Shown here: piece after piece, positions 1 to 64,000 of the stretch
How the letters are laid out: each line of letters opens with the position of its first letter
Numbering within the stretch: the stretch's first letter is position 1
Assembly (NCBI GenBank): GCA_964628835.1
Contig: CAZVME010000006.1
Location: 3,580-67,579, forward strand
Direction: 5' to 3'
Origin: an uncultured Gammaproteobacteria bacterium
GTDB lineage: Bacteria > Pseudomonadota > Gammaproteobacteria > Chromatiales > Chromatiaceae
DNA: 64,000 nt
The notes under the pieces: model-generated
Databases searched by the model: none
The model's input: only the letters and a program-made list of their open reading frames with translations
What the model was told of the DNA's origin: nothing
Program-made: the position numbers and the translations under genes

Positions 1-348
1 GAAGTGGAAGACGCAGCTCTTACTTCAGAAGAAGAGGTTATGGCGCTGCGTTTGCGCAATACAGAATTTGGCACCTGGTTTCAATTTATCGATGATGAGA
101 CAGGGGAACAGAAAAGAGCCAAGCTCTCGTGGTTTAGCCCTCTGAGTAACAGATATATGTTCGTTGACAGAAGTGGTATCCAGGTTGCGGTCAAGCCACT
201 TAAGAATCTGGTGAGTGAGATGGCAAATGAGACAGCAAAAATTATAGATCCGCCCAGTGTGTCATTCTTCAATCTTGCCATGCAGTCGATAAAAGAGATG
301 TTGGAACGGGCAACTGGACCAGTAAAAACCATGGCCTCAAGGCATTAA
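1..348 (+). CDS. C-terminal fragment of a DUF1631-like protein; the 5' end lies outside the window
   Basis: The frame is open from base 1. The tail (GTWFQF...RAKLSWFSPLSNRYMFVDRSG) resembles the conserved C-terminus of DUF1631 proteins. This was recognised by eye only. Confidence 0.45.
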   Translation, partial: EVEDAALTSEEEVMALRLRNTEFGTWFQFIDDETGEQKRAKLSWFSPLSNRYMFVDRSGIQVAVKPLKNLVSEMANETAKIIDPPSVSFFNLAMQSIKEMLERATGPVKTMASRH

Positions 349-350
349 CA

Positions 351-686
351 ATGAATGATAAAAGAACCTCTGAAAGGAAACCCGTCTCGGGACTGATCGA
401 GGTTCTTGATTTGCCTCGTGGCCAGACAGCTGGTCACCTGGCAAATATTAGCAGTGGTGGCTTCATGTTGGTGGCGCGGGAGTATGAGATAGAACCAAAT
501 ATGGTTTTTCAGTTCCGTTTCTTTTTTCCCACCCCCATCATGGACCGGGATACAATTGATTGCGGAGCCGAGAGTCTGTGGAGTGAGCCGGCAGTGGGTG
601 AGAAGGGGTATTGGGCGGGATTTCAGATTATTGATATCTCTGACCAAGATGCTGAGCTTTTCAGTTACCTAATAGCCCATAAATAA
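351..686 (+). CDS. PilZ-domain (c-di-GMP binding) protein
   Basis: It has RTSER (RxxxR) followed by NISSGG (D/NxSxxG), the two PilZ signature motifs. It is a small single-domain protein. Confidence 0.7.
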   Translation: MNDKRTSERKPVSGLIEVLDLPRGQTAGHLANISSGGFMLVAREYEIEPNMVFQFRFFFPTPIMDRDTIDCGAESLWSEPAVGEKGYWAGFQIIDISDQDAELFSYLIAHK

Positions 687-689
687 TTC

Positions 690-1124
690 TGTGTGATTGC
701 CATGGTTGATCTGTTTGAAGCTTCTTGTGTTGCTGGGTAAATCACATTTTTTACCATGTCATTGCTTGGGAATAGCTTGTGTTTTTTGATGACTTTTCGG
801 ATCACGCTTTTGAGTGATTCAGAGGCATTGGTTGAATAAATAGCTTTGCGGATATCTTCCGGATGATTGAGCAGAGTGTTTGGGTTTTGTCAGCAACCGC
901 ACCAACTACTACTGATGTGCAATACATAGTTGTACCTGAGCCCATGTGTAGACAGTTTGTATCACATCAGGAAATCCATTTAGGCCATAAACTCCATACC
1001 AAAGAATAAGATCTAAGGAACCTCTGATTAATTCAGAGGTTCCAGCAGCACATGGATGTGCTGCCATTTTCTCTGGCTTTACCAGAGCGCCCCTAAAATA
1101 AAAAGTGCCAAAGATAATTGACAC
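690..1124 (-). pseudogene. Degraded IS256/Mutator-family transposase relic
   Basis: Minus-strand translations give GLNGFPDVIQTVYTWAQVQLCIAHQ (Mutator signature) and PEDIRKAIYSTNASESLKSVIRKVIKKHKLFPSNDMV (IS256 C-terminal block). These lie only ~40 nt apart and are interrupted by stops, so most of the gene is missing. Confidence 0.6.
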
Positions 1125-1158
1125 TGCCTCTATACTTGGTAGAGGAAAGGAGTTTTAA

Positions 1159-4104
1159 ATGCAGGGTCATAATAGTAATCAAAAAATGCATTTTAGTCAG
1201 GATCTTGAGCAGAGGGTATTGGAACTGGGGCGGGAGATCCTCGCCCGGGCGGAAGAGATTCAAGCCCGGCAGGGTGGTGGTGAACGTTGGGTAAATAAAC
1301 TCCTGGAACAGAGCATGGCAGATGAAAGTTTCCGGGTGAAGGCCCTGCGGTTTATCGATGTGCTTCCGGCTTTGCGCAGTGATCAGGAACTGTTGCGTCA
1401 TCTGCATGAATATTTTTCTAAGGATGAGCTGCCATTACCTAAACCGTTGCGGGCACTGTTTGCCAGTTCCCACAACGCTATGACTGCCAAATTGATTGCG
1501 CCCGTAATTCGCCATGGAGCTGCAGCACTTGCGGAGCGTTTTCTGGGTGGCGCCACCCTCAAAGATGTAGAGGCGACTCTGGATCGGCAGACCGCCTTAG
1601 GATTGGCGGTTTCACTGGATCGTCTGGGTGAAGCGGTGGTGAGTGAGTCTGAGGCAAAGGAGTATCTGGCCAGCTACAACAAGATATTGGATAACCTGAC
1701 TGCCCATGCACATGGCGCTGATGGGAGTGAGTTAAACCTCTCGCTGAAGATCTCTTCTCTCTATCCGCGCATGCTGGCCTGTGACCCGGATGGGGCGGTT
1801 GACGGGGTGCTGGAGCGTCTGCGGCCTCTGCTGCTGCAGGCGAAAAAGAGTGGTGTGTCCATCTGTCTGGATATGGAGCAGTATGATCTTAAGGGAATCA
1901 TTCTAGATGCCTTTAAGAAAGTTATGCAGGAACCGGATTTTGTTACCTGGGCCGGTGGTGGTCTGGCGCTTCAGGGCTATTTACGTGAGGCAATTGATGA
2001 TCTTGATGGCTTGCTGGAGTGGGCCGATTCCAGGGAGCAGCCGGTAACAATTCGCCTGGTGCGTGGCGCTTACTGGGACCAGGAATTGATTCTCTCCAGA
2101 CGGGAAGGCTGGCCGCTTCCGGTCTGGCTGCATAAACATCAGACCGACAGGTCATTTGAACTCTGCCTTAACATGCTGTTTCAGGCCCATACCAAACTGC
2201 GTCCGGCGGTAGCCACCCATAACGTCAGGAGTATGGCCCTGGCCATGGCCCTGGCTGAGGAGAGTGGCACCGGGAAGGATGGGTTTGAGTTTCAGATGTT
2301 GTACGGGATGGGGGAAGCCCTACGTAGCGCCCTGGTGGAGATGGGTTACCGGGTGCGCCTCTACACGCCATTTGGGGAGCTACTCCCCGGCATGGCCTAC
2401 CTGGTGCGCCGGGTGTTGGAAAACTCATCCAGTCAGTCGTTTCTCCATCTTGGTTATCTGCCCCAGGAGATGTCGGAGCACATCCTGCATCCCAGCTACA
2501 GTTCCGAGATGGGGGCAGAGGAGATGCCGGCAGCGGTTGGTTTCAGCAATGAACCGGTGCGGCGCTTTACCGACCCGGCTGAGCGCGCAGGTTTTATCCG
2601 GGCCATAGAGAAGGTACGAGGAGATTTGGGCAGGAGTTATCCTCTGGATATTGGCGGCAGGCCGGTGGATACCGGGATCTATATTGACTCCATCAATCCG
2701 GCGCAACCCGAGCAACTGGTGGGACGGGTCTGTTCGGCCGCTAGTGATGAGGTAGAGCAGGTGGTGGAGGCGGCACGTATGGCCTATGCATCATGGGGTC
2801 ACAGCCGAGTGCATGAGCGGGTGAAACTGCTGCTTTGTGCAGCAGAAAAACTGCGACAGCGACGAGATGAGTTTGCGGCCTGGGAGATTTTTGAAGCGGG
2901 AAAGAGCTGGTCTGAAGCGGATGCGGATGTGGTGGAGGCCATAGATTTTCTTGAGTACTACGCCACAGAGGCCGAACGTTTGGGGGCTGGGTTCAGTAGT
3001 GACGTTATGGGTGAGACCAATCACTACTCCTATGCTCCAAGAGGTGTGGCCCTGATCCTGCCGCCATGGAATTTCCCCCTGGCCATTGTGACCGGCATGC
3101 TCTCCGCTGCACTGGTTACTGGCAACACGGCCATCCTGAAACCCTCATCCCAGACTCCGGTGGTGGCGGCAATGCTGGTACAGTTGCTCAAGGATGCAGG
3201 CGTTCCAGATGGGGTGGTGAATTATCTCCCCGGACCGGGCGAAGAGGTGGGTGAGTATCTGGTCAAACATCCCCACATAAGCATCATCGCCTTTACCGGC
3301 TCGGTTAAAGTGGGACTGCGTATCAATGAACTGGCAGCTCACACTCAGTCAAATCAGGCACAGGTGAAACGGGTGATAGCCGAGATGGGGGGCAAGAATG
3401 CCATTATCGTAGACGGCTCTGCCGACATGGATGAGGCGGTGCTGGGGACAGTGGCTTCCGCTTTTGGCTATCAAGGACAGAAGTGTAGCGCCTGCTCCAG
3501 GGTAATAGTTGTGGACACTGCCTACGCAGTTTTTAAACGACGCCTGATCGATGCCATAGCCAGTCTCAGGATCGGGCTGCCGGAGCTGCCCGGTACCGAT
3601 CTGGGTCCGGTTATAGAAGCGGCGGCCAAGCAGCGTATCGAGTCTGTTATTGCCCTGGAGTCTGAGATTAATAAACCGGTGCTTTCCCTGGATGTGTCTG
3701 AACATGCCCCAGGGTTTTTTGTTGGCTCAACCCTGTTTGCAGATGTAAGTCCAGAAAGTCCAGTTGCACAAGAGGAGATATTCGGGCCGGTATTGGCATT
3801 GCTAAAGGCGCAAGATTTTAAACAGGCCCTGGAGATTGCCAACGGCACCAGGTACGCCCTCACCGGTGGGGTCTACAGCCGTAGCCCCGCGAATCTGCAA
3901 CGTGCCACGCAGCAGTTCCAGGTGGGCAATCTTTACCTTAACCGAGGCATCACCGGTGCCCTGGTGGGCCGACAACCATTCGGTGGGTTCAAGATGAGTG
4001 GAGTAGGGAGCAAGGCCGGAGGCCCGGACTATCTGTTGCAGTTCATGGAACCGCGTACGGTTACCGAGAACACCATGCGTCGTGGCTATGCGCCCATGGA
4101 TTGA
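1159..4104 (+). CDS. putA: Bifunctional proline dehydrogenase / L-glutamate gamma-semialdehyde (P5C) dehydrogenase
   Basis: This is a 981-aa ORF. The N-terminal half is a PRODH barrel (RLVRGAYWD, MLYGMGE). The C-terminal half is an aldehyde dehydrogenase (EMGGKNA, GQKCSACSR, EEIFGPV). No antisense ORF is preferred over it. Confidence 0.9.
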   Translation: MQGHNSNQKMHFSQDLEQRVLELGREILARAEEIQARQGGGERWVNKLLEQSMADESFRVKALRFIDVLPALRSDQELLRHLHEYFSKDELPLPKPLRALFASSHNAMTAKLIAPVIRHGAAALAERFLGGATLKDVEATLDRQTALGLAVSLDRLGEAVVSESEAKEYLASYNKILDNLTAHAHGADGSELNLSLKISSLYPRMLACDPDGAVDGVLERLRPLLLQAKKSGVSICLDMEQYDLKGIILDAFKKVMQEPDFVTWAGGGLALQGYLREAIDDLDGLLEWADSREQPVTIRLVRGAYWDQELILSRREGWPLPVWLHKHQTDRSFELCLNMLFQAHTKLRPAVATHNVRSMALAMALAEESGTGKDGFEFQMLYGMGEALRSALVEMGYRVRLYTPFGELLPGMAYLVRRVLENSSSQSFLHLGYLPQEMSEHILHPSYSSEMGAEEMPAAVGFSNEPVRRFTDPAERAGFIRAIEKVRGDLGRSYPLDIGGRPVDTGIYIDSINPAQPEQLVGRVCSAASDEVEQVVEAARMAYASWGHSRVHERVKLLLCAAEKLRQRRDEFAAWEIFEAGKSWSEADADVVEAIDFLEYYATEAERLGAGFSSDVMGETNHYSYAPRGVALILPPWNFPLAIVTGMLSAALVTGNTAILKPSSQTPVVAAMLVQLLKDAGVPDGVVNYLPGPGEEVGEYLVKHPHISIIAFTGSVKVGLRINELAAHTQSNQAQVKRVIAEMGGKNAIIVDGSADMDEAVLGTVASAFGYQGQKCSACSRVIVVDTAYAVFKRRLIDAIASLRIGLPELPGTDLGPVIEAAAKQRIESVIALESEINKPVLSLDVSEHAPGFFVGSTLFADVSPESPVAQEEIFGPVLALLKAQDFKQALEIANGTRYALTGGVYSRSPANLQRATQQFQVGNLYLNRGITGALVGRQPFGGFKMSGVGSKAGGPDYLLQFMEPRTVTENTMRRGYAPMD

Positions 4105-4125
4105 ATTTCGGTATGTGGTTTGATC

Positions 4126-4209
4126 ATGGCATATGATGAAGGCTTGGCGGAACGAATCCGTGAGAGATTTACGGAGCGAGATGATGTGCGTGTAGATCAT
4201 GACAAGTAG
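4126..4209 (+). pseudogene. 27-codon remnant resembling the N-terminus of a TfoX-N-domain protein
   Basis: MAYDEGLAERIRERFTERDDVRVDHDK then stop. The opening MAYDE.LAERIRE is typical of TfoX_N proteins, which normally run about 110 aa. Confidence 0.3.
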
Positions 4210-4275
4210 CCAGTGTTGCACCCAGGCGGTTTGATATGCTGCAGGTTATAGAAGCTAGAGAATTCTGGAGGTAGT

Positions 4276-4773
4276 ATGGATCTTGAGGCAAAAGTGGTTC
4301 TGGCGCATCTGTTGAAGACACAACATGTGGCAGCATTTGGCACCATGTATGAAGGTCATCCTGAGGTCAGTATGGTGACCTACCTACCAGCCGCTGATTT
4401 CTCCAGGGTGTTCATACTTATCAGTGGCCTGGCGCGACATACTAAAAACATCCAGAAACATCCTGCGGTTGGTCTGATGGTCTGTGAGGAAGGCAGATCG
4501 GATAAAGACCCACAGACACTGGCGCGATTGTCCTTACAGGGAGTGGCTAGGGTGTTAGATCAGTCGGAGTCTGAGTACGCCAAGATCAAGGCTGGATACC
4601 TGGAGAAGTATCCTGATTCCAAGGCCAGTTTTGGTCTGGGGGATTTCAAGCTGTACGCTATCGAATTGGAACGGGCTCGTTTTGTGGCGGGCTTTGGCCG
4701 CATCTTCAACCTGACCAGGCAAGGTCTGGCAGAAGCCGAGGCGGCCCATGACCAGAGTATCGGTAATGCATGA
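4276..4773 (+). CDS. Pyridoxamine 5'-phosphate oxidase-like FMN-binding family protein
   Basis: 165 aa with a split-barrel-like pattern (VAAFGT...PEVSMVTY...ISGLARHTKN...PAVGLMV). A GGAGG-like Shine-Dalgarno sits upstream. Confidence 0.55.
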   Translation: MDLEAKVVLAHLLKTQHVAAFGTMYEGHPEVSMVTYLPAADFSRVFILISGLARHTKNIQKHPAVGLMVCEEGRSDKDPQTLARLSLQGVARVLDQSESEYAKIKAGYLEKYPDSKASFGLGDFKLYAIELERARFVAGFGRIFNLTRQGLAEAEAAHDQSIGNA

Positions 4774-4786
4774 TCAAATCTGATAT

Positions 4787-4806
4787 CCGCTTGTGGCCAC
4801 AAGCGG
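4787..4806. terminator. Perfect 20-bp palindrome between convergent genes; possible bidirectional terminator
   Basis: ccgcttgtgg/ccacaagcgg. There is no clean U-tract. Confidence 0.3.
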
Positions 4807-4932
4807 CCTGTTGGGTTTGCCCACATAGTAAACAGTTACGGCCCGGTTTTACGAACTACTCTCAACCGTGTCATGGACCAATAAAACCAACCATTAACTA
4901 GATGGCTGCGATGGCGAGGAACTATACAACCA

Positions 4933-5553
4933 TTAATTAGACTCTTCCTTTAATTCCTCCCCAATCTTGATCAATTCAGCAATATTATTCGCCCCCAACC
5001 TTTCCATCATCTTGGCTCTATGCACCTCCACAGTTCTTACAGATATATAGAGTGTCTCTGATATCTGCTTATTGGTGAGCCCCTTGGTTACCAGTTCAAA
5101 CAGTTGCTTTTCACGCTCGGTCAGTTCGTTAAACTGTTGCAGGTAGTTGTTGTGGAGGAATTTCCTAAGGCTACCTTGTTGGGCCTTTTCGATACTTGGG
5201 ACAAGCTCAGCAGCGTTTATCGGTTTTTGATGGAAGTCGCAGGCGCCTTCACGGAAGGCTTTGACCGCCATGGGTACATCACCATGACTGGTAAGAAACA
5301 TCACCTGGATGCAGGAGTGAGTGTCGTTTAATATTTCATGTACTTGTTGACCGCTCAGTCCTGGCATGCGGCTGTCGAGGATCAGGCAGCCAGGTGAGTT
5401 TAGGTCGACCTGTTCCAGAAACTGTTCACCGCTAGCGAAGTCCTGGACTGTGAATTTATACCCCTCCAGCACATAGCTCAGAGCTTCGCGCACCGAATCA
5501 TCATCATCGACGATATAGATTGGGACGGCCAACACTTCATTCACTTTTTTCAC
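4933..5553 (-). CDS. LuxR/FixJ-type response regulator (REC + HTH), TtrR-like
   Basis: The N-terminal receiver carries IYIVDDDDS...DSRMPG...K. The C-terminus carries LTEREKQLFELV..GLTNKQISETLYISVRTVEVHR. It overlaps the upstream kinase gene by 17 nt. Confidence 0.85.
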   Translation of the reverse strand: MKKVNEVLAVPIYIVDDDDSVREALSYVLEGYKFTVQDFASGEQFLEQVDLNSPGCLILDSRMPGLSGQQVHEILNDTHSCIQVMFLTSHGDVPMAVKAFREGACDFHQKPINAAELVPSIEKAQQGSLRKFLHNNYLQQFNELTEREKQLFELVTKGLTNKQISETLYISVRTVEVHRAKMMERLGANNIAELIKIGEELKEESN

Positions 5554-7330
5554 CTTTCAAGTGGCATATTACACGGGTGCCTTGCGTTTCAACGGGTTCC
5601 ATTTTAATGCTTCCATCGTGCGCTTCCATAATACGACGACAGATGGACATGCCCAGTCCAAAACCGTTGGGCTTGGTTGAGTGGAGGGGTTTAAACAGGC
5701 TCTCTGGATCTTGCTCACCCAGTCCATGCCCATTGTCTTCAATGCTGAGGGTAATATCGCCTTCGGACGTGCACTTAATGGTGATTATCAATTGTGGTTC
5801 ACTGGTATTTTGCAGTGCGTCAATACTATTGCGAACCAGATTGACTATTAGCTGCTGTATCTCAACAGGATCAACAGCAGCAATGATCGCCAAGTATGGC
5901 AGTTTAAGGGTTGGTTTGATGTTGTGCCGTTTGAACTCGTAGTCGAGCAAGTTGATGGTTTCGATAATCAGGGTGTTGAGGTTAGTAGGCTGCCGATTGA
6001 TATCCCCCTTTTTGGCAAACACTCGAATTCGTTCAATGATCTTTGCACCACGTTGAGCCTGGTTGCTGATTCTGCCTAACAGGCCTATGAGGTCGTGCTC
6101 GTCTAATTTTTCATCAATGCGGATGGAACCACCCTCGGCATAACTGTTGATCGCCGCCAGGGGTTGTTTCAGTTCGTGTGCCAAGTCGGATGAGAGTTCA
6201 CCCAGGATGGCAACCCGTTGCGCGTGTTCCAGCTGTTGTTGCTGATGATGCAGCTCTTCATTGATAGTTTCCAGTTCACAGGTTCGTCGGTTCATCAGGA
6301 TCTGCACCCAGAGATGGTGCAGGAAACCTAGCAGGATAAGGAAGAAGACCAGTGCACCCCAGGGCCAGTTGAGTTTCAGCCACTGGAGGGCAATTTGCCA
6401 CCAGGGTTCTTGCCAGGGGTGTATGTTTAGTCGTTGGTAAAGCTGATGGATATCCAGGCTGCTGACGGGAGCTGTCCATCCCAGTGAGCCAGCATTTATA
6501 GCGGCCTGGGAATCATTGGGCAGGGCGAGTAGGGCGTGGGCTACCTTTTCGGCGATGTCATCGGGAGTTTCTCGCAGCTTGGAAAAGGACCAGTTTGGAT
6601 AGAGAGTGGTACTTACCTGGCAGTCGTAACCTTTGTGTTGTTGCTGTTCCAGAATACGGTAGCGGTCACGATCAATCCGTCCCTCTTCAGCCATCGCTTC
6701 GAGCAGGCATGCCGGTAGTACCACGGCATCCACTTCGCTGTTGTCTAACCATTGGGTCAGCTGGTCCACAGGGAAGTTGGAAAAGCGAATGTCGGAGAAG
6801 AAGCGTGTGGGTTGATATCCACGGCTAACCATCTCTCCCCAATAGATCTGAAAGCCACCAAATGCCAGTGGGTCAACCGCACCTAACTTGCGTCCCTTTA
6901 ACGCTTTTAGCTCATAAACGGTTGAAGCTGAATTGACCACCAGTGCTGAACCGATCACTGGTCCCCGTCCTTTGTGGCGGCGGGATTTTAAAGTGGCCAG
7001 CCAACTGAGCCCGTATTTTGTGCCGAGCCTTACATACTGCCCGGCGTTGGTGATGGCAAAGTCGATATTGCCATCAATGACTACTTGGTCCAGTCCTTTG
7101 AGATTGTAGGGTATTGCCTTGAATCTATAACCTGGAATTGTCGCGCTCAGATACTGCATGGTTGCCGACCAGCGATCCACTGCCTTGGCATCTCCTCGAA
7201 AGGCCAGTACAGCCACTTTCAGTTCGGTCATGGTTTCTTGGGCCGGGAGTGGGGTGGTGCCCAGGATAGCTGATACGCCAATCAACAGAAATATGGCTTT
7301 TAGGGTTTTAAAGAAGGTGATTTGGTTCAT
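5537..7330 (-). CDS. Sensor histidine kinase with a periplasmic PhnD-type substrate-binding domain (TtrS-like architecture)
   Basis: Order of elements: signal/TM, PhnD-like domain (KVAVLAFRG...DFAITNAGQYV), TM, H-box (LAHELKQPLAAI), HATPase (DNGHGLG...GFGLGMSI). Confidence 0.8.
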   Translation of the reverse strand: MNQITFFKTLKAIFLLIGVSAILGTTPLPAQETMTELKVAVLAFRGDAKAVDRWSATMQYLSATIPGYRFKAIPYNLKGLDQVVIDGNIDFAITNAGQYVRLGTKYGLSWLATLKSRRHKGRGPVIGSALVVNSASTVYELKALKGRKLGAVDPLAFGGFQIYWGEMVSRGYQPTRFFSDIRFSNFPVDQLTQWLDNSEVDAVVLPACLLEAMAEEGRIDRDRYRILEQQQHKGYDCQVSTTLYPNWSFSKLRETPDDIAEKVAHALLALPNDSQAAINAGSLGWTAPVSSLDIHQLYQRLNIHPWQEPWWQIALQWLKLNWPWGALVFFLILLGFLHHLWVQILMNRRTCELETINEELHHQQQQLEHAQRVAILGELSSDLAHELKQPLAAINSYAEGGSIRIDEKLDEHDLIGLLGRISNQAQRGAKIIERIRVFAKKGDINRQPTNLNTLIIETINLLDYEFKRHNIKPTLKLPYLAIIAAVDPVEIQQLIVNLVRNSIDALQNTSEPQLIITIKCTSEGDITLSIEDNGHGLGEQDPESLFKPLHSTKPNGFGLGMSICRRIMEAHDGSIKMEPVETQGTRVICHLKGEKSE

Positions 7331-7525
7331 GTTGTCTATTGTAGTCGGAAGTGCTCAGAAAAATATGTGGTTAACCACAATTATGCTGCCGCTGATCTTG
7401 TCTTAGACTGATGTCGAAATCCAAATAAGGTCACTGAACTATGGTTATGAGCGGATTGATTTACACCCGTCTTATCACTAAATGACTTTTAAAAGAGATA
7501 AATTAATTTAAACCTGAGGAGTTAG

Positions 7526-8536
7526 ATGATGAGAATACGTACCGCGCTAATTCTAGCATTGACCGGAAGTTTAAGCATGGTTGCGATGGCTGTAGAGAGG
7601 CCCAAGCTGCCAGATCCCCCAAAAAACTATCCTCCTGGAGAGCTGGGACGTATGGTTAAGTTGGGTGAGGAAATTATTTACAATACCAATACCCACCCTT
7701 TGACTAAGGAACTGGTGGGTAATGATCTTAAATGCACCAACTGCCACCTGGATGGTGGTAAGACCAAGACCTTGGGAACCTTTATTGGAACCGCCACCTC
7801 GTTCCCTGCATACTCACCCCGGGAAAAAACAGTGCAGACATTGCAGAACCGTATCAATAACTGCTTTATGCGCAGTATGAACGGAAAGCGGCCGATTATT
7901 GATACTGAGGCCTCGGTGGCCATGGCCTCTTATGTCACCTGGCTCTCTTCCGGAATGCCGATCAAGATGAACCCCAAGAAGCCGGTTAATCCTAACTACA
8001 GCAAGATATGGTGGGGTAAGAAGTGGGTGCTGCCGATGATCAAAGTGGCAACTAATGACAACTACCTATCAGGTCAAAAGCTCTACACTGAGAAGTGTAT
8101 GGCCTGCCATCAGTCTGATGGTCAAGGGCTGGCTGAAGCCAAGTTCCCACCCATCTGGGGTGAACGCTCTTATAACACTGGAGCAGGCCTGAGTAAGCCA
8201 GAAAAACTGTCGACTTATCTGCTTTACAATATGCCTCTGGGCAAGGCAGACCTGACAAAACAGCAGGCGGTTGATATCGCTATTTACGTAGATGCTCAGC
8301 CTCGGCCTTCGTTTGACCTCAACCGGGCACTGTTTCCACGTGAGCAGATGGGCCACTACAACTCCAAGGTGCTGGAGGAGAAACATACGGTGAGCAGCAA
8401 TTTCTCCAAGTGGGGATTGGATGTGAACAAGATCCGTGCTGATACTTTTATCGCTGATTTGGAATCGGTGAAAAATGAGGAGATATCTTCTAGTTCCAGC
8501 AAAGGTAAGAAAGATAAGTTGAGCTTGGTTAAGTAG
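7526..8536 (+). CDS. tsdA: Dihaem cytochrome c thiosulfate dehydrogenase / tetrathionate reductase, TsdA family
   Basis: It has a signal peptide and two CxxCH motifs (CTNCH, CMACH). It also has the SoxA/TsdA-type QNRINNCFMRSMNG block carrying the Cys haem ligand. Confidence 0.75.
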   Translation: MMRIRTALILALTGSLSMVAMAVERPKLPDPPKNYPPGELGRMVKLGEEIIYNTNTHPLTKELVGNDLKCTNCHLDGGKTKTLGTFIGTATSFPAYSPREKTVQTLQNRINNCFMRSMNGKRPIIDTEASVAMASYVTWLSSGMPIKMNPKKPVNPNYSKIWWGKKWVLPMIKVATNDNYLSGQKLYTEKCMACHQSDGQGLAEAKFPPIWGERSYNTGAGLSKPEKLSTYLLYNMPLGKADLTKQQAVDIAIYVDAQPRPSFDLNRALFPREQMGHYNSKVLEEKHTVSSNFSKWGLDVNKIRADTFIADLESVKNEEISSSSSKGKKDKLSLVK

Positions 8537-8569
8537 TTTTATTTGGACTGACACAGGATCCCCTCCATT

Positions 8570-8606
8570 GGCCTGTCTACTGCAATAGTAGACAGGCCCT
8601 TTTTTT
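8570..8606 (+). terminator. Rho-independent terminator after tsdA
   Basis: ggcctgtctact-gcaa-tagtagacaggcc followed by a T-run. Confidence 0.7.
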
Positions 8607-9007
8607 CTTTGGTTTGCGGTGTGGTCGATGTCTAATCACATCAGTTTGATCACTTAGCAAACAACGGGACATAAGGGAAGGCAGTTACTTGGTAGGCCTG
8701 ATAAAGGATGGGTTTGGTTTAAGCTCTTTATGATCTGTTCTAACAGGAATTACTTTGCTGATCCAGATGTTGCTTTAACTGTATAGTCTACGGTTCTATC
8801 TGATGTAGTCTGCAAGATTGAGTCATAATTATTAACCAGGCACTAATATATACCACGTTTAGAGCTTCAAGAAAGACTCAGATCAAGCTGCAGCCCACAA
8901 CTGATTCTCTCTCCCTTGGTATGAGCTACAACACCGATCTGAGTCTTTCTGGAAGTTTCTAACAAACTAATTGTTTACCACTAGAGTTACAGTTGTACCC
9001 CTGGCAG

Positions 9008-10411
9008 GTATAGGGAGAGTTATAACTGAATCTGGTGTTTGAGCAGTTGAATAAAAGCGGCGTATCTGGTTGATTTGATGTTACCAGACATTAAAGCAAC
9101 CAACAGAGGATACGCCACTATGAGTAAGAATAACGTTGTCGAATTCAAAGATCGAGACAGGATCACAGATGCATTGACAGAGATGTTGAGAACAGGCGCA
9201 CAGCAATTGATTCACCAGGCTGTACAGATGGAACTGGAAGAACTGTTGGAACACTATGCTGATCGTCTACTACCAAATGGCAAAGTGGCTGTTGTTCGCA
9301 ATGGTCATCTGCCTGAAAGAGAGATCCTGACAGGGATAGGCCCTGTGACAGTACGTATACCCAAGGTCAGATCCAAAACAGGGGAACCCATTACCTTTCG
9401 TTCTGCACTGGTGCCACCCTATGTGAGGAAAACCCGTACACTTGAAGCAGCCTTGCCGTGGCTTTATCTCAAAGGAGTTTCCACTGGTGAGATGGAAGAT
9501 GCCCTGAAGGTCTTGGTTGGTGCAGAGGCACAGGGGCTATCAGCCAGCACCATCTCACGTCTGAAGCAGGAATGGGGTCAGCAGTACCAGCAATGGCGCA
9601 CTACCCCGCTAGACAAAGACCACTGGGTCTACCTCTGGGCAGACGGCATCTATTCTGGCCTACGGACTGAAGACACTAAACTCTGTGCCCTGGTCATCAT
9701 TGGCGTCAATGCATGTGGTGAGAAGCACTTCCTGGCCATTGAGGATGGTATACGGGAATCCACCCAGAGTTGGCGGGAGGTTCTACTCAAGCTCAAAGCG
9801 CGTGGCATGAACACCGCAGAACTTGCTATTGGTGATGGTGCCATGGGTTTTTGGACAGCACTGGAAGAAGTCTATCCCAAGACTAATCATCAGCGCTGCT
9901 GGGTACACAAGACAGCAAATATCCTGAACTACCTGCCCAAGTCCTCTCAGACGAAGGCCAAGCAGGCCATCCACGAGATCTGGCAGGCAGAGACGAAGGA
10001 CAATGCGCACAAGGCATTTGATCTGTTCATACAAACCTATGAAGACAAATACCTAAAGGCTACCCAGTGTCTACAAAAGGATCGAGAAGCGTTACTGGCC
10101 TTTTATGATTTTCCTGCACAGCACTGGCAGAGCATACGCACCAGTAATCCGATTGAATCAACCTTTGCCACAATCTGTCATCGTACCAAGCGCAGCAAAG
10201 GCTGTCTGACCCGTGATGGTATGCTGCATATGATGTTCAAACTAGGTCATTGTGCCCAAGGGAAGTGGAGAAAATTAAGAGGCTTTGATTACCTTGCCAA
10301 GGTGATCAGGGGTGTTCAATTCAAAGATGGAATCGAGGTGCAATCAGATGACCAGATCGCCGCTTGATTTAATTGGACCAAACACCACTTTTGACAATAA
10401 CTCGTATAGGG
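9008..10411 (+). mobile_element. IS256-family insertion sequence; boundaries approximate
   Basis: A single transposase ORF is flanked by imperfect inverted repeats. Both ends contain GAGTTAT-N9-TGGTGTTTG in inverted orientation (about 9009-9041 and 10379-10411). I could not identify target-site duplications. Confidence 0.6.
9075..10367 (+). CDS. IS256/Mutator-family transposase
   Basis: Mutator signature (IGDGAMGFWTALEEVYPKTNHQRCWVHKTANIL) with DDE-type spacing. The true start may be MSKNNVVEF at 9120. Confidence 0.9.
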   Translation: MMLPDIKATNRGYATMSKNNVVEFKDRDRITDALTEMLRTGAQQLIHQAVQMELEELLEHYADRLLPNGKVAVVRNGHLPEREILTGIGPVTVRIPKVRSKTGEPITFRSALVPPYVRKTRTLEAALPWLYLKGVSTGEMEDALKVLVGAEAQGLSASTISRLKQEWGQQYQQWRTTPLDKDHWVYLWADGIYSGLRTEDTKLCALVIIGVNACGEKHFLAIEDGIRESTQSWREVLLKLKARGMNTAELAIGDGAMGFWTALEEVYPKTNHQRCWVHKTANILNYLPKSSQTKAKQAIHEIWQAETKDNAHKAFDLFIQTYEDKYLKATQCLQKDREALLAFYDFPAQHWQSIRTSNPIESTFATICHRTKRSKGCLTRDGMLHMMFKLGHCAQGKWRKLRGFDYLAKVIRGVQFKDGIEVQSDDQIAA

Positions 10412-10660
10412 AACCCAGGGTGATAAATGCAAAGTACCACCTTTGCTTAAAATGGGTACAGGTTTAATTTTACAAAAATGAGGTGGAGTAGGCTCTGCTA
10501 GATTGTGTGGCTACTATACGTATGGCGGTGGGCGTGGATGTGCAAAAAAATACATACAGAACCGAAAGGTTACAAGCTACCATTCTAGAGATCAAATCTA
10601 AAAAGCTTTGATCACAGGCCCTGATAGGCTTTGTTATTCCTACGCGCGGGCTAGGGAAGG

Positions 10661-10860
10661 GAACAATTGGCGCTTTTTTGTATGAGAATGAGCTTGTTCA
10701 CCTGCGGGAGTGGCGACTCGCCACGATGGCCTCGGTAATCAGCCTACCATATTTCTTCGGCGCGGAACGCGCCTCCCACAGGCTAATTGATGGGGGTGGA
10801 TATTTTGGCCCCTGCCAGGGCCTTCTTCATACTACCCGTTTTGCAGGTGGTAGATGATTG
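10661..10860. repeat. Copy A of a ~195-bp dispersed repeat; copy B is at 37259-37453
   Basis: By-eye alignment to 37259-37453 is roughly four matches in five. It includes cacctg(c/t)gggagtggcgac...cggcgcgg(a/g)acgcgcctcccacaggctaattg...ccctgccagggccttcttcatactacc. Confidence 0.7.
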
Positions 10861-11031
10861 AGGGTTGTGAAGGCTGCAAAGGGTGCAATAACCAACGGTA
10901 TTGCACCTTACATCAAATAGAATACGGTATTGTCTAACGGTATAATCTGATTTGATCGGCGCAACACCCTTCGGCTATCGTAGCCCTGTCGGGCCACAAT
11001 AATGTCATTCCTTCAAGATAAGTGGCTAATC

Positions 11032-11547
11032 TTAGAATACCGGAACCAGATGGTAACCCTGCTCTTGATAGCCGATGAGTGAAATAAAGCCATCACCTAC
11101 CAATGTAAGACCGGAATGAATGGTGCTGTTATTAATGCCAAATGCTTTTGTTGCAATAATGCAGATCTCTTGCCTTATACCTAGTGCCGCCAATGCTTCG
11201 ATGTTGGACTCAATATCCAGCAATAGTCCTGCTGCATCCTCTTCTGTTTGAGCTGATGGTTCTGATGTCAGGTACTTTACACTAGGGCCAATGTAAACCA
11301 TGACAAAGTCAGGCGTCACACCCTGGTCTTTCATAGTTTTGTGTGTTCCCTGAATCCCTTGAAGATAGAAATTTAATTTCTTTGCATCTCCAATATCTAC
11401 CAGGAAAACGCTTTTTCCAACTTTCATGTCGGCTATGGCGACGCTATCGTTGATCCCGTTTTGAGATGCATATGCCACAGTATGTAAAAAAATGAGTAGC
11501 AAACAGGAGAGTGATTTAACGATGGAGTGTTTCATATTCTTTCTCAC
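11032..11547 (-). CDS. Exported DsrE/DsrF-like family protein
   Basis: It has a signal peptide. The body resembles DsrE/F-like (COG1416-type) proteins. It is the last gene of the TetR-DsrE-TusA cluster. Confidence 0.45.
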   Translation of the reverse strand: MRKNMKHSIVKSLSCLLLIFLHTVAYASQNGINDSVAIADMKVGKSVFLVDIGDAKKLNFYLQGIQGTHKTMKDQGVTPDFVMVYIGPSVKYLTSEPSAQTEEDAAGLLLDIESNIEALAALGIRQEICIIATKAFGINNSTIHSGLTLVGDGFISLIGYQEQGYHLVPVF

Positions 11548-11551
11548 AAAA

Positions 11552-11986
11552 TTATTGGGTTTGTATTTTCTCTAGGTCGACGAGGGAACAGCTGGTTTTT
11601 CGTGTCGACTTACATTCCTCATCTCCCGGGAACAAATCAAATGAACAGCTTTTATTCTGTAACATTATCCAATCTTCCTTGGAGTAGGCATTATGGGGAA
11701 GGTTTGCAGGGAAGTAGACGCACCCCCCACAGACATCTTTGGTTGCATCATACTTTTTGACATAGTAGGTGAAAGAATTATCTTGTTCGTTAGACGCAAT
11801 AAGTTCGTTCCCTGTACGCTTACACCAGGAGGGGATATCAAGCTGAGTTCCAGGATCTGTAGCAATGATCTGCAGTACATTACCTTCAATTAATTTTTTG
11901 ACTGTTTTGTTTGTCTCCACCATGGGCATTGGGCAACATTTACCGCTGGTGTCTAAGACCTTTGTCACTTCAATTCGGTCATTCAT
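11552..11986 (-). CDS. TusA/SirA-family sulfurtransferase with a Cys-rich C-terminal extension
   Basis: The N-terminal ~75 aa carry the TusA signature (LDTSGKCCPMPMV, CPxP). They are followed by ~65 extra residues with CGGC and further Cys. Confidence 0.65.
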   Translation of the reverse strand: MNDRIEVTKVLDTSGKCCPMPMVETNKTVKKLIEGNVLQIIATDPGTQLDIPSWCKRTGNELIASNEQDNSFTYYVKKYDATKDVCGGCVYFPANLPHNAYSKEDWIMLQNKSCSFDLFPGDEECKSTRKTSCSLVDLEKIQTQ

Positions 11987-11999
11987 GATTTAATTTCCT

Positions 12000-12416
12000 T
12001 TAGAAGTATTGATAGTGATCTGCACTAATCATATGCTCGTTCAGGAACCATGAAGCACCGACAATTCCTTCTGCCTCTGGAATCAGGTTGTCCTTTCTCA
12101 CGTCAAAAATATTGGCTGCCAGGCTACAGGCATAATAGCGAACGTCACCGGTCTCTTTAATAGCCCTGAGCAGAGTATTGATATCATTAGGCAGGCCGGC
12201 ATCGGCTACACGCCCCCGCACCCATGCATCTTTATCTGCGTGGTTACCACCAACTACTATTTGCTTTGCACCCTCTTTGGTCAGCGCCCGTACCGCCCAG
12301 TTTACAAACAGAATTTCAACTTCGGCCCCCTCAGATGCTTCTAAATAGGCAAATGCCAGTGGGGTCAGAATTTTGTCATACTCATCATCACGAATAACAA
12401 TGGCTAGTTTTTTCAT
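12000..12416 (-). CDS. DsrE/DsrF/DrsH-like family protein
   Basis: 138 aa: MKKLAIVI...PLAFA...VEILFVNWAVRAL...YYACSLAANIF. This is the typical DsrE-fold pattern. Confidence 0.55.
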   Translation of the reverse strand: MKKLAIVIRDDEYDKILTPLAFAYLEASEGAEVEILFVNWAVRALTKEGAKQIVVGGNHADKDAWVRGRVADAGLPNDINTLLRAIKETGDVRYYACSLAANIFDVRKDNLIPEAEGIVGASWFLNEHMISADHYQYF

Positions 12417-12426
12417 TTATAACTCC

Positions 12427-12450
12427 AATAGAACGAACGCTCGTTCTATT
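12427..12450. promoter_or_regulatory. Candidate TetR operator upstream of the DsrE-like gene
   Basis: Perfect 10-bp arms AATAGAACGA-acgc-TCGTTCTATT. It shares the core TAGAWCGAACGYTCGTTCTA with the site at 13068-13089. Confidence 0.5.
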
Positions 12451-12467
12451 TTGTAGGTAAAAAAAGA

Positions 12468-13058
12468 CTATGTTGCAACAGCCCTCCATGAACAGATCCA
12501 GATTTCATCCAAATAGCTCGAAAGGGATCGCTTGAGCAAACCATCCATGCTTGAGGTAATCATCCTGATTGCGCCGCCGAACAGGCAGGTGGAGGCAACC
12601 ATCAAATCCATCTTTTGGATTTCGCCTGTGGTCATCCCCTCTTTTACAAACCCTCTCATGATGTCGAAAGGCTTTGATGAGCAGACGGGTTGCTCGTTGG
12701 GAAGGAATTCACGGTGTTTTGAATAGAGCATGAACTCCATAATTTCAGGTTCATGCTGGGTAATATTAAACAGGAGTTCAAACACTGCACGGCAACGGTC
12801 ATGTGCTGTGTGGTGGCTATTTTCGATCTTGGTGAGTTCTGAACTCATGCGCTCAACCATGTCGTTATATAGCGCTCTCGCCACACCCTCTTTATCTTTG
12901 AAGTGATGGTAAATTGAACCGATGCTGACCCCGGATTCACGTGCAATGTCGTGTACTGACGTGTTGAAGTAACCCCGTCCGGTAAATAACGACAGCGTTG
13001 CTGACAAGATCTGCGCCTGAGTATCTCTAGGGGTTTTTTTGTTGGCTACATGGTTCAT
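12468..13058 (-). CDS. TetR/AcrR-family transcriptional regulator
   Basis: N-terminal HTH: ILSATLSLFTGRGYFNTSVHDIARESGVSIGSIYHHFKDKEG. Confidence 0.85.
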   Translation of the reverse strand: MNHVANKKTPRDTQAQILSATLSLFTGRGYFNTSVHDIARESGVSIGSIYHHFKDKEGVARALYNDMVERMSSELTKIENSHHTAHDRCRAVFELLFNITQHEPEIMEFMLYSKHREFLPNEQPVCSSKPFDIMRGFVKEGMTTGEIQKMDLMVASTCLFGGAIRMITSSMDGLLKRSLSSYLDEIWICSWRAVAT

Positions 13059-13067
13059 TGGGTAATA

Positions 13068-13089
13068 CTAGATCGAACGTTCGTTCTAG
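13068..13089. promoter_or_regulatory. Candidate TetR autoregulatory operator
   Basis: Near-perfect 22-bp palindrome ctagatcgaacgttcgttctag, 10 nt upstream of the tetR ATG. Confidence 0.5.
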
Positions 13090-13222
13090 TCAAGAGGGTA
13101 TGCAGGAACCAATCCTTCCACAGTGCCTTTAGTGGCAGGAAGTAAGACGGCTAAGGTTGCATCACGATGATTTACCAAATCCAGGTCTGGCTGGTACTCG
13201 ATAGGCTGAGATCGGTTTGCAG

Positions 13223-14263
13223 CTACCCCACCATCAGGTAGTCGTGGCCACGGCGATATCCCATCCCATGCAGCTGGGTGGCAATGTCGTCACGTGCTCC
13301 ATGGTTTGCAACGTAGCCCAGGACGAATGGGGCGGAGTTCTCTTGAAGCCACTCCGGTGACACCACGGGCACGTTATTGAGTCTGTTGCCAATCTTGTTT
13401 GGGTCGATATCTATCCAGGCCTTTGGGGTCAAACCATGATCCAGCAGATGCTGGCAACGCTTCCTGGTCTTTCTTCCCGCGCCCCAGATGACAAAATTAT
13501 TGCAATGTTTCAATAGCCTAGGCTCCCGGCTAAGATAGGATGCACGCAGGATATCAAATGCCTCACGACTGCAGCGCTCATCCACTCGGGAGGTGCGCTC
13601 CGGGTATTCTCGCCACTCCAGCAGCTCCTCTGGTAGCTTGGTCATCCGTAGCCCGGCATGGTGAATGCGCAGCCACAGATCATAGTCTTCCGGAAACAGG
13701 CCGTTACGGTAACCACTGAGTTGGATAATCGGATCACGCCGGAATATGACGCTGGGGTGTACCAACGGGGACTCGATATAGATCTCGTCTGCAATATCCC
13801 GTGGGGTTATGCAGCTGTTCTGCCAGCGCATGTATTCGCGAAACCCGGCCTGAATGATCTCTGGTGGGAATAGTGTTACGAAGGATCCCAGGACGGTGAT
13901 GTTCGGGTTTTGCTGCATGTAATCATATTGAAGTTGCAGGCGTTGTGGTGACATCCTGTCATCAGCGTCCATGCGTGCGATCAGTTGGGATGCACAGTGC
14001 TCCAGTCCGTAGTTGAGTGCAGGGACCAGGCCGGAGCCGGGGTTGTGCAGGATGTGTATTTTCGGATTGTTGCTAGCGTGTGTTTGTAGTATCGTCACCG
14101 AGGCGTCGTTGGAGTTGTCGTTGATAGCGATTAGCTCGTAGTCGCCAAAGGTCTGGCCCTGGATAGAGTGCAGACACTCTTCTATGGTGGATTCAGCGTT
14201 GCGAAACGGTAGCAGGATCGATATGGCCGGAGCCAGGCGGTCACTCTCCAATGATGCGTTCAT
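13223..14263 (-). CDS. Family 2 glycosyltransferase with an extra C-terminal domain
   Basis: SILLPFRNAESTIEECLHSIQGQTF.DYELIAINDNSND and a DxD-like region. The start is taken at MNASLES. The longer ORF to 14311 overlaps the upstream small gene more heavily. Confidence 0.7.
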   Translation of the reverse strand: MNASLESDRLAPAISILLPFRNAESTIEECLHSIQGQTFGDYELIAINDNSNDASVTILQTHASNNPKIHILHNPGSGLVPALNYGLEHCASQLIARMDADDRMSPQRLQLQYDYMQQNPNITVLGSFVTLFPPEIIQAGFREYMRWQNSCITPRDIADEIYIESPLVHPSVIFRRDPIIQLSGYRNGLFPEDYDLWLRIHHAGLRMTKLPEELLEWREYPERTSRVDERCSREAFDILRASYLSREPRLLKHCNNFVIWGAGRKTRKRCQHLLDHGLTPKAWIDIDPNKIGNRLNNVPVVSPEWLQENSAPFVLGYVANHGARDDIATQLHGMGYRRGHDYLMVG

Positions 14264-14456
14264 CACGGGGGGTGAGTAGCAACTTTTCTGCATTCGACTT
14301 GTTGGTGGCATGGATCATGCGGCAGATCATCTCTGACTCTGCTGGTTCAGTTTTTCGCAGTTCGTTGACTTTGACCTTCGCCTCGCGGTATTTCTCAAAG
14401 GCCTCAACGTGTTCCAGTTTGTTCTCTGGAGAGATTTTATAGACATAATATGGCAT
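14241..14456 (-). CDS. Small hypothetical protein (71 aa)
   Basis: Open frame with a plausible charged-helical composition. No family was recognised. Confidence 0.35.
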   Translation of the reverse strand: MPYYVYKISPENKLEHVEAFEKYREAKVKVNELRKTEPAESEMICRMIHATNKSNAEKLLLTPRDERIIGE

Positions 14457-14584
14457 CTGTTATGAAGTTCCTGCTGTGGTTGGTTTACAGAATGTGGCTG
14501 TTGTGTCCTGATAGTATTGTATCGGCCTATTGTAGCTCGACTCCATGGATTAGTTAAACTGGCGGGTGGTTCTGAACGTTCTAA

Positions 14585-14938
14585 CTATTTTGGTGGCTTG
14601 TTGCAACAGGGTGGTGCTGGTGACTTGGCGTTGGTTCTGGCGTTGTCGTCCAGATACTCGTACCAGTTGCCCCTGACCCGGTGCCACCAGCCTTGGGCAG
14701 GAGGGAAACCGGTATCTTCCAGGGTCTCGGAGATGGCTCCGAAACTGGTAATGGTCGCATTATAGAGAACCCGTAGGCGTTTCCTGTCTAAACAAATTTC
14801 AGTTTGGATAACACCGGGCGCCGTTGCCAGCGCCTTCTCCACTGCCATTGCATCAGCAGGGTGGGATAAGGCGGGTAGTTTAATACCATGGCATGCCTCC
14901 CATGCCGTCTGTGGTTTTATGGATGCCCGGTGTTGCAT
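14585..14938 (-). CDS. HMA-fold-like protein lacking CxxC, with a C-terminal PPCCNKPP tail
   Basis: The ferredoxin-like segment AMAVEKALATAPGVIQTEICLDRKRLRVLY resembles a heavy-metal-associated domain. The start is taken at MQHRAS to avoid overlap with the upstream gene. Confidence 0.4.
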   Translation of the reverse strand: MQHRASIKPQTAWEACHGIKLPALSHPADAMAVEKALATAPGVIQTEICLDRKRLRVLYNATITSFGAISETLEDTGFPPAQGWWHRVRGNWYEYLDDNARTNAKSPAPPCCNKPPK

Positions 14939-14942
14939 TGCT

Positions 14943-15398
14943 CTATAGGGTCCGTAGAAAGTGAATGATTCTCCAGCGGTCATCTTGGGTTATGGCTGTC
15001 TTGAAGGCTGGCATGGCGGTCCTGAACTGCACCCCGCCATCACTGATAGTCCACATCAGGTAGTTGTCACGGGATAGCATGGGCATCCGAGCGAGTCTGG
15101 CAAGATTAGCGGGGCGGGGGGTTAGGGCGCGTGCGGCCACTCCGTCCCCCATTCCGCGTGGGCCGTGGCAACTGGCGCAGTAGGCCTGAAACAGTTGTGC
15201 TCCCCGCTGTTTGTTCTCTGCTGATGGTGGTAGAGGATTGCGCATATTGCTGTAAGGTGTCGGTATGCCTCCGGGACGCATGCCCTGATGATGGCGATAA
15301 GGGCTGTGGTCCATCATCATGCCCATTGCAGTAGCGCCGTCTGGCGCCAGCAGCAGAGGTAGGGTGGAAGCTAAAATAACTCCGGCTGTTCGGTTCAT
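14943..15398 (-). CDS. Monohaem c-type cytochrome with a Met/His-rich N-terminal region
   Basis: Signal peptide, MGMMMDHSPYRHHQGM, and CASCH. Confidence 0.7.
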   Translation of the reverse strand: MNRTAGVILASTLPLLLAPDGATAMGMMMDHSPYRHHQGMRPGGIPTPYSNMRNPLPPSAENKQRGAQLFQAYCASCHGPRGMGDGVAARALTPRPANLARLARMPMLSRDNYLMWTISDGGVQFRTAMPAFKTAITQDDRWRIIHFLRTL

Positions 15399-15411
15399 TA
15401 TCTATACCTCA

Positions 15412-15849
15412 TTATTTGACGGTGATGCTGATTTTCTCCGATAAAAGTGGTGGGTTATGTGGTTCATGCCCTTCATCGGTCAGCAATATCTGGAGTGTGT
15501 GTTGGCCAGTTGGAAGTTCTATCTTTGCCTCTGATTCACCCCTATCGTAGTGAATCACATGCGGATTATATGGAAGTGGCTGCTCCATATCAGGCAGCTT
15601 ATCCATGTCCACCAGCAGGTGGTGATGACCAGCAACATGTTTGCGTTTGGCGCCATCGCCAGCGGTGGTAACGCCAAACCCCTGTATGCCAAATATCACC
15701 GTAAACTGACCGCTGATGCTTGCGCCATCTTTTGGATTTACAAAAAACACCCTGGCACCTTCCGGCGGTGAGTGTGCCGCGGCCGCAGCAGCTGTGAAAA
15801 TCAATACCAGGATCAGGCTGAATAGAGTTGTGGCTTTGGTATCAGGCAT
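15412..15849 (-). CDS. DUF4399-like exported protein
   Basis: GHHHLLVD...GQHTLQILL pattern. The start is taken at MPDTKATT. Confidence 0.5.
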   Translation of the reverse strand: MPDTKATTLFSLILVLIFTAAAAAAHSPPEGARVFFVNPKDGASISGQFTVIFGIQGFGVTTAGDGAKRKHVAGHHHLLVDMDKLPDMEQPLPYNPHVIHYDRGESEAKIELPTGQHTLQILLTDEGHEPHNPPLLSEKISITVK

Positions 15850-15853
15850 ACGG

Positions 15854-16309
15854 TTACCTACTGGTGTAGATGGTTGTTCTACCTGTCTGATCAAAGGTTA
15901 CAACGTCATAGGCGTCTTTTCTCGAGCCCTCCATTCCTGGTGAGCCCATGGGCATACCGGGGACGGCCAGGCCTTTGATTGCCGGTTTCTCCTTTAGCAT
16001 TCTGGCCACCACGTCAGCCGGTACATGTCCTTCGATCACATAACCATCAACCACTGCCGTATGGCAGGATTGCAGACTGGGTGGTACGCCAATCTGCTGT
16101 TTTATGGGCTGCATATTGTGGCTATTGTGCTCTTGAACTCTGAAGCCGTTCGCCTTCATGTGGCTGATCCATTTGCCGCAACAGCCACAGGTGGGGCTTT
16201 TATAGACTACGATGTCGGCAGCTACCGACTGGTTCTGATGTAGCAGGATGGCGCCAATAAAAATGGCTGCCCCAGTTATGATCCAGGAAAATTGTTTGCT
16301 GTGTGTCAT
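15854..16309 (-). CDS. DUF411 / CopG-family copper-binding protein
   Basis: TCGCCGKW (CxCC motif), CHTAVVDGYVIEGHVP and GMPMGSPGME. Confidence 0.7.
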   Translation of the reverse strand: MTHSKQFSWIITGAAIFIGAILLHQNQSVAADIVVYKSPTCGCCGKWISHMKANGFRVQEHNSHNMQPIKQQIGVPPSLQSCHTAVVDGYVIEGHVPADVVARMLKEKPAIKGLAVPGMPMGSPGMEGSRKDAYDVVTFDQTGRTTIYTSR

Positions 16310-16336
16310 CTGCTTCTCTCGTTTGATTAGTGTGAA

Positions 16337-16825
16337 TTAACCCTTGTTGGCGCGTCTTGCTGCCATAGAGTTGCGTTCGCTCCAGGTGTGGTAGATCTGG
16401 TCGGACCAGTGTGACTGCACCCACGCCAGGATGTCGTCGATCTGTTGTGGCTTTAGCTTGGAGCCGAACCCCGGCATGGTGCCACCCAGTGGCACACCTC
16501 CGTTTGTTACCGTCCTGCGCAATATGGACAGTGGGTGATGCCAGGTGTGGGCAGTTCCGTTCAGTGGTGGTGGTGGCAGCTTTCCATTGGCGTCCAGCTT
16601 CTTCCAGTTGCTGGTTCCCGCTGCATCCGGTTTGTGGCATACAGCGCAGTTGGCCTGAAACAGGGTGTTTCCTCTGGTGACCTGGGACTGGCTGTACCAG
16701 CGCTGGCTCTGATCATAGACAGGTGTGGTTGCCAGCTCAGCGGCTGGTTTGCCACTGTCTCCACAACCGGCAAGCAATAGCGTTGCCATAGCGAGCAGAG
16801 TGCCAAGGGTAATAGTATTCTTCAT
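16337..16825 (-). CDS. c-type cytochrome lipoprotein
   Basis: Lipobox LLAGC and CAVCH. Confidence 0.7.
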   Translation of the reverse strand: MKNTITLGTLLAMATLLLAGCGDSGKPAAELATTPVYDQSQRWYSQSQVTRGNTLFQANCAVCHKPDAAGTSNWKKLDANGKLPPPPLNGTAHTWHHPLSILRRTVTNGGVPLGGTMPGFGSKLKPQQIDDILAWVQSHWSDQIYHTWSERNSMAARRANKG

Positions 16826-16965
16826 GTATGCTCCAACGGATGTGTTGTTAGTTCACAACAACACATGGTTGACTCTATCTATTTGGAAAACAGCGTCAGG
16901 CTAAGGCTCCTGCCCTGTATCCGAACGGGTGTGAGACCAGTGGTCTCAGCACTGTTTGGTGGGGT

Positions 16966-17334
16966 TCAGGACCAGGGCGGTCGGATGGGGGGAGATGTAT
17001 TCCAGTGCGGGGGAGTGGTATCAAAAAAACGGCCGTGTGCTATAGCTGGGTGGTCAATGCCGAAGCTGTGGTCCGGTATCAATGCTGGTGCAACACTGCA
17101 GAATGAGCAGGAGTCGGTGCTACAGCTGTTCGAGTCGCAGAGATCTGGCGTATTACAGTTCTGACAGTCAGGAGCCATATTAGACATGTCTGGCATCTGC
17201 TGGGTGTCAGGGGTGTGATTCATCGGCCCCATGTCGCCGGACATTGCCATCTGAAACGGGGCAATAATCAGCAGCAGGGCCAGGATGATATGCAAACTAC
17301 TTTTTGCGGATCTCTGCATGCGCTCAAGTCTCAC
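16966..17334 (-). CDS. Exported Met- and Cys-rich protein; possible metal-binding protein
   Basis: Signal-like N-terminus, MGPMNHTPDTQQMPDMSNM, then CQNC..C..C..C.FC. Confidence 0.35.
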   Translation of the reverse strand: MRLERMQRSAKSSLHIILALLLIIAPFQMAMSGDMGPMNHTPDTQQMPDMSNMAPDCQNCNTPDLCDSNSCSTDSCSFCSVAPALIPDHSFGIDHPAIAHGRFFDTTPPHWNTSPPIRPPWS

Positions 17335-17461
17335 ACGGATGTACCCTCAATAAAAGCCTTAATCTGTTCGTCTCGGATTATACAAAAAAGTTCCATTGCC
17401 CCAAGCTACAGGGATTAGATATGGTCTACCACCCTAGCTCAAACCGGAGTGGGTTATAGGG

Positions 17462-17938
17462 TTAGAGAAACTCCCACTGGTCAAAGCAGGCGGCCTGGCC
17501 GCAGTAAGCGCCCTTCCGGTCCAGAAGATTCCATAGGGTGGAATTCTTGATTCGAAATCGTCTGCCGCTGGCTGATATGCGGATCCCTGAATAGTCTTTG
17601 CAGTAGCCCTGTGCGGCAACCTGTTGCAGTATGTCAGCCCGTTGCTGCCGATTTATGGCTTCGGCTGACTTGCGGGAAGGCAGGCGGGTAAAGTCGTCCC
17701 ATTCAAACTCAAACAGCTCCAGGGCCAGTGCGTTGCCATAGTTGAATATGGGGTCACCCTCTATTCCATGAGATACCACCACGAATGGGGCGGTGAAGGC
17801 ACCGCACGCAGTTTTAATACCGTTGTTGTCTGGGGTGAGCAGTTCTTGTCCGGTCCAGTGGTGATAGCTTTGCAGCATAATTGCCACGTGCTCGTGGTGA
17901 AAGCCATTTGCCGGGCCTGGCATCCCTTGCATCTCCAT
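17462..17938 (-). CDS. MEKHLA-domain protein
   Basis: Recognised by eye from SYHHWTGQEL...PIFNYGNALALELFEFEWDDFTRLPSRKSAE...GIRISASGRRF. Confidence 0.55.
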   Translation of the reverse strand: MEMQGMPGPANGFHHEHVAIMLQSYHHWTGQELLTPDNNGIKTACGAFTAPFVVVSHGIEGDPIFNYGNALALELFEFEWDDFTRLPSRKSAEAINRQQRADILQQVAAQGYCKDYSGIRISASGRRFRIKNSTLWNLLDRKGAYCGQAACFDQWEFL

Positions 17939-17940
17939 GG

Positions 17941-18789
17941 CTATTTTTGCAGGGCGTATAGCTGCTCAATCTCCTGCGCCCAGATGTCGCTGTCTACGGT
18001 CTCCAGGACCATGGGGATCTCGTCAAAACGGTCGTCATTCATGATGTAGCTGAACAGGTCCCATCCTATCTTGCCCTGGCCCAGGCTCTCATGTCGGTCT
18101 ACGCGTGATCCCAGATCTGGCTTGGAGTCATTCAGATGCATCCCGCGCAGGTAGTTGAAACCTACAATGGAATCAAACTCTGAGAAGGTGGTGTCGCAGT
18201 CAGCATGGGTGCGTAGATCATAGCCTGAGGTAAAGGTGTGGCAGGTGTCGAGACAGACGCCGATGCGGGATTTGTCCTCCACGCCGTCGATGATGCTGGC
18301 GAGATGTTCAAATCTGTAGCCCAGGTTAGAACCCTGTCCGGCGGTGTTCTCAATAACAGCTATTACATCCTGGGTCTGTTCCAGCGCCCAGTTGAGTGAT
18401 TCCGCCACCAGTGACAGGCTCTGCTCCTCTGGGATCTGGCGTAGGTGACTACCCGGATGGAAGTTCAGTAGCTTTAGACCCAGCTGCTCACAGCGCTGCA
18501 TCTCATCTAGAAAGGCGTGGCGTGATTTTTCCAGCCGTTCCGGTTCAGGGTGGCCCAGATTGATCAGATAGCCGTCGTGGGGCAGCACATGCTCGGCTGC
18601 TATACCAATTTGGCTAAGGTTGCTTTTAAACTTCTGGATGTTGTTTTCGCTGTATGGCTTTGCCTGCCACTGACGCTGGTTCTTGGTGAACATGGCAAAG
18701 GCTCTGGCGCCTATGCTCTCGGCATTGAGCGGAGCGTTTTCCACCCCGCCGCTAATACTGACATGGGCTCCAATACGTTTCATATACAA
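17941..18789 (-). CDS. nfo: Endonuclease IV
   Basis: IGAHVS...NFHPGSH...LENTAGQG...VCLDTCH...HLNDSK, the typical Nfo metal-ligand blocks. The true start may be MKRIGAHV at 18783. Confidence 0.85.
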
Positions 18790-18858
18790 CTCAATTAATG
18801 GTGGTTGAACAGGTATTACTGATGGTACTGCAGGGAGGGGTGAAGGGCTAGAGTTGGG

Positions 18859-19758
18859 TTATCCCCAGGTGCGGAAACGCCCGGTATCCACGTGAATAAA
18901 GTTGGCTTGTGGGTAGTAACCTACGCCACCGGCACGCATGGAGAGGGCGGCTTTACGCAGGTTTGACAGGTCGGTGCCAGGGAGCCTGATATCAATGGCG
19001 CGTCCGCGCATGTGTAGGCTTCTTTTGGCGACGCCTCCACTACGTGAGCTAAGCATCCGGTTGGTCTTGGGAGAGCGGTATCCAGAGATGATATGAAACT
19101 CTTTGCGGCTGCCGATTCTTAGTTGCAGATCATGCAGAATATCCATTAGGCCTGCATCTATGCGGTGCTTGTCACCAGTGCGGTGGTCGCGCAGGAAGTG
19201 GGCCATGTCACGCATGGTTTCAGGTATATACTTGCCGTCTTCCCAGTAGGTGGCCCGGATCTTTTCACCGGTGTGAAGGTTTCTCAGCTGTATCTTTCTC
19301 TCACCCCTGGAGGCAAGTATGCGCTTCCTGGAGTAGCTCTTTTTCTTTTTGGCTATGACCTTCTTGGATTTGGTGCGCTGGGCAATTTTGGTCTTGATTC
19401 TGCTCTTGGTCTTCTTGACTATTCTGCGAACCTTGGATGCTGGCCTGGTATTGCTGAGGATCTCAGGTTCGAATACCCCTGTCAGTTGTTCGGAAAGATC
19501 TAGGATTTCTGGTTCGAATACTCCCGCCAGTGGCTCCGTATATTCAACCATTTCCGGGACAACGATTTCGTTGGCGATGGTGGGCATGGCTTCGATGAAA
19601 TCCAGACCAACTAGTTCATCTTTAATGATATTCTCGCTGAACATCAAGGCCTTGGGTAACAGGGCTGCTGCTACGCCGGTGGAGCAGGCGACAAAACGCC
19701 TCCGTGAGGTGTCGACGGCGGCGTCGCAGAACATGAGATTTTTTTGCTTGATAAACAC
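18859..19758 (-). CDS. DUF882 (peptidase M15A, YcbK/MepK-like) with a Tat signal
   Basis: SRRRFVA Tat motif. The C-terminus has SGYRSP.TN...H..G.AID...GGVGYY....FIHVDTG. Confidence 0.75.
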   Translation of the reverse strand: MFIKQKNLMFCDAAVDTSRRRFVACSTGVAAALLPKALMFSENIIKDELVGLDFIEAMPTIANEIVVPEMVEYTEPLAGVFEPEILDLSEQLTGVFEPEILSNTRPASKVRRIVKKTKSRIKTKIAQRTKSKKVIAKKKKSYSRKRILASRGERKIQLRNLHTGEKIRATYWEDGKYIPETMRDMAHFLRDHRTGDKHRIDAGLMDILHDLQLRIGSRKEFHIISGYRSPKTNRMLSSRSGGVAKRSLHMRGRAIDIRLPGTDLSNLRKAALSMRAGGVGYYPQANFIHVDTGRFRTWG

Positions 19759-19902
19759 TGCGTTTTATTTAGTAAAAGCTCTCTCCAGCGAAAAAACTGG
19801 TGATGTAATTTACCTTAAATCAGTATTTTAAGCAAAATAGTTACAAGGTCAAGCAATAAATTGGTCTAACTCTATTGTTTTACTGAATATTTTACTAGGT
19901 TA

Positions 19903-21669
19903 TTAGCCTGCCGCCCCAGAACCAGCCAGGCTCCTGCTCATCTTATGGTCGCGCTTATATATGTCAGGTCGGAACTGTACAACACCGTTTTTATCCACCC
20001 ATGCGGTCATATAAATGAGATATACAGGCACATTCTTATTTAGATCATGCTCTATGGTCTCTTCAGTTTCTATCAGTTCCACTACCTTGCTGGCTGACTC
20101 TGGTGTTGGGTTGTAGCCGTCGCCCAATAGCATGGCAGCAAGCTGTTCCGGTTTCTCCAGGCGGATACAGCCGGAGCTGAAGGCGCGAACCCGTTTATTG
20201 AACAGGGGGCGATAGGGTGTGTCGTGCAGGAAGATTCCATGTTTGTTGATGCTCTGGAACTTGATTCTTCCCAGGCTGTTGTGTGGACCTGGAGTCTGAC
20301 GCAGCATGTAGGGGAAGTACTCTTCATCAAACTGATACCAGTCAATATCATACGGGTTATATTTGGCGCTGCCCTGGTCCCGCATGAAGACTTCAATGTT
20401 TTGACTGTCGAAAAAGTTAGGATCCCTCTGTTGCTGCGGCAGCAGGTCTTTTACCGCTATGCTCTGTGGGGCTGTCCAGGTAGGGTTGAATACTACCTGG
20501 GTGATTGAGCTCATGAAAGAGGGGCTGGAGCGGTCCTTACGTCCGATAATGGTGCGCATTTTTAACATGGACTGCTCGTTCTTGATGAACTGCATCTCAA
20601 ACCCTGGGACGTTAACCAGGATGTACTGTGCGCCCAGGGATCTCGGCATCCAGCGCCAGCGTTCCATGCTGGTTACGATTTGACGAATACGCTCCCTGGC
20701 ACTGGTGTTCATGGCCTTTTTGGTGCCAGGACCTATTGCTCCGTCCATATCCAGCCCATGACGTTTCTGGAAGCTCTCCACTGCTACCCGTAGCTGATTA
20801 TCATAGACTTGGTCGTTACTGCCATAGACTTTCAGGCCGCCATTCAGCTCACCGGCCAGACGTCTCCTGACCAACGGGATATGGGGGTGGGTGGTTCCTG
20901 GCATTAGGGTGCGCCCCGGTGGGATCTGTGGCCAGGATCGGTTGTCGGCAATCTCTCGGTATTTGTCTAGGGCGGTGCGTAACAGTTTGTACGCGTTGTG
21001 CTGTGGCGGAAGATTGGAGATGGTATCTTTAAGATTGTTGTGTTTGAGGACCGTCTCAAGGGTTGTTATCGGATTAAATTTAACTGGAGTTATGTGCCAC
21101 TCTTCATCGGCAGTGCGTGGGTCGAGGCGACCGGAGTGGACATCCTTGCTGTATTTGAAGAAGGCGTTGGTTAGTGCAATGTCAAATTTAGCCATCTTTT
21201 CATCATCCAGCTGATGGCAGTTGTTGACATTTGGGGTTATCTCATAATCATCCGGGTTTAGCCCCTCCTGAAATGACATTTCCAGATAACCCAGTAACAG
21301 ATCCACGCTATAGCCGTGGTCGTCTGAACGGCACCAGGCCGGGCTGAAGCCGCGTGCCCGATAGAATTTACGTAGTTGCGCCCAGTCAAACTTCCGGGAA
21401 CTCTGGGCCATGTACTTCTTGTTGTCGAACACTGCCTTGATCTGGGAACCAAGGGGACTATATGAGTAGAAGTCCTCTTCGAGGTTGGAAAACCCCACGG
21501 CTTGCAGGTTTGTGGCGGGTATTAGTAGCGCCAGACACAGTAAAATTTTGACTCTTATGCTGCTCGCATCAGCAGGCTGAGTTGGTTTAGTGCGAAAATA
21601 CATTGGTACAGTGTCCTTGGGTGTCTGGTATGTGTGACTCAGGAAGAAATCAGGAGGCGCTTCCTGCAC
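19903..21669 (-). CDS. L,D-transpeptidase, YcbB/LdtD-like
   Basis: Peptidoglycan-binding repeat plus a YkuD domain (FLHDTP...FSSGCIRL). The start is possibly the internal MYFRTKP. Confidence 0.8.
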   Translation of the reverse strand: MQEAPPDFFLSHTYQTPKDTVPMYFRTKPTQPADASSIRVKILLCLALLIPATNLQAVGFSNLEEDFYSYSPLGSQIKAVFDNKKYMAQSSRKFDWAQLRKFYRARGFSPAWCRSDDHGYSVDLLLGYLEMSFQEGLNPDDYEITPNVNNCHQLDDEKMAKFDIALTNAFFKYSKDVHSGRLDPRTADEEWHITPVKFNPITTLETVLKHNNLKDTISNLPPQHNAYKLLRTALDKYREIADNRSWPQIPPGRTLMPGTTHPHIPLVRRRLAGELNGGLKVYGSNDQVYDNQLRVAVESFQKRHGLDMDGAIGPGTKKAMNTSARERIRQIVTSMERWRWMPRSLGAQYILVNVPGFEMQFIKNEQSMLKMRTIIGRKDRSSPSFMSSITQVVFNPTWTAPQSIAVKDLLPQQQRDPNFFDSQNIEVFMRDQGSAKYNPYDIDWYQFDEEYFPYMLRQTPGPHNSLGRIKFQSINKHGIFLHDTPYRPLFNKRVRAFSSGCIRLEKPEQLAAMLLGDGYNPTPESASKVVELIETEETIEHDLNKNVPVYLIYMTAWVDKNGVVQFRPDIYKRDHKMSRSLAGSGAAG

Positions 21670-21716
21670 TTACATGATTTCATTGATGTTTTACAGATTG
21701 CCTGCTGTGCCATATC

Positions 21717-24545
<2,829 letters not shown>

Positions 24546-24849
24546 AGGTCGCTACAGGGTGATGTCTTTATGTTATGTGGTTTATGCTGAAGGTGACAGT
24601 ATAGGCGTTATCCGCCGTAACCAGATGTAATTCCTACGAAATAGACGCTGGAAACCTACATGTCGTCGAGTTGACGCTGGAGGCAAAAAGTACCGTTCAG
24701 ACACGAAACGAAACATTATATCCTTACAGGAGAAATAATATAAGATCGGATGTCAGGTAGAGGTCTGAGTTGGCCAGTTTTTCTCATACCAAGAAACAAC
24801 TTGCAACAATAACTGGATAATTTGCGTTGATTTTTTTACTCTTACTCAT

Positions 24850-26169
24850 ATGTCCATATCAAAAAGACGCATAGTAACACCACAGATAAGCATTGATGGC
24901 TCAGGCAGTCTACCCAAGCGGCTGGTTGTAATCCTGCTATTGCTTGTGGTCTGGACTGGGGCCGTCTATCAGTTCGGACGTGATGGTTTCGATCTGGGTA
25001 TTATTGATCCGCCTGAAGAGGTGGTGAACTCCGGGCGCCAACTGGAACAGCTCAGATCAGAGTACAAGGCCCTGAAGAGACGGGCCGACGCAATTGGCAA
25101 ATCCGGGCAGGAGATGAGCAATGCCCAGAAGATGGCCATGGACGAGATCAGTCGGCTACAGGATGAACGAACCAGCCTGATCAAGGATATATCCGCCATC
25201 ACGGCATCGGCTGAAGAGCATAAGCTCAGGCTGGATATCAAAGATGTGGAAATCAGACCTGGCACCGAGCCGGGGATATTTAACTACACCGTGACCATCG
25301 AGCCGCAGCAGGGTGTAGATTGGGCGGTGAATGGTACCTTGAAGCTTGAGGTGGTGGGGGCGACAGATGGTGAGCCAGTCGTAGTTGGCATGTCTGAGGA
25401 TGATGGAGTCCAGGAGGATAACCGTCGCGTGTTTGGCCTGCAGCAGGATCTGAAAGGCACTTTGCAACTTCCAGAAAAATTTACTGCTGAGGCCCTGACC
25501 ATGGAGCTGGTGACCGGTGATGACTCGGCCAGCCTGCTGACGCAAAAGTATGAGTGGTCTGACGTGCTGCTGGACCCACAGCCACAACAGGATGGGGTGG
25601 CCACTACAGACGACGCGATCGAGAATCTGAAACGATCAAATCTGGCCCTGGTGATAAAGATGGCGAAGTATGAAAGGGCGGAGCAAAAACGCCTGGAGGC
25701 CGCAAGCAGCGGTGAGGCCAGTAAACTGGAGCAGGAGAGGGAGGCCATGGTACAGGAGGTCGCTCAGCTCAAGCAGAAGGTGATGGAGCTCAGTGGCCAG
25801 CTGAAGGTCAAGGGGATTAGCCTAAATCCAAAAGCCAAGGGTGGCAGTGTTGAAATGGAGGTCACTATTACCCGCTCCATCATAGATGGACAGCGTATGA
25901 TTGGTGTAATGACCGTATCCTTGATTGGGATTGAGGATGACAAGGAGAAGATCTATAACCTGGAGAAGCTTACCTCCGACCAGAAGCTAAACTACAAGCT
26001 GGGGTTTAAAAACTATCAGACCATTAAAGAGCCACTGCAACTGCCAAAAGGTTTTGTTCCGCATAAGATCATGATCCATGTTGAATCAGAAAATATCGAG
26101 ATTGAACAGCTCAATGAGGAGTTTGATTGGCTGGAACTGGCGGAAAAGGCCAAGGGTAAAAAATCCTGA
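24850..26169 (+). CDS. Membrane-anchored coiled-coil protein of unknown function with an internal duplication
   Basis: It has an N-terminal TM (LVVILLLLVVWTGAVY). Two coiled-coil-plus-beta modules both end in LQLP..F. Confidence 0.5.
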   Translation: MSISKRRIVTPQISIDGSGSLPKRLVVILLLLVVWTGAVYQFGRDGFDLGIIDPPEEVVNSGRQLEQLRSEYKALKRRADAIGKSGQEMSNAQKMAMDEISRLQDERTSLIKDISAITASAEEHKLRLDIKDVEIRPGTEPGIFNYTVTIEPQQGVDWAVNGTLKLEVVGATDGEPVVVGMSEDDGVQEDNRRVFGLQQDLKGTLQLPEKFTAEALTMELVTGDDSASLLTQKYEWSDVLLDPQPQQDGVATTDDAIENLKRSNLALVIKMAKYERAEQKRLEAASSGEASKLEQEREAMVQEVAQLKQKVMELSGQLKVKGISLNPKAKGGSVEMEVTITRSIIDGQRMIGVMTVSLIGIEDDKEKIYNLEKLTSDQKLNYKLGFKNYQTIKEPLQLPKGFVPHKIMIHVESENIEIEQLNEEFDWLELAEKAKGKKS

Positions 26170-26331
26170 TAGACCGATCTCAATTCCCGGCACACCAACT
26201 CCATATAAATCAATAACGTAATTCAAGTCCGCTCTGGGCAACCCTGTTACTGTGCAGGCGAGTTTTCGTAGGCTAGTATTAAATCAGTTTCAAATTCCTT
26301 AACAGATCCGTGTATTACCCAGGGATTATCT

Positions 26332-26648
26332 TAGGGCCTGTTAACACTAATCCAATAGGCTCTGTTACGCCTGAAAAAGCGTCAATCTAGGCGCGAGGAG
26401 TGTAGTTTGGTCATTCCAAATGAACAACGAGCAAAGCTTACCGCATCCTGCTCACGCACCTTACCAACATCCATGTTGGCAACAACGAGTGGCGCTTTTT
26501 CAGGCGTAACCCGAAGGGCTGGGGCTATTTTTCCGCCCAGCGGCGTTATCATTCATTCATGTAGAGTCACTACACATCACTCATTCTGCCTTGCTGGACG
26601 AAAAAATAGTCCCAGCAGTGCCTATTGGATTAGTGTTAACAGGCCCTA
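26332..26648. mobile_element. MITE-like non-autonomous element (317 bp)
   Basis: 29-bp perfect terminal inverted repeats: tagggcctgttaacactaatccaataggc at 26332-26360 is the reverse complement of 26620-26648. The outermost TA on each side could be a TA target duplication. It has no credible ORF. Confidence 0.65.
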
Positions 26649-26708
26649 GTTGTGCTGCCCGTTTTATATGAAGAATAATCCTGTGTCAGGGATCCACAAC
26701 AACAACCG

Positions 26709-28862
26709 GTGGGAGAGTTTAGAGAGATGAATTTTCGTAAAGTCGGTTTAGTGCTCCTGCTGTTGCTTCTGGTTACACTCTTCTTTGTCCTGGATCTTGG
26801 CCAGTATCTCAATCTGGAGTACCTTAAATCCAGGCATGTCGACCTGCTCTCCTGGCGTGATGCCAATCCATTCCAAAGCGCCCTGATATTCTTTCTGATC
26901 TATGTGGTGGTTACCGCGGTGTCCCTGCCGGGCGCGGCGATGATGACCCTGGCCGTGGGTGCAATATTTGGTCTGTTCTGGGGTACGGTGTTGGTCTCAT
27001 TCGCCTCTACCCTGGGTGCGACCCTGGCCTTTCTGATCGCCAGATTTGTGCTGCGTGACAGCGTACAGAATCGTTTTGGGAGCCGATTGAAGCCGCTGAA
27101 TCAGGGCATTGAGAAAGATGGGGCATTTTATCTGTTTGGGCTGCGTCTGGTTGTGGTCATCCCTTTCTTTGTTATAAACCTGGTCATGGGGCTGACCCCT
27201 ATCCGTACCTGGACCTTCGCCTGGGTCAGTCAACTTGGAATGTTGGCTGGTACGATAATATATGTAAATTTTGGCACCCAATTGGCCAGGATTGATTCCC
27301 TGTCTGGACTTCTGTCCCCATGGCTAGTGTTCTCACTTGCTTTGCTGGGAATATTTCCGTTGATTGCCAAGAAGATATTGTCTGTTATCAAGGCCCGTCG
27401 CGCCCTGGAGGGGTATGCAAAGCCTGCCAGCTTTGACTGCAATATGGTGGTTATAGGCGCCGGTTCCGGTGGGCTTGTGGCTTCTTATATTGCGGCTGCG
27501 GTGAAGGCCAAGGTTACCTTGATAGAACGGAACAAGATGGGTGGTGACTGCCTGAATACTGGCTGTGTCCCATCCAAGGCCATGATCCGCTCAGCCCGGT
27601 TTCTGGCGCACACCAAACGGGCGCAGGAGTACGGCTTCAAACCATTGCAGGCAGAGTTCAACTTTGCCGATGTGATGGAGAGGGTGAATGGGGTGGTGGA
27701 GAAGGTGGCGCCCCATGATTCAGTGGAAAGATACACCGGTCTGGGTGTGGATGTGATCGAGGGTGAGGCGAAGATCACCTCGCCATACACGGTGGAGGTG
27801 AACGGGGAGACGTTGACCACAAGAAATATTGTGGTGGCCACCGGGGCGGGGCCATTCATTCCGCCGATCGAAGGGGTTGAGCTAATCAACTACCTGACGT
27901 CCGACAATCTGTGGCAGCTGCGAGAGCTGCCGCCACGTCTGCTGGTGCTGGGTGGGGGACCTATCGCCTGTGAACTGGCTCAGTGCTTTGCCCGTTTTGG
28001 TTCCCAAGTGACCATAGTAATCCGGGGGCCGAGGTTGATGCGGCGGGAAGATGATGATGTGGCAGCACTGGTTACTGAACGCTTTCTGGAGGAGGGTGTC
28101 GATATTCGGGCCGGCCACATCATCAAGGCATTCCGTGTGATGGATGGCCGCAAGGAGTTGCTGGCCGAACATGAGGGGCAAGAGGTCTCGTTTGAATTTG
28201 ATCAGGTGCTGATGGCCCTTGGTCGGGTCGCCAACACCACTGGTTTTGGCCTTGAGGAACTGGGAGTTGAGATAAGTGAACGCCGCACCATCGAGGTAAA
28301 TGAGTTCCTGCAGACCAACTTTCCCAACATTTACGCCTGTGGCGATGTGGCAGGCCCATATCAGTTTACTCATACCGCAGGACATCAGGCCTGGTATGCG
28401 GCGGTCAACTCCTTGTTTGGTATGTTTCGGCGTTTTAAGGTGGACTACTCGGTTATACCCTTTGCCACCTTTACCACGCCAGAAGTGGCGCGGGTGGGCC
28501 TGAACGAGAAGGAGGCCAAGCAACAGGGCATTCAGTATGAGGTTACCAGCTACGGACTGGATGACCTGGATCGGGCCATCGCCGATGGAGAGGGGCATGG
28601 GTTTGTAAAGGTCCTGACCGTGCCGGGCAAAGACCGGATTCTGGGTGCTACCATCGTGGGTGAGCATGCCGGTGAACTGATCGTGGAGTTTATTAGTGCC
28701 ATGCGCCACCGCTATGGGTTAAACAAGATTCTCGGCACTATCCACATCTACCCAACCTGGTCCGAGGCCAACAAATATGCCGCTGGAAACTGGAAGAGGG
28801 CACACGCCCCGGAAAAACTGCTGCGACTGGTAGAGCGGTTTCATGCCTGGAACAGGGGCTGA
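26709..28862 (+). CDS. Fusion of a DedA/TVP38-type membrane domain to a class I pyridine nucleotide-disulfide oxidoreductase
   Basis: The N-terminal ~230 aa are polytopic (VTAVSLPGAAMMTLAVGAIFG). These are followed by GAGSGG, the redox-active GGDCLNTGCVPSK, a second NAD fold and a dimerisation domain. Confidence 0.8.
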   Translation: MGEFREMNFRKVGLVLLLLLLVTLFFVLDLGQYLNLEYLKSRHVDLLSWRDANPFQSALIFFLIYVVVTAVSLPGAAMMTLAVGAIFGLFWGTVLVSFASTLGATLAFLIARFVLRDSVQNRFGSRLKPLNQGIEKDGAFYLFGLRLVVVIPFFVINLVMGLTPIRTWTFAWVSQLGMLAGTIIYVNFGTQLARIDSLSGLLSPWLVFSLALLGIFPLIAKKILSVIKARRALEGYAKPASFDCNMVVIGAGSGGLVASYIAAAVKAKVTLIERNKMGGDCLNTGCVPSKAMIRSARFLAHTKRAQEYGFKPLQAEFNFADVMERVNGVVEKVAPHDSVERYTGLGVDVIEGEAKITSPYTVEVNGETLTTRNIVVATGAGPFIPPIEGVELINYLTSDNLWQLRELPPRLLVLGGGPIACELAQCFARFGSQVTIVIRGPRLMRREDDDVAALVTERFLEEGVDIRAGHIIKAFRVMDGRKELLAEHEGQEVSFEFDQVLMALGRVANTTGFGLEELGVEISERRTIEVNEFLQTNFPNIYACGDVAGPYQFTHTAGHQAWYAAVNSLFGMFRRFKVDYSVIPFATFTTPEVARVGLNEKEAKQQGIQYEVTSYGLDDLDRAIADGEGHGFVKVLTVPGKDRILGATIVGEHAGELIVEFISAMRHRYGLNKILGTIHIYPTWSEANKYAAGNWKRAHAPEKLLRLVERFHAWNRG

Positions 28863-28892
28863 TTAGATACCGCATAACAAAAGGACTGCGCT

Positions 28893-29363
28893 GTGGCCTT
28901 GCACAAGATAGTTTCAGGAGGACAGACCGGGGTGGACCGCGCCGCCCTGGACGTTGCCCTGCAACTTGGCATGCCCTGTGGCGGCTGGTGTCCCAAGGGA
29001 AGATTGGCCGAAGATGGCGAAATTGCCGCCCACTATCCACTGCAAGAGACCCCTTCCAGCAACTATCGGGTGCGCACTGAATGGAATGTGCGGGACTCTG
29101 ATGCAACCTTGATTCTCAATCTGGGAGACCTTGAGGGTGGTACCGCCCTCACCGAGGTGCTGGCAAATGGCTATGCTAGTCCTTGCATGGTGCTGGACCT
29201 GGAGTCAGACCGGAATCTAGAGCAAATACTGGCCTGGCTGCAGGAGCACGATGTTTCAATCCTCAATATCGCAGGCCCACGTGGTTCCAAGCAGCCGCAT
29301 GCGTACAGGTTTGCCACCGAGCTGCTGCAACGCCTTATCCCCATTGCCAGGGATCAGGTCTGA
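28893..29363 (+). CDS. YpsA / 'putative molybdenum carrier' (SLOG-superfamily) protein
   Basis: IVSGGQTGVDRAALDVALQLGMPCGGWCPKGR. GTG start with AAGGA 8 nt upstream. Confidence 0.55.
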   Translation: MALHKIVSGGQTGVDRAALDVALQLGMPCGGWCPKGRLAEDGEIAAHYPLQETPSSNYRVRTEWNVRDSDATLILNLGDLEGGTALTEVLANGYASPCMVLDLESDRNLEQILAWLQEHDVSILNIAGPRGSKQPHAYRFATELLQRLIPIARDQV

Positions 29364-29458
29364 TTACAGCTAGAAACAGAGTGTGATCTGGTGCTCAAAA
29401 TCACATGTTACGTCAATAATCTTATGTAGATAATTAAAGAAGTAGCGAAACTTATTGA

Positions 29459-29487
29459 TTGACAAGTAATTATATTCGTCCTATGCT
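29459..29487 (+). promoter_or_regulatory. Near-consensus sigma70 promoter
   Basis: TTGACA, a 17-nt spacer, then TATGCT, about 95 nt upstream of the lipoprotein gene. Confidence 0.4.
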
Positions 29488-29579
29488 CCAGAAAACCGCT
29501 GAGGATATAGAGTTGCGGTATCTGTACTATTTTTGCCAACGGCAATAACAAACTGGATGCTTAAGAAGGGGGAGTTACT

Positions 29580-29957
29580 ATGGCTCAAATTAGATTAGCG
29601 GCTGCTGCAGTGGCAGCAACCATAGCGATTGGTTCTCTGGCAGTAACTGGATGTACCGCCCGCGAAACGGGCAGTAATTATAGTAATGGTCAGGTGCCAG
29701 AAACCGGTGAGATGGTTGCAGATGCTGCTGTGGTCCGCCCCATGACCCTCTGGGCATCTGCCATAGGTGCAGTAGGCTGGGTAGTTACACTCCCGTTTAC
29801 CTTGCCCAGTGGCACCGCCGGTGAAGTTGGAAAGGCCTGGGTAGGTGACCCGCTTAAGTACACCTTCTGTCGTCCCGTTGGCGAGATGGATGATAATTCA
29901 GATACAGAGTGCTTCGCCAGAAACGATGGCGAGATAAACGACAACGTAAAAAGGTAA
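29580..29957 (+). CDS. Small lipoprotein, function unknown
   Basis: Lipobox LAVTGC and a good Shine-Dalgarno (GGGGGAG). Confidence 0.55.
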   Translation: MAQIRLAAAAVAATIAIGSLAVTGCTARETGSNYSNGQVPETGEMVADAAVVRPMTLWASAIGAVGWVVTLPFTLPSGTAGEVGKAWVGDPLKYTFCRPVGEMDDNSDTECFARNDGEINDNVKR

Positions 29958-30025
29958 TACCTCCCCCCGGCGACAGAAGGCTGATTCAGGATGTATCTGT
30001 AGGCCAATTTGTTGTGAGGTTGTTT

Positions 30026-30053
30026 AGAGCCACTTCTTAGTGGCTCTTTTTTT
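30026..30053 (+). terminator. Rho-independent terminator
   Basis: agagccac-ttct-tagtggctct followed by T7. Confidence 0.75.
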
Positions 30054-30138
30054 GTACGCGCTTAAGCGTGCGTGTAAGGGTAATCAATAGGTCGGCGGTA
30101 TCCGATTTCAGGAATTAATCAGAGATGATCTGGGTTAA

Positions 30139-30846
30139 TTATTTTGCTAATACACGAAGTGAATAGCCGCCCAATACCCGTACTGTTAAATCTTTATTTG
30201 CCAAAAAGGCAAGCTTCCTGGGTAATTTTAATAGTTTAGCCTTCCATCTTAGGTTTGGTAATTCCAGAGAGGTTCCTGTGTAAAAATAATCAAGAACCTC
30301 ATATCCAGTATCTTTTAGAGTTTCCAGTGCTGTTTCCTTTGTAAAATAGTGGATATGTCCGGCTATTTTCTTGCTCTGATAATTGGAGAAGAACGAAGAA
30401 TAGTTTGAATTGATAAATCAAGTGGGATATGGAATACCTTGTATTCTGCCTTTTTTTTCAACTTTGTTAGAAAGCCAAAATAGTCTTCAGCGTGCTCAAA
30501 AAACATCAATTGCCATTACAATATCAAAATGTTCATCAGAGTCCTCAAGTAGATTGGAAAGTTTAAAGGATAGATTGTCCTTGGTCTTCGTGCTGCATAG
30601 TTTAAATGCTTGAGGTGAGATTTCGTATCCGACAAATTCCACATCGTCAGTATAGTGCTCTGACAGCTGCTTGAGTATTTCTCCAGCCCCACATCCAATC
30701 TCACAAATTCTATTTGGAATCAGAGAGTTATTTTCGATTATGTTTTTTATTTGCCTGGCCTTCCACGGCGAGTCAGCTTCATGCCATGAAGGATTATTTA
30801 CAAGATATGTTCCGTCTTCGTAGATTTGTTTCATCTGGTATTCCAT
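30139..30846 (-). pseudogene. Class I SAM-dependent methyltransferase disrupted by two compensating frameshifts
   Basis: The annotated ORF ends at AIDVF* in a T6 run. The homologous reading continues in the +1 frame (EHAEDYFGFLTKLKKKAEYKVFHIPLDLS...). It then returns to the original frame (KIAGHIHYFTKETALETLKDTGYEVLDYFYTG...VLAK*). SAM motif EIGCGAGE is present. Confidence 0.6.
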
Positions 30847-30980
30847 ATTATTTTACGCATAACGATTGTAGCAGGCGCGTTATGGAATCTAGCTGTAGGT
30901 GAAATAAAATAAACATCGATCTGGCTGTTTTTGTTAAGGCCTTTGTTTGAGGTTAGCGAAGGTCACGCTTAAATGACCTG

Positions 30981-31376
30981 TTAGGCATCTGGCTTTAAAG
31001 CGTCTAATTTATTGCTACGATATAACCACCAAAACCCAGCAAACAAAGCGAACCATACTCCGGTTCGTAAAGACATAGCGCGAAGGCTTTCAACAGCAAT
31101 AGAGTTACCCTCTGTGTATAGAAAGAAGATTGCTGTCAGCATGGTGAGGTTGAGAACAAATATAGTAGCTGCGACATACATGCCTTGTTTGATGTTGCGC
31201 CATGCGATGATACCTGCTGCGACATAAACAATACCCATTGCTGCGTTATAGATTAGTAGCGGTCGGAAAACGATATACCCCGGATTTGACCCTAGAAGGA
31301 CACGAGTGCCTGCAAAAATGGTTAAAAGACCAAATAATACAGCTACAGTTACCAATATGTTTTGGGTGATTCTCAT
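30981..31376 (-). CDS. Small four-TM membrane protein, unknown function (cassette ORF)
   Basis: Four hydrophobic spans. The stop TAA lies inside GCCTAAC. Confidence 0.5.
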   Translation of the reverse strand: MRITQNILVTVAVLFGLLTIFAGTRVLLGSNPGYIVFRPLLIYNAAMGIVYVAAGIIAWRNIKQGMYVAATIFVLNLTMLTAIFFLYTEGNSIAVESLRAMSLRTGVWFALFAGFWWLYRSNKLDALKPDA

Positions 31377-31414
31377 TTATCAAGGTATCTAGTGAGTGAT
31401 CTATTTATTGAGGT

Positions 31415-31481
31415 GCTTAACGACTAAGCTTACAGGGATAGGCGCGTTAGCGCTAAAGTCCTGGATGAGCGTAATGTTATG
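31415..31481 (-). repeat. attC-like recombination site (67 bp)
   Basis: Minus strand reads GCATAAC-ATTAC-GCTCATCCAGGA...TCCCTGTAAGC-TTAGTC-GTTAAGC. This gives 5-nt and 6-nt spacers and one extra base in the left inner arm, as in canonical attC. Confidence 0.55.
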
Positions 31482-31491
31482 CATTACTTTA

Positions 31492-32175
31492 TTATGGTGT
31501 ATCACCATATATCTCCAGCATATCAGGTCGTTCAGTAAAATAATAATGAACCCAAATATAAACATGGTTGAATAGTGCCGCTAAAATTGCCGCTTTCGAT
31601 AGAAGTAATAATCCAGGCAAATAAAGGATCATTAGGCCAAATACGTACATCCCGTTATCAGTATATTTAAATATCCCTTTTTTTACATAGGGCTCATTGT
31701 AGTGTTTATCGAAATGATCAATTCCATATGCTCTTTTAATAGTGAAGTAATTTTTTACCGAGTAAAAAAGGAATATTACTAGAGGTGTTATTAGTACTGC
31801 TAAAGCATAACTGAGCATCGGATTTATATTTAGAGTGCCTTTACTACTATACGCCAGAATGATTATTGTAATCAGCCGGCTTATAAATAGTAATGAAAAC
31901 CCTGTGGCATATATTTTAAACGACAGATTTAGGCCATAGCGTTTTGTGAATGTTCTTTGGTAAAGCTCAAGCCGCCAGACACCCCAAACATAAACTTGAT
32001 GAATAATGGGAATTGCAATTGCCAACCAGAACCATGTTTTTGTAGTTAAACCCCATAAATTTCCGCTTAATATCTCAGTGTCATTGTTTAGATATAAGTT
32101 GATGGCAAAGATTATGATTATTAATGAGATGAAGTGCCATATTTGGTATTTAAATATTTTTCTAGTTTCGCTCAT
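31492..32175 (-). CDS. Polytopic membrane protein with an ICMT/PEMT-like methyltransferase C-terminus (cassette ORF)
   Basis: The C-terminal KGIFKYTDNGMYVFGLMILY... resembles the G.Y...RHP.Y.G block of isoprenylcysteine/phospholipid methyltransferases, with RHP replaced. Confidence 0.4.
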   Translation of the reverse strand: MSETRKIFKYQIWHFISLIIIIFAINLYLNNDTEILSGNLWGLTTKTWFWLAIAIPIIHQVYVWGVWRLELYQRTFTKRYGLNLSFKIYATGFSLLFISRLITIIILAYSSKGTLNINPMLSYALAVLITPLVIFLFYSVKNYFTIKRAYGIDHFDKHYNEPYVKKGIFKYTDNGMYVFGLMILYLPGLLLLSKAAILAALFNHVYIWVHYYFTERPDMLEIYGDTP

Positions 32176-32205
32176 GTTTCAAATATATTGCCTATTTGAA
32201 ATAGT

Positions 32206-32243
32206 CGGAATTATGTAGCAGTTGCAACTGCTACATAATTCCG
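32206..32243. repeat. 38-bp perfect palindrome flanked by 8-bp direct repeats
   Basis: cggaattatgtagcagttg/caactgctacataattccg was verified base by base. GAAATAGT occurs at 32198-32205 and at 32244-32251. Confidence 0.85.
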
Positions 32244-32342
32244 GAAATAGTGATTAGTAGTGTAAGTTAAAACAGCCATAGCAGTTAAGGGTTATTTGTC
32301 CCGCTTGAACGCTTGTTATGCACTGTCCCCACTTTTTAATAA

Positions 32343-33068
32343 TTATTCTTTCGTTATCTTTGCATCTTCTAGCAGAACAGGATAAAAATAGCCGTAGCTA
32401 TAATCCTTATCCAGTGTAAGTTTGCCTTCAACGACAACTATGTCATCAATAGCCACTGTGCTATCCGTGGTGACGGTCAGATCATCCGCAGTACTACTGT
32501 CTTTTATATGTAGCCAGTTTTTTCCCATTACTTTGGCGGTGTATCGAGTGACCTTGCCTCGTAGACGTATTGTTTTTCCGCTGAGCTTTTGTTTTTGAGC
32601 ATGGATCTCAGCGATAGTATGGCCCTGTTTTACTTTATGAATGCCTGTAACAGGTTTGGCTGCTTGTTTCTGTTTGATCTGGCTGTGCGCTGAAGCCATT
32701 CCTCCAGCATTGCTCGCCGAAGATTTTTTACCAGTGATATAACCGCCTACAAAATAGATAATGGGAAAATCACGCTTCATGGATTTACTATGGAAATTTT
32801 CCATGGGTGTCTCTGTTGAAAAGCCGATCATATCGCCGATTTTAAGAGGGGTGTTTGGCCCGGCGGCCCACACTTTCTTTTTGCCCGTATCAATCTCGGC
32901 ATAAGTGTAACCGGAGTTCTTTAAAATCTCCGTTACCTTGCCGTGAATTGTGTTTGGGGTGGTGTTCTGTTCCGCATAGGCAGAATTGATTGTGCCTGCA
33001 CTGAAAAGAACGAAAGAAAAACAGCTAAACAGTATTAATAAAAAATTAGTACGATGTCTCATAATCAT
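32343..33068 (-). CDS. Exported protein of unknown function (cassette ORF)
   Basis: Signal peptide, then two similar beta-rich modules (GKVTEILKNSGYTYAEID... and GKVTRYTAKVMGKNWLHIKD...). Confidence 0.5.
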   Translation of the reverse strand: MIMRHRTNFLLILFSCFSFVLFSAGTINSAYAEQNTTPNTIHGKVTEILKNSGYTYAEIDTGKKKVWAAGPNTPLKIGDMIGFSTETPMENFHSKSMKRDFPIIYFVGGYITGKKSSASNAGGMASAHSQIKQKQAAKPVTGIHKVKQGHTIAEIHAQKQKLSGKTIRLRGKVTRYTAKVMGKNWLHIKDSSTADDLTVTTDSTVAIDDIVVVEGKLTLDKDYSYGYFYPVLLEDAKITKE

Positions 33069-33861
33069 ATTGCTCTCAGTTTAATTATTTGCTCATAACG
33101 TCTCGTATAACCGGCTAGCACCTGAAAACCCGCTTGACACTAGAAAGGCAACGACTAATAGCAGAGCAAAAAAAAACGCCGTTGTTAGCAATTCCGCGTT
33201 CATGCGTTTGTTAGGCAACTTACGGTACCACAGTTTTTCAGAAGAAATGTTGCTTGACCGATCATGCGCTACCTGGCATTCATTGTGAATGACATTTCTC
33301 ACTATGAACTCTTCGCGCGCGCGCACTTAAGATGGAACTACAGATACTTCGGCAACAATACCACTGAATTCTTCGCCTTGCGGTATCACATAGAATCCCA
33401 AAAACCAGTAACACAAGCCGCGAACAGGCTCAGAAATTATTTCCGGGCCACTACCAAAGTCGATCGCTGCGTCAGGGGACATGATTTGATAATCGTGAAT
33501 CCAGCCTCACCGATCTGCTTTATCAGTGAACCCAGCACACGGAATTTTACTATTTGGATCGAACAGCAGAAGGTTCAGAACGAACAACGCTCCGAATAAC
33601 TGGGGGATTACCAGAGTTGGAGAATTTGTCATCCCGGCGATGGTCCAGGCCCACGGCCCCACAGGTGTTCAGCAGGGCCTCCAGATGGTCGGGTACTGTG
33701 CCGCGGTGGCCGGAACCTCCTCGATCTATTTCTCCGAATCCCCCAAAATGGCGAACAATCCAAACTGGACGGCGGTGGGCACCACCTGTACCTGCAACGG
33801 TGCCATTAATATATCGGAAATGCTCAAAGTCATGACTATGTAGCTACTCCTTTTCATGTTT

Positions 33862-33954
33862 GTATAACGTTTTGCCTAGGGGCGCGGAGCCGTGCAGCGG
33901 TGGGGCATTCCAGTGAGTGAATGCGAACGATTTGAGCTACTTATTATGTTAGTA
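33862..33954 (-). repeat. attC-like site, partly degenerate
   Basis: Minus strand reads TACTAAC...AAGTAGCTC...CTAGGCAAAAC-GTTATAC. It shares the AAGTAGCTC, TCGCATT and CTAGGCA blocks with the site at 35428-35498. Confidence 0.4.
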
Positions 33955-34195
33955 CTATTAATTTTGTTAAATATGGCAAAGTACACAAAACTGCGCCTAT
34001 TTGTAAGGCTCTGCCCAGCTTGGATAGCTCTGGGTAATGTTCTTTTATTTCTTTATTAAATGGCCAGAATTGTATTGATGGCGGACGTTTATTTGTTTGT
34101 GCTTCATATGTGTGAAGAACAAATATACTTAGAAACAGCAAAATCGTTCCAAGTACGAAAGCTATATTTACACTTAAATTAATTAGAAATTCCAT
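33944..34195 (-). CDS. Small two-TM membrane protein (cassette ORF)
   Basis: 83 aa with two hydrophobic spans. Its stop lies next to TACTAAC. Confidence 0.4.
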   Translation of the reverse strand: MEFLINLSVNIAFVLGTILLFLSIFVLHTYEAQTNKRPPSIQFWPFNKEIKEHYPELSKLGRALQIGAVLCTLPYLTKLIVLT

Positions 34196-34213
34196 TTATC
34201 TATTTGTATAAAG

Positions 34214-34420
34214 CTATGTTAAAGGGTGTTGACGCGACAGCATCCAAGTGAGCGTAGCGAACGGCTTGAACAACTTGTTGGGTGCAGGTTTCGATGCCAA
34301 TATCACGCTATTGAACAACTGCTGATGATTGGTATTTATTTGAATGAAGCTCGCACGGAGGAACGCTAGAGCATATTCACGAAATGCTTTTAATTCTATT
34401 AAATCGGCTTTAACTTCCAT
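34214..34420 (-). CDS. Small hypothetical protein whose 3' end reads through an attC-like sequence
   Basis: The start is taken at MEVKADL, with AAGGA 7 nt upstream. The C-terminal APNKLFKP is encoded by ACCCAACAAGTTGTTCAAGCCG. Confidence 0.3.
   Translation of the reverse strand: MEVKADLIELKAFREYALAFLRASFIQINTNHQQLFNSVILASKPAPNKLFKPFATLTWMLSRQHPLT
34215..34283 (-). repeat. Partial attC-like site; the left half is canonical and the right half is not
   Basis: Minus strand reads ACCCAAC-AAGTT-GTTCAAGCC-GTTCGCTACGC.... No GTTRRRY partner was found. Confidence 0.35.
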
Positions 34421-34530
34421 GATGTTCCTTGCCTTATTATTTTTATTTGCAACGCGAACCACGAAAGAACGTTGCACTTTCGTTCAGGTATTTTAGACAG
34501 CTCTGCTGAACAACGACCTGGCTACGCTTG

Positions 34531-35421
34531 TTAAGTGTTGATACCCCATAGTTCAAGCCTTGACTCTATATATTTACGCAACAATGAATATTTGAAAGCT
34601 ACCTTCGAATTCTTATTTTCCTGGAACTGTTTCGAAGATTCAAGAACGAATGCATATGCTCGGCGAACTAACTCTTGACCATCATCAAAAGCCTCCATTT
34701 CGCGTCGCATTGCCGGCCCGATAAAATCAATAAACGGGTAGCCATCATCGTCAATAGCTAAAAATTCCATACTGTGCTTCGCCAGTTCCTTTGAGACTTG
34801 TGAGACTTCATCTGTTTCAGTACATTCTGCCAAGTACTGTAGGTACGACTGTAGCTCCCCACCTACTACCACTCGTGGGTAATTTGCTACGTGTGACTCG
34901 AGCGCATATGCACGAGCTAGCGCCGCACCATAAATGTCATTGTGCTTGACCTCAATACCGATTCCAATATCGATACCACCACGAATGGGATGGCCAGAAG
35001 CGAGGGAGGTTAACGACGTAGCTGCCGTGGCTCCAATAATCGCGTAAATACCACTAATAGGTAGCTTGGCACCTCGATCCGCTCGTAAGGACAAAAAAGC
35101 AACCACGAAGTCCGAGAATTGATGAAATCGTATCGGGTTAGATACTAACTCTTTAAAAATCTGTTTCTTCTCGTTCGGCAGGCCTTTTGGCGGTGTGCGC
35201 TTCTTTTCAAAATTGCCAAAGAATTTGTTGAAAGAAGAACGCATCGACTTCACGGCACCGTAAGTATTCTTTAGTGCCTGAACGAACTTCTCATGTTCTT
35301 CGGTGTTTTTAGAATCAGGTAGACTTTTGAGAGCTCGCAGCTGCTCCTGTTGCCCCATTAAATCGATGAAGGCTACTGCGTAGTAACTCGAATCAATGCG
35401 TTTATGTTTCTTCCGTGCCAT
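34531..35421 (-). CDS. Hypothetical protein with a nucleotidyl-cyclase-like (class III cyclase / palm) motif set
   Basis: AVAFIDLMG, FSDFVVAFL, IRGGIDIGIG and DIYGAALARAYALES occur in the order expected for cyclase homology domains. The stop TAA lies inside ACTTAAC. Confidence 0.5.
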   Translation of the reverse strand: MARKKHKRIDSSYYAVAFIDLMGQQEQLRALKSLPDSKNTEEHEKFVQALKNTYGAVKSMRSSFNKFFGNFEKKRTPPKGLPNEKKQIFKELVSNPIRFHQFSDFVVAFLSLRADRGAKLPISGIYAIIGATAATSLTSLASGHPIRGGIDIGIGIEVKHNDIYGAALARAYALESHVANYPRVVVGGELQSYLQYLAECTETDEVSQVSKELAKHSMEFLAIDDDGYPFIDFIGPAMRREMEAFDDGQELVRRAYAFVLESSKQFQENKNSKVAFKYSLLRKYIESRLELWGINT

Positions 35422-35427
35422 TTGTAC

Positions 35428-35498
35428 ACTTAATGCCTAGCTCACCGGAAAAATGCGAGCGCAGCGAGTATTTTGTCCGGCGGAGCTACTTGTTAGGG
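35428..35498 (-). repeat. attC-like recombination site (71 bp); the best example in the array
   Basis: Minus strand reads CCCTAAC-AAGTA-GCTCCGCCGG...CCGGTGAGC-TAGGCA-TTAAGT. It has 5-nt/6-nt spacers and an extra base in the left inner arm. Confidence 0.6.
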
Positions 35499-36019
35499 CC
35501 ATCATCGCTATTCCATGAAGCCTTTGTGAACTTCCCAGTACCTTTGGTTAGATTTTTTCTTTCAATCATTTTAGATTTAAATTGAAATTCTTCGCTTATT
35601 CTGACGATCAGTAACTTATTAAAATTGCCAGCTCGCTTAACTTGAACGGTATCACTAGACTTCATGGGGCTAATGGTCTTGATTTCGAAAAAATCATTGC
35701 CCATTCGCCCGTCTGAACCAGGGGTGTTGGGCTTGTGTCTCTTTATTCCATATTTAATTTCGCCATAAAGTTCACCTAGTTCGCCGTATATTGGCAGATG
35801 GCGTCCTGTCGTTTCTAAGTAGTTTTTTGCTGCCTCGATCATCTTAGCCAATAACTCCCAGAGTTGGAGTGTCGATGGCGGTAGTGATTCTCCGAGAATT
35901 TCATCATCAGGTTCCCAACTATCGTCGTCATCAATGTAATTCTCAATGAGATCCCAACTAGTCCATTCGCCATCTTCGTAAATTCCGTTTACCCAGTTGA
36001 TCCGTTCTTCTTCAAACAT
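35486..36019 (-). CDS. Hypothetical protein with a PD-(D/E)xK-like motif and a very acidic N-terminus
   Basis: GELGE...GSDGRMGNDFFEIKT (D...ExK). The C-terminal GPNK* is encoded by CCCTAACAAGTAG. The start is taken at MFEEER, because the upstream extension of the ORF is covered by a hairpin. Confidence 0.45.
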   Translation of the reverse strand: MFEEERINWVNGIYEDGEWTSWDLIENYIDDDDSWEPDDEILGESLPPSTLQLWELLAKMIEAAKNYLETTGRHLPIYGELGELYGEIKYGIKRHKPNTPGSDGRMGNDFFEIKTISPMKSSDTVQVKRAGNFNKLLIVRISEEFQFKSKMIERKNLTKGTGKFTKASWNSDDGPNK

Positions 36020-36544
36020 CGTTGAATCCAATTTTTGCCATAACAGTGATATAGACAGACTCTCTGCATATCGAAATAGGCAGAGTCTATATAACACGAT
36101 TCGTAATTGTCTGGTTTCGTGTGATTTATTGGTGTGGTTTGGCAATGCCTTGCCTGGTTTGAGCGGGGGATAAAGCAGTGGGGTATTTTTGGTGCTGGTT
36201 GGTCGTTGAGTAACATAACCGTTTTTACATCCTTGATATTTTTATTTTATCCCAGCCTCATGCAACTACGCATTGCAATTTATATTCAGAGCTTACCTTA
36301 GTATTTGAGAGGTAGTCAAATATCCGGTTTTGTGATGAAAATCTGAATATATCTAATTACAAAAAGGGGAATAGGTCCGGTTCAATGTGCCATTAATATG
36401 GCGGGGTAGATAAACATGCGTGGGTTGAACGGATGCTGATAATGCTCTGTCTTGCGCGAGGAGCCAATCTTGGTTAGAGCGCAGCTGTTTCTATGATTAA
36501 GAGTTGGTTTTCGCGGGCGCGATTTTATGGTTTTAATATGAGGG

Positions 36545-37105
36545 TTATTTAACCGGTGTAATTCTTACCAAAGCACCCATGATCGGGTGGTCAATGTAGT
36601 GGAGTACTCCACTACGCATGCGGCGGTGGGCCTGCATGCGGAAGTAGCCGGGGGCAGGGCCGTTGCTGGTTTCCAGCAGTAGATCCAGGTCCAGGTGCAG
36701 GTAACGTTTGACGCTTACCTTTGCTGTGCCGGTAACATTGCCGGTTTTGGTTTTGCCTGATACGTGGATGGGGGTGGCGTTGCTCCTGCTCACTGCCGGT
36801 TGTCTCCATAGCATGTGGGTCAGCCTGACCGGTTTGCCACTGGCGCGGCGCATGCGCTTGGCTACATTGACCAGGGTGCGCTTTGAGTTGGGGAGTCTGG
36901 AGTAGAGTCCCTTTTTGCTGGCGAGGTGGGTTGCGTTATGCAGGTCTGGTTTTCCTGGGTCTTCGGGCCAGGACTCATTCATGGCAGCGGCCCGTGAGGT
37001 GCGTTCGAATATGACCAGTTCCACGTCGTACTTGGATGCGGCCAGCAGGTTTCCGGCGATCAGTAGGCCTGCGCTTAGCAGAAGCAGTTTTAGAATTGTT
37101 CTCAT
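36545..37105 (-). CDS. CsiV-family-like periplasmic protein
   Basis: Signal peptide, YDVELVIFER near the N-terminus and LHYIDHPIMGALVRITP at the C-terminus. Confidence 0.5.
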   Translation of the reverse strand: MRTILKLLLLSAGLLIAGNLLAASKYDVELVIFERTSRAAAMNESWPEDPGKPDLHNATHLASKKGLYSRLPNSKRTLVNVAKRMRRASGKPVRLTHMLWRQPAVSRSNATPIHVSGKTKTGNVTGTAKVSVKRYLHLDLDLLLETSNGPAPGYFRMQAHRRMRSGVLHYIDHPIMGALVRITPVK

Positions 37106-37258
37106 ATGAGGTTCGCCCTGGTGCTTAACATCCATGGTTCTATTGTTTCCCACTCCAGAGAAAAAATCGAGTGGTTATTGATTGAATCCCGGTAAACCAC
37201 CGCCTCGGGCGGTGAAATACTAAAAGGCGTTGCCGTTCCTGCGCACAGTGCAGGGGGA

Positions 37259-37453
37259 CGGACAAGTGGCATTTTTTGCAGAAGAATGAGTTTTTTCACC
37301 TGTGGGAGTGGCGACCCGTCACGATGGGCTTGGCAATCAGCCTGCCATATTCCATCGGCGCGGGACGCGCCTCCCACAGGCTAATTGGTGGGGGGATCTG
37401 TTAGTCCCTGCCAGGGGCCTTCTTCATACTACCGATTGTGAGTAGTAGATGAT
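37259..37453. repeat. Copy B of the ~195-bp dispersed repeat; copy A is at 10661-10860
   Basis: It contains a perfect 10-bp inverted repeat, cctgtgggag (37299-37308) and ctcccacagg (37371-37380). Confidence 0.7.
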
Positions 37454-37475
37454 TTTGATTATGCTGGAACCCTGC

Positions 37476-40400
37476 TTAGCCTCTGATCTCATCCAGGATG
37501 GCTGCAACCTGATCTATGCGCCTGTCGCGTTCTGGCATCTCCCGGAAGAACTTCAGCTTGTTTGCGCCGTCCAGTTTGAACTCCTTGGCGCGGGTCTGGA
37601 TCAGTCCGATCAGATGACCCGGGTCTATCTTGGGTTCGCCCTCAAATATGATGCGCCCACCGCTGGGGCCCGCCTCCAGCTTGCGGATGCCCATGGGGTT
37701 GGCCTTGAGTTTGAGCTGGGTGACGCCCATGAGGAATGCGGCTGGTTCTGGCAGCAGGCCAAAGCGGTCGATCATCTCCACCTGTAGTTCGCGCAACTCA
37801 TCGGTGGATTTGCTGCTGGCTATGCGCTTGTACAGCACTAGGCGTGAGTGTACGTCGGGGATGTACTCCTCTGGTATAAGGGCGGGGAGTTGCAGATCCA
37901 CCTCGGCGCCGTGATCCAGGGGGCGGTCCAGGTTGGGTTGTTGGCCGGCCTTCAGGGCCTGTACCGTGCGCTCCAGCAGTTCTGTATATAGGGTGTAGCC
38001 AATCTCATGGATCTGGCCGCTCTGGCCTTCGCCCAGGAGTTCTCCCGCGCCCCTGATCTCCAGATCGTGGGTGGCGAGGGTGAATCCGGCGCCCAGCTCT
38101 TCCATAGACTCGATGGCCTCCAGGCGTTTCTTGGCATCCGGGGTCAGGCTCCTGGGTGATGGGGTCAGCAGGTAGGCGTAGGCGCGGTGGTGAGAGCGCC
38201 CGACCCGGCCCCTGAGCTGATGCAACTGGGCCAGTCCCAGCTTATCGGCGCGGTTGATCAGAATGGTGTTGGCGCTGGGTACATCAATACCGCTCTCGAT
38301 GATGGTGGTGCAGATCAGGATGTTGAAGCGTTGGTGGTAGAAATCCCGCATGATGGATTCCAGCTCCCGCTCCCGCATCTGGCCATGGGCCACCTGGAGC
38401 CTTACTCCGGGCATCAGGGTTTCCAGTTTGTGCGCCATGTTCTCTATGGTGCTCACCTCATTGTGTAGAAAGTAGACCTGGCCGCCGCGCTTGATCTCGC
38501 GCTGGCAGGCCTCAACAATAAGGGCGTCATTCCATTGGCTGACAAAGGTCTTGATCGGGTGTCGCGACACCGGTGGTGTTGCGATGATGGAGAGATCGTA
38601 CAACCCGCTCAGGGCCATATTCAGGGTGCGGGGTATGGGGGTGGCGGTGAGTGTAAGTATGTCCACCTCGGCGCGCAGGGCCTTGAGACTCTCCTTGTGG
38701 CGTACGCCGAAGCGGTGTTCCTCGTCGATGATGATCAGCCCCAGCTGTTTGAATTTTACATCCTTCTGTAATAGCTTGTGGGTGCCCACCACTATATCTA
38801 TCTTGCCCTCGGCCAGTCCCTTGATTACCTGCTTCTGATGCTTGGCCCCGCCAAACCTGGACAGGCCCTCCACCTGTACCGGCCAGTCGGCAAAACGGTC
38901 GGCAAAATTCTGCAAGTGTTGCTGTACCAGCAGGGTGGTGGGGGCTAGGATCGCCACCTGCTTATTCCCCTGCACCGCGGCAAAGGCGGCGCGCATGGCC
39001 ACTTCGGTCTTGCCAAAGCCCACATCGCCACACACCACCCGCTCCATATGACTGGGTGATTCCATGTCGGACAGGACGGCGTCTATGGCTTGCTGCTGGT
39101 CCGGGGTCTCTTCAAACTCAAAGTTGGCGGCAAAGCTGGAGTACTCAGCGCCCGGTTGTGGGAAGGCGCAGCCTTTATTGACGGCGCGACGGGCATAGAT
39201 CTCCAGCAGTTCTGCCGCTACGTCCCGCACCTTCTCGGCGGCTTTGCGTTTGGCCTTTTCCCACTGGTCACCGCCCAGGCGGTGCAGGGGGGCGTTGTCG
39301 GGAGATGCGCCGGAGTAGCGGCTGATCAGATGCAGGGAGGAGACCGGAACATAGAGCTTATCACCCTTGGCGTACTCCAGGGTGAGGAACTCGGTCTGCA
39401 TGCCTCCAACTTCCAGGGTTTGCAGGCCCATGTAGCGCCCGACCCCATGGTCCTCATGTACCGCCGGGGCGCCGATATGCAGCTCGGTGAGGTTGCGCAC
39501 CACCTGGTCCGAGTCGCCGAACTTGGCCTTGCGTCTGCGCTCCTGGCGCACCACCTCTCCCAACATCTGGGTCTCGGTTATGACTGCGATGCCCAGTTCC
39601 GGGAGCCACAACCCCTGTTCCAGTGGTGCCACGGCCAGCCCCAACTCCAGGTCTGATTGGATAAACTCCAGCCAGCCATGCACCGGAGTGGTCTTTATAC
39701 CGTAGCCGGTCAGGGTCTCGCGCAACATCTCGCGCCGACCGGCGCTCTCGGCTACGAACAGAACCCGTCCCGGTTTGTGTTTTAGGAACCGTTGCAGGGC
39801 CGCTGCGGGGTGGGTGGTTCTGGACTGGAGGCCCAGTGGCGGCAGGGGTTTGGTGCTGAAGTTATGGAATGATTTATAACCCTTGGCGCGGGACTCTATC
39901 TCGCAGTGACCAAGCTGTATTGAGCGGCCGGTTTTCAGCTGGTTGGCCAGTTCATCGCTGGTGAGAAACAGTGATGGCGGTGGCAGTAGCGGCCGTTCTG
40001 CGTCATGGCGGCGCTGTTCGTAGCGTGCGCTGACCTGCTCCAGGAACTGTTCTGCCTGGTCCCGGCTCTGCTCATGATGGATGGTCAGATAGTTGGCTGG
40101 GAGAAAATCAAACAGGGTCGCGGTCTGTTCAAAAAACAGCGGTAGGTAGTACTCCAGTCCCCCTGGTGCGTTGCCATCCGACACCTCCCGGTAGATCAGA
40201 CTGTTGCCAGGCTCGCCTTCAAAGGCGTTGCGGAAGGCACGGCGAAACCTGGTGATGGCCTCCTGGTTCATGGGGAACTCTTTGGCCGGCAGGACCTCTA
40301 CCTGCTCTATCTTCTCCAGACTGCGCTGGGTCTCCGGGTCAAAGGTGCGGATAGTCTCGATCTCTTCATCGAACAGGTCGATGCGCAATGGATGCAGGCT

Positions 40401-40967
40401 GCCCATGGGGAACAGGTCCAGGATTGAGCCGCGTACGGCGAATTCGCCATGGGCCAGGACCTGGGATACGCATTGATAGCCGCTCTGTTCCAGGTGGCGT
40501 CTGGTGTCATCCAACGGGAGTCGGTTGCCCACCTGGTATAGAAAGCTGCCCTCATCCACGTAGCTGCGTGGTGGCAGGCGCTGCAACAGGGTGCCTATGG
40601 GGACAATCAATACGCCTTTTTCGGTTTTTGGCAGGCGATACAGGGTCTTGAGCCGCTCAGATACCAGTTCTGGCAGGGGCGGGAAGACATCGTAGGGGAG
40701 GGTCTCCCAGTCGGGGAAACTGATTACCGGGATCACATCGCCGGTAAAAAAGAACTTCAGTCTCTCTGTCAGTTCAGTTGCAGACTGCACATCTGACAAT
40801 AGCACCAGTACCAAACCTTGAAACTCCCTGGCTGCCGAGGCGATGGCCAGGGCGTCGCTGATACCATATAGATGGCCCCACTGCAGGCGGTCGTTCTCCT
40901 GTTCTGGAAGTTGTGGCCGGGTGGGGTCAGAAAGGGGGGAGGTGGCTGTTTCTGGGTGGTTGGGCAT
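37476..40967 (-). CDS. mfd: Transcription-repair coupling factor
   Basis: 1163 aa with CGDVGFGKTEVA (Walker A), DEEHRFG, a TRG motif region and a UvrB-homology N-terminus. Confidence 0.95.
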   Translation of the reverse strand: MPNHPETATSPLSDPTRPQLPEQENDRLQWGHLYGISDALAIASAAREFQGLVLVLLSDVQSATELTERLKFFFTGDVIPVISFPDWETLPYDVFPPLPELVSERLKTLYRLPKTEKGVLIVPIGTLLQRLPPRSYVDEGSFLYQVGNRLPLDDTRRHLEQSGYQCVSQVLAHGEFAVRGSILDLFPMGSLHPLRIDLFDEEIETIRTFDPETQRSLEKIEQVEVLPAKEFPMNQEAITRFRRAFRNAFEGEPGNSLIYREVSDGNAPGGLEYYLPLFFEQTATLFDFLPANYLTIHHEQSRDQAEQFLEQVSARYEQRRHDAERPLLPPPSLFLTSDELANQLKTGRSIQLGHCEIESRAKGYKSFHNFSTKPLPPLGLQSRTTHPAAALQRFLKHKPGRVLFVAESAGRREMLRETLTGYGIKTTPVHGWLEFIQSDLELGLAVAPLEQGLWLPELGIAVITETQMLGEVVRQERRRKAKFGDSDQVVRNLTELHIGAPAVHEDHGVGRYMGLQTLEVGGMQTEFLTLEYAKGDKLYVPVSSLHLISRYSGASPDNAPLHRLGGDQWEKAKRKAAEKVRDVAAELLEIYARRAVNKGCAFPQPGAEYSSFAANFEFEETPDQQQAIDAVLSDMESPSHMERVVCGDVGFGKTEVAMRAAFAAVQGNKQVAILAPTTLLVQQHLQNFADRFADWPVQVEGLSRFGGAKHQKQVIKGLAEGKIDIVVGTHKLLQKDVKFKQLGLIIIDEEHRFGVRHKESLKALRAEVDILTLTATPIPRTLNMALSGLYDLSIIATPPVSRHPIKTFVSQWNDALIVEACQREIKRGGQVYFLHNEVSTIENMAHKLETLMPGVRLQVAHGQMRERELESIMRDFYHQRFNILICTTIIESGIDVPSANTILINRADKLGLAQLHQLRGRVGRSHHRAYAYLLTPSPRSLTPDAKKRLEAIESMEELGAGFTLATHDLEIRGAGELLGEGQSGQIHEIGYTLYTELLERTVQALKAGQQPNLDRPLDHGAEVDLQLPALIPEEYIPDVHSRLVLYKRIASSKSTDELRELQVEMIDRFGLLPEPAAFLMGVTQLKLKANPMGIRKLEAGPSGGRIIFEGEPKIDPGHLIGLIQTRAKEFKLDGANKLKFFREMPERDRRIDQVAAILDEIRG

Positions 40968-41122
40968 TATTTGGTCTTGTGCTACTGCTGGTGAGGGCAG
41001 GATTGTCTCACAATGGAGGTACAGGGAAAACGATGCCTCGGAGATTATTATGGAGATTGAGCTTGCCTTGCTTGTATATACGGATATAGAGTTCCAAAGG
41101 TGTACTCCTTTCGGGGGATTAG

Positions 41123-43099
41123 ATGAGTCTGTTCAAACGGAAACCGTCATTATTAAAGAAGTCCATTCTGGTGCGGGTTGGTGTTGCCATGGCCACCATA
41201 CTCAGTCTGGCAGTCATCGGTATATTGAGCTCGGTGATTATCGCTGAAACCTCAGAGGGATTTGCCGCAGCCATCAACCAGGCCGGCACCCTGCGTATGC
41301 AGTCCTATCGCATCGCCAGCAGCCTGGTGCATGACACCGGCCTTGAGGCCGCGCAGAGCGGCGATATTACCCGTAAGCTGGTGGATGAATTTGAGGGACG
41401 CATCTATAGCCAGCGCATTCATGGTCTGTTGCAGAAGGGTACCAGTCTACGGGTCCAAGAGGCCTACCAGCAGGTCGAGCGGCGCTGGCAAGGGAGTTTC
41501 CTGCCCCAACTCAAGACCTATCTGTCAGCGGCGGGTTCAGATTCCAGGGCGGCAGGCAGCGCTACCCAGGGTAGTGCTGAAAAGCTGTTCTATCTATCCA
41601 ACGTGGATAGTTTCGTGGATGATATTCACCACCTGGTAAAGGTGCTGGAGCTGGATGCCGAGAAGAAGATCCAGCAACAGCGGATGATCCAGATTGTAAC
41701 CCTGGCCCTGATGCTGCTGGTCGTTGCTGTCAGCATGTATATGACCCATGCCAGCGTGCTTATTCCTCTGCGTAATCTTCTTACCTGTGCCCGTGCCGCC
41801 AGACATGGAGATTTCTCCATCCGTAGTAACTACCTGGAAGAGGATGAGTTGGGACAGTTGGGGCAGTCATTCAACGTAATGGCGGAAGACCTTTCCGTAA
41901 TCTATGCGGATCTTGAGAAGAGGGTAAAGGAAAAAACGGCGGACCTGGAACGGAGCAACCAGTCACTGGAGCTGCTGTACGCGGCCACCAAGCGTCTGAC
42001 AGAGTCGTCTCCAACGGAAGAGGTGCTGCAAGAGCTTATTCACGATATTGAACGTACCACCGGGATTAAGGGTGGGTATGTCTGCCTGGGTAAACCAGGA
42101 GATAAACAGGCGTTTAGATTGGCATCAGCCAGGTTTGGCGGTGATGATGCAACTGCCATGAGCCCATTGGATTGCCAGGTCTGTCTGGGTAAGGGGACTT
42201 CCCACACCTTTGAGCTGGAGCGTCTGAACCGACCTGCCACTCATATGTTTTCCACCCCGATCAAGGACCAGAAACAGCACTATGGAGTCCTGGTGCTGGA
42301 ACTGTCGAGTGGTAACGGCGCAACAAAGCTGAATGAATGGCAACAGCGGTTGGTGGAGACCGTGGCCAGCCATATCGCCATGGGAATGAATATGGCGCAG
42401 CAGGCATCTCGCAGCCGCATGCTGTCGCTGCTGGAAGAGCGCAGTGTAATTGCCCGTGAACTGCACGACTCTCTGGCCCAATCCCTCTCTTATCTGAAGA
42501 TACAGGTGAGCCGGTTGGATATGGTGCTGGCGGATAAGGACCCAAAGACCGCCCTGGAGATCTCCACCATTCTGCGTAGCGCCCTGAATGGCGCTTACCG
42601 CGAGTTAAGAGAGCTGCTCACCACATTCCGTCTGCGTATAAGTGAGGCAGGGATGATTGCCGCCTTGGAGGAGACGGTGCAGGAGTACTCAGAACGCGGT
42701 AGTGTGGAAATTGAACTGATCAACAAGCTTGGGAACTGTAAGCTGCGTCCCAATGCCGAGATCCACGTTATTCAGATCATCCGTGAGGCCCTTTCCAACA
42801 TAAGCCGTCACGCCGATGCCGAAAAGGCCAAGGTGCTGGTGGAGTGTGATATAGATGGCCATGTCACCATCCTTATTGAAGATGATGGAAAGGGTATGGC
42901 CATGGATGATGATGGTGATATGATGCAACATTACGGCCTGCCAATCATGAAGGAACGTGCGGAATGGCTGGGTGGTACCCTGACCATCAAGCAGTCCCCA
43001 ACAGGTGGAACGAGCGTTAGACTCGTATTCGAGGCCGCAGAGAGTGCCCATTCAAATATCCATGAGAGTGTTCTCCAGAGGATGAACTATGAGCAATGA
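41123..43099 (+). CDS. narX: Nitrate/nitrite sensor histidine kinase, NarX/NarQ type
   Basis: P-box INQAGTLRMQSYRIA, HAMP, a GAF-like insert, HisKA_3 (RELHDSLAQSLSYLK) and HATPase. Confidence 0.8.
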   Translation: MSLFKRKPSLLKKSILVRVGVAMATILSLAVIGILSSVIIAETSEGFAAAINQAGTLRMQSYRIASSLVHDTGLEAAQSGDITRKLVDEFEGRIYSQRIHGLLQKGTSLRVQEAYQQVERRWQGSFLPQLKTYLSAAGSDSRAAGSATQGSAEKLFYLSNVDSFVDDIHHLVKVLELDAEKKIQQQRMIQIVTLALMLLVVAVSMYMTHASVLIPLRNLLTCARAARHGDFSIRSNYLEEDELGQLGQSFNVMAEDLSVIYADLEKRVKEKTADLERSNQSLELLYAATKRLTESSPTEEVLQELIHDIERTTGIKGGYVCLGKPGDKQAFRLASARFGGDDATAMSPLDCQVCLGKGTSHTFELERLNRPATHMFSTPIKDQKQHYGVLVLELSSGNGATKLNEWQQRLVETVASHIAMGMNMAQQASRSRMLSLLEERSVIARELHDSLAQSLSYLKIQVSRLDMVLADKDPKTALEISTILRSALNGAYRELRELLTTFRLRISEAGMIAALEETVQEYSERGSVEIELINKLGNCKLRPNAEIHVIQIIREALSNISRHADAEKAKVLVECDIDGHVTILIEDDGKGMAMDDDGDMMQHYGLPIMKERAEWLGGTLTIKQSPTGGTSVRLVFEAAESAHSNIHESVLQRMNYEQ

Positions 43100-43739
43100 C
43101 AATACCTATTCAGTAATATCCATTGATGATCACCCGCTATTCAGAAAGGGGGTCTCTGATCTGATCGATATGGATAGTTCCCTGAGCCTGGTGGCCGAGG
43201 CCGACAACGGCATGGACGGCCTGAAGTTGGCGGAGGAGCATAACCCTGACTTGATCCTGCTGGACATCAATATGAAGGGCATGGATGGTCTGGAGACTCT
43301 CAAGGCGATAAAGGACACGGATGTGGATTCTCGGATCATGATGTTGACGGTGTCGGATAACGAAGAAGATGTGGTCACAGCACTACGGCTGGGTGCGGAT
43401 GGATACCTACTCAAGGATATGGAGCCGGAGGATATACTGGAATCCATTAAAACCGGGGCTTCCGGCAAGATAATTATCAGTGATCGTTTGACCCAGCTGT
43501 TGGCTCAGGCGTTGCGGGAAGAGGCCAAAAGCCCAAAAAATGGCGCCCTGGTGGACCTGACGGCAAGAGAGAAAGAGATCCTTGGACTAATCGCTAATGG
43601 CATGAGCAATAGGGCGATTGGTGACAGCCTGAGTATTTCCGAGGGTACAGTAAAGGTACATGTAAAACATATCTTGAAAAAACTGAACCTGAAGTCGCGG
43701 GTCGAGGCTGCTGTGTGGTCGCTGAAAAACATCGGATAA
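43089..43739 (+). CDS. narL: Nitrate/nitrite response regulator, NarL/NarP type
   Basis: REC plus LuxR HTH (LTAREKEILGLIANGMSNRAIGDSLSISEGTVKVH). It overlaps narX by 11 nt. Confidence 0.8.
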   Translation: MSNDNTYSVISIDDHPLFRKGVSDLIDMDSSLSLVAEADNGMDGLKLAEEHNPDLILLDINMKGMDGLETLKAIKDTDVDSRIMMLTVSDNEEDVVTALRLGADGYLLKDMEPEDILESIKTGASGKIIISDRLTQLLAQALREEAKSPKNGALVDLTAREKEILGLIANGMSNRAIGDSLSISEGTVKVHVKHILKKLNLKSRVEAAVWSLKNIG

Positions 43740-43839
43740 TTAGATGCTAATCATGAAATATGGAGCGCAACTCCAAAACAGAAAAAAATAGTGGTATTCG
43801 TACTATCCAACTAGGAAATACCAATAAGACAGTATAATA

Positions 43840-43855
43840 TACCACCTAATAGGTA
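43840..43855. promoter_or_regulatory. Candidate NarL/NarP 7-2-7 site
   Basis: TACCACC-TA-ATAGGTA. The right half matches AKRRGTA exactly; the left half matches TACYYMT imperfectly. Confidence 0.35.
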
Positions 43856-43915
43856 TGGTTTTACTACCACGATATAGTAATATACATGAAATAACTAAGA
43901 AAATACCAAAATCTA

Positions 43916-43929
43916 TTGATTGATATCAA
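43916..43929. promoter_or_regulatory. FNR/CRP-family box upstream of napF
   Basis: TTGAT-tgat-ATCAA is a perfect match to TTGAT-N4-ATCAA. It is centred ~80 nt upstream of the napF ATG. Confidence 0.55.
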
Positions 43930-44002
43930 CGCTACTTTCATGGATTGAATGTAAAAATTGCCAACGTGATAACTAAACTGTTTTGGCAACTGGCAAATAC
44001 AG

Positions 44003-44515
44003 ATGAGTAGCAACATAAATCGGATACAGTTTCTGCGCGGAGACCTTTCAGGTAAGCGCGACCCAATTCGTCCCCCCTGGTCGTTGCCAGAGTCTCAATT
44101 TATTGAAAAATGTAATCGTTGTGCCGACTGTGTTCCAGCCTGTGAATATGAGCTGATAAAGATTGGCCGTGGCGGTTATCCCGAAATCGATTTTTCCCAA
44201 GCTGGCTGCGACTTCTGCACCGACTGTGTTGCAGTATGCAAGCCGGGAGCCATAAGCAAAAAATCTGCTGATGCCGCCCCCTGGACCCTGAAAGCAACAA
44301 TTCTAGATTCCTGTCTCTCACTCAATGCCATTATTTGCAGATCTTGTGGTGAGGCCTGTGACCAGGAAGCAATCAAATTTAAATTGGAAGTTGGCGGAAT
44401 CGCACGTCCCTTGCTGGATCTGGAAAAATGCAACGGATGTGGTGAGTGTTTCACTGTCTGCCCTGACAACTCAGTTCAGATAGCAGCAGTTGAAACATGT
44501 GAACAAGCTGCTTGA
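44003..44515 (+). CDS. napF: Ferredoxin-type protein NapF
   Basis: Four Cys clusters (CNRCADCVPAC, CDFCTDCVAVC, CRSCGEAC, CNGCGECFTVC) and the first position in the nap operon. Confidence 0.8.
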   Translation: MSSNINRIQFLRGDLSGKRDPIRPPWSLPESQFIEKCNRCADCVPACEYELIKIGRGGYPEIDFSQAGCDFCTDCVAVCKPGAISKKSADAAPWTLKATILDSCLSLNAIICRSCGEACDQEAIKFKLEVGGIARPLLDLEKCNGCGECFTVCPDNSVQIAAVETCEQAA

Positions 44516-44531
44516 GGAGATAGTAGATACC

Positions 44532-44789
44532 ATGAATGTTTGTAGTGTCGTTGTCTATACCAAGCCGGAAAGGTCTGGTGCGGTGACAACCAAGTTAGAA
44601 GAGTTCTCAGGAGTTGAAGTCCATGGAGGGCAAGAAGAAGGTAAATTAGTCGTTACGGTGGAAGGCGGCAACGATGACAAGCTGGCTGACACTATGGCTG
44701 CTTTTAATGATGTAGATGGGGTTATCAATACAGTAATGATCTATCACTACTGTGGAGATGAAAATGTAAACGAGGAGGTTGCAAAGTGA
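44532..44789 (+). CDS. napD: NapA chaperone NapD
   Basis: 85 aa starting [13 protein letters not shown]. The stop overlaps the napA GTG start (GTGA). Confidence 0.75.
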
Positions 44790-47290
44790 AACTAAACAGG
44801 CGTGACTTTATTAAGAATAATGCAGTAGCGGCCGCTGCCGCTGCCGCGGGTGTTACCTTGCCTGCAGTGAGTGTTGCTGCTGGCGATGGCATCCGTTGGG
44901 ACAAGACTGCCTGCCGCTTTTGCGGTACTGGTTGCTCTGTACTGCTAGGCGTGAAAGATGGCAAGGTTGTGGCCAGTCAGGGTGATCCTGATGCGCCAGT
45001 AAACCGTGGTCTGAACTGCATCAAGGGCTATTTCCTGCCTAAGATCATGTACGGAAAGGATCGTTTAACCCAGCCCATGCTGCGTAAGAAGAACGGCAAG
45101 TTCGACAAGAACGGCAAGTTCGAGCCAGTATCCTGGGATGAGGCATTCGACGTTATGGCCGACAAGTGGAAGGCTTCCCTGAAGGCTAAGGGTCCTACCT
45201 CTGTTGGTATGTTCGGTTCCGGTCAGTGGACAGTTTGGGAAGGTTATGCCGCTTCCAAGCTTATGAAAGCTGGTTTCCGTTCCAACAATCTGGATCCTAA
45301 TGCCCGTCACTGTATGGCTTCTGCTGTAGGTGCCTTCATGCGTGCCTTCGGTATAGACGAGCCAATGGGTGTATATGACGATCTGGAGCACGCCGATGTA
45401 TTCGTACTCTGGGGTGCCAACATGGCCGAGATGCATCCAATCTTGTGGTCACGTCTGACAGACACTCGTCTGACCAAGCCTGGTTGTGAGGTGCATGTAC
45501 TCTCCACCTTCAAGCACCGCTGCTTTGAACTGTCTGATAACGACATGATCTTTCATCCGCAGACCGATCTGGCGATTGCCAACTACATCGCCAACTATAT
45601 CATCCAGACCAAGTCTTATAACAAAGACTTCGTTGCCAATAACGTCAACTTCAAGAAGACTCCAACCGATATCGGTTATGGTCTGCGTCCAGAGCATCCT
45701 CTGGAGAAGAAGAAGACTGGCAAGGGGGGCGCGCTCTCTGGAATCACCTTTGAAGAGTATGCAAAGTCTGTTGCTTCATACACTGTAGAAGAGGCCAGCA
45801 AGATTTCAGGTGTGCCTAAGTCCAACCTGCTGAAGCTGGCCAAGGCATATGCCGATCCTAAGAAGAAAGTTTCTTCCTTCTGGACCATGGGCATGAACCA
45901 GCACACCCGTGGTGTTTGGATGAATGGCCTGGTCTACAATATCCATCTGCTGATGGGTAAGATCTCCGAGCCTGGCAACAGCCCATTCTCACTCACCGGT
46001 CAGCCTTCCGCTTGCGGTACCGCACGTGAGGTTGGTACTTTTGCTCACCGTCTGCCTGCAGATCTGGTGGTTATGAAAGCACCACATCGTGCCTTTGCTG
46101 AGAAGACCTGGAAACTGCCTGAAGGTACCATCGTTGGTAAGCCTGGTTTCCACGCTGTTCTGATGCACCGTAAACTGAAAGACGGTGTAATGAACTGCTT
46201 CTGGGTCCAGTGCAACAACAACATGCAGGCTGCTGCTAACCTGAATGAAGAGTCATATCCTGGTTGGCGTAGACCTGAAAACTTCATCACCGTAACCGAC
46301 CCCTACCCAACCGTATCCAGTGTGGCCGCAGACCTTATGCTGCCTACCTCTATGTGGTGCGAGAAGGAAGGTGCCTACGGTAACGCTGAGCGTCGTACCC
46401 AGTTCTGGCGTCAACAGATTAAGGGGCCAGGTGAGTCTAAGTCTGATCTGTGGCAGATGATGGAGTTCGCCAAGCGCTTCAAGATGGAAGAGGTTTGGCC
46501 AGCTGATCTGCTAGCCAAGATGCCTGAGTATCAGGGTAAGACCATGTATGACGTTCTATACGAGAATGGTCAGGTCAACAAATTCCCGAAACAGCAGGTA
46601 ACCGATCCTGACGGTAACAAGTACGAAAATGACGAGATGGAGCACTTCGGTTACTACGTACAGAAGGGTCTGTTCGAAGAGTATCGTATGTTTAACAGTG
46701 CTGCCGGTATCCCGAAGAAAGGTCATGAAATGGCCGAATTCGATGCCTATCATAAAGCCCGCGGTCTTCGCTGGCCTGTGATTAACGGCAAGGAGACCCT
46801 GTGGCGCTTCCGTGGTGGATACGATCCACATGTAGAGGGTGGTAAGGATGTAGTGAAGTTCTATGGTAAGCCCGATGGCAAAGCCAACATCATCACCGCT
46901 CCTTACGAGCCAGCAGCAGAAGCCCCGGATAAAGAGTTTAATCTGTGGCTCTGCACCGGTCGTGTTCTTGAGCACTGGCACTCCGGTTCCATGACCCGTC
47001 GTGTGCCTGAACTGTATCGTGCAGTACCAGATGCAGTTGTCTACATGCACAAGAGAGATGCCAAGAAGCGTAAGCTGCGTCAGGGTCAGATGGCCAAGCT
47101 GCAGACACGCCGTGGTGAGCTGGTCGCACGCGTTGAGACCCGTGGTCGTAATAGACCTCCTAAGGGACTCGTGTTCATCCCATGGTTCGATGCGAATCGT
47201 CTGGTGAACAAGCTGACCCTGGATGCCACTGATCCGCTGTCCAAAGAAACGGACTACAAGAAGTGTGCGGTGAAGATATCCAAGGCATAA
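44786..47290 (+). CDS. napA: Periplasmic nitrate reductase catalytic subunit
   Basis: Tat signal NRRDFIK, the [10 protein letters not shown] 4Fe-4S motif and a molybdopterin oxidoreductase body of 834 aa. Confidence 0.95.
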
Positions 47291-47385
47291 GGTAAACGAA
47301 ATACCCGGCCCGGATTTATCGGGTCGGGATTTCCGAAATAAATACGTGAAATACCGAATCGATAACCGTAGTAAGGCAGTATCAG

Positions 47386-48258
47386 ATGTTTGATTCAGGT
47401 AATGGAAAAGGGAAAGGTAATGGTGAACTGAGTCGTCGTCGGTTCTTGAGTGGTGTACTGAAGACGGCTTGTGGTGTTGGGTTGATGGGTGTAGGGATTG
47501 GCCTCTATTCAGAGCAGGCTTCATCTCTACCGGCGTTAGCCATCAGGCCTCCGGGAGCACTCCCGGAAGATGAGTTTCTCAATGCCTGTATCCGGTGTGG
47601 TTTGTGTGTTCAAGACTGTCCGTATGACATGCTAAAGCTGGGGCAGATGGGAGACGGAGTTGCAGCCGGAACACCATACTTTACCGCACGGGAAGCGCCC
47701 TGTGAGATGTGTGAAGATATTCCATGCATCGTGGCGTGCCCCACTAATGCCCTGGACCATGAACTTACCAATATTGAAGACGCCCGCATGGGTCTTGCAG
47801 TGTTGGTAGACCAGAAAACCTGTATCGCTTTTTTGGGACTGCGCTGCGAGGTCTGCTTTAACGCCTGCCCCGTACTTGGTAAGGCCTTAACGCTGAATTA
47901 CGAGCACAATGTAAGGTCGGGGAAACATGCTCGGTTCTTACCGGTGGTACATGAAGAGTATTGTACTGGCTGTGGGCTCTGCGAAAAGGTCTGTATTCTG
48001 GATGAGGCGGCAATCAGGGTTCTCCCGAACCATCTGGCAAAGGGGAAACTTGGAGAGCATTATCGAACCGGTTGGACTGAGAAGAAGAAGGCAGGAAGGG
48101 CACTGGTGGCACCAGATGCGGAACATAAATACAACTTACCGGAAGGGGTGCAGTATGACCTCCAGGGCAAGGGGTTGATAATCGAGTCGGAAGGTATAGG
48201 TGTAGATAAACCTACTGACAGGATTAATGTTTTCGGTAGCGGTGTGGAGAAGAAATAA
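47386..48258 (+). CDS. napG: Ferredoxin-type protein NapG
   Basis: Tat signal SRRRFL and four 4Fe-4S cluster motifs. Confidence 0.85.
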   Translation: MFDSGNGKGKGNGELSRRRFLSGVLKTACGVGLMGVGIGLYSEQASSLPALAIRPPGALPEDEFLNACIRCGLCVQDCPYDMLKLGQMGDGVAAGTPYFTAREAPCEMCEDIPCIVACPTNALDHELTNIEDARMGLAVLVDQKTCIAFLGLRCEVCFNACPVLGKALTLNYEHNVRSGKHARFLPVVHEEYCTGCGLCEKVCILDEAAIRVLPNHLAKGKLGEHYRTGWTEKKKAGRALVAPDAEHKYNLPEGVQYDLQGKGLIIESEGIGVDKPTDRINVFGSGVEKK

Positions 48259-49187
48259 TGGTTAACAGAGTAGAAAATGTAGGTGCTGAAGCCGTTGCAG
48301 CCAAGGGTTGGTTGAAAGCCAACAAGTGGTTGATTCTTCGTCGCGTGAGCCAGTTGTCGATCCTGGGGCTCTTCATTATTAGTCCTCTATTGGTGGATGT
48401 TCTTGATGAGCTGTGGATAGTTAAGGGAACACTTTCGTCCAGCGTGATTCTGGGTGTGGTTCCTCTGACCGATCCATATGTGTTGATTCAAGGCATGGTA
48501 TCGGGAGATGTAATGCCGGAGGTTGCCGGCCTGGTTGGAGCATTGATAGTGATTGCCTTCTACTTGCTAGTAGGGGGAAGGGTGTACTGCTCGTGGGTAT
48601 GCCCGGTAAACATGATCACTGATGCAGCAGCCTGGATGCGCCGCAAACTCGGGCTTAAAGATAAATCACACATCTCGAGATCCACCCGCTACTGGATGCT
48701 GGGTTTGACACTGATTCTCCCCCTGATTGCCGGGGGTATAGTCTGGGAGTTGCTTAACCCGGTATCGCTGGTATATCGCGGCATCCTGTTTGGGATGGGG
48801 ACGGCTTGGACGGTCCTGGTGGGTATATTTCTGTTTGACCTGCTAATCAGCAATGATGGTTGGTGTGGCAGAATCTGCCCGGTAGGCGCTTTTTATAGCC
48901 TTCTTACGGTAAAAAGTCCGCTGCGTATTGTAGCCACTAAGCGGGAAGATTGTGATGATTGCATGGACTGTTATTTGGTCTGTCCCGAGGTGCAGGTGAT
49001 CAAGCCGGCATTGAAAGGAGCTGAACGTGGATTGGGTCCGGTAATCCTCTCATCTGAGTGCACCAACTGTGGGCGCTGTATCGATGTATGTGCCAAAGAC
49101 GTATTTAAATTCGGAAGTCGTTTTACCAATAACCAGGTGGAAGCGACTGGGGTGGTAAGCCAGCCACAAGATGGGGCCAAGGCTTGA
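48258..49187 (+). CDS. napH: Membrane quinol dehydrogenase subunit NapH
   Basis: TM helices, two CxxxCP motifs (CSWVCP, CGRICP) and a C-terminal 2x4Fe-4S region. Its ATG overlaps the napG TAA. Confidence 0.85.
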   Translation: MVNRVENVGAEAVAAKGWLKANKWLILRRVSQLSILGLFIISPLLVDVLDELWIVKGTLSSSVILGVVPLTDPYVLIQGMVSGDVMPEVAGLVGALIVIAFYLLVGGRVYCSWVCPVNMITDAAAWMRRKLGLKDKSHISRSTRYWMLGLTLILPLIAGGIVWELLNPVSLVYRGILFGMGTAWTVLVGIFLFDLLISNDGWCGRICPVGAFYSLLTVKSPLRIVATKREDCDDCMDCYLVCPEVQVIKPALKGAERGLGPVILSSECTNCGRCIDVCAKDVFKFGSRFTNNQVEATGVVSQPQDGAKA

Positions 49188-49251
49188 TGTTTATCCCGGT
49201 CACAACTAAACGCATGTCTGATTTACCGAACTAAAGTTGATGGAGAGAGAA

Positions 49252-49686
49252 ATGAAAAAGAGTATTGTAACAATGTTGGTTGCTATGGTGGCCCTCGTCT
49301 TTGCAGGTGCTGCCGTTTCTGGTGCGCAATCGCTGCGTCTGGGACAGCCTATTGAAGATGATGCCAAGGCTCCGGCCAAGGCTAGAATCATGGTGAAGGA
49401 GGGTGGTATTGAACGCAGCTACGAGATTGCACCGCCTTCAGTTCCACATAAGATCGGCAAAGAGCAGATCAATCTTAAGGTCAACACCTGCATGAAGTGT
49501 CATAGTGCAGAGACTTACAAGAAAGAGAAAGCTCCACAGGCAGGTAAGGATGGTTCTCACTACCTAGACCGTGACGGCAAGAAGACCACTAAAGTGGCAG
49601 CACGTCGTTACTTCTGTGACCAGTGCCATACTCCACAGTTGAATAAGGCTCCACTGGTAGAAAATACTTTTCAGGGTGCTAAATAA
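49252..49686 (+). CDS. napB: Dihaem cytochrome c NapB
   Basis: Signal peptide, CMKCH and CDQCH. The start is taken at MKKSIV, with GGAGAG upstream. Confidence 0.85.
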   Translation: MKKSIVTMLVAMVALVFAGAAVSGAQSLRLGQPIEDDAKAPAKARIMVKEGGIERSYEIAPPSVPHKIGKEQINLKVNTCMKCHSAETYKKEKAPQAGKDGSHYLDRDGKKTTKVAARRYFCDQCHTPQLNKAPLVENTFQGAK

Positions 49687-49776
49687 GCTTTAAAATTCCC
49701 TGTGGACAGCCACCCTCGACCTTATACCGGTCGAGGGTGATATTAATAACTAACAACACAACCGGGAAGTAGTAAG

Positions 49777-50352
49777 ATGAAAAAGGGTACAGTACGTATA
49801 TTAGTAATAGGGGTGATTTTGGGTATTATCTTTTGGGGTGGTTTTAACACTGCGTTGGAAGTTACCAATACGGAAGAATTTTGTATCTCCTGCCATGAGA
49901 TGGAAGACCAAGTCTATCAGGAACTGCAAGATACACCGCACTACACAAACCGTACCGGCGTGCGCGCCACCTGTCCGGATTGTCATGTGCCTAAAGAGTG
50001 GATCCACAAAATCATACGTAAGATCCGGGCCTCAAATGAGGTATACCACAAGATTCTGGGTACTATAAACACGCCAGAGAAGTTTGAAGCCAAGCGCTTG
50101 CAACTGGCCCAGAACGTCTGGAAATCTATGAAGGCCACAGACTCCAGAGAGTGCCGTAACTGCCATGCTTTCGAATCCATGGATTTTGAAAAGCAGGAGG
50201 GTCGTTCTGTAGACAAGCATGAGGAGATGGAAGATACATCAGCCCATGATCCCTCGTCTAAAGAAGGGCGCACCTGTATCGATTGCCATAAGGGTATTGC
50301 CCACCAGTTGCCAGAGGGTTTTGATCCGGGCTGGAACTCTCCTGGTGAGTAA
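49777..50352 (+). CDS. napC: Tetrahaem quinol dehydrogenase NapC
   Basis: N-terminal TM and CISCH, CPDCH, CRNCH, CIDCH. Confidence 0.9.
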   Translation: MKKGTVRILVIGVILGIIFWGGFNTALEVTNTEEFCISCHEMEDQVYQELQDTPHYTNRTGVRATCPDCHVPKEWIHKIIRKIRASNEVYHKILGTINTPEKFEAKRLQLAQNVWKSMKATDSRECRNCHAFESMDFEKQEGRSVDKHEEMEDTSAHDPSSKEGRTCIDCHKGIAHQLPEGFDPGWNSPGE

Positions 50353-50406
50353 AAGCTGAAGTTGTAGATATATGGTGTCATAAGTTGTGTTTTTGCATCA
50401 AATAAT

Positions 50407-50443
50407 GGCCTGGGAGTATAACCTCCCGGGCTATTGTTTTTTT
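50407..50443 (+). terminator. Rho-independent terminator after napC
   Basis: gcctgggag-tataac-ctcccgggc followed by a T-run. Confidence 0.6.
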
Positions 50444-50520
50444 GCCGCAAAAGAGAAAGAATATAGCTTCATGTTTGCTACACTTCCCAGTGTGTACATA
50501 GTTCGCAATAGAGTTCGTCC

Positions 50521-51501
50521 ATGAGCCAGCTAATAGATTCATTTGGCCGTAAAATTGAGTATCTGCGGTTATCGGTAACAGATCGTTGCGATCTACGCTG
50601 TTTTTACTGTATTCCCAAAGGGTTTAAAGGTTTTACCGAACCAGAAGACCGGATCTCGCTGGATGATTATGTACGTCTGGTACGTCTGTTCAGTGAACTT
50701 GGAGTCAGTAAAGTCAGGCTTACTGGAGGCGAACCTCTGGTACGGCCCGATTTGCCGGAAATGGTGCAGAAGATCGGTGCACTACCCATGGTCGAAGACC
50801 TCTCTCTCAGCACCAATGCAACCAGATTGGCTCAACATGCCAAGATTCTTAAAGAGTCTGGGGTCAGCCGCATCAACGTCAGTCTGGATACGCTTAATCC
50901 TGATGTGTTTAAAGAAGTTACCCAAGGCGATCTGGAGCCGGTTCTACAAGGATTGCAGGCAGCAAAGTTGGCTGGTTTTCATCCCATAAAAATCAACATG
51001 GTCGTGATGCGAGATCTGAACTTACACGAAGTTGGTGATATGGTGGACTACTGCCTGGAGAACCAGTTTACCCTGCGCTTTATTGAGACTATGCCGGTGG
51101 GTGAAGCGGGGCAGAAGGCGCGGGATCGTTATGTAAGCCTGAATGAGGTCAAGCAGCTGTTGGAGCAGCGCTTTGAAATGGAACCGGCAAAGATGAAGGG
51201 TGCGGGACCAGCTAAGTATCTCAAGATTATCGGCAAGCGTCTGAAGATTGGTTTTATTACTCCCATGTCACAGCACTTTTGCGAGACCTGCAATCGGGTG
51301 CGTCTGTCATCAGAGGGTACCTTGTATCTCTGTCTAGGTCAGAGTGATAAACTAGAGCTGCGGCCATTGATTCAGCAGGGCCTGTCGGATGACGAGATTA
51401 AGTCTGCCATCATCGAGGCGATACAGAATAAACCAGAGAAACATGAATTTGATTCTAATCCCAGTCAGGTGGTACGGGTGATGTCCATGACTGGCGGTTA
51501 G
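50521..51501 (+). CDS. moaA: GTP 3',8-cyclase (molybdenum cofactor biosynthesis protein A)
   Basis: LRLSVTDRCDLRCFYC radical-SAM motif, a C-terminal CETCNRVRLS cluster and a terminal GG. Confidence 0.9.
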   Translation: MSQLIDSFGRKIEYLRLSVTDRCDLRCFYCIPKGFKGFTEPEDRISLDDYVRLVRLFSELGVSKVRLTGGEPLVRPDLPEMVQKIGALPMVEDLSLSTNATRLAQHAKILKESGVSRINVSLDTLNPDVFKEVTQGDLEPVLQGLQAAKLAGFHPIKINMVVMRDLNLHEVGDMVDYCLENQFTLRFIETMPVGEAGQKARDRYVSLNEVKQLLEQRFEMEPAKMKGAGPAKYLKIIGKRLKIGFITPMSQHFCETCNRVRLSSEGTLYLCLGQSDKLELRPLIQQGLSDDEIKSAIIEAIQNKPEKHEFDSNPSQVVRVMSMTGG

Positions 51502-51668
51502 TTCTACAGATATTAATTGTGCCTATCTAGAAATACTGCTTGTTACCGCAAAAGTCGCGAAGAAAACACTGTGTTTATAAATATATAAACTTTTCGCTCT
51601 TAAGTTTTTTTGCAGTTTGATTGTTTTATTTTGGGTTAGAGAAAATCAGTTAAGGGAGATAGATACCT

Positions 51669-52520
51669 TTGAAAACTTCATTCTGGCTGCATAATTGGAA
51701 ACACCCTCTACTAATCTGCATCCTGATGCTCGGCGTGACCGCTAGCAGCGCAGAAGAGCTTACACTTAAGCTGCCGCCACCATCCATAGAGAAGTGGTAC
51801 AAGCCCACGAACAAGCGCCAGGTGTGGCTGCATAATATGTTTAGCATGCGGCGTGAGCTGCAGGCTATGAAAGAGTATGCCAGCGCTGGAGATAAGGAGC
51901 TCACCAGGAAGTGGGCAGAGCGTCTGGTAACACACTATCGAAAGATCGCACAGATGGTTCCAGAATGGGAAGATGAATTGGAGCTGGTCTGGGCGGAACG
52001 GCTGGAAGCGGCAGCAGTTGCCGGTGATCTGGAAAAGGTACAGCTGTCAGCTAAAAAGCTTGGCCGCAGTTGTAATACCTGCCATAGAGAGTATCGTGCG
52101 CTTGCTGTGGCGCTCTACCGGGTGCCTGATTACTCCAAGCTCAAGGTTACACGTAGTAACCCGACAAAAGAGATCGGCTTTCGCGACGCCATGAATGAGC
52201 TGGTTACCTACATTAACCGTATCAAGATTGCCGCAGAGGATGGCCGCAAGGAAGCAGCACTGCTGGCTACTTCTGATCTAAAGGATGGTCTGCACGACAT
52301 GGGAAAAAGCTGCTCTACCTGCCACCGTAGTCCAGAGCCACGGGAACGTATTTTGGGTGGGCAGACACAGATACTACTAAAAGAGCTGGGCCAGGCGATT
52401 CGTGATGAGGATAAGAAGGCCACAGGTAAGAGTCTTGGTACTGTAGCGGTGATTGCCTGCGCCTGGTGCCATGGTGTGCATCGCACGGCTTATGATATTA
52501 AGCGGCTGATCACCCACTAG
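51669..52520 (+). CDS. Exported trihaem c-type cytochrome, helical, class II-like haem placement
   Basis: TTG start with GGGAGA upstream, a signal peptide, and CNTCH, CSTCH, CAWCH each at the end of a helical segment. Confidence 0.55.
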   Translation: MKTSFWLHNWKHPLLICILMLGVTASSAEELTLKLPPPSIEKWYKPTNKRQVWLHNMFSMRRELQAMKEYASAGDKELTRKWAERLVTHYRKIAQMVPEWEDELELVWAERLEAAAVAGDLEKVQLSAKKLGRSCNTCHREYRALAVALYRVPDYSKLKVTRSNPTKEIGFRDAMNELVTYINRIKIAAEDGRKEAALLATSDLKDGLHDMGKSCSTCHRSPEPRERILGGQTQILLKELGQAIRDEDKKATGKSLGTVAVIACAWCHGVHRTAYDIKRLITH

Positions 52521-53112
52521 GATAATGCCAATGCAACATGGCCGGGCAGTTGTGGCCAGATCACACTGTCCAATATTGCTCATGTGTTGATTTATTTACC
52601 CAGAAATTTAGCTATATTATGTGTGAAAAGCTGGGTTATGCTCTATTTCCATGGGAATGCCATGTTTATTTGGCAGCCTGACGGTATGCTAGGTAATAGC
52701 TGTAGCAACCATTAACAATTAAAGTTCCTACGCTGCCGGCCATGGAGAGCGAACGCGAAGGCCGGTAGTCCCCAGTAGGCGATGCCGTCTGTAGATTCGG
52801 AATTAGGATCGGTAGCGAATGATGCAGAAGATACAGCAGCGGCTATCATCGCCGTAGAGTCATTGAGGGAGTCATGATGTAGTGAGCACAAGCAGCTTGC
52901 TGCAATGTGCATACGGAATCGTGACGTACGCAGGACGGCTGGGGCAAAAGGAAAGGCTGCCGCGTTTGCGAGTCATTTTTGGATAGGGATAGCCAAAAAT
53001 GTTTTACGAGGTAGCGGCACTATCGTCATGCCTGTTGCTCGTTTCCTGGCAGCTATTGTATGCCACTGCCTTTCAGAGAGATGGTTACACAAAGTTAATC
53101 GGAGTGTGGGTG

Positions 53113-53556
53113 ATGTTGCCTGTTAATAAACAAGATGCTCTGGAAAATCTGCGCAGGGCCAAGGGTGCTCATATTAAGTGGCGTGCTTATGCACAGGCCT
53201 TGGTATCTGGAGTCTCTATTGATGAGGATAAGATACCGGTGGATCACACCAAATGTGAGTTTGGTCAGTGGTATCACAACGATGGCAAACTCATGCTGGG
53301 GCATCTTACTTCTTATGAGTTAATCTATACCCCGCACGAAATGCTGCATGAGATATATAAAAAGATTTTTCATGTGCTGCACTCGCAAGACAGCAGTGGT
53401 ATTTTTAAGAAGCTGTTTTCTTCCAAGGGCTCGCGTGAGAACGAGCGTTTAAAATTGGCAAGAGGTTACATGGGAGAGCTGGTGGGTGTATCTGAAACCT
53501 TGCTCACTACACTGGATCTTCTGGAACAGGAGATCAGGGATCTTGCGGATGATTGA
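53113..53556 (+). CDS. CZB (chemoreceptor zinc-binding) domain protein
   Basis: HTKCEFGQWYH...H...H pattern. The start is taken at MLPVNKQ, with GGAG upstream. The longer ORF from 52999 looks like a spurious extension. Confidence 0.6.
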   Translation: MLPVNKQDALENLRRAKGAHIKWRAYAQALVSGVSIDEDKIPVDHTKCEFGQWYHNDGKLMLGHLTSYELIYTPHEMLHEIYKKIFHVLHSQDSSGIFKKLFSSKGSRENERLKLARGYMGELVGVSETLLTTLDLLEQEIRDLADD

Positions 53557-53624
53557 CTGCGCCTAGTCACGAATATAAACAGATTTGCAACTCAGGCCAG
53601 ATGATACTGGCCACAGATTGGATC

Positions 53625-54179
53625 TTATTTACCGCTCCACGCCTTAACAATTGCCCGATGACTACCCCATAGCCCAACCGTTTTGCTGATGGCATTCTGT
53701 TGCTGTTGTTGCAGCTTTACCTTCAGTGTGGCGTCGAATGGATAGCGACCCATAACCACGGCATATCCGTCCTCCACCATGGCGCCATTAAGCTGGCGGC
53801 CTGAGGCACTCTTAACCACTGCCGGAACTCTCCCATAACGGTCGCGCTTGGCAAGGTTGGCATCCACCTCTATAGTCTGGCCGGGGACGGCAAGTGTCTT
53901 CAGGTGTTTGGTGGCAAGTTTGCCAATGGCAATCAGTGCATCCTGTTTCAGCTTGGTGCGTTCCATATCTTTTTGCAGTTTTGGATTTGGCACATCCTCT
54001 GGTGCATCTATCCCCAGCAGTTGTAGCTGCTCCTGTTTGCCGTTAATGGTTGCCACCAGGGTATCCCCGTCCTTCACGCTATGCACCGAGGCTGTGTGTT
54101 TGCCAGACCAGGCATGGCTGCTCAAGACAAGTGACGTAAGAAAAAATATGGCTGGAGATCTGTTCATGGTTAATTTCAT
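53625..54179 (-). CDS. Exported staphylococcal-nuclease-like (thermonuclease family) protein
   Basis: VKDGDTLVA...LLGIDAPE...DRYGR...NGAMVEDGYA. It starts 5 nt after the nirN stop. Confidence 0.7.
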   Translation of the reverse strand: MKLTMNRSPAIFFLTSLVLSSHAWSGKHTASVHSVKDGDTLVATINGKQEQLQLLGIDAPEDVPNPKLQKDMERTKLKQDALIAIGKLATKHLKTLAVPGQTIEVDANLAKRDRYGRVPAVVKSASGRQLNGAMVEDGYAVVMGRYPFDATLKVKLQQQQQNAISKTVGLWGSHRAIVKAWSGK

Positions 54180-54184
54180 GCCTG

Positions 54185-55753
54185 TTAATGACTGGTGCCG
54201 GAAGAGCGGGTCAGCTTGTTGTGGACATTATACTTCCCTGATGGCTTCTTCATGGGGAGGCGTTTTACCTCCTCCAGGGTGTTGGCATCATAGATAACAA
54301 TCGCACCATCCATGTCCCAGATACTGACGATTGCATACTTGCCATCCTTGGTGAACTCCACATGGGCCGAGGTCTTGCCCGGGGCTGGTTTTAGGGTCTT
54401 TACGATCTCCAGGGTCTGCTTGTCGATCACATGCATCAGATCCTTGTTGGGTCCGAAGAACACGTCCACCCAGGCGTAGGGGCTTTTCTCATGACTGCGC
54501 ATAAAAAACCCCGGACCCTTGGTCTTTATCTTCTTGATGGTCTTCCAGGTCTGCATGTCCACAATGCTGACCAGGCCCTGCTTCATGTCCGGGGTAGCCA
54601 GTACCTGTTTGCCCTGGTAGTTCCAGGTGATGCCGGAGGAGAGATGGGGCATACCTGAGATATCCAGGTCGTACAGGGCGCGCCTCACATCCAGATCCAC
54701 CACCTGGCCCTTACCCTCGCGTGAGGTGCCGATTACCTGGGTGTACTCCTGGTTCATCAGGAAATCATCCAGAAATGAATCCAGCTCTATGCGTCGCACC
54801 GGAAAAGGATCAGGCTTTACCACATCCCCCGCCTCCGGATGGTAGGAGTGTTCCCAGCCGGCGAAACCGGGAGGAGGGTCGTCCGAGTAGTTGATCTCCC
54901 AGATCTCGGGGATATCCTTCAGGGCGGCCACAAAGGAGTCTCTGGGGGCGGCGGTGTATACGGCGCTGACCCGGGAGGTTTTACCATTGCTACCTTTTAC
55001 CTCCAGCACCTTGATGGGGGAGAGATCCCTGGCATCCAGGATGGTCATGGTGTGGGGCAGGTAGTTGGCCACGATCACATAGCGGCCATCGTGGGAGACG
55101 GCCAGATTGCGGGTGTTGATGCCGGCCCTGATTTCGGCCACGTAGGTGAGGTTGAATACATCAAACTTGCTGATCCACCCATCCCGGGATGCGAAGTAGA
55201 TGTAGCGTCCGTTCTCGGCCCATTTGGGACCACCATGTAGGGCGAATCTGGTGGGCAGACGGTGGATTGGTTCGAAGGTGTCGCCATTCAGCAGGGTGGC
55301 GTGGTGATCTCCCAGCTCCACCACCATGAACAGGTTCCAGATGTCAGCCTTGAATTTTGGGGTGTCGGGCAGTTCTCCGGGCTTGTGAGTGAGAATATGA
55401 CTGGCCTTGATCTCTGCCATCCCCCAGACCGGAACTTCCTTCAGTGGCGTGTATATCAGCTCTACCAGGGCTTTTATCTCCTCATCCTTGAGTTTTTCGC
55501 CGAATGGGAGCATCTGGGAGGCCACACGGCCGTTTTTGATCACATTAAAGGCGGATTTTTCGCGTAGCCGTTTCAGGTTCTGGGGCAGCAGGGCCGGGCC
55601 GATGCCGCCGAGCCGGTCCGGGCTGTGGCACTCAGAGCAGTGCTGTTTGTATACGGCCTGCACATCCACGGTGGCCTGGGCCTGGGTAAACCAGATGGCC
55701 CCGATGATGCCGGCCAAAATGGAGAAGGGTGATATTTTCTGGTTGCTGAACAT
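54185..55753 (-). CDS. nirN: Cytochrome c plus d1-propeller protein NirN (dihydro-heme d1 dehydrogenase type)
   Basis: N-terminal CSECH..RLGGIGPAL domain plus a NirS-like beta-propeller. It is the last gene of the nir cluster. Confidence 0.8.
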   Translation of the reverse strand: MFSNQKISPFSILAGIIGAIWFTQAQATVDVQAVYKQHCSECHSPDRLGGIGPALLPQNLKRLREKSAFNVIKNGRVASQMLPFGEKLKDEEIKALVELIYTPLKEVPVWGMAEIKASHILTHKPGELPDTPKFKADIWNLFMVVELGDHHATLLNGDTFEPIHRLPTRFALHGGPKWAENGRYIYFASRDGWISKFDVFNLTYVAEIRAGINTRNLAVSHDGRYVIVANYLPHTMTILDARDLSPIKVLEVKGSNGKTSRVSAVYTAAPRDSFVAALKDIPEIWEINYSDDPPPGFAGWEHSYHPEAGDVVKPDPFPVRRIELDSFLDDFLMNQEYTQVIGTSREGKGQVVDLDVRRALYDLDISGMPHLSSGITWNYQGKQVLATPDMKQGLVSIVDMQTWKTIKKIKTKGPGFFMRSHEKSPYAWVDVFFGPNKDLMHVIDKQTLEIVKTLKPAPGKTSAHVEFTKDGKYAIVSIWDMDGAIVIYDANTLEEVKRLPMKKPSGKYNVHNKLTRSSGTSH

Positions 55754-55773
55754 AGCCGTCTATCCGCTGCTGG

Positions 55774-56931
55774 TCAGGCCTGTAGCCCGATCTCTTCGTC
55801 GGTAAGGTAACAGGCCGGGTCTTCAGACCAGGCGTCACCGGTGAGTTGTAGGGCGCGCACCCTGGTGTTTCCGGCGCAGATATCAAAGTGGCAGCATTTG
55901 CCACAGCGCCCACCAATCGTGCGTGGCTGGGCCTTGAGTCCGGCCATTATGGGGTCGGAGGTGTCGGTCCAGATCTCGGAGAAAGGGCGCTCCTTCACAC
56001 TGCCCAGGTCATAGTTCCACCACATGGTGTCCGGATGCACTATGCCCTGGTTGTCGATATTGGCCACGTTGACGCCGGAGCTGTTTCCACCCCAATTCAC
56101 CAGTTTCTGCCTGATGTGTTGGTACTGCTCCGGGAAGTTTTTCTTTACCCACAGCAGCATGTAGACCCCGTCGGCGTCGTTGTTGCCGGTGACGAACTCG
56201 GTCTCGCGACCGTTGCGCTGCTCTTCCAGTACCCGCTTGAACAGCAGGTCCATGGCCCAGCGGGTGGTGTTGAGGAATACATCATCCTTGCGGTTCTTGT
56301 TGCCGCGACCGGCGTAGTTCAGGTGCGAGAAGTAGAACTTATTGATCCGCTCCTCCTGCATCAGATCCAGCAGTTGTGGCAGCTCTTCCGCGTTATCCTG
56401 GGTCATGGTGAAACGCAGGCCCACCTTGATGCCCTGATCCCGGCACAGGCGCAGGCCGTGCATGGACTCCACAAACGCCCCCTCCTTACGGCGGAATTTA
56501 TCGTGGGTCTCACGGATGCCGTCGATGCTGATGCCCAGATAGTCAAACCCGACCTCGGTGATGCGATCGATATTGGATTCGTTGATCAGGGTGCCGTTGG
56601 TGGAAAGGGCAGTGTAGAAGCCCATGTCTTTGGCGCGGTGGGCGATCTCATAGATATCGGGGCGGAGCAGGGGCTCGCCGCCGGAGAGGATCAGCACCGG
56701 GACCCGGAACTGTTTGAGGTCATCCATCACCTCGAACACCTGTTCCTTACTCAACTCATTGGGAAAGTCGGTATCGGCCGAGATGGAGTAGCAGTGTTTG
56801 CAGGTGAGGTTACAGCGCCGTACCAGGTTCCAGATAACCACCGGTCCGGGTGGATTACGCTTGGGACCGATAGGTTGTGGGTTGAGTAGTTCCTGGATGA
56901 ATTGTGAAATTCTAAACATTGTTAGGGTCAA
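55774..56931 (-). CDS. nirJ: Radical-SAM heme d1 biosynthesis protein NirJ
   Basis: CNLTCKHCY (CxxxCxxC), a C-terminal SPASM-like Cys cluster and synteny. Confidence 0.85.
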   Translation of the reverse strand: MTLTMFRISQFIQELLNPQPIGPKRNPPGPVVIWNLVRRCNLTCKHCYSISADTDFPNELSKEQVFEVMDDLKQFRVPVLILSGGEPLLRPDIYEIAHRAKDMGFYTALSTNGTLINESNIDRITEVGFDYLGISIDGIRETHDKFRRKEGAFVESMHGLRLCRDQGIKVGLRFTMTQDNAEELPQLLDLMQEERINKFYFSHLNYAGRGNKNRKDDVFLNTTRWAMDLLFKRVLEEQRNGRETEFVTGNNDADGVYMLLWVKKNFPEQYQHIRQKLVNWGGNSSGVNVANIDNQGIVHPDTMWWNYDLGSVKERPFSEIWTDTSDPIMAGLKAQPRTIGGRCGKCCHFDICAGNTRVRALQLTGDAWSEDPACYLTDEEIGLQA

Positions 56932-57079
56932 CCTGTAGGGACGGGGCCATTTTTCCCCAAGACGGCGTTGCGCCTTGGCTTGTGTACGGCAGGTACACGG
57001 TGCTCAGTGCGCCTTGTCCGGTGAAAAAATGGTTTCCTTCGATGAATATCCGCATGGTGTTAACAGACCCCAGTAGTTC

Positions 57080-57583
57080 TTAGGTTTTGATTCGCAGGCC
57101 GGTTTTTTTCAGGATTCTGGTGCTGAACAGGACCTCATGGCCACGGTTGTCCGAGCCCAGTAGTTCCTCTATGAGGGCGGCCTTGGTCAGCACCTCATCC
57201 CGGTCTTTGCCATGGACCATGGCAAACAGGTTGTAATTCCACAGCGGTTGATGGCGTGGTCGGTGGTAGGCGTGACTGACAAAGTCCAGCGCGCCGATCT
57301 TCTCGCCATACTCCTGTATCTTCTCATCCGGGATATCCCATACCGACATGCCGTTGCCACGAAATCCCAGGGTGTAGTGATTGGGTACGGCGCCGATACG
57401 GCGGATGACGCCGCTCTCCAGCATTTGCTGCATGCGGGTCATTACATCATCTGCGGTGGTGCCTATATCTGCGGCAATCTTCGCATAGGGCTCGGGGACC
57501 AGAGGGAGCCCGGACTGGGTTTCCACCACAATCTTGCGGTCCAGTTCATCCAGGGAGTTGTTTGTCTGTGCGCTCAAAACCAT
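57080..57583 (-). CDS. nirH: Siroheme decarboxylase subunit (Lrp/AsnC-like), NirH by position
   Basis: AsnC-type HTH plus ligand domain. It is the fourth of four paralogues between nirF and nirJ. Confidence 0.6.
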   Translation of the reverse strand: MVLSAQTNNSLDELDRKIVVETQSGLPLVPEPYAKIAADIGTTADDVMTRMQQMLESGVIRRIGAVPNHYTLGFRGNGMSVWDIPDEKIQEYGEKIGALDFVSHAYHRPRHQPLWNYNLFAMVHGKDRDEVLTKAALIEELLGSDNRGHEVLFSTRILKKTGLRIKT

Positions 57584-58026
57584 TACACCTCAAATTTCAG
57601 TCCAACAAAAAATTCGTGCTGTTTGGGCATGTCATATACTCGGTAGCCGGTGGTCTGTTCGATCTCTTCCAGGACTATGGCGACCCGTTCCGGAGTCTCG
57701 GTGGCCAGTACAAACCACATGCTCAGCGCGTGGTCGCGGGCATAATTATGGGCTACCTCGGGAAATGCGTTGACCTGTTCCGTTACCCGTTCGAAATCTG
57801 CATCCGGGATACTCATGGCGCACAGACTGAGTCCGCCACCCAGACGCTCGGCATGGTACATGGGACCAAAACGGCTGAGTATATTCTGCTCCAGCATCTG
57901 CTTCAGGCGCTGGATCAGCTCAGGCTCTTCGATCCCCAACTGCTCTGCCACCACCTGGTAGGGGTGGTGGCAGATGGGGAAGCCGCCCTGTAGATTGTTG
58001 ATGATGGCGCGATCTATTGCATCCAT
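57583..58026 (-). CDS. nirG: Siroheme decarboxylase subunit, NirG by position
   Basis: Same family. Its start and stop overlap the neighbouring genes. Confidence 0.6.
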   Translation of the reverse strand: MDAIDRAIINNLQGGFPICHHPYQVVAEQLGIEEPELIQRLKQMLEQNILSRFGPMYHAERLGGGLSLCAMSIPDADFERVTEQVNAFPEVAHNYARDHALSMWFVLATETPERVAIVLEEIEQTTGYRVYDMPKQHEFFVGLKFEV

Positions 58027-58502
58027 TACTGGTATCTGGCTCCGCGCTGTTTGAAACGTTTGCCGCTGAACAGGACCTTGTGGGGAATATCACCCAGACC
58101 CTCTTCCTGGACCATGGTTTTGATAAAGTTGAGGACTCGCTCACGTTCCTGGCCGTGGATCATGCAGAACAGGTTATAGGGCCAGTCCGGCAGACGTCTG
58201 GGGCGTTGGTAACACAGGGTTACACAAGGCTTGGAGCCGATCTTTTCGCCCACTTCCTCAATCTGTTCCTCCGGTACGTTCCACACCACCATGGCGTTGG
58301 CGGTATAGCCTAATTCGTGGTGACGTACGACAATCCCCAGGCGTTTGATCACCCCGGTCTCCTGCATGGATGAGATACGGTCTATAACTTCCTGCTCACT
58401 GATACCGATGCGACTGGCAACTTCGGCATAGGGGTGACTGACCAGTGGCAGCCCGCCCTGGATCTCGGATATCAGCCGGGCATCTATCTCGCTCAGCACC
58501 AT
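58026..58502 (-). CDS. nirL: Siroheme decarboxylase subunit, NirL by position
   Basis: Same family. It overlaps nirD by 10 nt. Confidence 0.6.
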   Translation of the reverse strand: MVLSEIDARLISEIQGGLPLVSHPYAEVASRIGISEQEVIDRISSMQETGVIKRLGIVVRHHELGYTANAMVVWNVPEEQIEEVGEKIGSKPCVTLCYQRPRRLPDWPYNLFCMIHGQERERVLNFIKTMVQEEGLGDIPHKVLFSGKRFKQRGARYQ

Positions 58503-58993
58503 AGCGGGAATCCCAGGTCGATATGAAACTGTCTCTCCAGTGGCAGATATAGGATGTTGTAGCCGGTCTGCTGTTCCATGTTAGCCAGTACCTGCTCCAG
58601 TCTTTCCTGACTGGAGGCGGTTACTACAAACCACAGATTGTATCTGTCTTCCCGTTCATAGTTATGGTTTACCTCGGGGTGGCTGCTAATCTGCTGTGCC
58701 ACCGACTCCAACTGGTCTTCGGGGATAGACATGGCGGCCAGGGTGCTGGCGCCGATTTTGTTGGGTTTGAATACCGGCCCCACCCTACTGATGATTCCCA
58801 GGCCCTGTAGTCGCTGCAGAATCTGTAGCACCAGGGCTTCGCTGATTCCCAGGTTCTGGGCTATATCAGCAAATGGGGTAGGGGAGATTGGCAGGTCTTT
58901 CTGATACTCATTCAGCAGTTTTTTCTCGACATCATTCAAGCACAGAGTATCGTTCTGTGGTTGCTGATTATTCACTGTTGCCGAAGTGGTCAT
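58493..58993 (-). CDS. nirD: Siroheme decarboxylase subunit, NirD by position
   Basis: The start is taken at MTTSATV, 1 nt after the nirF TAA. The longer ORF overlaps nirF. Confidence 0.6.
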   Translation of the reverse strand: MTTSATVNNQQPQNDTLCLNDVEKKLLNEYQKDLPISPTPFADIAQNLGISEALVLQILQRLQGLGIISRVGPVFKPNKIGASTLAAMSIPEDQLESVAQQISSHPEVNHNYEREDRYNLWFVVTASSQERLEQVLANMEQQTGYNILYLPLERQFHIDLGFPLWC

Positions 58994-58994
58994 G

Positions 58995-60191
58995 TTACAG
59001 CCCGGTCCGATGCGCTCTGTTGGTAAAGAAGATTCCGCTCGGCTTCTTAACCGATAACTTGTGAGTGAGTTGCATGGTCTTAGTATCAAACACATGTACC
59101 TCGTCCCGGTCCCGGATTGAGATCCACACCTCTTCGCCACGGGGTGAGAACTCCATATGCAGTGCGCCTTTGCCTGGGGTCAGGGTTTTTATAATCTGTT
59201 TGCTCTCGGTGTCTATGACCTGGATGGTATCGTTGTTGGGAAAGGCAAAGTTCACCCATACCTGGCGGCCATCCGGTCGCGCCATCACAAATACCGGCTG
59301 TCCATGCACCTTAATACGTCCAGTCTCTTTCCAGGTGCCACGTTGCGCCACCAGCACCTGATGTTGCCCCATGGCGGGCAGGAAGGCCTCGTTTCCGGCC
59401 ATGGCCCAGCCCTCTAGATGCGGCATCTTGTAGACCGGCATTTTTTTGCCGCCGCGACCGTAATTTTCCAGGATCTTGTGTGCCCCTTTTTCCGGATGCC
59501 AAAGATCAAGCAGGGCCAGACCGTCCTCTCCGAATAGTCCGGCGATATAATAACGGCCGTCTGAGCTGACCAGGGCGTCGTATGGCTGTAACCCGATGTT
59601 CCGATATTTCTTGATCTCAGGTTTGGCTGGATCACTCATGTTCACCAACCAGATCTCACCAGTGTCGTATAGGCTGAACACAAAACGCTGCCCAGGGGCA
59701 TCCACCAGACCAACAGTCTTGGCGCCTTTATCTTTGGTCACCTGGGTGGCTGGAATGTCTGCCACCAGTGATAGATCAGTGGCGGAGAAGATCTTGACTC
59801 CGCCTGGTTCATAGTTGGAGACGGCAATAAGAGTTCCGTCTTGAGAGATTGCTCCACCGATACTGTTACCGCCCTGAATCACCCGTTTGACGATCTTGCC
59901 GCAGAGGATGTCCACCTTGGTGAGTCCACCATCACGCCCGAACACATAGGCGTAGCGGGCATCTCTGGAGTAGACGGCAGAGGCATGGGAGAGGTCACCC
60001 AGTCCATCCACCTGGAACAGGACGCTATGGGCGGAGCTGTCCACCACCTTGAGGCTACCGCTGGCGCGCTCAACGATTATCCCCATATCACCGGTGCCAC
60101 GGGTGAGGCACCCGGTATCTGTATCCTTGGCGATAACATTCGCTGTGCCAAAGAAGGTGAGGGCAAGAATGATCCTTAACGTTGTTCTCAT
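58995..60191 (-). CDS. nirF: Heme d1 biosynthesis/insertion protein NirF (d1-type propeller)
   Basis: NirS-like propeller without a cytochrome c domain. The start MRTTLRI overlaps the nirC stop (ATGA). Confidence 0.8.
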   Translation of the reverse strand: MRTTLRIILALTFFGTANVIAKDTDTGCLTRGTGDMGIIVERASGSLKVVDSSAHSVLFQVDGLGDLSHASAVYSRDARYAYVFGRDGGLTKVDILCGKIVKRVIQGGNSIGGAISQDGTLIAVSNYEPGGVKIFSATDLSLVADIPATQVTKDKGAKTVGLVDAPGQRFVFSLYDTGEIWLVNMSDPAKPEIKKYRNIGLQPYDALVSSDGRYYIAGLFGEDGLALLDLWHPEKGAHKILENYGRGGKKMPVYKMPHLEGWAMAGNEAFLPAMGQHQVLVAQRGTWKETGRIKVHGQPVFVMARPDGRQVWVNFAFPNNDTIQVIDTESKQIIKTLTPGKGALHMEFSPRGEEVWISIRDRDEVHVFDTKTMQLTHKLSVKKPSGIFFTNRAHRTGL

Positions 60192-60505
60192 GGTGTGATT
60201 CCACTCTTCAGATGTTTGGCTAGCCACAGGGCCTCCTGTGGGCTTATGAACGGTTTCCATGGGGGCATGGGGGTGCCGGGACGTCCGCTGAGGATGGTGA
60301 TAGCGAGCTGCTCTGCTGTCCAGCGCTTTAGCGGTTCTGGTTTCAGGGCCGGGCCAAGTCCTCCTTCCAGACGCATACCGTGACAGGAGCCGCAGTCATG
60401 TTTTAACAGGTACATGAGCTCGGTCTGTCGATCCTGGTGGATTTCTGCGATAGCGGCGGTGCTGCTGGTCATGGTAACGAGCGCGACCAGTATGGCTTTC
60501 AACAT
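60188..60505 (-). CDS. nirC: Monohaem cytochrome c55X, NirC type
   Basis: Signal peptide and CGSCHGMRLEGGLGPAL, the same block as the NirN N-domain. Confidence 0.7.
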   Translation of the reverse strand: MLKAILVALVTMTSSTAAIAEIHQDRQTELMYLLKHDCGSCHGMRLEGGLGPALKPEPLKRWTAEQLAITILSGRPGTPMPPWKPFISPQEALWLAKHLKSGITP

Positions 60506-60617
60506 GTCTCGATCTCTAACTTGCGGATTGAAATGGCATTATCCGTTGTTTTGACGGCTGGAGCCAGCCCCAGATTCCATTTTTAGCTGGCCGGCGTGCC
60601 CGTGGTTGATCTGGACT

Positions 60618-60651
60618 AAAAAGAGGCGCAAAGCAGATGCCTTGCGCCTCT
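60618..60651 (-). terminator. Rho-independent terminator after the nirT::nirB gene
   Basis: Minus strand reads agaggcgcaagg-catctg-ctttgcgcctct followed by TTTTT. Confidence 0.7.
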
Positions 60652-60697
60652 AACGCTTCACCAAGGTGGTATTGCCTGGCTCAGTCTGATCTCTGCC

Positions 60698-62536
60698 TTA
60701 CTGCTTGGTGGCGTTGATCTCGATCCCTTCTTCTTCCTTGTCGAATGCCAGCTTGTATCCCAGAGATACGTGATGGAACCGACCGTTGGTGTAATCATCA
60801 TGGATGGCAAAGCCGATGTTATAGACCTTGTCCAGTTCCAGAGTCAGATCACCTGGCTTGTCAGATTTGAGCTTGCGGCTCATCTCCACAACCCAGTTGG
60901 TCCCCTCTTTATTGGCATTTACGCTAAAGCCCTGGCCACCACTCATGATGCGCTGATCCATGATGTGACCGTCTTCAGCAACCTTGTTGCCGGACTTGTA
61001 GCGCAGCAGATCCATGAAGTGCTTGGCGTCCATTTCTGCTTTCAGTTCGCCATCTTCCTTTAGCTTGTTCCAGCCGCCCCTCTTTTTGCCGCGGCGTCCC
61101 TTGACCTCGATCTTGGTACGGCTCTCTTTCAAGTACTTGGTAATGCCGTTGGTCAGGTCGATACGCTTGGCTACATCGCTAGCCTTGACGGCATCGGCCT
61201 CAGGTTGGTGTGGCATCTTGTCGGCGTCGTGGTGACAGGTGCCCCAGCAACCGGCGCGATCAGCAAACTCAACCTCATCGGTGGCCAGCATGACGGCAAT
61301 CTTCATCGGGTTTTCCGGGTCCATCTTGCCGCCGTCAACAAAGGGTACTGGTACATGAGCGGTATCTTCCCACTCAAAGCGCAAGAACAGATTCTCACCA
61401 TTGTGCGATGCTTGTACCTTTACCGGGATGCTGCCGCGTTTGTCTGGCATCGGAGTGGCCTCGGCCTTCTCGCCGGTTACCATCTTCTTGCCCATGTCGG
61501 CAGTTTCTTTATCGTGGCAGGTTACGCAACGGTCGCCGCCCTTGACGAAGGGGCGGGCGCCACCATGATCCTTGCCGGTTATCATCCACTCAATGGAAGT
61601 TTGACCAGGATAGAAGATGGTTACCTCGCGCTCCGGGACATTCCCCCAGTTGGCACCAAGATCGCCAGCACTGGATGTGGCTGCGGCCGGTGCAGCGGAA
61701 CTGTCTTTGCCTGCTGCGGCCAGGGCCGCTGCAACTGCTTTGTCGATCCGTTCCTGAATGGCCTTGTTCGCTGCGGCTTTTGCCGTCTTGGCTTTGGTCT
61801 TGGCTTCCTGCGCCTTTCTCTTCTGTTCCGCTTCAGCCAAGGTGACACGTTTCAGGCCATCGGTGAAGCTTTTTGGCAGTTTGCGCACGTTGTGGGGATC
61901 TGGGGCCTCCAGGGCCTCTAGTTCTTCCTCAGGGAGCAGCTTTCTTACATCCTTGTGTGCAATGCCTTTATGACAATCGATACAGGTGTTGCCAGCGCGC
62001 ATGCCATTGGTGTGCTGGTTGCGTGCCCTTGGTTTCTGTTTCTCTGGATCCATGGTCTCGAAGTCGTGACAGTTGCGGCATTCGCGTGAGTCTGTCGCCT
62101 TCATGGCGCGCCATACGTTAGAAGCAAGCTGGAGGCGCTTTGCATCAAACTTTTCTGGAGTGCTGATGGTGCCTAGGATCTTATGATAGACCTCATTACT
62201 GGCCTGTATCTTACGCACAAACTTGTAGATCCACGGCTTGGGTACATGGCAGTCTGGACAGCCTGCACGCACACCACTTCGGTTGGAGTCATGGATGGTC
62301 CCCACGTACTCTTTATAAACATTCTCTTCCATCTCGTGGCAAGAGATACAAAATTCGGTAGTGTTTGTCAGCTCCATTACGGTATTAAAACCGCCCCATA
62401 CAATGATGCCAGTAAACATTGCTAGTGCTACCAGTATCCACCAGCGTCGGCCAAGCATTTTCTTGGCCTCTTCGCAGCACTCAACAAAACCATCTTTTTT
62501 ATCTTCACAACATTCAACGGTGTTATCTTTACTCAT
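60698..62536 (-). CDS. Fusion of a NirT/NapC-type tetrahaem cytochrome with a cytochrome c-552 (NirB / EB_dh-like) domain
   Basis: The N-terminal part has a TM plus CISCH, CPDCH, CRNCH, CIDCH. An Ala/Lys-rich linker follows. The C-terminal ~330 aa carry CVTCH and CWGTCH (CxxxCH). Confidence 0.7.
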   Translation of the reverse strand: MSKDNTVECCEDKKDGFVECCEEAKKMLGRRWWILVALAMFTGIIVWGGFNTVMELTNTTEFCISCHEMEENVYKEYVGTIHDSNRSGVRAGCPDCHVPKPWIYKFVRKIQASNEVYHKILGTISTPEKFDAKRLQLASNVWRAMKATDSRECRNCHDFETMDPEKQKPRARNQHTNGMRAGNTCIDCHKGIAHKDVRKLLPEEELEALEAPDPHNVRKLPKSFTDGLKRVTLAEAEQKRKAQEAKTKAKTAKAAANKAIQERIDKAVAAALAAAGKDSSAAPAAATSSAGDLGANWGNVPEREVTIFYPGQTSIEWMITGKDHGGARPFVKGGDRCVTCHDKETADMGKKMVTGEKAEATPMPDKRGSIPVKVQASHNGENLFLRFEWEDTAHVPVPFVDGGKMDPENPMKIAVMLATDEVEFADRAGCWGTCHHDADKMPHQPEADAVKASDVAKRIDLTNGITKYLKESRTKIEVKGRRGKKRGGWNKLKEDGELKAEMDAKHFMDLLRYKSGNKVAEDGHIMDQRIMSGGQGFSVNANKEGTNWVVEMSRKLKSDKPGDLTLELDKVYNIGFAIHDDYTNGRFHHVSLGYKLAFDKEEEGIEINATKQ

Positions 62537-62643
62537 GGCAGTCCCCTTGCTTCAACAGCGACATTACTGGCCGTGAAACGAGCCCTCTGGATGAGGGTTT
62601 TTTGAAAACCGGTCAACCAGGTTGACATCAATATTTCAGATGC

Positions 62644-62681
62644 AAAAAAGCGGGCACGAATGGTTTACATCCATGCCCGCT
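62644..62681 (-). terminator. Hairpin plus T-run after nirS
   Basis: Minus strand reads agcgggca-tggatgtaaaccattc-gtgcccgct followed by TTTTTG. Confidence 0.55.
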
Positions 62682-62697
62682 CATATTACCTACTCAA

Positions 62698-64000
62698 TCA
62701 GGTTACGTGATTGGTACGGTTGGTAACGTTGAACTTACCAGTAGGTGTGGTCAAGCCCTTGATACGCTTTTTCTCTTTGAGAGTTTTGGCATCATAGACA
62801 ACGATCTCACCAGTTGGGTTCTTGTTGTCCTTACGGTTCCAAACTGATACCCAAGCTTCTGAGCCGTCAGCATTGAACTCGATATGAACAGCAGCTTTAC
62901 CAGCTTCCTTGGTGACGCGGATAGTCTTAACGATCTGACCGGTCTTCTTGGAAAGAACCTGTACGCTCTGTTGTACTTCAGGCTCAGGACTCTTGGTCTG
63001 GTCAGCCCAGACGTAGTCTGATGTAGGATGGGTACGGATGAAAACGCCGGAGCCGTCGAGCTCGGTTGTCTTACATACCTTCCAGGCCTTGTCAGCATGG
63101 CCCTTGGGATCATTACCCCAAGAGGTGACCAGGCCTTCTCCCAGGAATACAGTACCGCCCACAGGACCACAATCAGGGTCTACCCAGTTGGCGCCAGGAC
63201 CAGGATGAGGCTTCTTGCCTACATCGATCAGCTTAGTCAGCTTACGGGTCTTGGTATCAACAACAACCATCTTGTTGGAAGCGTTGGCTGCGATCTGGAA
63301 GTAACGACCGGTAGGATCGAAGAAACCGTCATGCAGGAACTTGGCGGTATCCATCTTGTCGATGCGCAGGTTATCGATATCTGAGTAATCCACCTGCCAC
63401 ATCTGTCCCAGCTCTTTGGCAGCAACTAGCCAGCTGGACTCGTTTGGAGTGGTGTAGATAGCAGCAACACGAGACTCGTTCACATAGTTACCGTCAACGT
63501 TTACGCCGCGGGTTGAAACAACCTTCAGAGGCATCATGGACTTGGCGTCGATGATTACGAAGTGTGGAGGCCAGTAGCCACCACCGATTACGTATTTACC
63601 GTCGCCGGATACAGCTACGTCACGTGCGTCATAGGCGATCTGGGTCTCAGCAAGCAACATCTTGTCTGGGGTCTGGAACAGGTCGATTTTCATGACCTTG
63701 CCATCACGACCGATGGAGTACCAGAAACGACCAGCAGCTACACCACCTTCTGGGTGCTCTGTAGCGTGATGCTCGGTAGCCTTGATTACGTGTACTGCAT
63801 AACCGGAGTCGAGGTGAGCAATAACTTCGTGCTTGTCGCCATCAATAATGGCAACCTTGCCGGCGTCACGCTCAATAACAACAAAGAAGTTCTTCCAGTT
63901 ACGGCCATGCATAGGCTTGGAAGGGTAGTCCTTAGGCTGAATGTAAACCTTGGTGCGATCCTGCATCTGCTTCAGTGACATTTCTGGTGGAATAGGAGCT
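62698..64000 (-). CDS. nirS: Cytochrome cd1 nitrite reductase; the d1 propeller is present and the N-terminal cytochrome c domain lies outside the window
   Basis: The frame stays open to the window edge (..APIPPEMSLKQ..). The body is a typical NirS propeller (FVVIERDAGKVAIIDGD..., HPGPGANW, GKFNV.N). Confidence 0.9.
   Translation of the reverse strand, partial: APIPPEMSLKQMQDRTKVYIQPKDYPSKPMHGRNWKNFFVVIERDAGKVAIIDGDKHEVIAHLDSGYAVHVIKATEHHATEHPEGGVAAGRFWYSIGRDGKVMKIDLFQTPDKMLLAETQIAYDARDVAVSGDGKYVIGGGYWPPHFVIIDAKSMMPLKVVSTRGVNVDGNYVNESRVAAIYTTPNESSWLVAAKELGQMWQVDYSDIDNLRIDKMDTAKFLHDGFFDPTGRYFQIAANASNKMVVVDTKTRKLTKLIDVGKKPHPGPGANWVDPDCGPVGGTVFLGEGLVTSWGNDPKGHADKAWKVCKTTELDGSGVFIRTHPTSDYVWADQTKSPEPEVQQSVQVLSKKTGQIVKTIRVTKEAGKAAVHIEFNADGSEAWVSVWNRKDNKNPTGEIVVYDAKTLKEKKRIKGLTTPTGKFNVTNRTNHVT

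Follow-up and report, generated by a model that had tools for sequence, protein, structure and literature searches.

Integron integrases recognise the folded bottom strand of attC recombination sites, cut at a conserved AAC/GTT core, and are normally encoded directly beside the first cassette of the array. The typical attC layout is R''(RYYYAAC)-spacer-L''...L'-spacer-R'(GTTRRRY), and the bottom strand folds as an imperfect hairpin bearing extrahelical bases. The definition of CALINs, clusters of integron cassettes without an integrase, comes from Cury et al. 2016 (PMC4889954); on average they hold about five attC sites, and half of those known lie on replicons that encode IntI (PMC4889954). 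Two further systems are close to the element described here: sedentary chromosomal integrons with decaying arrays, as in Xanthomonas (bioRxiv 10.1101/2025.06.18.660453), and cassettes inserted at attG sites, or SALINs, described by Loot and co-workers (bioRxiv 10.1101/2022.09.11.507474), for which the insertion target needs only a short GWT motif and which that work proposes as one origin of small CALINs having neither an intI pseudogene nor transposons at their flanks. Here we describe a 6.5-kb AT-rich insertion beside csiV in a relative of sulfur bacteria, which we regard with high confidence as a worn-out integron gene-cassette array without an integrase of its own.

Results

A foreign insertion at the csiV locus

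Within the stretch of DNA analysed (64 kb, hereafter the window), positions 30056-36544 are a foreign insertion. The GC content of this island is 0.412 as opposed to 0.519 in the rest of the window, with a profile of 0.34-0.46 over 30000-36500 and 0.50-0.61 on either side, and GC3 is 0.23-0.48 in its ORFs compared with 0.62-0.73 in csiV, mfd, ypsA and dedA-merA, and with 0.47 in the lipoprotein gene that adjoins it. All plausible island ORFs in the ORF list are on the minus strand, as are all island genes and attC-type sites named below; the composition profiles and the ORF list thus agree with a first-pass annotation of the window, which had noticed an AT-rich island of minus-strand ORFs. The flanks are also those it had named: about nine cassettes lie between the stop codon of csiV (36545-37153; PF10972, E 7e-30), a core gene co-oriented with the array and followed by mfd, and the terminator hairpin of the lipoprotein gene (30026-30047, plus strand). 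A tRNA search found no tRNA. The contig is probably metagenome-assembled, and an independent assembly (L001, 3.9 kb) confirms part of the island only.

The csiV-mfd pair is kept in all relatives compared, and the same gene order as conserved core genome would have spoken against a cassette array. The order is not core: the island is absent from four Sedimenticolaceae relatives (L004-L007), where csiV is directly next to the lipoprotein terminator, with 10-130 bp between its stop codon and the conserved hairpin AAAAAAAGAGCCAC...GTGGCTCT. The insertion has moved the terminator that follows csiV in the relatives 6.5 kb away. In L003 (csiV 84% identical) a different AT-rich cassette array occupies the same place in the same orientation, where one attC site is very clean (35.8 bits, folding at -21.5 kcal/mol with z -7.7) and another scores 20.6 bits, and L002 (88% identical) has non-cassette genes and no attC there, so that arrays at this locus occur in the window and L003 and not in L002 or L004-L007.

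Detection of attC sites

The window was searched with an attC covariance model, R2, of our own build (54 sites from unrelated arrays of other organisms; not the attc_4 model of IntegronFinder), the E-values of which are rough. R2 recovered the attC sites of ten clinical class 1 cassettes (among them aadA1, aadA2, cmlA, dfrA14, arr-2, estX and qacL) at 28.6-55.9 bits, with a sole off-target match of 16.7 bits, and scored 18-25 bits on the sites of a Pseudomonas integron. No match exceeded 13.2 bits in 86 kb of relatives outside the L003 array, or 7.5 bits on the island's plus strand, of equal composition. In the 64 kb (128 kb of searched sequence), the top three matches were 33216-33093, 31482-31415 and 35498-35428, with 29.1, 21.8 and 21.5 bits (whole-window E 2.5e-4 to 0.013), at the low end of R2 scores for true attC sites; all three are in island spacers on the coding (minus) strand, 2.2 and 1.6 kb apart, and the next match reaches 16.3 bits. 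The first-pass annotation had staked its integron reading on covariance-model matches at 31415-31481 and 35428-35498, and R2 returned both (E about 0.01 over the whole window and about 1e-3 over the island alone) together with the third spacer. The YYWAACAAR motif is not enriched, with 13 occurrences in the window and 8 expected; 8 of the 13 fall within the island, on its minus strand.

Five of the spacers hold an attC site or a sequence clearly descended from one; the spacers are described in order, starting from csiV. A non-coding leader of about 500 bp (36045-36544), with no ORF that has homologues and no covariance-model match above 6.5 bits, separates csiV from cassette A; it could not be aligned with the leaders of L003 or L002, contains a hairpin at 36049-36092 (-12.7 kcal/mol, z -2.95), and could represent older decayed cassettes or a docking site. 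The 5' boundary of cassette A is an R'-type box, GTTATGG (36038-36044); at this position the homologous cassettes in L103 (next to intI) and L093 read G|TTAGGGCAAAA. At the other end of this cassette, attC_A (35428-35498) shares 93% identity with the attC that adjoins an integron integrase in L103, and is 88% identical over 60 nt to the attC of an estX cassette in a clinical class 1 integron (L099 = CP094890.1). Its R' box is ATTAAGT (GTT to ATT), where the L103 site has GTTAAGG and scores 36.2 bits, and it folds at -12.3 kcal/mol (z -1.6) with the R box open, as against -15.2 kcal/mol (z -4.1) in L103. Of the two sites described at first as canonical, both match R2, but this one has ATT and not GTT in its R' box.

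The spacer after gene B holds a truncated attC remnant (34508-34536; 14.0 bits, R boxes only), whereas in L009/L013 the corresponding cassette carries a complete attC of 81 nt beginning ACTTAACAAG. Two sites belong to the family of the Pseudomonas chromosomal integron L095. One of them, attC_C (34206-34283), is a full-length homologue (BLAST 91% over 33 nt, E 8e-8; local alignment to the L095 attC sites z 15.5 against shuffles) that has lost its central stem, has TTTATAC for R' (GTT to TTT) and scores only 8.9 bits under R2; the ACCCAAC-AAGTT-GTTCAAGCC left half reported for a third spacer was found here, at 34283. The other, attC_D (33862-33949; z 7.7, with 0/300 shuffles as good), keeps an intact R' GTTATAC, has ACATAAT for R'' (AAC to AAT), and gave no single hairpin on folding. 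As had been pointed out, the blocks AAGTAGCTC and CTAGGCA are common to attC_A (35498) and attC_D (33949).

The best R2 match of the window, attC_E (33093-33216; 29.1 bits, E 2.5e-4), retains both cores, GCCTAAC...GTTATGA. The spacer at 33069-33200 had been set aside as not clean, which is contradicted by this match and upheld by its non-palindromic 68-nt interior, which folds worse than shuffled sequence (-7.1 kcal/mol, z +2.3). In attC_G (32278-32321), which reads GCATAAC AAGC GTTCAAGCGGGAC...CCCTTAAC, R'', L'' and L' are present and R' is missing; R2 matches the R'' box only (8.8 bits), and the similarity to L095 attC sites is weak (z 3.0). The stretch that replaces the R' box ahead of cassette H contains a perfect 38-bp palindrome (32206-32243; inverted repeat of 19+19 nt, 100% complementary) with GTTGCAAC at its centre, and L106 reads GTTATGT at the homologous boundary. 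Both cores are also intact in attC_H (31415-31482; 21.8 bits, E 0.011; GCATAAC...GTTAAGC); its R box is paired in the fold, which has an energy of -10.8 kcal/mol (z -2.25). The spacer after gene I (30857-30986) is a degenerate attC (8.5 bits, R boxes only; z 4.2 against L095 attC sites), with two R''-type boxes (GCCTAAC over the gene I stop, and CCTTAAC), a GTTATGC box, and a left half that matches the gene B remnant at 78% identity.

The spacers after genes B, G, I and J (n=4) are recognisable only through R-type boxes or left halves. The stop codons of genes I, B and A fall within GCCTAAC, ACTTAAC and CCCTAAC-AAGTAG, in agreement with the first reading, which had also let two ORFs end in the peptide PNK: this holds for gene A, whereas in ORF C the PNK lies about 20 codons ahead of the stop. 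Single-core mutations mark attC_A (ATT), attC_C (TTT) and attC_D (AAT), and island hairpins of -7 to -12 kcal/mol compare with energies from -15 to -21.5 kcal/mol (z between -2.6 and -7.7) in intact homologues. Judged from these sequences, the majority of sites have changes expected to inactivate them, and the suspicion that the array is partly decayed is borne out by the mutated core triplets, the replaced R' box, the weak hairpins and a frameshifted methyltransferase gene.

The weak hairpins, the several spacers missed by R2 and the commonness of TAAC and GTTA strings in AT-rich DNA would also suit an ordinary horizontally acquired island in which terminators or REP-like palindromes mimic attC by chance. 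We consider this highly improbable, since comparable R2 matches are lacking on the other strand of the island and in 150 kb of related DNA, full-length homology links the sites to attC sequences of a class 1 integron and to others that adjoin integrases, 200 random control pieces produced only 12-nt chance matches, and the island has one terminator-like site (31049-31067) where 5.7 are expected. Chance palindromes are, in our view, rejected on the class 1 control recovery, the attC homology and the random-piece control.

Cassette cargo

Three cargo genes are intact, and their homologues place them in attC-bearing arrays elsewhere. Gene A (35486-36019, 177 aa) has 942 homologues of 50-75% identity in many gammaproteobacterial genera, one being the fifth cassette of the L095 Pseudomonas integron and another the first cassette beside the integrase in L103. 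Gene B (34531-35421, 296 aa; 86 homologues) is a cassette between clean attC sites in L009/L013 and lies within an IntI-bearing array in L012; its AlphaFold model (pLDDT 88.5) is predicted to have a class III nucleotidyl-cyclase-like fold, the best 50 of 478 Foldseek matches in the PDB all being class III cyclases or cyclase-like. L012, L095 and L103 carry IntI-type integrases (PF13495+PF00589), that of L095 being 55.7% identical to IntI1. Gene H (31492-32175, 227 aa), a PEMT-like membrane methyltransferase (PF04191, E 1.3e-8) with 1918 homologues of 65-91% identity, is 90% identical at the DNA level to L106, an attC-bearing array that also includes an IS110-family transposase gene, and its closest homologue lies in such an attC-bearing array. 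Set against their homologues, A, B and H are of full length, so that they may still be expressed. The R2 matches, the homology to attC sites and these occurrences of A and B in IntI-bearing integrons bear out the original integron-array reading.

The remaining cargo is more obscure. ORF C (34214-34420, 68 aa), a putative gene that reads through its own attC and is called as a gene on the L001 Logan contig, had no family match, nor had the hydrophobic ORF D (33944-34195, 83 aa) or gene I (30981-31376, 131 aa), a predicted membrane protein, and gene G (32343-33068, 241 aa), with a signal-peptide-like N-terminus, had no significant one. The body of cassette E (33217-33861, GC about 0.5) has no convincing ORF: its 43-51 aa minus-strand and overlapping 105-111 aa plus-strand ORFs gave no family match, and no DNA match was found elsewhere. 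Gene J (30139-30846) is a class I SAM-methyltransferase pseudogene (Methyltransf_12/31/25 on the first 116 aa) whose reading frame runs on in frame 0 and then in frame 2 after two frameshifts. Overall, the cargo is almost wholly of unknown function and includes no resistance genes.

Absence of an integrase and present state of the array

A tblastn search of the window with four integron integrases, including IntI1, gave no match at E<=1, and a Pfam scan of ten mid-size window ORFs returned unrelated domains and no recombinase domain, in accord with the earlier statement that the window holds no intI-like ORF; these scans exclude an integrase within a few kb of the island edges. The position that intI would take is filled by csiV, and promoter-like sites are not enriched (15 against 15.9 expected). 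As the contig is about 71 kb long and the window covers 64 kb of it, the island might in principle be the far end of a complete integron, with the integrase gene a short way beyond the window; this is very unlikely, as both edges abut core genes in conserved synteny (csiV-mfd on one side, lipoprotein, ypsA and dedA-merA on the other) and the search for an integrase was negative over 30 kb beyond the lipoprotein edge and 27 kb beyond the csiV-mfd edge.

A somewhat better case can be made for a live cassette reservoir at a conserved docking locus, the 3' end of csiV, where an integrase encoded elsewhere in the genome would still add and remove cassettes, making the locus a split integron. L003, the next-closest relative with data, has its different array and clean attC in the same place, none of the island proteins found a match in it, two window sites keep both cores, and half of known CALINs share a replicon with IntI. 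Nevertheless, we think this unlikely given the disabling changes in most window sites, the non-cassette genes of L002, the lack of an integrase in the 64-kb window, and the absence of any sequence 3' of the csiV stop that the window shares with L003 and L002 and that could act as an attI-like site.

Under the preferred reading of a worn-out array, the cassettes, about nine co-oriented units each made of one short gene followed by an attC-type site, would have been moved by an integron integrase, and the array would have arisen either by loss of intI or by secondary-site insertion of a cassette followed by attC x attC additions. We infer that little in it can still move; an integrase acting in trans could at most excise the G-H segment, whose bounding sites, 33093-33216 and 31415-31482, keep both cores. 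Expression of the array is probably by read-through from csiV, since the terminator scan found no terminator-like site between csiV and the array and the csiV terminator is displaced by 6.5 kb; the single terminator-like site of the island is inside gene I, and the 5.7 expected from shuffles refer to the scanned region.

Discussion

The different array at the same locus in L003 recalls chromosomal integrons such as those of Xanthomonas and Pseudomonas (L095), as do the fixed position between core genes and the AT-rich, co-oriented, promoterless small genes, and attC_C and attC_D are in the same sequence family as the L095 sites. A sedentary chromosomal integron is expected at one locus across a whole species or clade, with many attC sites of uniform type. 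However, no integrase gene or pseudogene adjoins the island, and its attC sites come from at least two families rather than from one homogeneous host family. As in attG-inserted cassettes and SALINs, the cassettes are outside an integron platform in the chromosome, and like the small CALINs of the attG proposal the island lacks an intI pseudogene and a flanking transposon; it differs in having about nine cassettes, not one or two, and an original insertion junction that is no longer readable. In class 1 and class 2 resistance integrons, the attC that belongs to the estX cassette (L099) shares its length and predicted hairpin with attC_A, but the cargo gene differs, and attC_A has ATT for GTT at the crossover and a broken L-box base pair.

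A complete integron would have intI, an adjacent attI and a Pc promoter heading the array; here csiV takes the place of intI, the window has no intI and promoter-like sites are not enriched, while attI has no sequence common to the different integron classes. A CALIN has at least two same-strand attC sites less than 4 kb apart at a model E<1 and no intI gene or pseudogene within 10 kb. The island has three R2 matches and two sites recognised by homology, on one strand and less than 4 kb apart, with no intI gene or pseudogene within 10 kb, one short co-oriented ORF per cassette and cargo found as cassettes elsewhere; it has nearly as many sites as the published average, and its cargo is likewise almost wholly of unknown function without resistance genes. 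It differs from described CALINs in that most of its sites are visibly degenerate and were detected with our own covariance model rather than that of IntegronFinder. The island is thus very probably a CALIN in a Sedimenticolaceae-like gammaproteobacterium, an ordinary find of an already described class.

An AT-rich island interrupts the csiV locus

The composition profile drops to a GC content of 0.34-0.46 over positions 30000-36500, as opposed to 0.50-0.61 on either flank, and all plausible ORFs in this stretch lie on the minus strand. It is bordered on the right by csiV (Pfam PF10972, E 7e-30) followed by mfd, and on the left by the terminator of a lipoprotein gene (30026-30047). The AT-rich island, the single coding strand and the flanking genes described in the first-pass annotation are thus all borne out, and every sequence string that it cited is found in the window.

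A protein search with CsiV, restricted to one genome per species, retrieved seven loci from Sedimenticolaceae and Chromatiales metagenome-assembled genomes (MAGs). In four of the seven (L004-L007, where csiV is 73-74% and mfd at least about 80% identical), a conserved hairpin (AAAAAAAGAGCCAC...GTGGCTCT) lies 10-130 bp past the csiV stop codon and is followed by the lipoprotein, ypsA and dedA-merA genes. Because this hairpin sits at about 30026-30055 in the window, the island can be delimited to 30056-36544, in agreement with the first-pass coordinates. Its overall GC content is 0.412 versus 0.519 for the remaining window, and the GC3 of its ORFs ranges from 0.23 to 0.48, compared to 0.62-0.73 for csiV, mfd, ypsA and dedA-merA; the adjoining lipoprotein gene has a GC3 of 0.47. 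The alternative that this gene order is simply conserved core genome was looked for in the relatives, and L004-L007 have csiV next to the terminator without the island. These results confirm the presence of a foreign AT-rich insertion. The window contains no tRNA genes, which excludes an origin at one. An intact Mutator-family transposase gene (9075-10367; PF00872, E 3e-68) is located 20 kb from the island.

A covariance model for attC sites

Rfam has no attC family; it gave no gathering-level matches in the window, and at E<=1 only a sub-threshold sRNA match over the terminator in the island. A covariance model was built from outside sequences, with seed sites taken from about 90 loci of other organisms reached via homologues of gene B, one of the island genes (lettered A to J, starting next to csiV). 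Early structural scans (Python; AAC...GTT pairs and constrained DNA folding) were too strict, missing real sites, and served for seed collection only. Twenty-five clear attC sites from the gene B homologue loci were aligned with MAFFT; RNAalifold predicted no structure on this alignment because of register shifts, and the R-box, L-box and inner-stem structure was assigned manually (70% of cells paired, versus 59% in shuffles and 28-48% when the structure was slid). The resulting model, R1, was run over those loci (560 kb) and identified 54 sites, all on the strand of the cassette genes, from which a second model, R2, was derived; both are free of window sequence.

As a positive control, R2 was applied to two clinical class 1 integrons, where it recovered the attC sites of the aadA1, aadA2, cmlA1, cmlA5, dfrA14, arr-2, estX, qacL and other cassettes with scores of 28.6-55.9 bits, and one off-target match at 16.7 bits. 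Sites of a Pseudomonas chromosomal integron, whose family lies outside the R2 training set, scored 18-25 bits. On 86 kb of Sedimenticolaceae relatives, only two sites were found (35.8 and 20.6 bits), both in the csiV locus L003, with noise at or below 13.2 bits.

[quoted passage not shown]

When the window was searched with R2 on both strands with filters off, the best three matches were all minus-strand spacers of the island: attC_E (33216-33093; 29.1 bits, E 2.5e-4), attC_H (31482-31415; 21.8 bits, E 0.011) and attC_A (35498-35428; 21.5 bits, E 0.013), each named after the gene or unit that it follows. The latter two correspond to the sites first recognized from sequence at 31415-31481 and 35428-35498, for which a covariance-model match is now available. 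A truncated remnant follows gene B (34536-34508, minus strand; 14.0 bits, E 0.71). The plus strand of the island, of equal composition, gave no match above 7.5 bits. A minus-strand match that lies upstream of a cytochrome c gene and not in the island (16874-16831; 16.3 bits, E 0.22) was rejected as noise, being on par with the off-target control.

The previously noted absence of an intI-like ORF from the window was upheld: a tblastn search of the 64 kb with four integron integrases (L012, L095, L103 and IntI1) returned nothing at E<=1, and a Pfam scan of ten mid-size ORFs found no integrase domain, the domains being unrelated and including one Mutator-family transposase. An integrase immediately outside the array is excluded, since core genes abut both of its edges. 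Clusters of attC sites lacking integrases (CALINs) are defined by attC matches at E<1, less than 4 kb apart on one strand and with no intI nearby (Cury et al. 2016, PMC4889954), and by its R2 matches the island is a CALIN. These data support the interpretation as a cassette array.

Recombination sites decay while genes A, B and H look intact

attC_A shows 93% identity over 70 nt with the attC past a gene A homologue in L103, where that gene directly adjoins an integrase (PF13495 and PF00589), and 88% over 60 nt with the attC of the estX cassette in a clinical Klebsiella class 1 integron (CP094890.1; locus L099, 4865-4935). Its R' core reads ATT, and GTT in both counterparts. In L103, the site reaches 36.2 bits and a folding energy of -15.2 kcal/mol (z -4.1) with the R box paired, compared with 21.5 bits and -12.3 kcal/mol (z -1.6) with the R box open in attC_A. 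This comparison is direct evidence that attC_A is a damaged derivative. As judged from sequence similarity, the relatedness of these three sites, one from an environmental relative of sulfur bacteria and one next to an environmental integrase, may also offer a possible lead on the environmental source of this attC family; it bears on where resistance-cassette attC sites come from.

Two further sites are related to the attC family of the Pseudomonas integron L095. attC_C (34283-34206, starting ACCCAAC-AAGTT-GTTCAAGCC) aligns with it end to end (BLAST 91% over 33 nt, E 8e-8; local-alignment z 15.5); it has lost its central stem and carries TTTATAC in place of the expected GTTAGGC. The site after ORF D, attC_D (33949-33862; z 7.7, 0/300 shuffles as good), has AAT for AAC in R''. 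For 200 random control pieces taken elsewhere in the window, matches to the attC collection were limited to chance stretches of 12 nt. attC_G, after gene G, retains R'', L'' and L'; at the homologous boundary of cassette H in L106, a metagenome array, the sequence is GTTATGT, replaced in the window by a stretch with a perfect 38-bp palindrome. This palindrome (32206-32243; CGGAATTATGTAGCAGTTGCAACTGCTACATAATTCCG, centred on GTTGCAAC) lies ahead of cassette H where the R' box is expected, and could be the footprint of an element targeting the attC site. The spacers after B, I and J contain R-type boxes or left halves only, and both cores are kept in attC_E and attC_H only.

The mutated cores, the lost R' box, the weak folds and two frameshifts in gene J (a minus-strand SAM methyltransferase pseudogene) agree with the initial impression of a partly decayed array. 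In contrast, the lengths of A, B and H equal those of their homologues, and these genes therefore look intact while the recombination sites decay. Comparison with intact homologues allows this decay to be followed base by base: attC sites die while cargo genes stay whole, the positions hit being the crossover G, the AAC core, L-box pairs and one entire R' box.

Cargo genes

Homologues of gene A (177 aa, minus strand) number 942, with identities of 50-75%; they are spread over many gammaproteobacterial genera, and most lie on very short contigs. They include the fifth cassette of L095, whose integrase is 55.7% identical to IntI1, and the first cassette next to the integrase in L103. A further homologue is found within the cargo of a Tn7-like transposon (L097, 1-5725 and 8001-8519; tnsA, tnsB, tniB/tnsC-like and tniQ/tnsD), with a weak attC-like site (16.1 bits) ahead of it; here, a cassette would be borne by another type of mobile element.

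Gene B (296 aa; 34531-35421, minus strand) has 86 homologues, the closest of which (81%) is flanked by clean attC sites. Another belongs, in a 4.16-Mb genome, to the array L012, headed by an IntI with the IntI-specific insertion. Pfam, NCBIfam and PADLOC returned nothing for gene B, and a profile search of PDB sequences was empty; only fold comparison succeeded. Its high-confidence predicted model (pLDDT 88.5) has a class III adenylyl/guanylyl cyclase fold, and of 478 Foldseek matches in the PDB, the 50 ranked best consist entirely of class III cyclases or cyclase-like proteins (lowest E-value 3.8e-4; TM-scores, on the target, of up to 0.62). The invariant residues (D20, S103-D104 and R147-G-G-I-D) would fit a catalytic site. 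On the basis of this model, gene B appears to represent an unannotated cassette-borne cyclase-like family, and a class III cyclase fold travelling as an integron cassette may be of interest to integron specialists.

The complete integron L012 also contains a GC-rich repeat of about 170 bp (GATGGCACGGACGCTAYGCGCCGTGCCATCGGCCCCGCG...GGGGCCGTTAGC) in four copies (about 4700-4880, 9810-9980, 11010-11180 and 11885-12050), the first between intI and the first cassette and the other three at the 3' end of an attC-like left half. Every copy supplies the final GTTRRR box, and the repeat may represent either an attC variant of unusual length or a small element that is embedded at R'.

Gene H (227 aa, minus strand, PEMT-like) has more than 1900 homologues at 65-91% identity; it is 90% identical at the DNA level to L106, which bears attC sites and an IS110-family transposase gene, and another homologue is found in an ordinary chromosomal context. 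With Pfam, NCBIfam and PADLOC, the cargo yielded no resistance or known defence functions, and neither NCBIfam nor PADLOC supplied a functional name for A, B, C, D, G, H or I. About 100 retrieved loci were searched for the other island proteins, and none was present. The body of cassette E (33217-33861) is richer in GC (about 0.5) than the remainder of the island and lacks a convincing ORF on the strand of the cassettes; it contains only two overlapping plus-strand ORFs (105-111 aa), which have no family match, and may be a gene that is dead or reversed. A group II intron remnant in this GC-richer cassette is not supported.

A second array at the csiV locus of a relative

In L003, a Chromatiales MAG whose CsiV is 84% identical, a different AT-rich array (4573-5958; GC 0.356 versus 0.531) starts at the identical position past csiV and shares its orientation with that of the window, with attC sites at 5235-5303 and 5784-5873, one of them very clean (35.8 bits; -21.5 kcal/mol, z -7.7). 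The contig ends inside the array, and none of the window cargo is present in it. L002 (88% identical) has no attC site and carries a GNAT gene at that place. Alignment of the three loci downstream of csiV reveals no common attI-like sequence, conservation ending a few bases past the stop codon, and the leaders had no BLAST match among 63 attC sites.

The two arrays could reflect either an inherited array with turnover or a hotspot. They differ entirely, share position and orientation, and neither has a local integrase; on these grounds one Sedimenticolaceae lineage might have, at the csiV 3' end, a docking place for cassettes that is either recurrent or inherited, although we regard this as unlikely. 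If true, a trans-acting integrase would capture cassettes at a site that is neither a known attI nor beside intI, making this a natural split integron, or an attG hotspot growing into a full array.

Discussion

Cassettes are excised by recombination between two attC sites. The integrase IntI binds the folded bottom strand of attC, recognizes its extrahelical bases and cuts the AAC core (PMC3053210); insertion occurs at attI or, less specifically, at genomic GWT sites (bioRxiv 10.1101/2022.09.11.507474). The array may have arisen by loss of intI, or by insertion at a secondary site and subsequent attC x attC additions. Given an integrase, the G-H segment could at best be excised via attC_E and attC_H.

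The proximal genes are probably dependent on csiV read-through for their expression, as the usual csiV terminator now lies 6.5 kb downstream and none was found before the array: a terminator scan detected no terminator-like site between csiV and the array, its sole minus-strand site (31049-31067) being within gene I. Promoter-like sites were not enriched in a corresponding scan.

Save for the enzyme, the array contains the parts of an integron system, and most of its sites are altered at positions that the enzyme needs; we infer that it is a fossil, or nearly so. The main value of these results is confirmatory, a degenerate cassette array having been correctly recognized from sequence alone. 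Among known systems, the element is a partly decayed CALIN, a class already described and common.

Follow-up and report, generated by a model that had tools for sequence, protein, structure and literature searches.

Of the superfamily described here, a single member has been characterized, a prophage toxin named PanT(Bur. phage). It is a short form of the protein found in P2-like Burkholderia phages; in prophage phi52237 it is gp8 (YP_293707.1), separated by 3 nt from the upstream gp9, which is a DUF4065 protein, and the gp8/gp9 pair is located between the integrase gene and a second toxin-antitoxin (TA) pair adjoining the portal gene. The gp8/gp9 pair is a validated PanA/PanT type II TA pair in which the Panacea antitoxin neutralizes PanT (Kurata 2022, PNAS, PMC8832971). 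PanT has no CDD match, matches adenylate/guanylate cyclases with 97% HHpred probability, and was labeled a 'putative nucleotide cyclase'; it is toxic in E. coli, forms complexes with PanA, and inhibits transcription most, then translation, and then replication, with RelA-dependent ppGpp induced and ATP unchanged, and its reaction product was not identified in that study (PMC8832971). Toxins of the PanT type have a wide variety of antitoxins as partners, and a literature search returned no later work on PanT(Bur. phage) or on stand-alone relatives. It is well established that compact defense genes are carried by integron cassettes, which fits, but does not prove, a defense role for the cassette-borne relative that we describe.

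This relative is encoded in a 64-kb stretch of DNA (the window) from an uncultured marine gammaproteobacterium, within a low-GC island at about 30.0-36.5 kb, between a cpYpsA gene and csiV/mfd. It is a minus-strand ORF at 34531..35421 (stop codon included) with an ATG start, coding for a 296-aa protein that we describe as PanT-like, with a predicted cyclase homology domain (CHD) fold, from its fold model, its homologs, and its match to PanT. The only sequencing run with this sequence is one seawater DNA metagenome. A preliminary description, made from the DNA letters, had recognized four motif blocks in the order used by class III cyclases, and all four lie where it placed them, on the minus strand: AVAFIDLMG in β1 (residues 15-23; 35353..35379), FSDFVVAFL in the β2-β3 hairpin (residues 102-110; 35092..35118), which aligns with the 'GD' motif of CHDs, IRGGIDIGIG in β4 (residues 146-155; 34957..34986), and DIYGAALARAYALES in β5/α4 (residues 162-176; 34894..34938). 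The β1 motif aligns in register with the CHD DIxGF motif by way of short relatives discussed below; the protein has GQQ where PanT has GF. D20 (codon 35362-35364) and D104 (codon 35110-35112) are the putative counterparts of the first and second metal-binding Asp, R147 is matched to the Arg in the RIGIHTG strand of cyclases, and P182-R183 (34873..34878) stand at the start of β6 in YPRVVV, again all on the minus strand.

The two Asp residues are unusually far apart, as had been remarked, and their spacing of 84 residues is explained by an expanded helical α1 insertion (about residues 24-97; minus strand, 35131..35352), modeled as helices H24-29, H40-73, and H83-91. A weak PDCD10 match of this insertion (E 0.005) probably reflects helical composition. 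The ~100-aa helical C-terminal region, initially taken to belong to no recognizable family, is in part cyclase core (β6, helices, and a β7-β8 hairpin), and the extra extension outside the core covers only about residues 236-296 (minus strand, 34534..34716; model helices H236-242, H248-268, H272-286, and H289-292). This extension is common to PanT, with which the alignment reaches residue 281.

The family is very large and unannotated. By word-indexed searching we recovered 86 clusters of homologs, about 300 aa in length and without exception annotated 'hypothetical' and lacking Pfam domains, and an exhaustive profile search extended this to 8,916 representative clusters (50% identity) at E<=1e-3, including 1,277 at E<=1e-30. 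Searches of Pfam, NCBIfam, PADLOC, and PDB sequences with the protein and with 56 or 138 relatives gave no relevant match, and the absence of a sensor or effector domain from the protein is borne out by these profile searches. Specifically, neither the protein nor its 56 relatives match PF00211 at E<=1. We counted residue conservation in 280 single-domain homologs, in which D104, R147, G165, E175, P182, and R183 are each identical in 280/280, and position 20 is Asp in all of the 273 sequences in which that column is aligned; D224, D226, Q24, Y164, and Y278 are near-invariant. The motif blocks are thus not chance matches, since these signature residues are invariant among the homologs. Rare members are fused to an HNH-like N-terminus (a label resting on our reading of a CCxC...DH motif), a TM segment, or DUF5677. 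Two PHROG families of unassigned function match the family, and the long-form branch to which the window protein belongs has no match among 50,697 phage records.

An AlphaFold2 model built from 56 relatives (pLDDT 91.5, pTM 0.88) supports a class III cyclase-like fold, the β-α-β-β-α-β palm of the CHD. Foldseek searching against the PDB returned class III adenylate/guanylate cyclase catalytic domains for all of the top 50 matches (probability 0.96-1.00), the best being Mycobacterium tuberculosis Rv1900c (TMt 0.60-0.67, rmsd 3.0-3.9 Å). A GGDEF, Cas10, or mCpol palm identity was rejected on the same 50/50 result; in a search of the BFVD structures, the only matches were weak ones to giant-virus cyclases or response regulators. 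In the model, D20 closes strand β1 (E11-21), S103-D104 sit in the hairpin between E98-101 and E105-111, R147 opens the long strand 146-158, and G165-E175 form the next helix, such that the predicted topology of the window protein is the cyclase topology.

Relating these residues to those of authentic cyclases required intermediates. We took six authentic CHD sequences from the PDB alignments, and direct hhalign comparison of the long-form family with them was not significant (probability 0.4%); the sole local alignment fell on α4 and placed A169 and A173 opposite the catalytic Asn and Arg. The intermediates are short relatives (230-313 aa) from viral contigs, in which β1 reads VAFIDILGF, the two Asp residues are 46-61 apart, and most of the helical insertion is missing. 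The window family aligns with these short prophage forms with an hhalign probability of 99.75% (E 3e-27), and the short forms in turn align with the authentic CHDs over 125 columns (P 3.4e-4, probability 38%), with both Asp residues, the β4 Arg, the G...ES helix, and β6 in register. The best PF00211 result in the superfamily, from one short form, is likewise in register but falls below threshold, at 17.4 bits for a cutoff of 21.9 (E 0.0036). The short prophage forms thereby appear to make a modest bridge from the family to true cyclases, and the link as a whole is structural, joined by that one modest profile-profile alignment. At the level of alignment, the predicted fold and the equivalence of the two Asp residues with the cyclase metal ligands, proposed in the preliminary description, both hold.

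The fourth motif block had been likened to the GxxVNxAaR helix of cyclases, and this comparison stands for the helix itself, in which G165...E175 align in register, but not for the Asn and Arg, which are replaced by A169 and A173. Position 169 is Ala or Ser in 204/280 single-domain homologs and position 173 is variable, such that the Asn/Arg transition-state pair, one of the features that define canonical cyclases, is absent across the family. Canonical 3′,5′-cyclization is therefore not assured, and the protein may not be a cyclase, or could be catalytically weak.

Three representatives of the family (P0106, P0109, and P0129) are tandem duplications, and these bear on the question of how an active site might be assembled. 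The full signature is kept in their C-terminal halves only. In the N-terminal halves, S103-D104 are replaced by AG, AN, or GN, E175 by Ala, and D226 is lost, with D20 replaced by Glu in two of the three; these halves still carry R147, Y164, G165, and P182-R183. Such one-sided decay of catalytic residues is a feature of pseudo-heterodimeric class III cyclases; it speaks for a catalytic role of the conserved residues and for a dimer as the functional unit. We infer from this asymmetric residue loss that the active site would form in a head-to-tail dimer. An AlphaFold2 model of a tandem member, derived from a three-sequence alignment, was too poor (pLDDT 52.7) to inform on packing.

The window protein is homologous to PanT, with 31% identity over a 120-aa core (BLASTP E 1e-11), and the family profile matches PanT by both hhalign (probability 97.8%, E 8e-13, 229 columns) and hmmsearch (E 5.9e-15). 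The suggestion that the gene specifies an enzyme of an undescribed type was therefore too strong, because a distant homolog, phi52237 gp8, is already validated as a cyclase-like TA toxin. Homology to PanT favors a toxin-like effector over a signaling enzyme, and with core identity at ~31% the function may have diverged from that of PanT.

PanA homologs are confined to the Burkholderia prophage lineage, with tblastn using gp9 matching just three loci (L045, L046, and L055), and DUF4065 was not found in the ORFs flanking the window gene. A 166-aa ORF upstream of the short forms in L051-53 was considered as a PanA relative and rejected, having no BLASTP relationship. The preliminary description had noted no recognizable partner domain, and we likewise find no conserved partner gene: clustering of 401 neighboring ORFs from 40 loci revealed no recurrent neighbor, and neither an antitoxin nor a conserved neighbor of the long form was found in 45 loci. 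Within the clade of the window protein, the gene is separated from its neighbors by 42-424 nt on the upstream side and 52-125 nt on the downstream side; some distant members have neighbors that are tightly coupled but diverse. A Pycsar-type role had also been raised and is not supported, as no PycC or other PADLOC model matches the window protein at E<=1, and there is no cNMP-binding, TM, or TIR effector among the window neighbors.

The proposal that the gene sits in a cassette of its own is strongly supported. The attC-like site reported upstream of the gene belongs to the upstream cassette (35428..35498, minus strand; R″ CCCTAAC, bulged stems TAGCTC/CCGGA, degenerate R′ ATTAAGT) and folds as a bulged hairpin, with ATT in place of GTT in the R′ core; the target cassette begins at TTAAGT (35433->35428). 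At the other end, the TAA stop codon lies inside an R″ box, ACTTAAC (34530..34536, minus strand, read 34536->34530), the complement of GTTAAGT, and hence R″ is complementary to the start of the cassette itself. Only this R″ box is kept of the downstream attC-like site, for which a 129-nt candidate does not fold as a single hairpin (z = -0.85). The decisive evidence for cassette status comes from a homolog with 81% identity (locus L042), in which DNA homology spans window positions 35436 to 34527, starting at TTAAGT after the G of the canonical R′ (GTTAAGT) and ending just past a shared R″ of 10 identical nucleotides, ACTTAACAAG. Both cassette boundaries are thus defined, the flanking attC sites in L042 fold properly, and since homology stops exactly at the boundaries, the neighboring genes are unrelated.

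There is no integron integrase (IntI) within the 64-kb window, and in the low-GC island the best-folding attC-like site elsewhere is a 68-nt segment at 31415..31482 (z = -2.86; 0/200 shuffles fold as well). AAC...GTT box pairs at 30855-30988, 33103-33218, 33860-33974, and 34205-34295 do not fold as attC. Our pattern-based attC detector was too strict, having missed a site in a true integron. Because the attC sites are degraded, the integrase is absent, and the island holds one other attC-like fold, we conclude that the window array is a decayed, integrase-less cassette remnant. Scans for Rfam families, tRNAs, promoters, and terminators revealed nothing specific, and as no promoter stands out and the attC sites are degraded, the gene may be silent here.

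Relatives were located with a genome scan seeded with a 9-sequence alignment, as single-protein patterns had found nothing and the full family alignment was too divergent to serve as a seed. One (P0064) is a cassette in a complete integron (L001), with an IntI scoring 471.6 bits on TIGR02249 and two paralogs in the array; another lies in an array with ParE/RHH (L002), another adjoins ApeA in a prophage-like region, and yet another is within an RM/HerA island beside a serine recombinase. Some family members lie among housekeeping genes, as in L003, and many genes of this kind are found among the neighbors of the family. The complete integron, the RM/HerA island, and the ApeA-adjacent prophage-like region lend these contexts the conflict or defense flavor that the preliminary description had anticipated.

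We propose that the window gene codes for a stand-alone, long-form, cyclase-fold, toxin-like enzyme, borne on an integron cassette and acting in abortive-infection defense or selfish stabilization; we hold this as a tentative reading, with a probability that falls a little short of even. A head-to-tail dimer would bind an NTP through two divalent metals coordinated by D20 and D104, R147 and perhaps R183 would contact the phosphates, and the reaction may differ from canonical 3′,5′-cyclization because the cyclase Asn/Arg pair is missing. By analogy with PanT, the host cell would be arrested in transcription first and then in translation, the cause being a nucleotide product or modification and not a loss of ATP, and the outcome would be either abortive-infection-type protection or selfish stabilization. 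As no antitoxin is present, control would have to be intrinsic or dependent on a trigger. The gene was mobilized as a single-gene integron cassette that is now part of the decayed remnant. Stable carriage is hard to explain for a toxin that lacks an antitoxin, which counts against this proposal. We also considered a more specific version, which we regard as doubtful, in which the long form is a self-contained, single-polypeptide anti-phage system: the expanded insertion and C-terminal helices would keep the toxin off until a phage cue, whereupon it would make a non-canonical nucleotide, which would be something other than a standard cNMP because the Asn/Arg pair is missing, and which would shut down transcription. 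Carried on an integron cassette, such a system would have spread among environmental bacteria.

Other explanations are supported less well than a stand-alone toxin-like enzyme. The conserved metal ligands and cyclase fold are also what a trans-acting signaling cyclase would have, which, like Pycsar or CBASS, would make a cyclic nucleotide on infection, to be read by an effector from another cassette or from elsewhere in the genome; integron cassettes and defense islands do carry signaling systems, and the two paralogs in the L001 array could be read in this light. However, the missing PADLOC match and the lack of a nearby cNMP-binding, TM, or TIR effector, or of any recurrent neighbor across the 40 loci, make this quite unlikely, as do the toxicity of PanT on its own and the consideration that a gene moving alone on a cassette cannot depend on a receptor to which it is not linked. 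The absent Asn/Arg pair and the members among housekeeping genes would also fit a regulatory enzyme of benign function, or a pseudo-cyclase that binds nucleotides without catalysis, in either case with no role in conflict; a comparable protein, the class III cyclase-like ATP-binding protein of P. aeruginosa (PDB 6yii), is among the structural matches. Yet both metal-binding Asp residues are invariant in the family and lost in just one half of the tandem fusions, which points to catalysis, and with a patchy distribution tied to integrons, prophages, and defense islands, together with the toxicity of the homolog PanT, we think a benign role unlikely.

The absence of a conserved partner is at issue if the protein is instead a TA toxin stabilizing the cassette array, paired with a small neighboring antitoxin ORF that is not recognizable as such; an 87-aa ORF at 34214-34477, or an ORF in the upstream cassette, would be candidates. 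The diversity of antitoxins paired with PanT-type toxins is in keeping with this, as are the frequency of TA cassettes in chromosomal integrons (ParE/RHH in L002 being an example) and the tightly coupled, diverse neighbors of some distant members. Nevertheless, the homology to L042 ends at the cassette boundaries and the neighbors there are unrelated, the intergenic gaps within the clade of the window protein are 42-424 nt (upstream) and 52-125 nt (downstream), and the 87-aa ORF begins inside a presumed attC remnant and matches no family, such that we judge a hidden antitoxin improbable. Finally, the matches to two PHROG families and the presence of short relatives in prophages and P2-like phages could suggest a counter-defense or host-takeover enzyme, derived from a phage or mobile element and perturbing host nucleotide signaling, rather than a host defense gene. 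We consider this very improbable, as the long-form branch is unmatched in the phage records, PanT is toxic to the cell expressing it, and the prophage copies lie in lysogeny-side accessory regions adjoining TA modules. Such regions are typical sites of superinfection-exclusion cargo.

Regardless of which of these explanations applies to the window gene, the family goes undetected in sequence searches of Pfam, NCBIfam, PADLOC, and the PDB, and its members are consequently annotated as 'hypothetical'; the class III fold together with the link to PanT gives a testable hypothesis for thousands of such orphan genes. It raises the questions of what reaction is performed by a cyclase-fold enzyme with the metal ligands and without the Asn/Arg pair, and of how a toxin homolog is tolerated without an antitoxin. 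The gene also adds a candidate to the compact defense-type cassette genes from outside Vibrio and clinical integrons.

Compared with class III CHDs (PF00211; Rv1900c, PDB 1ybt and 1ybu), the window protein shares the fold and strand order, and the metal Asp pair, β4 Arg, α4-start Gly, α4-end Glu-Ser, and β6 are predicted by alignment to be in register. It differs in the replacement of the CHD Asn/Arg by Ala/Ser and a variable residue in its family, in an α1 longer by about 40 residues, in its extra C-terminal helical extension, and in having neither a regulatory domain nor a PF00211 match. With Pycsar systems, composed of PycC and a cNMP-activated TM or TIR effector, it has in common a class III-type fold, a phage-conflict setting, and a location in mobile or defense loci; however, a Pycsar system comprises two genes, whereas here one gene stands alone and its homolog is the toxic component in its own right.

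The fused TA defense proteins typified by CapRel(SJ46) offer a functional analogy only (PMC9712102). CapRel toxSAS toxins are found both in PanA-neutralized pairs and as one-chain proteins whose control is built in, and the cyclase-fold family likewise includes a short form paired with PanA and a long form that lacks a partner, although the fold and chemistry are unrelated and the extra segment of the long form is only a helical insertion longer by 26-38 residues. The comparison with PanT is closer. PanT has a canonical-looking β1 (VAFIDILGF), an Asp-Asp spacing of 58 rather than 84, and a 40-aa N-terminal extension that is absent from the window protein, which for its part has the longer helical insertion, is borne on a cassette, and has no PanA or other conserved partner. 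Neither protein matches Pfam or CDD, and both are carried by mobile elements and share the β1 Asp, SD, RGG, G...E, and PR signature along with the C-terminal helical region.

Some relatives of the 296-aa cyclase-fold protein lie in cassettes, and one in what looks like prophage DNA. A complete integron occupies L001:1418-16106 of a 4.16-Mb metagenomic contig, where IntI is followed by co-oriented cassettes, two of which carry paralogs of the cyclase-fold family (2876-3766 and 7998-8915). Other cassettes of this integron encode a SAM methyltransferase, a protein of 1256 aa whose match to nSTAND3 is faint, and one of 1270 aa that weakly matches anti-phage Upx (E 3.7e-8, far below its cutoff). 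In the segment L043:1314-6795, the gene for a 60%-identical homolog, P0006, comes directly behind two others, one for a DEAD helicase and one for the defence protein ApeA (HEPN_Apea). Bro-N, HTH_3 repressor, and Sipho_Gp157 genes flank it, and the segment looks like a prophage defence hotspot. The cassette array of the closest, 81%-identical homolog (L042) carries an insertion two cassettes downstream, an rve-family IS transposase on the opposite strand (L042:2237-3208).

In the window, positions 30000-36500 form a low-GC island (38-46%, versus ~50-60% in the flanks), bordered by a cpYpsA SLOG-family gene (28893-29363) on one side and csiV/mfd on the other. Within it lie a truncated ORF for a SAM methyltransferase (30496-30846), the gene of a PEMT-family methyltransferase (31492-32175), a gene for a 241-aa protein (32343-33068) whose hydrophobic N-terminus has the sequence appearance of a signal peptide, and small ORFs, with few recognisable attC sites. 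A perfect palindrome of 19+19 nt with no spacer (CGGAATTATGTAGCAGTTG / CAACTGCTACATAATTCCG; 32206-32243) sits between the PEMT-like gene and that for the 241-aa protein. The cassette upstream of the cyclase-fold gene contains a 219-aa ORF (35486-36145, minus strand), for whose product no family was found, the sole match being a weak one to DUF6998 (E 0.079); the last codons of this ORF include CCCTAAC, which is the R″ box of the upstream cassette's attC-like site.

In sequence, the family profile marginally matched human PDCD10/CCM3 in its helical FAT-homology domain (E 0.005). On the 296-aa protein the match covers residues ~22-133 (35023-35358), over the helical insertion, and is probably compositional. 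Domain fusions are rare in the family: in P0157 the domain follows ~270 aa that include an HNH-like motif (CCFCGG...ELDHVPS) and gave no match in a Pfam search, in P0132 it is preceded by a TM helix and ~200 aa, and P0204 carries a C-terminal DUF5677. An ORF with DUF5677 was among those picked for anti-phage tests in a 2025 preprint, on the ground that this domain was enriched near serine recombinases (PMC12632615). Three members of the representative library (P0106, P0109, and P0129; 603-642 aa) are tandem duplications, in which the metal-binding Asp residues, E175, and D226 are kept only in the C-terminal copy, a one-sided retention that matches the C1/C2 asymmetry of mammalian cyclases.
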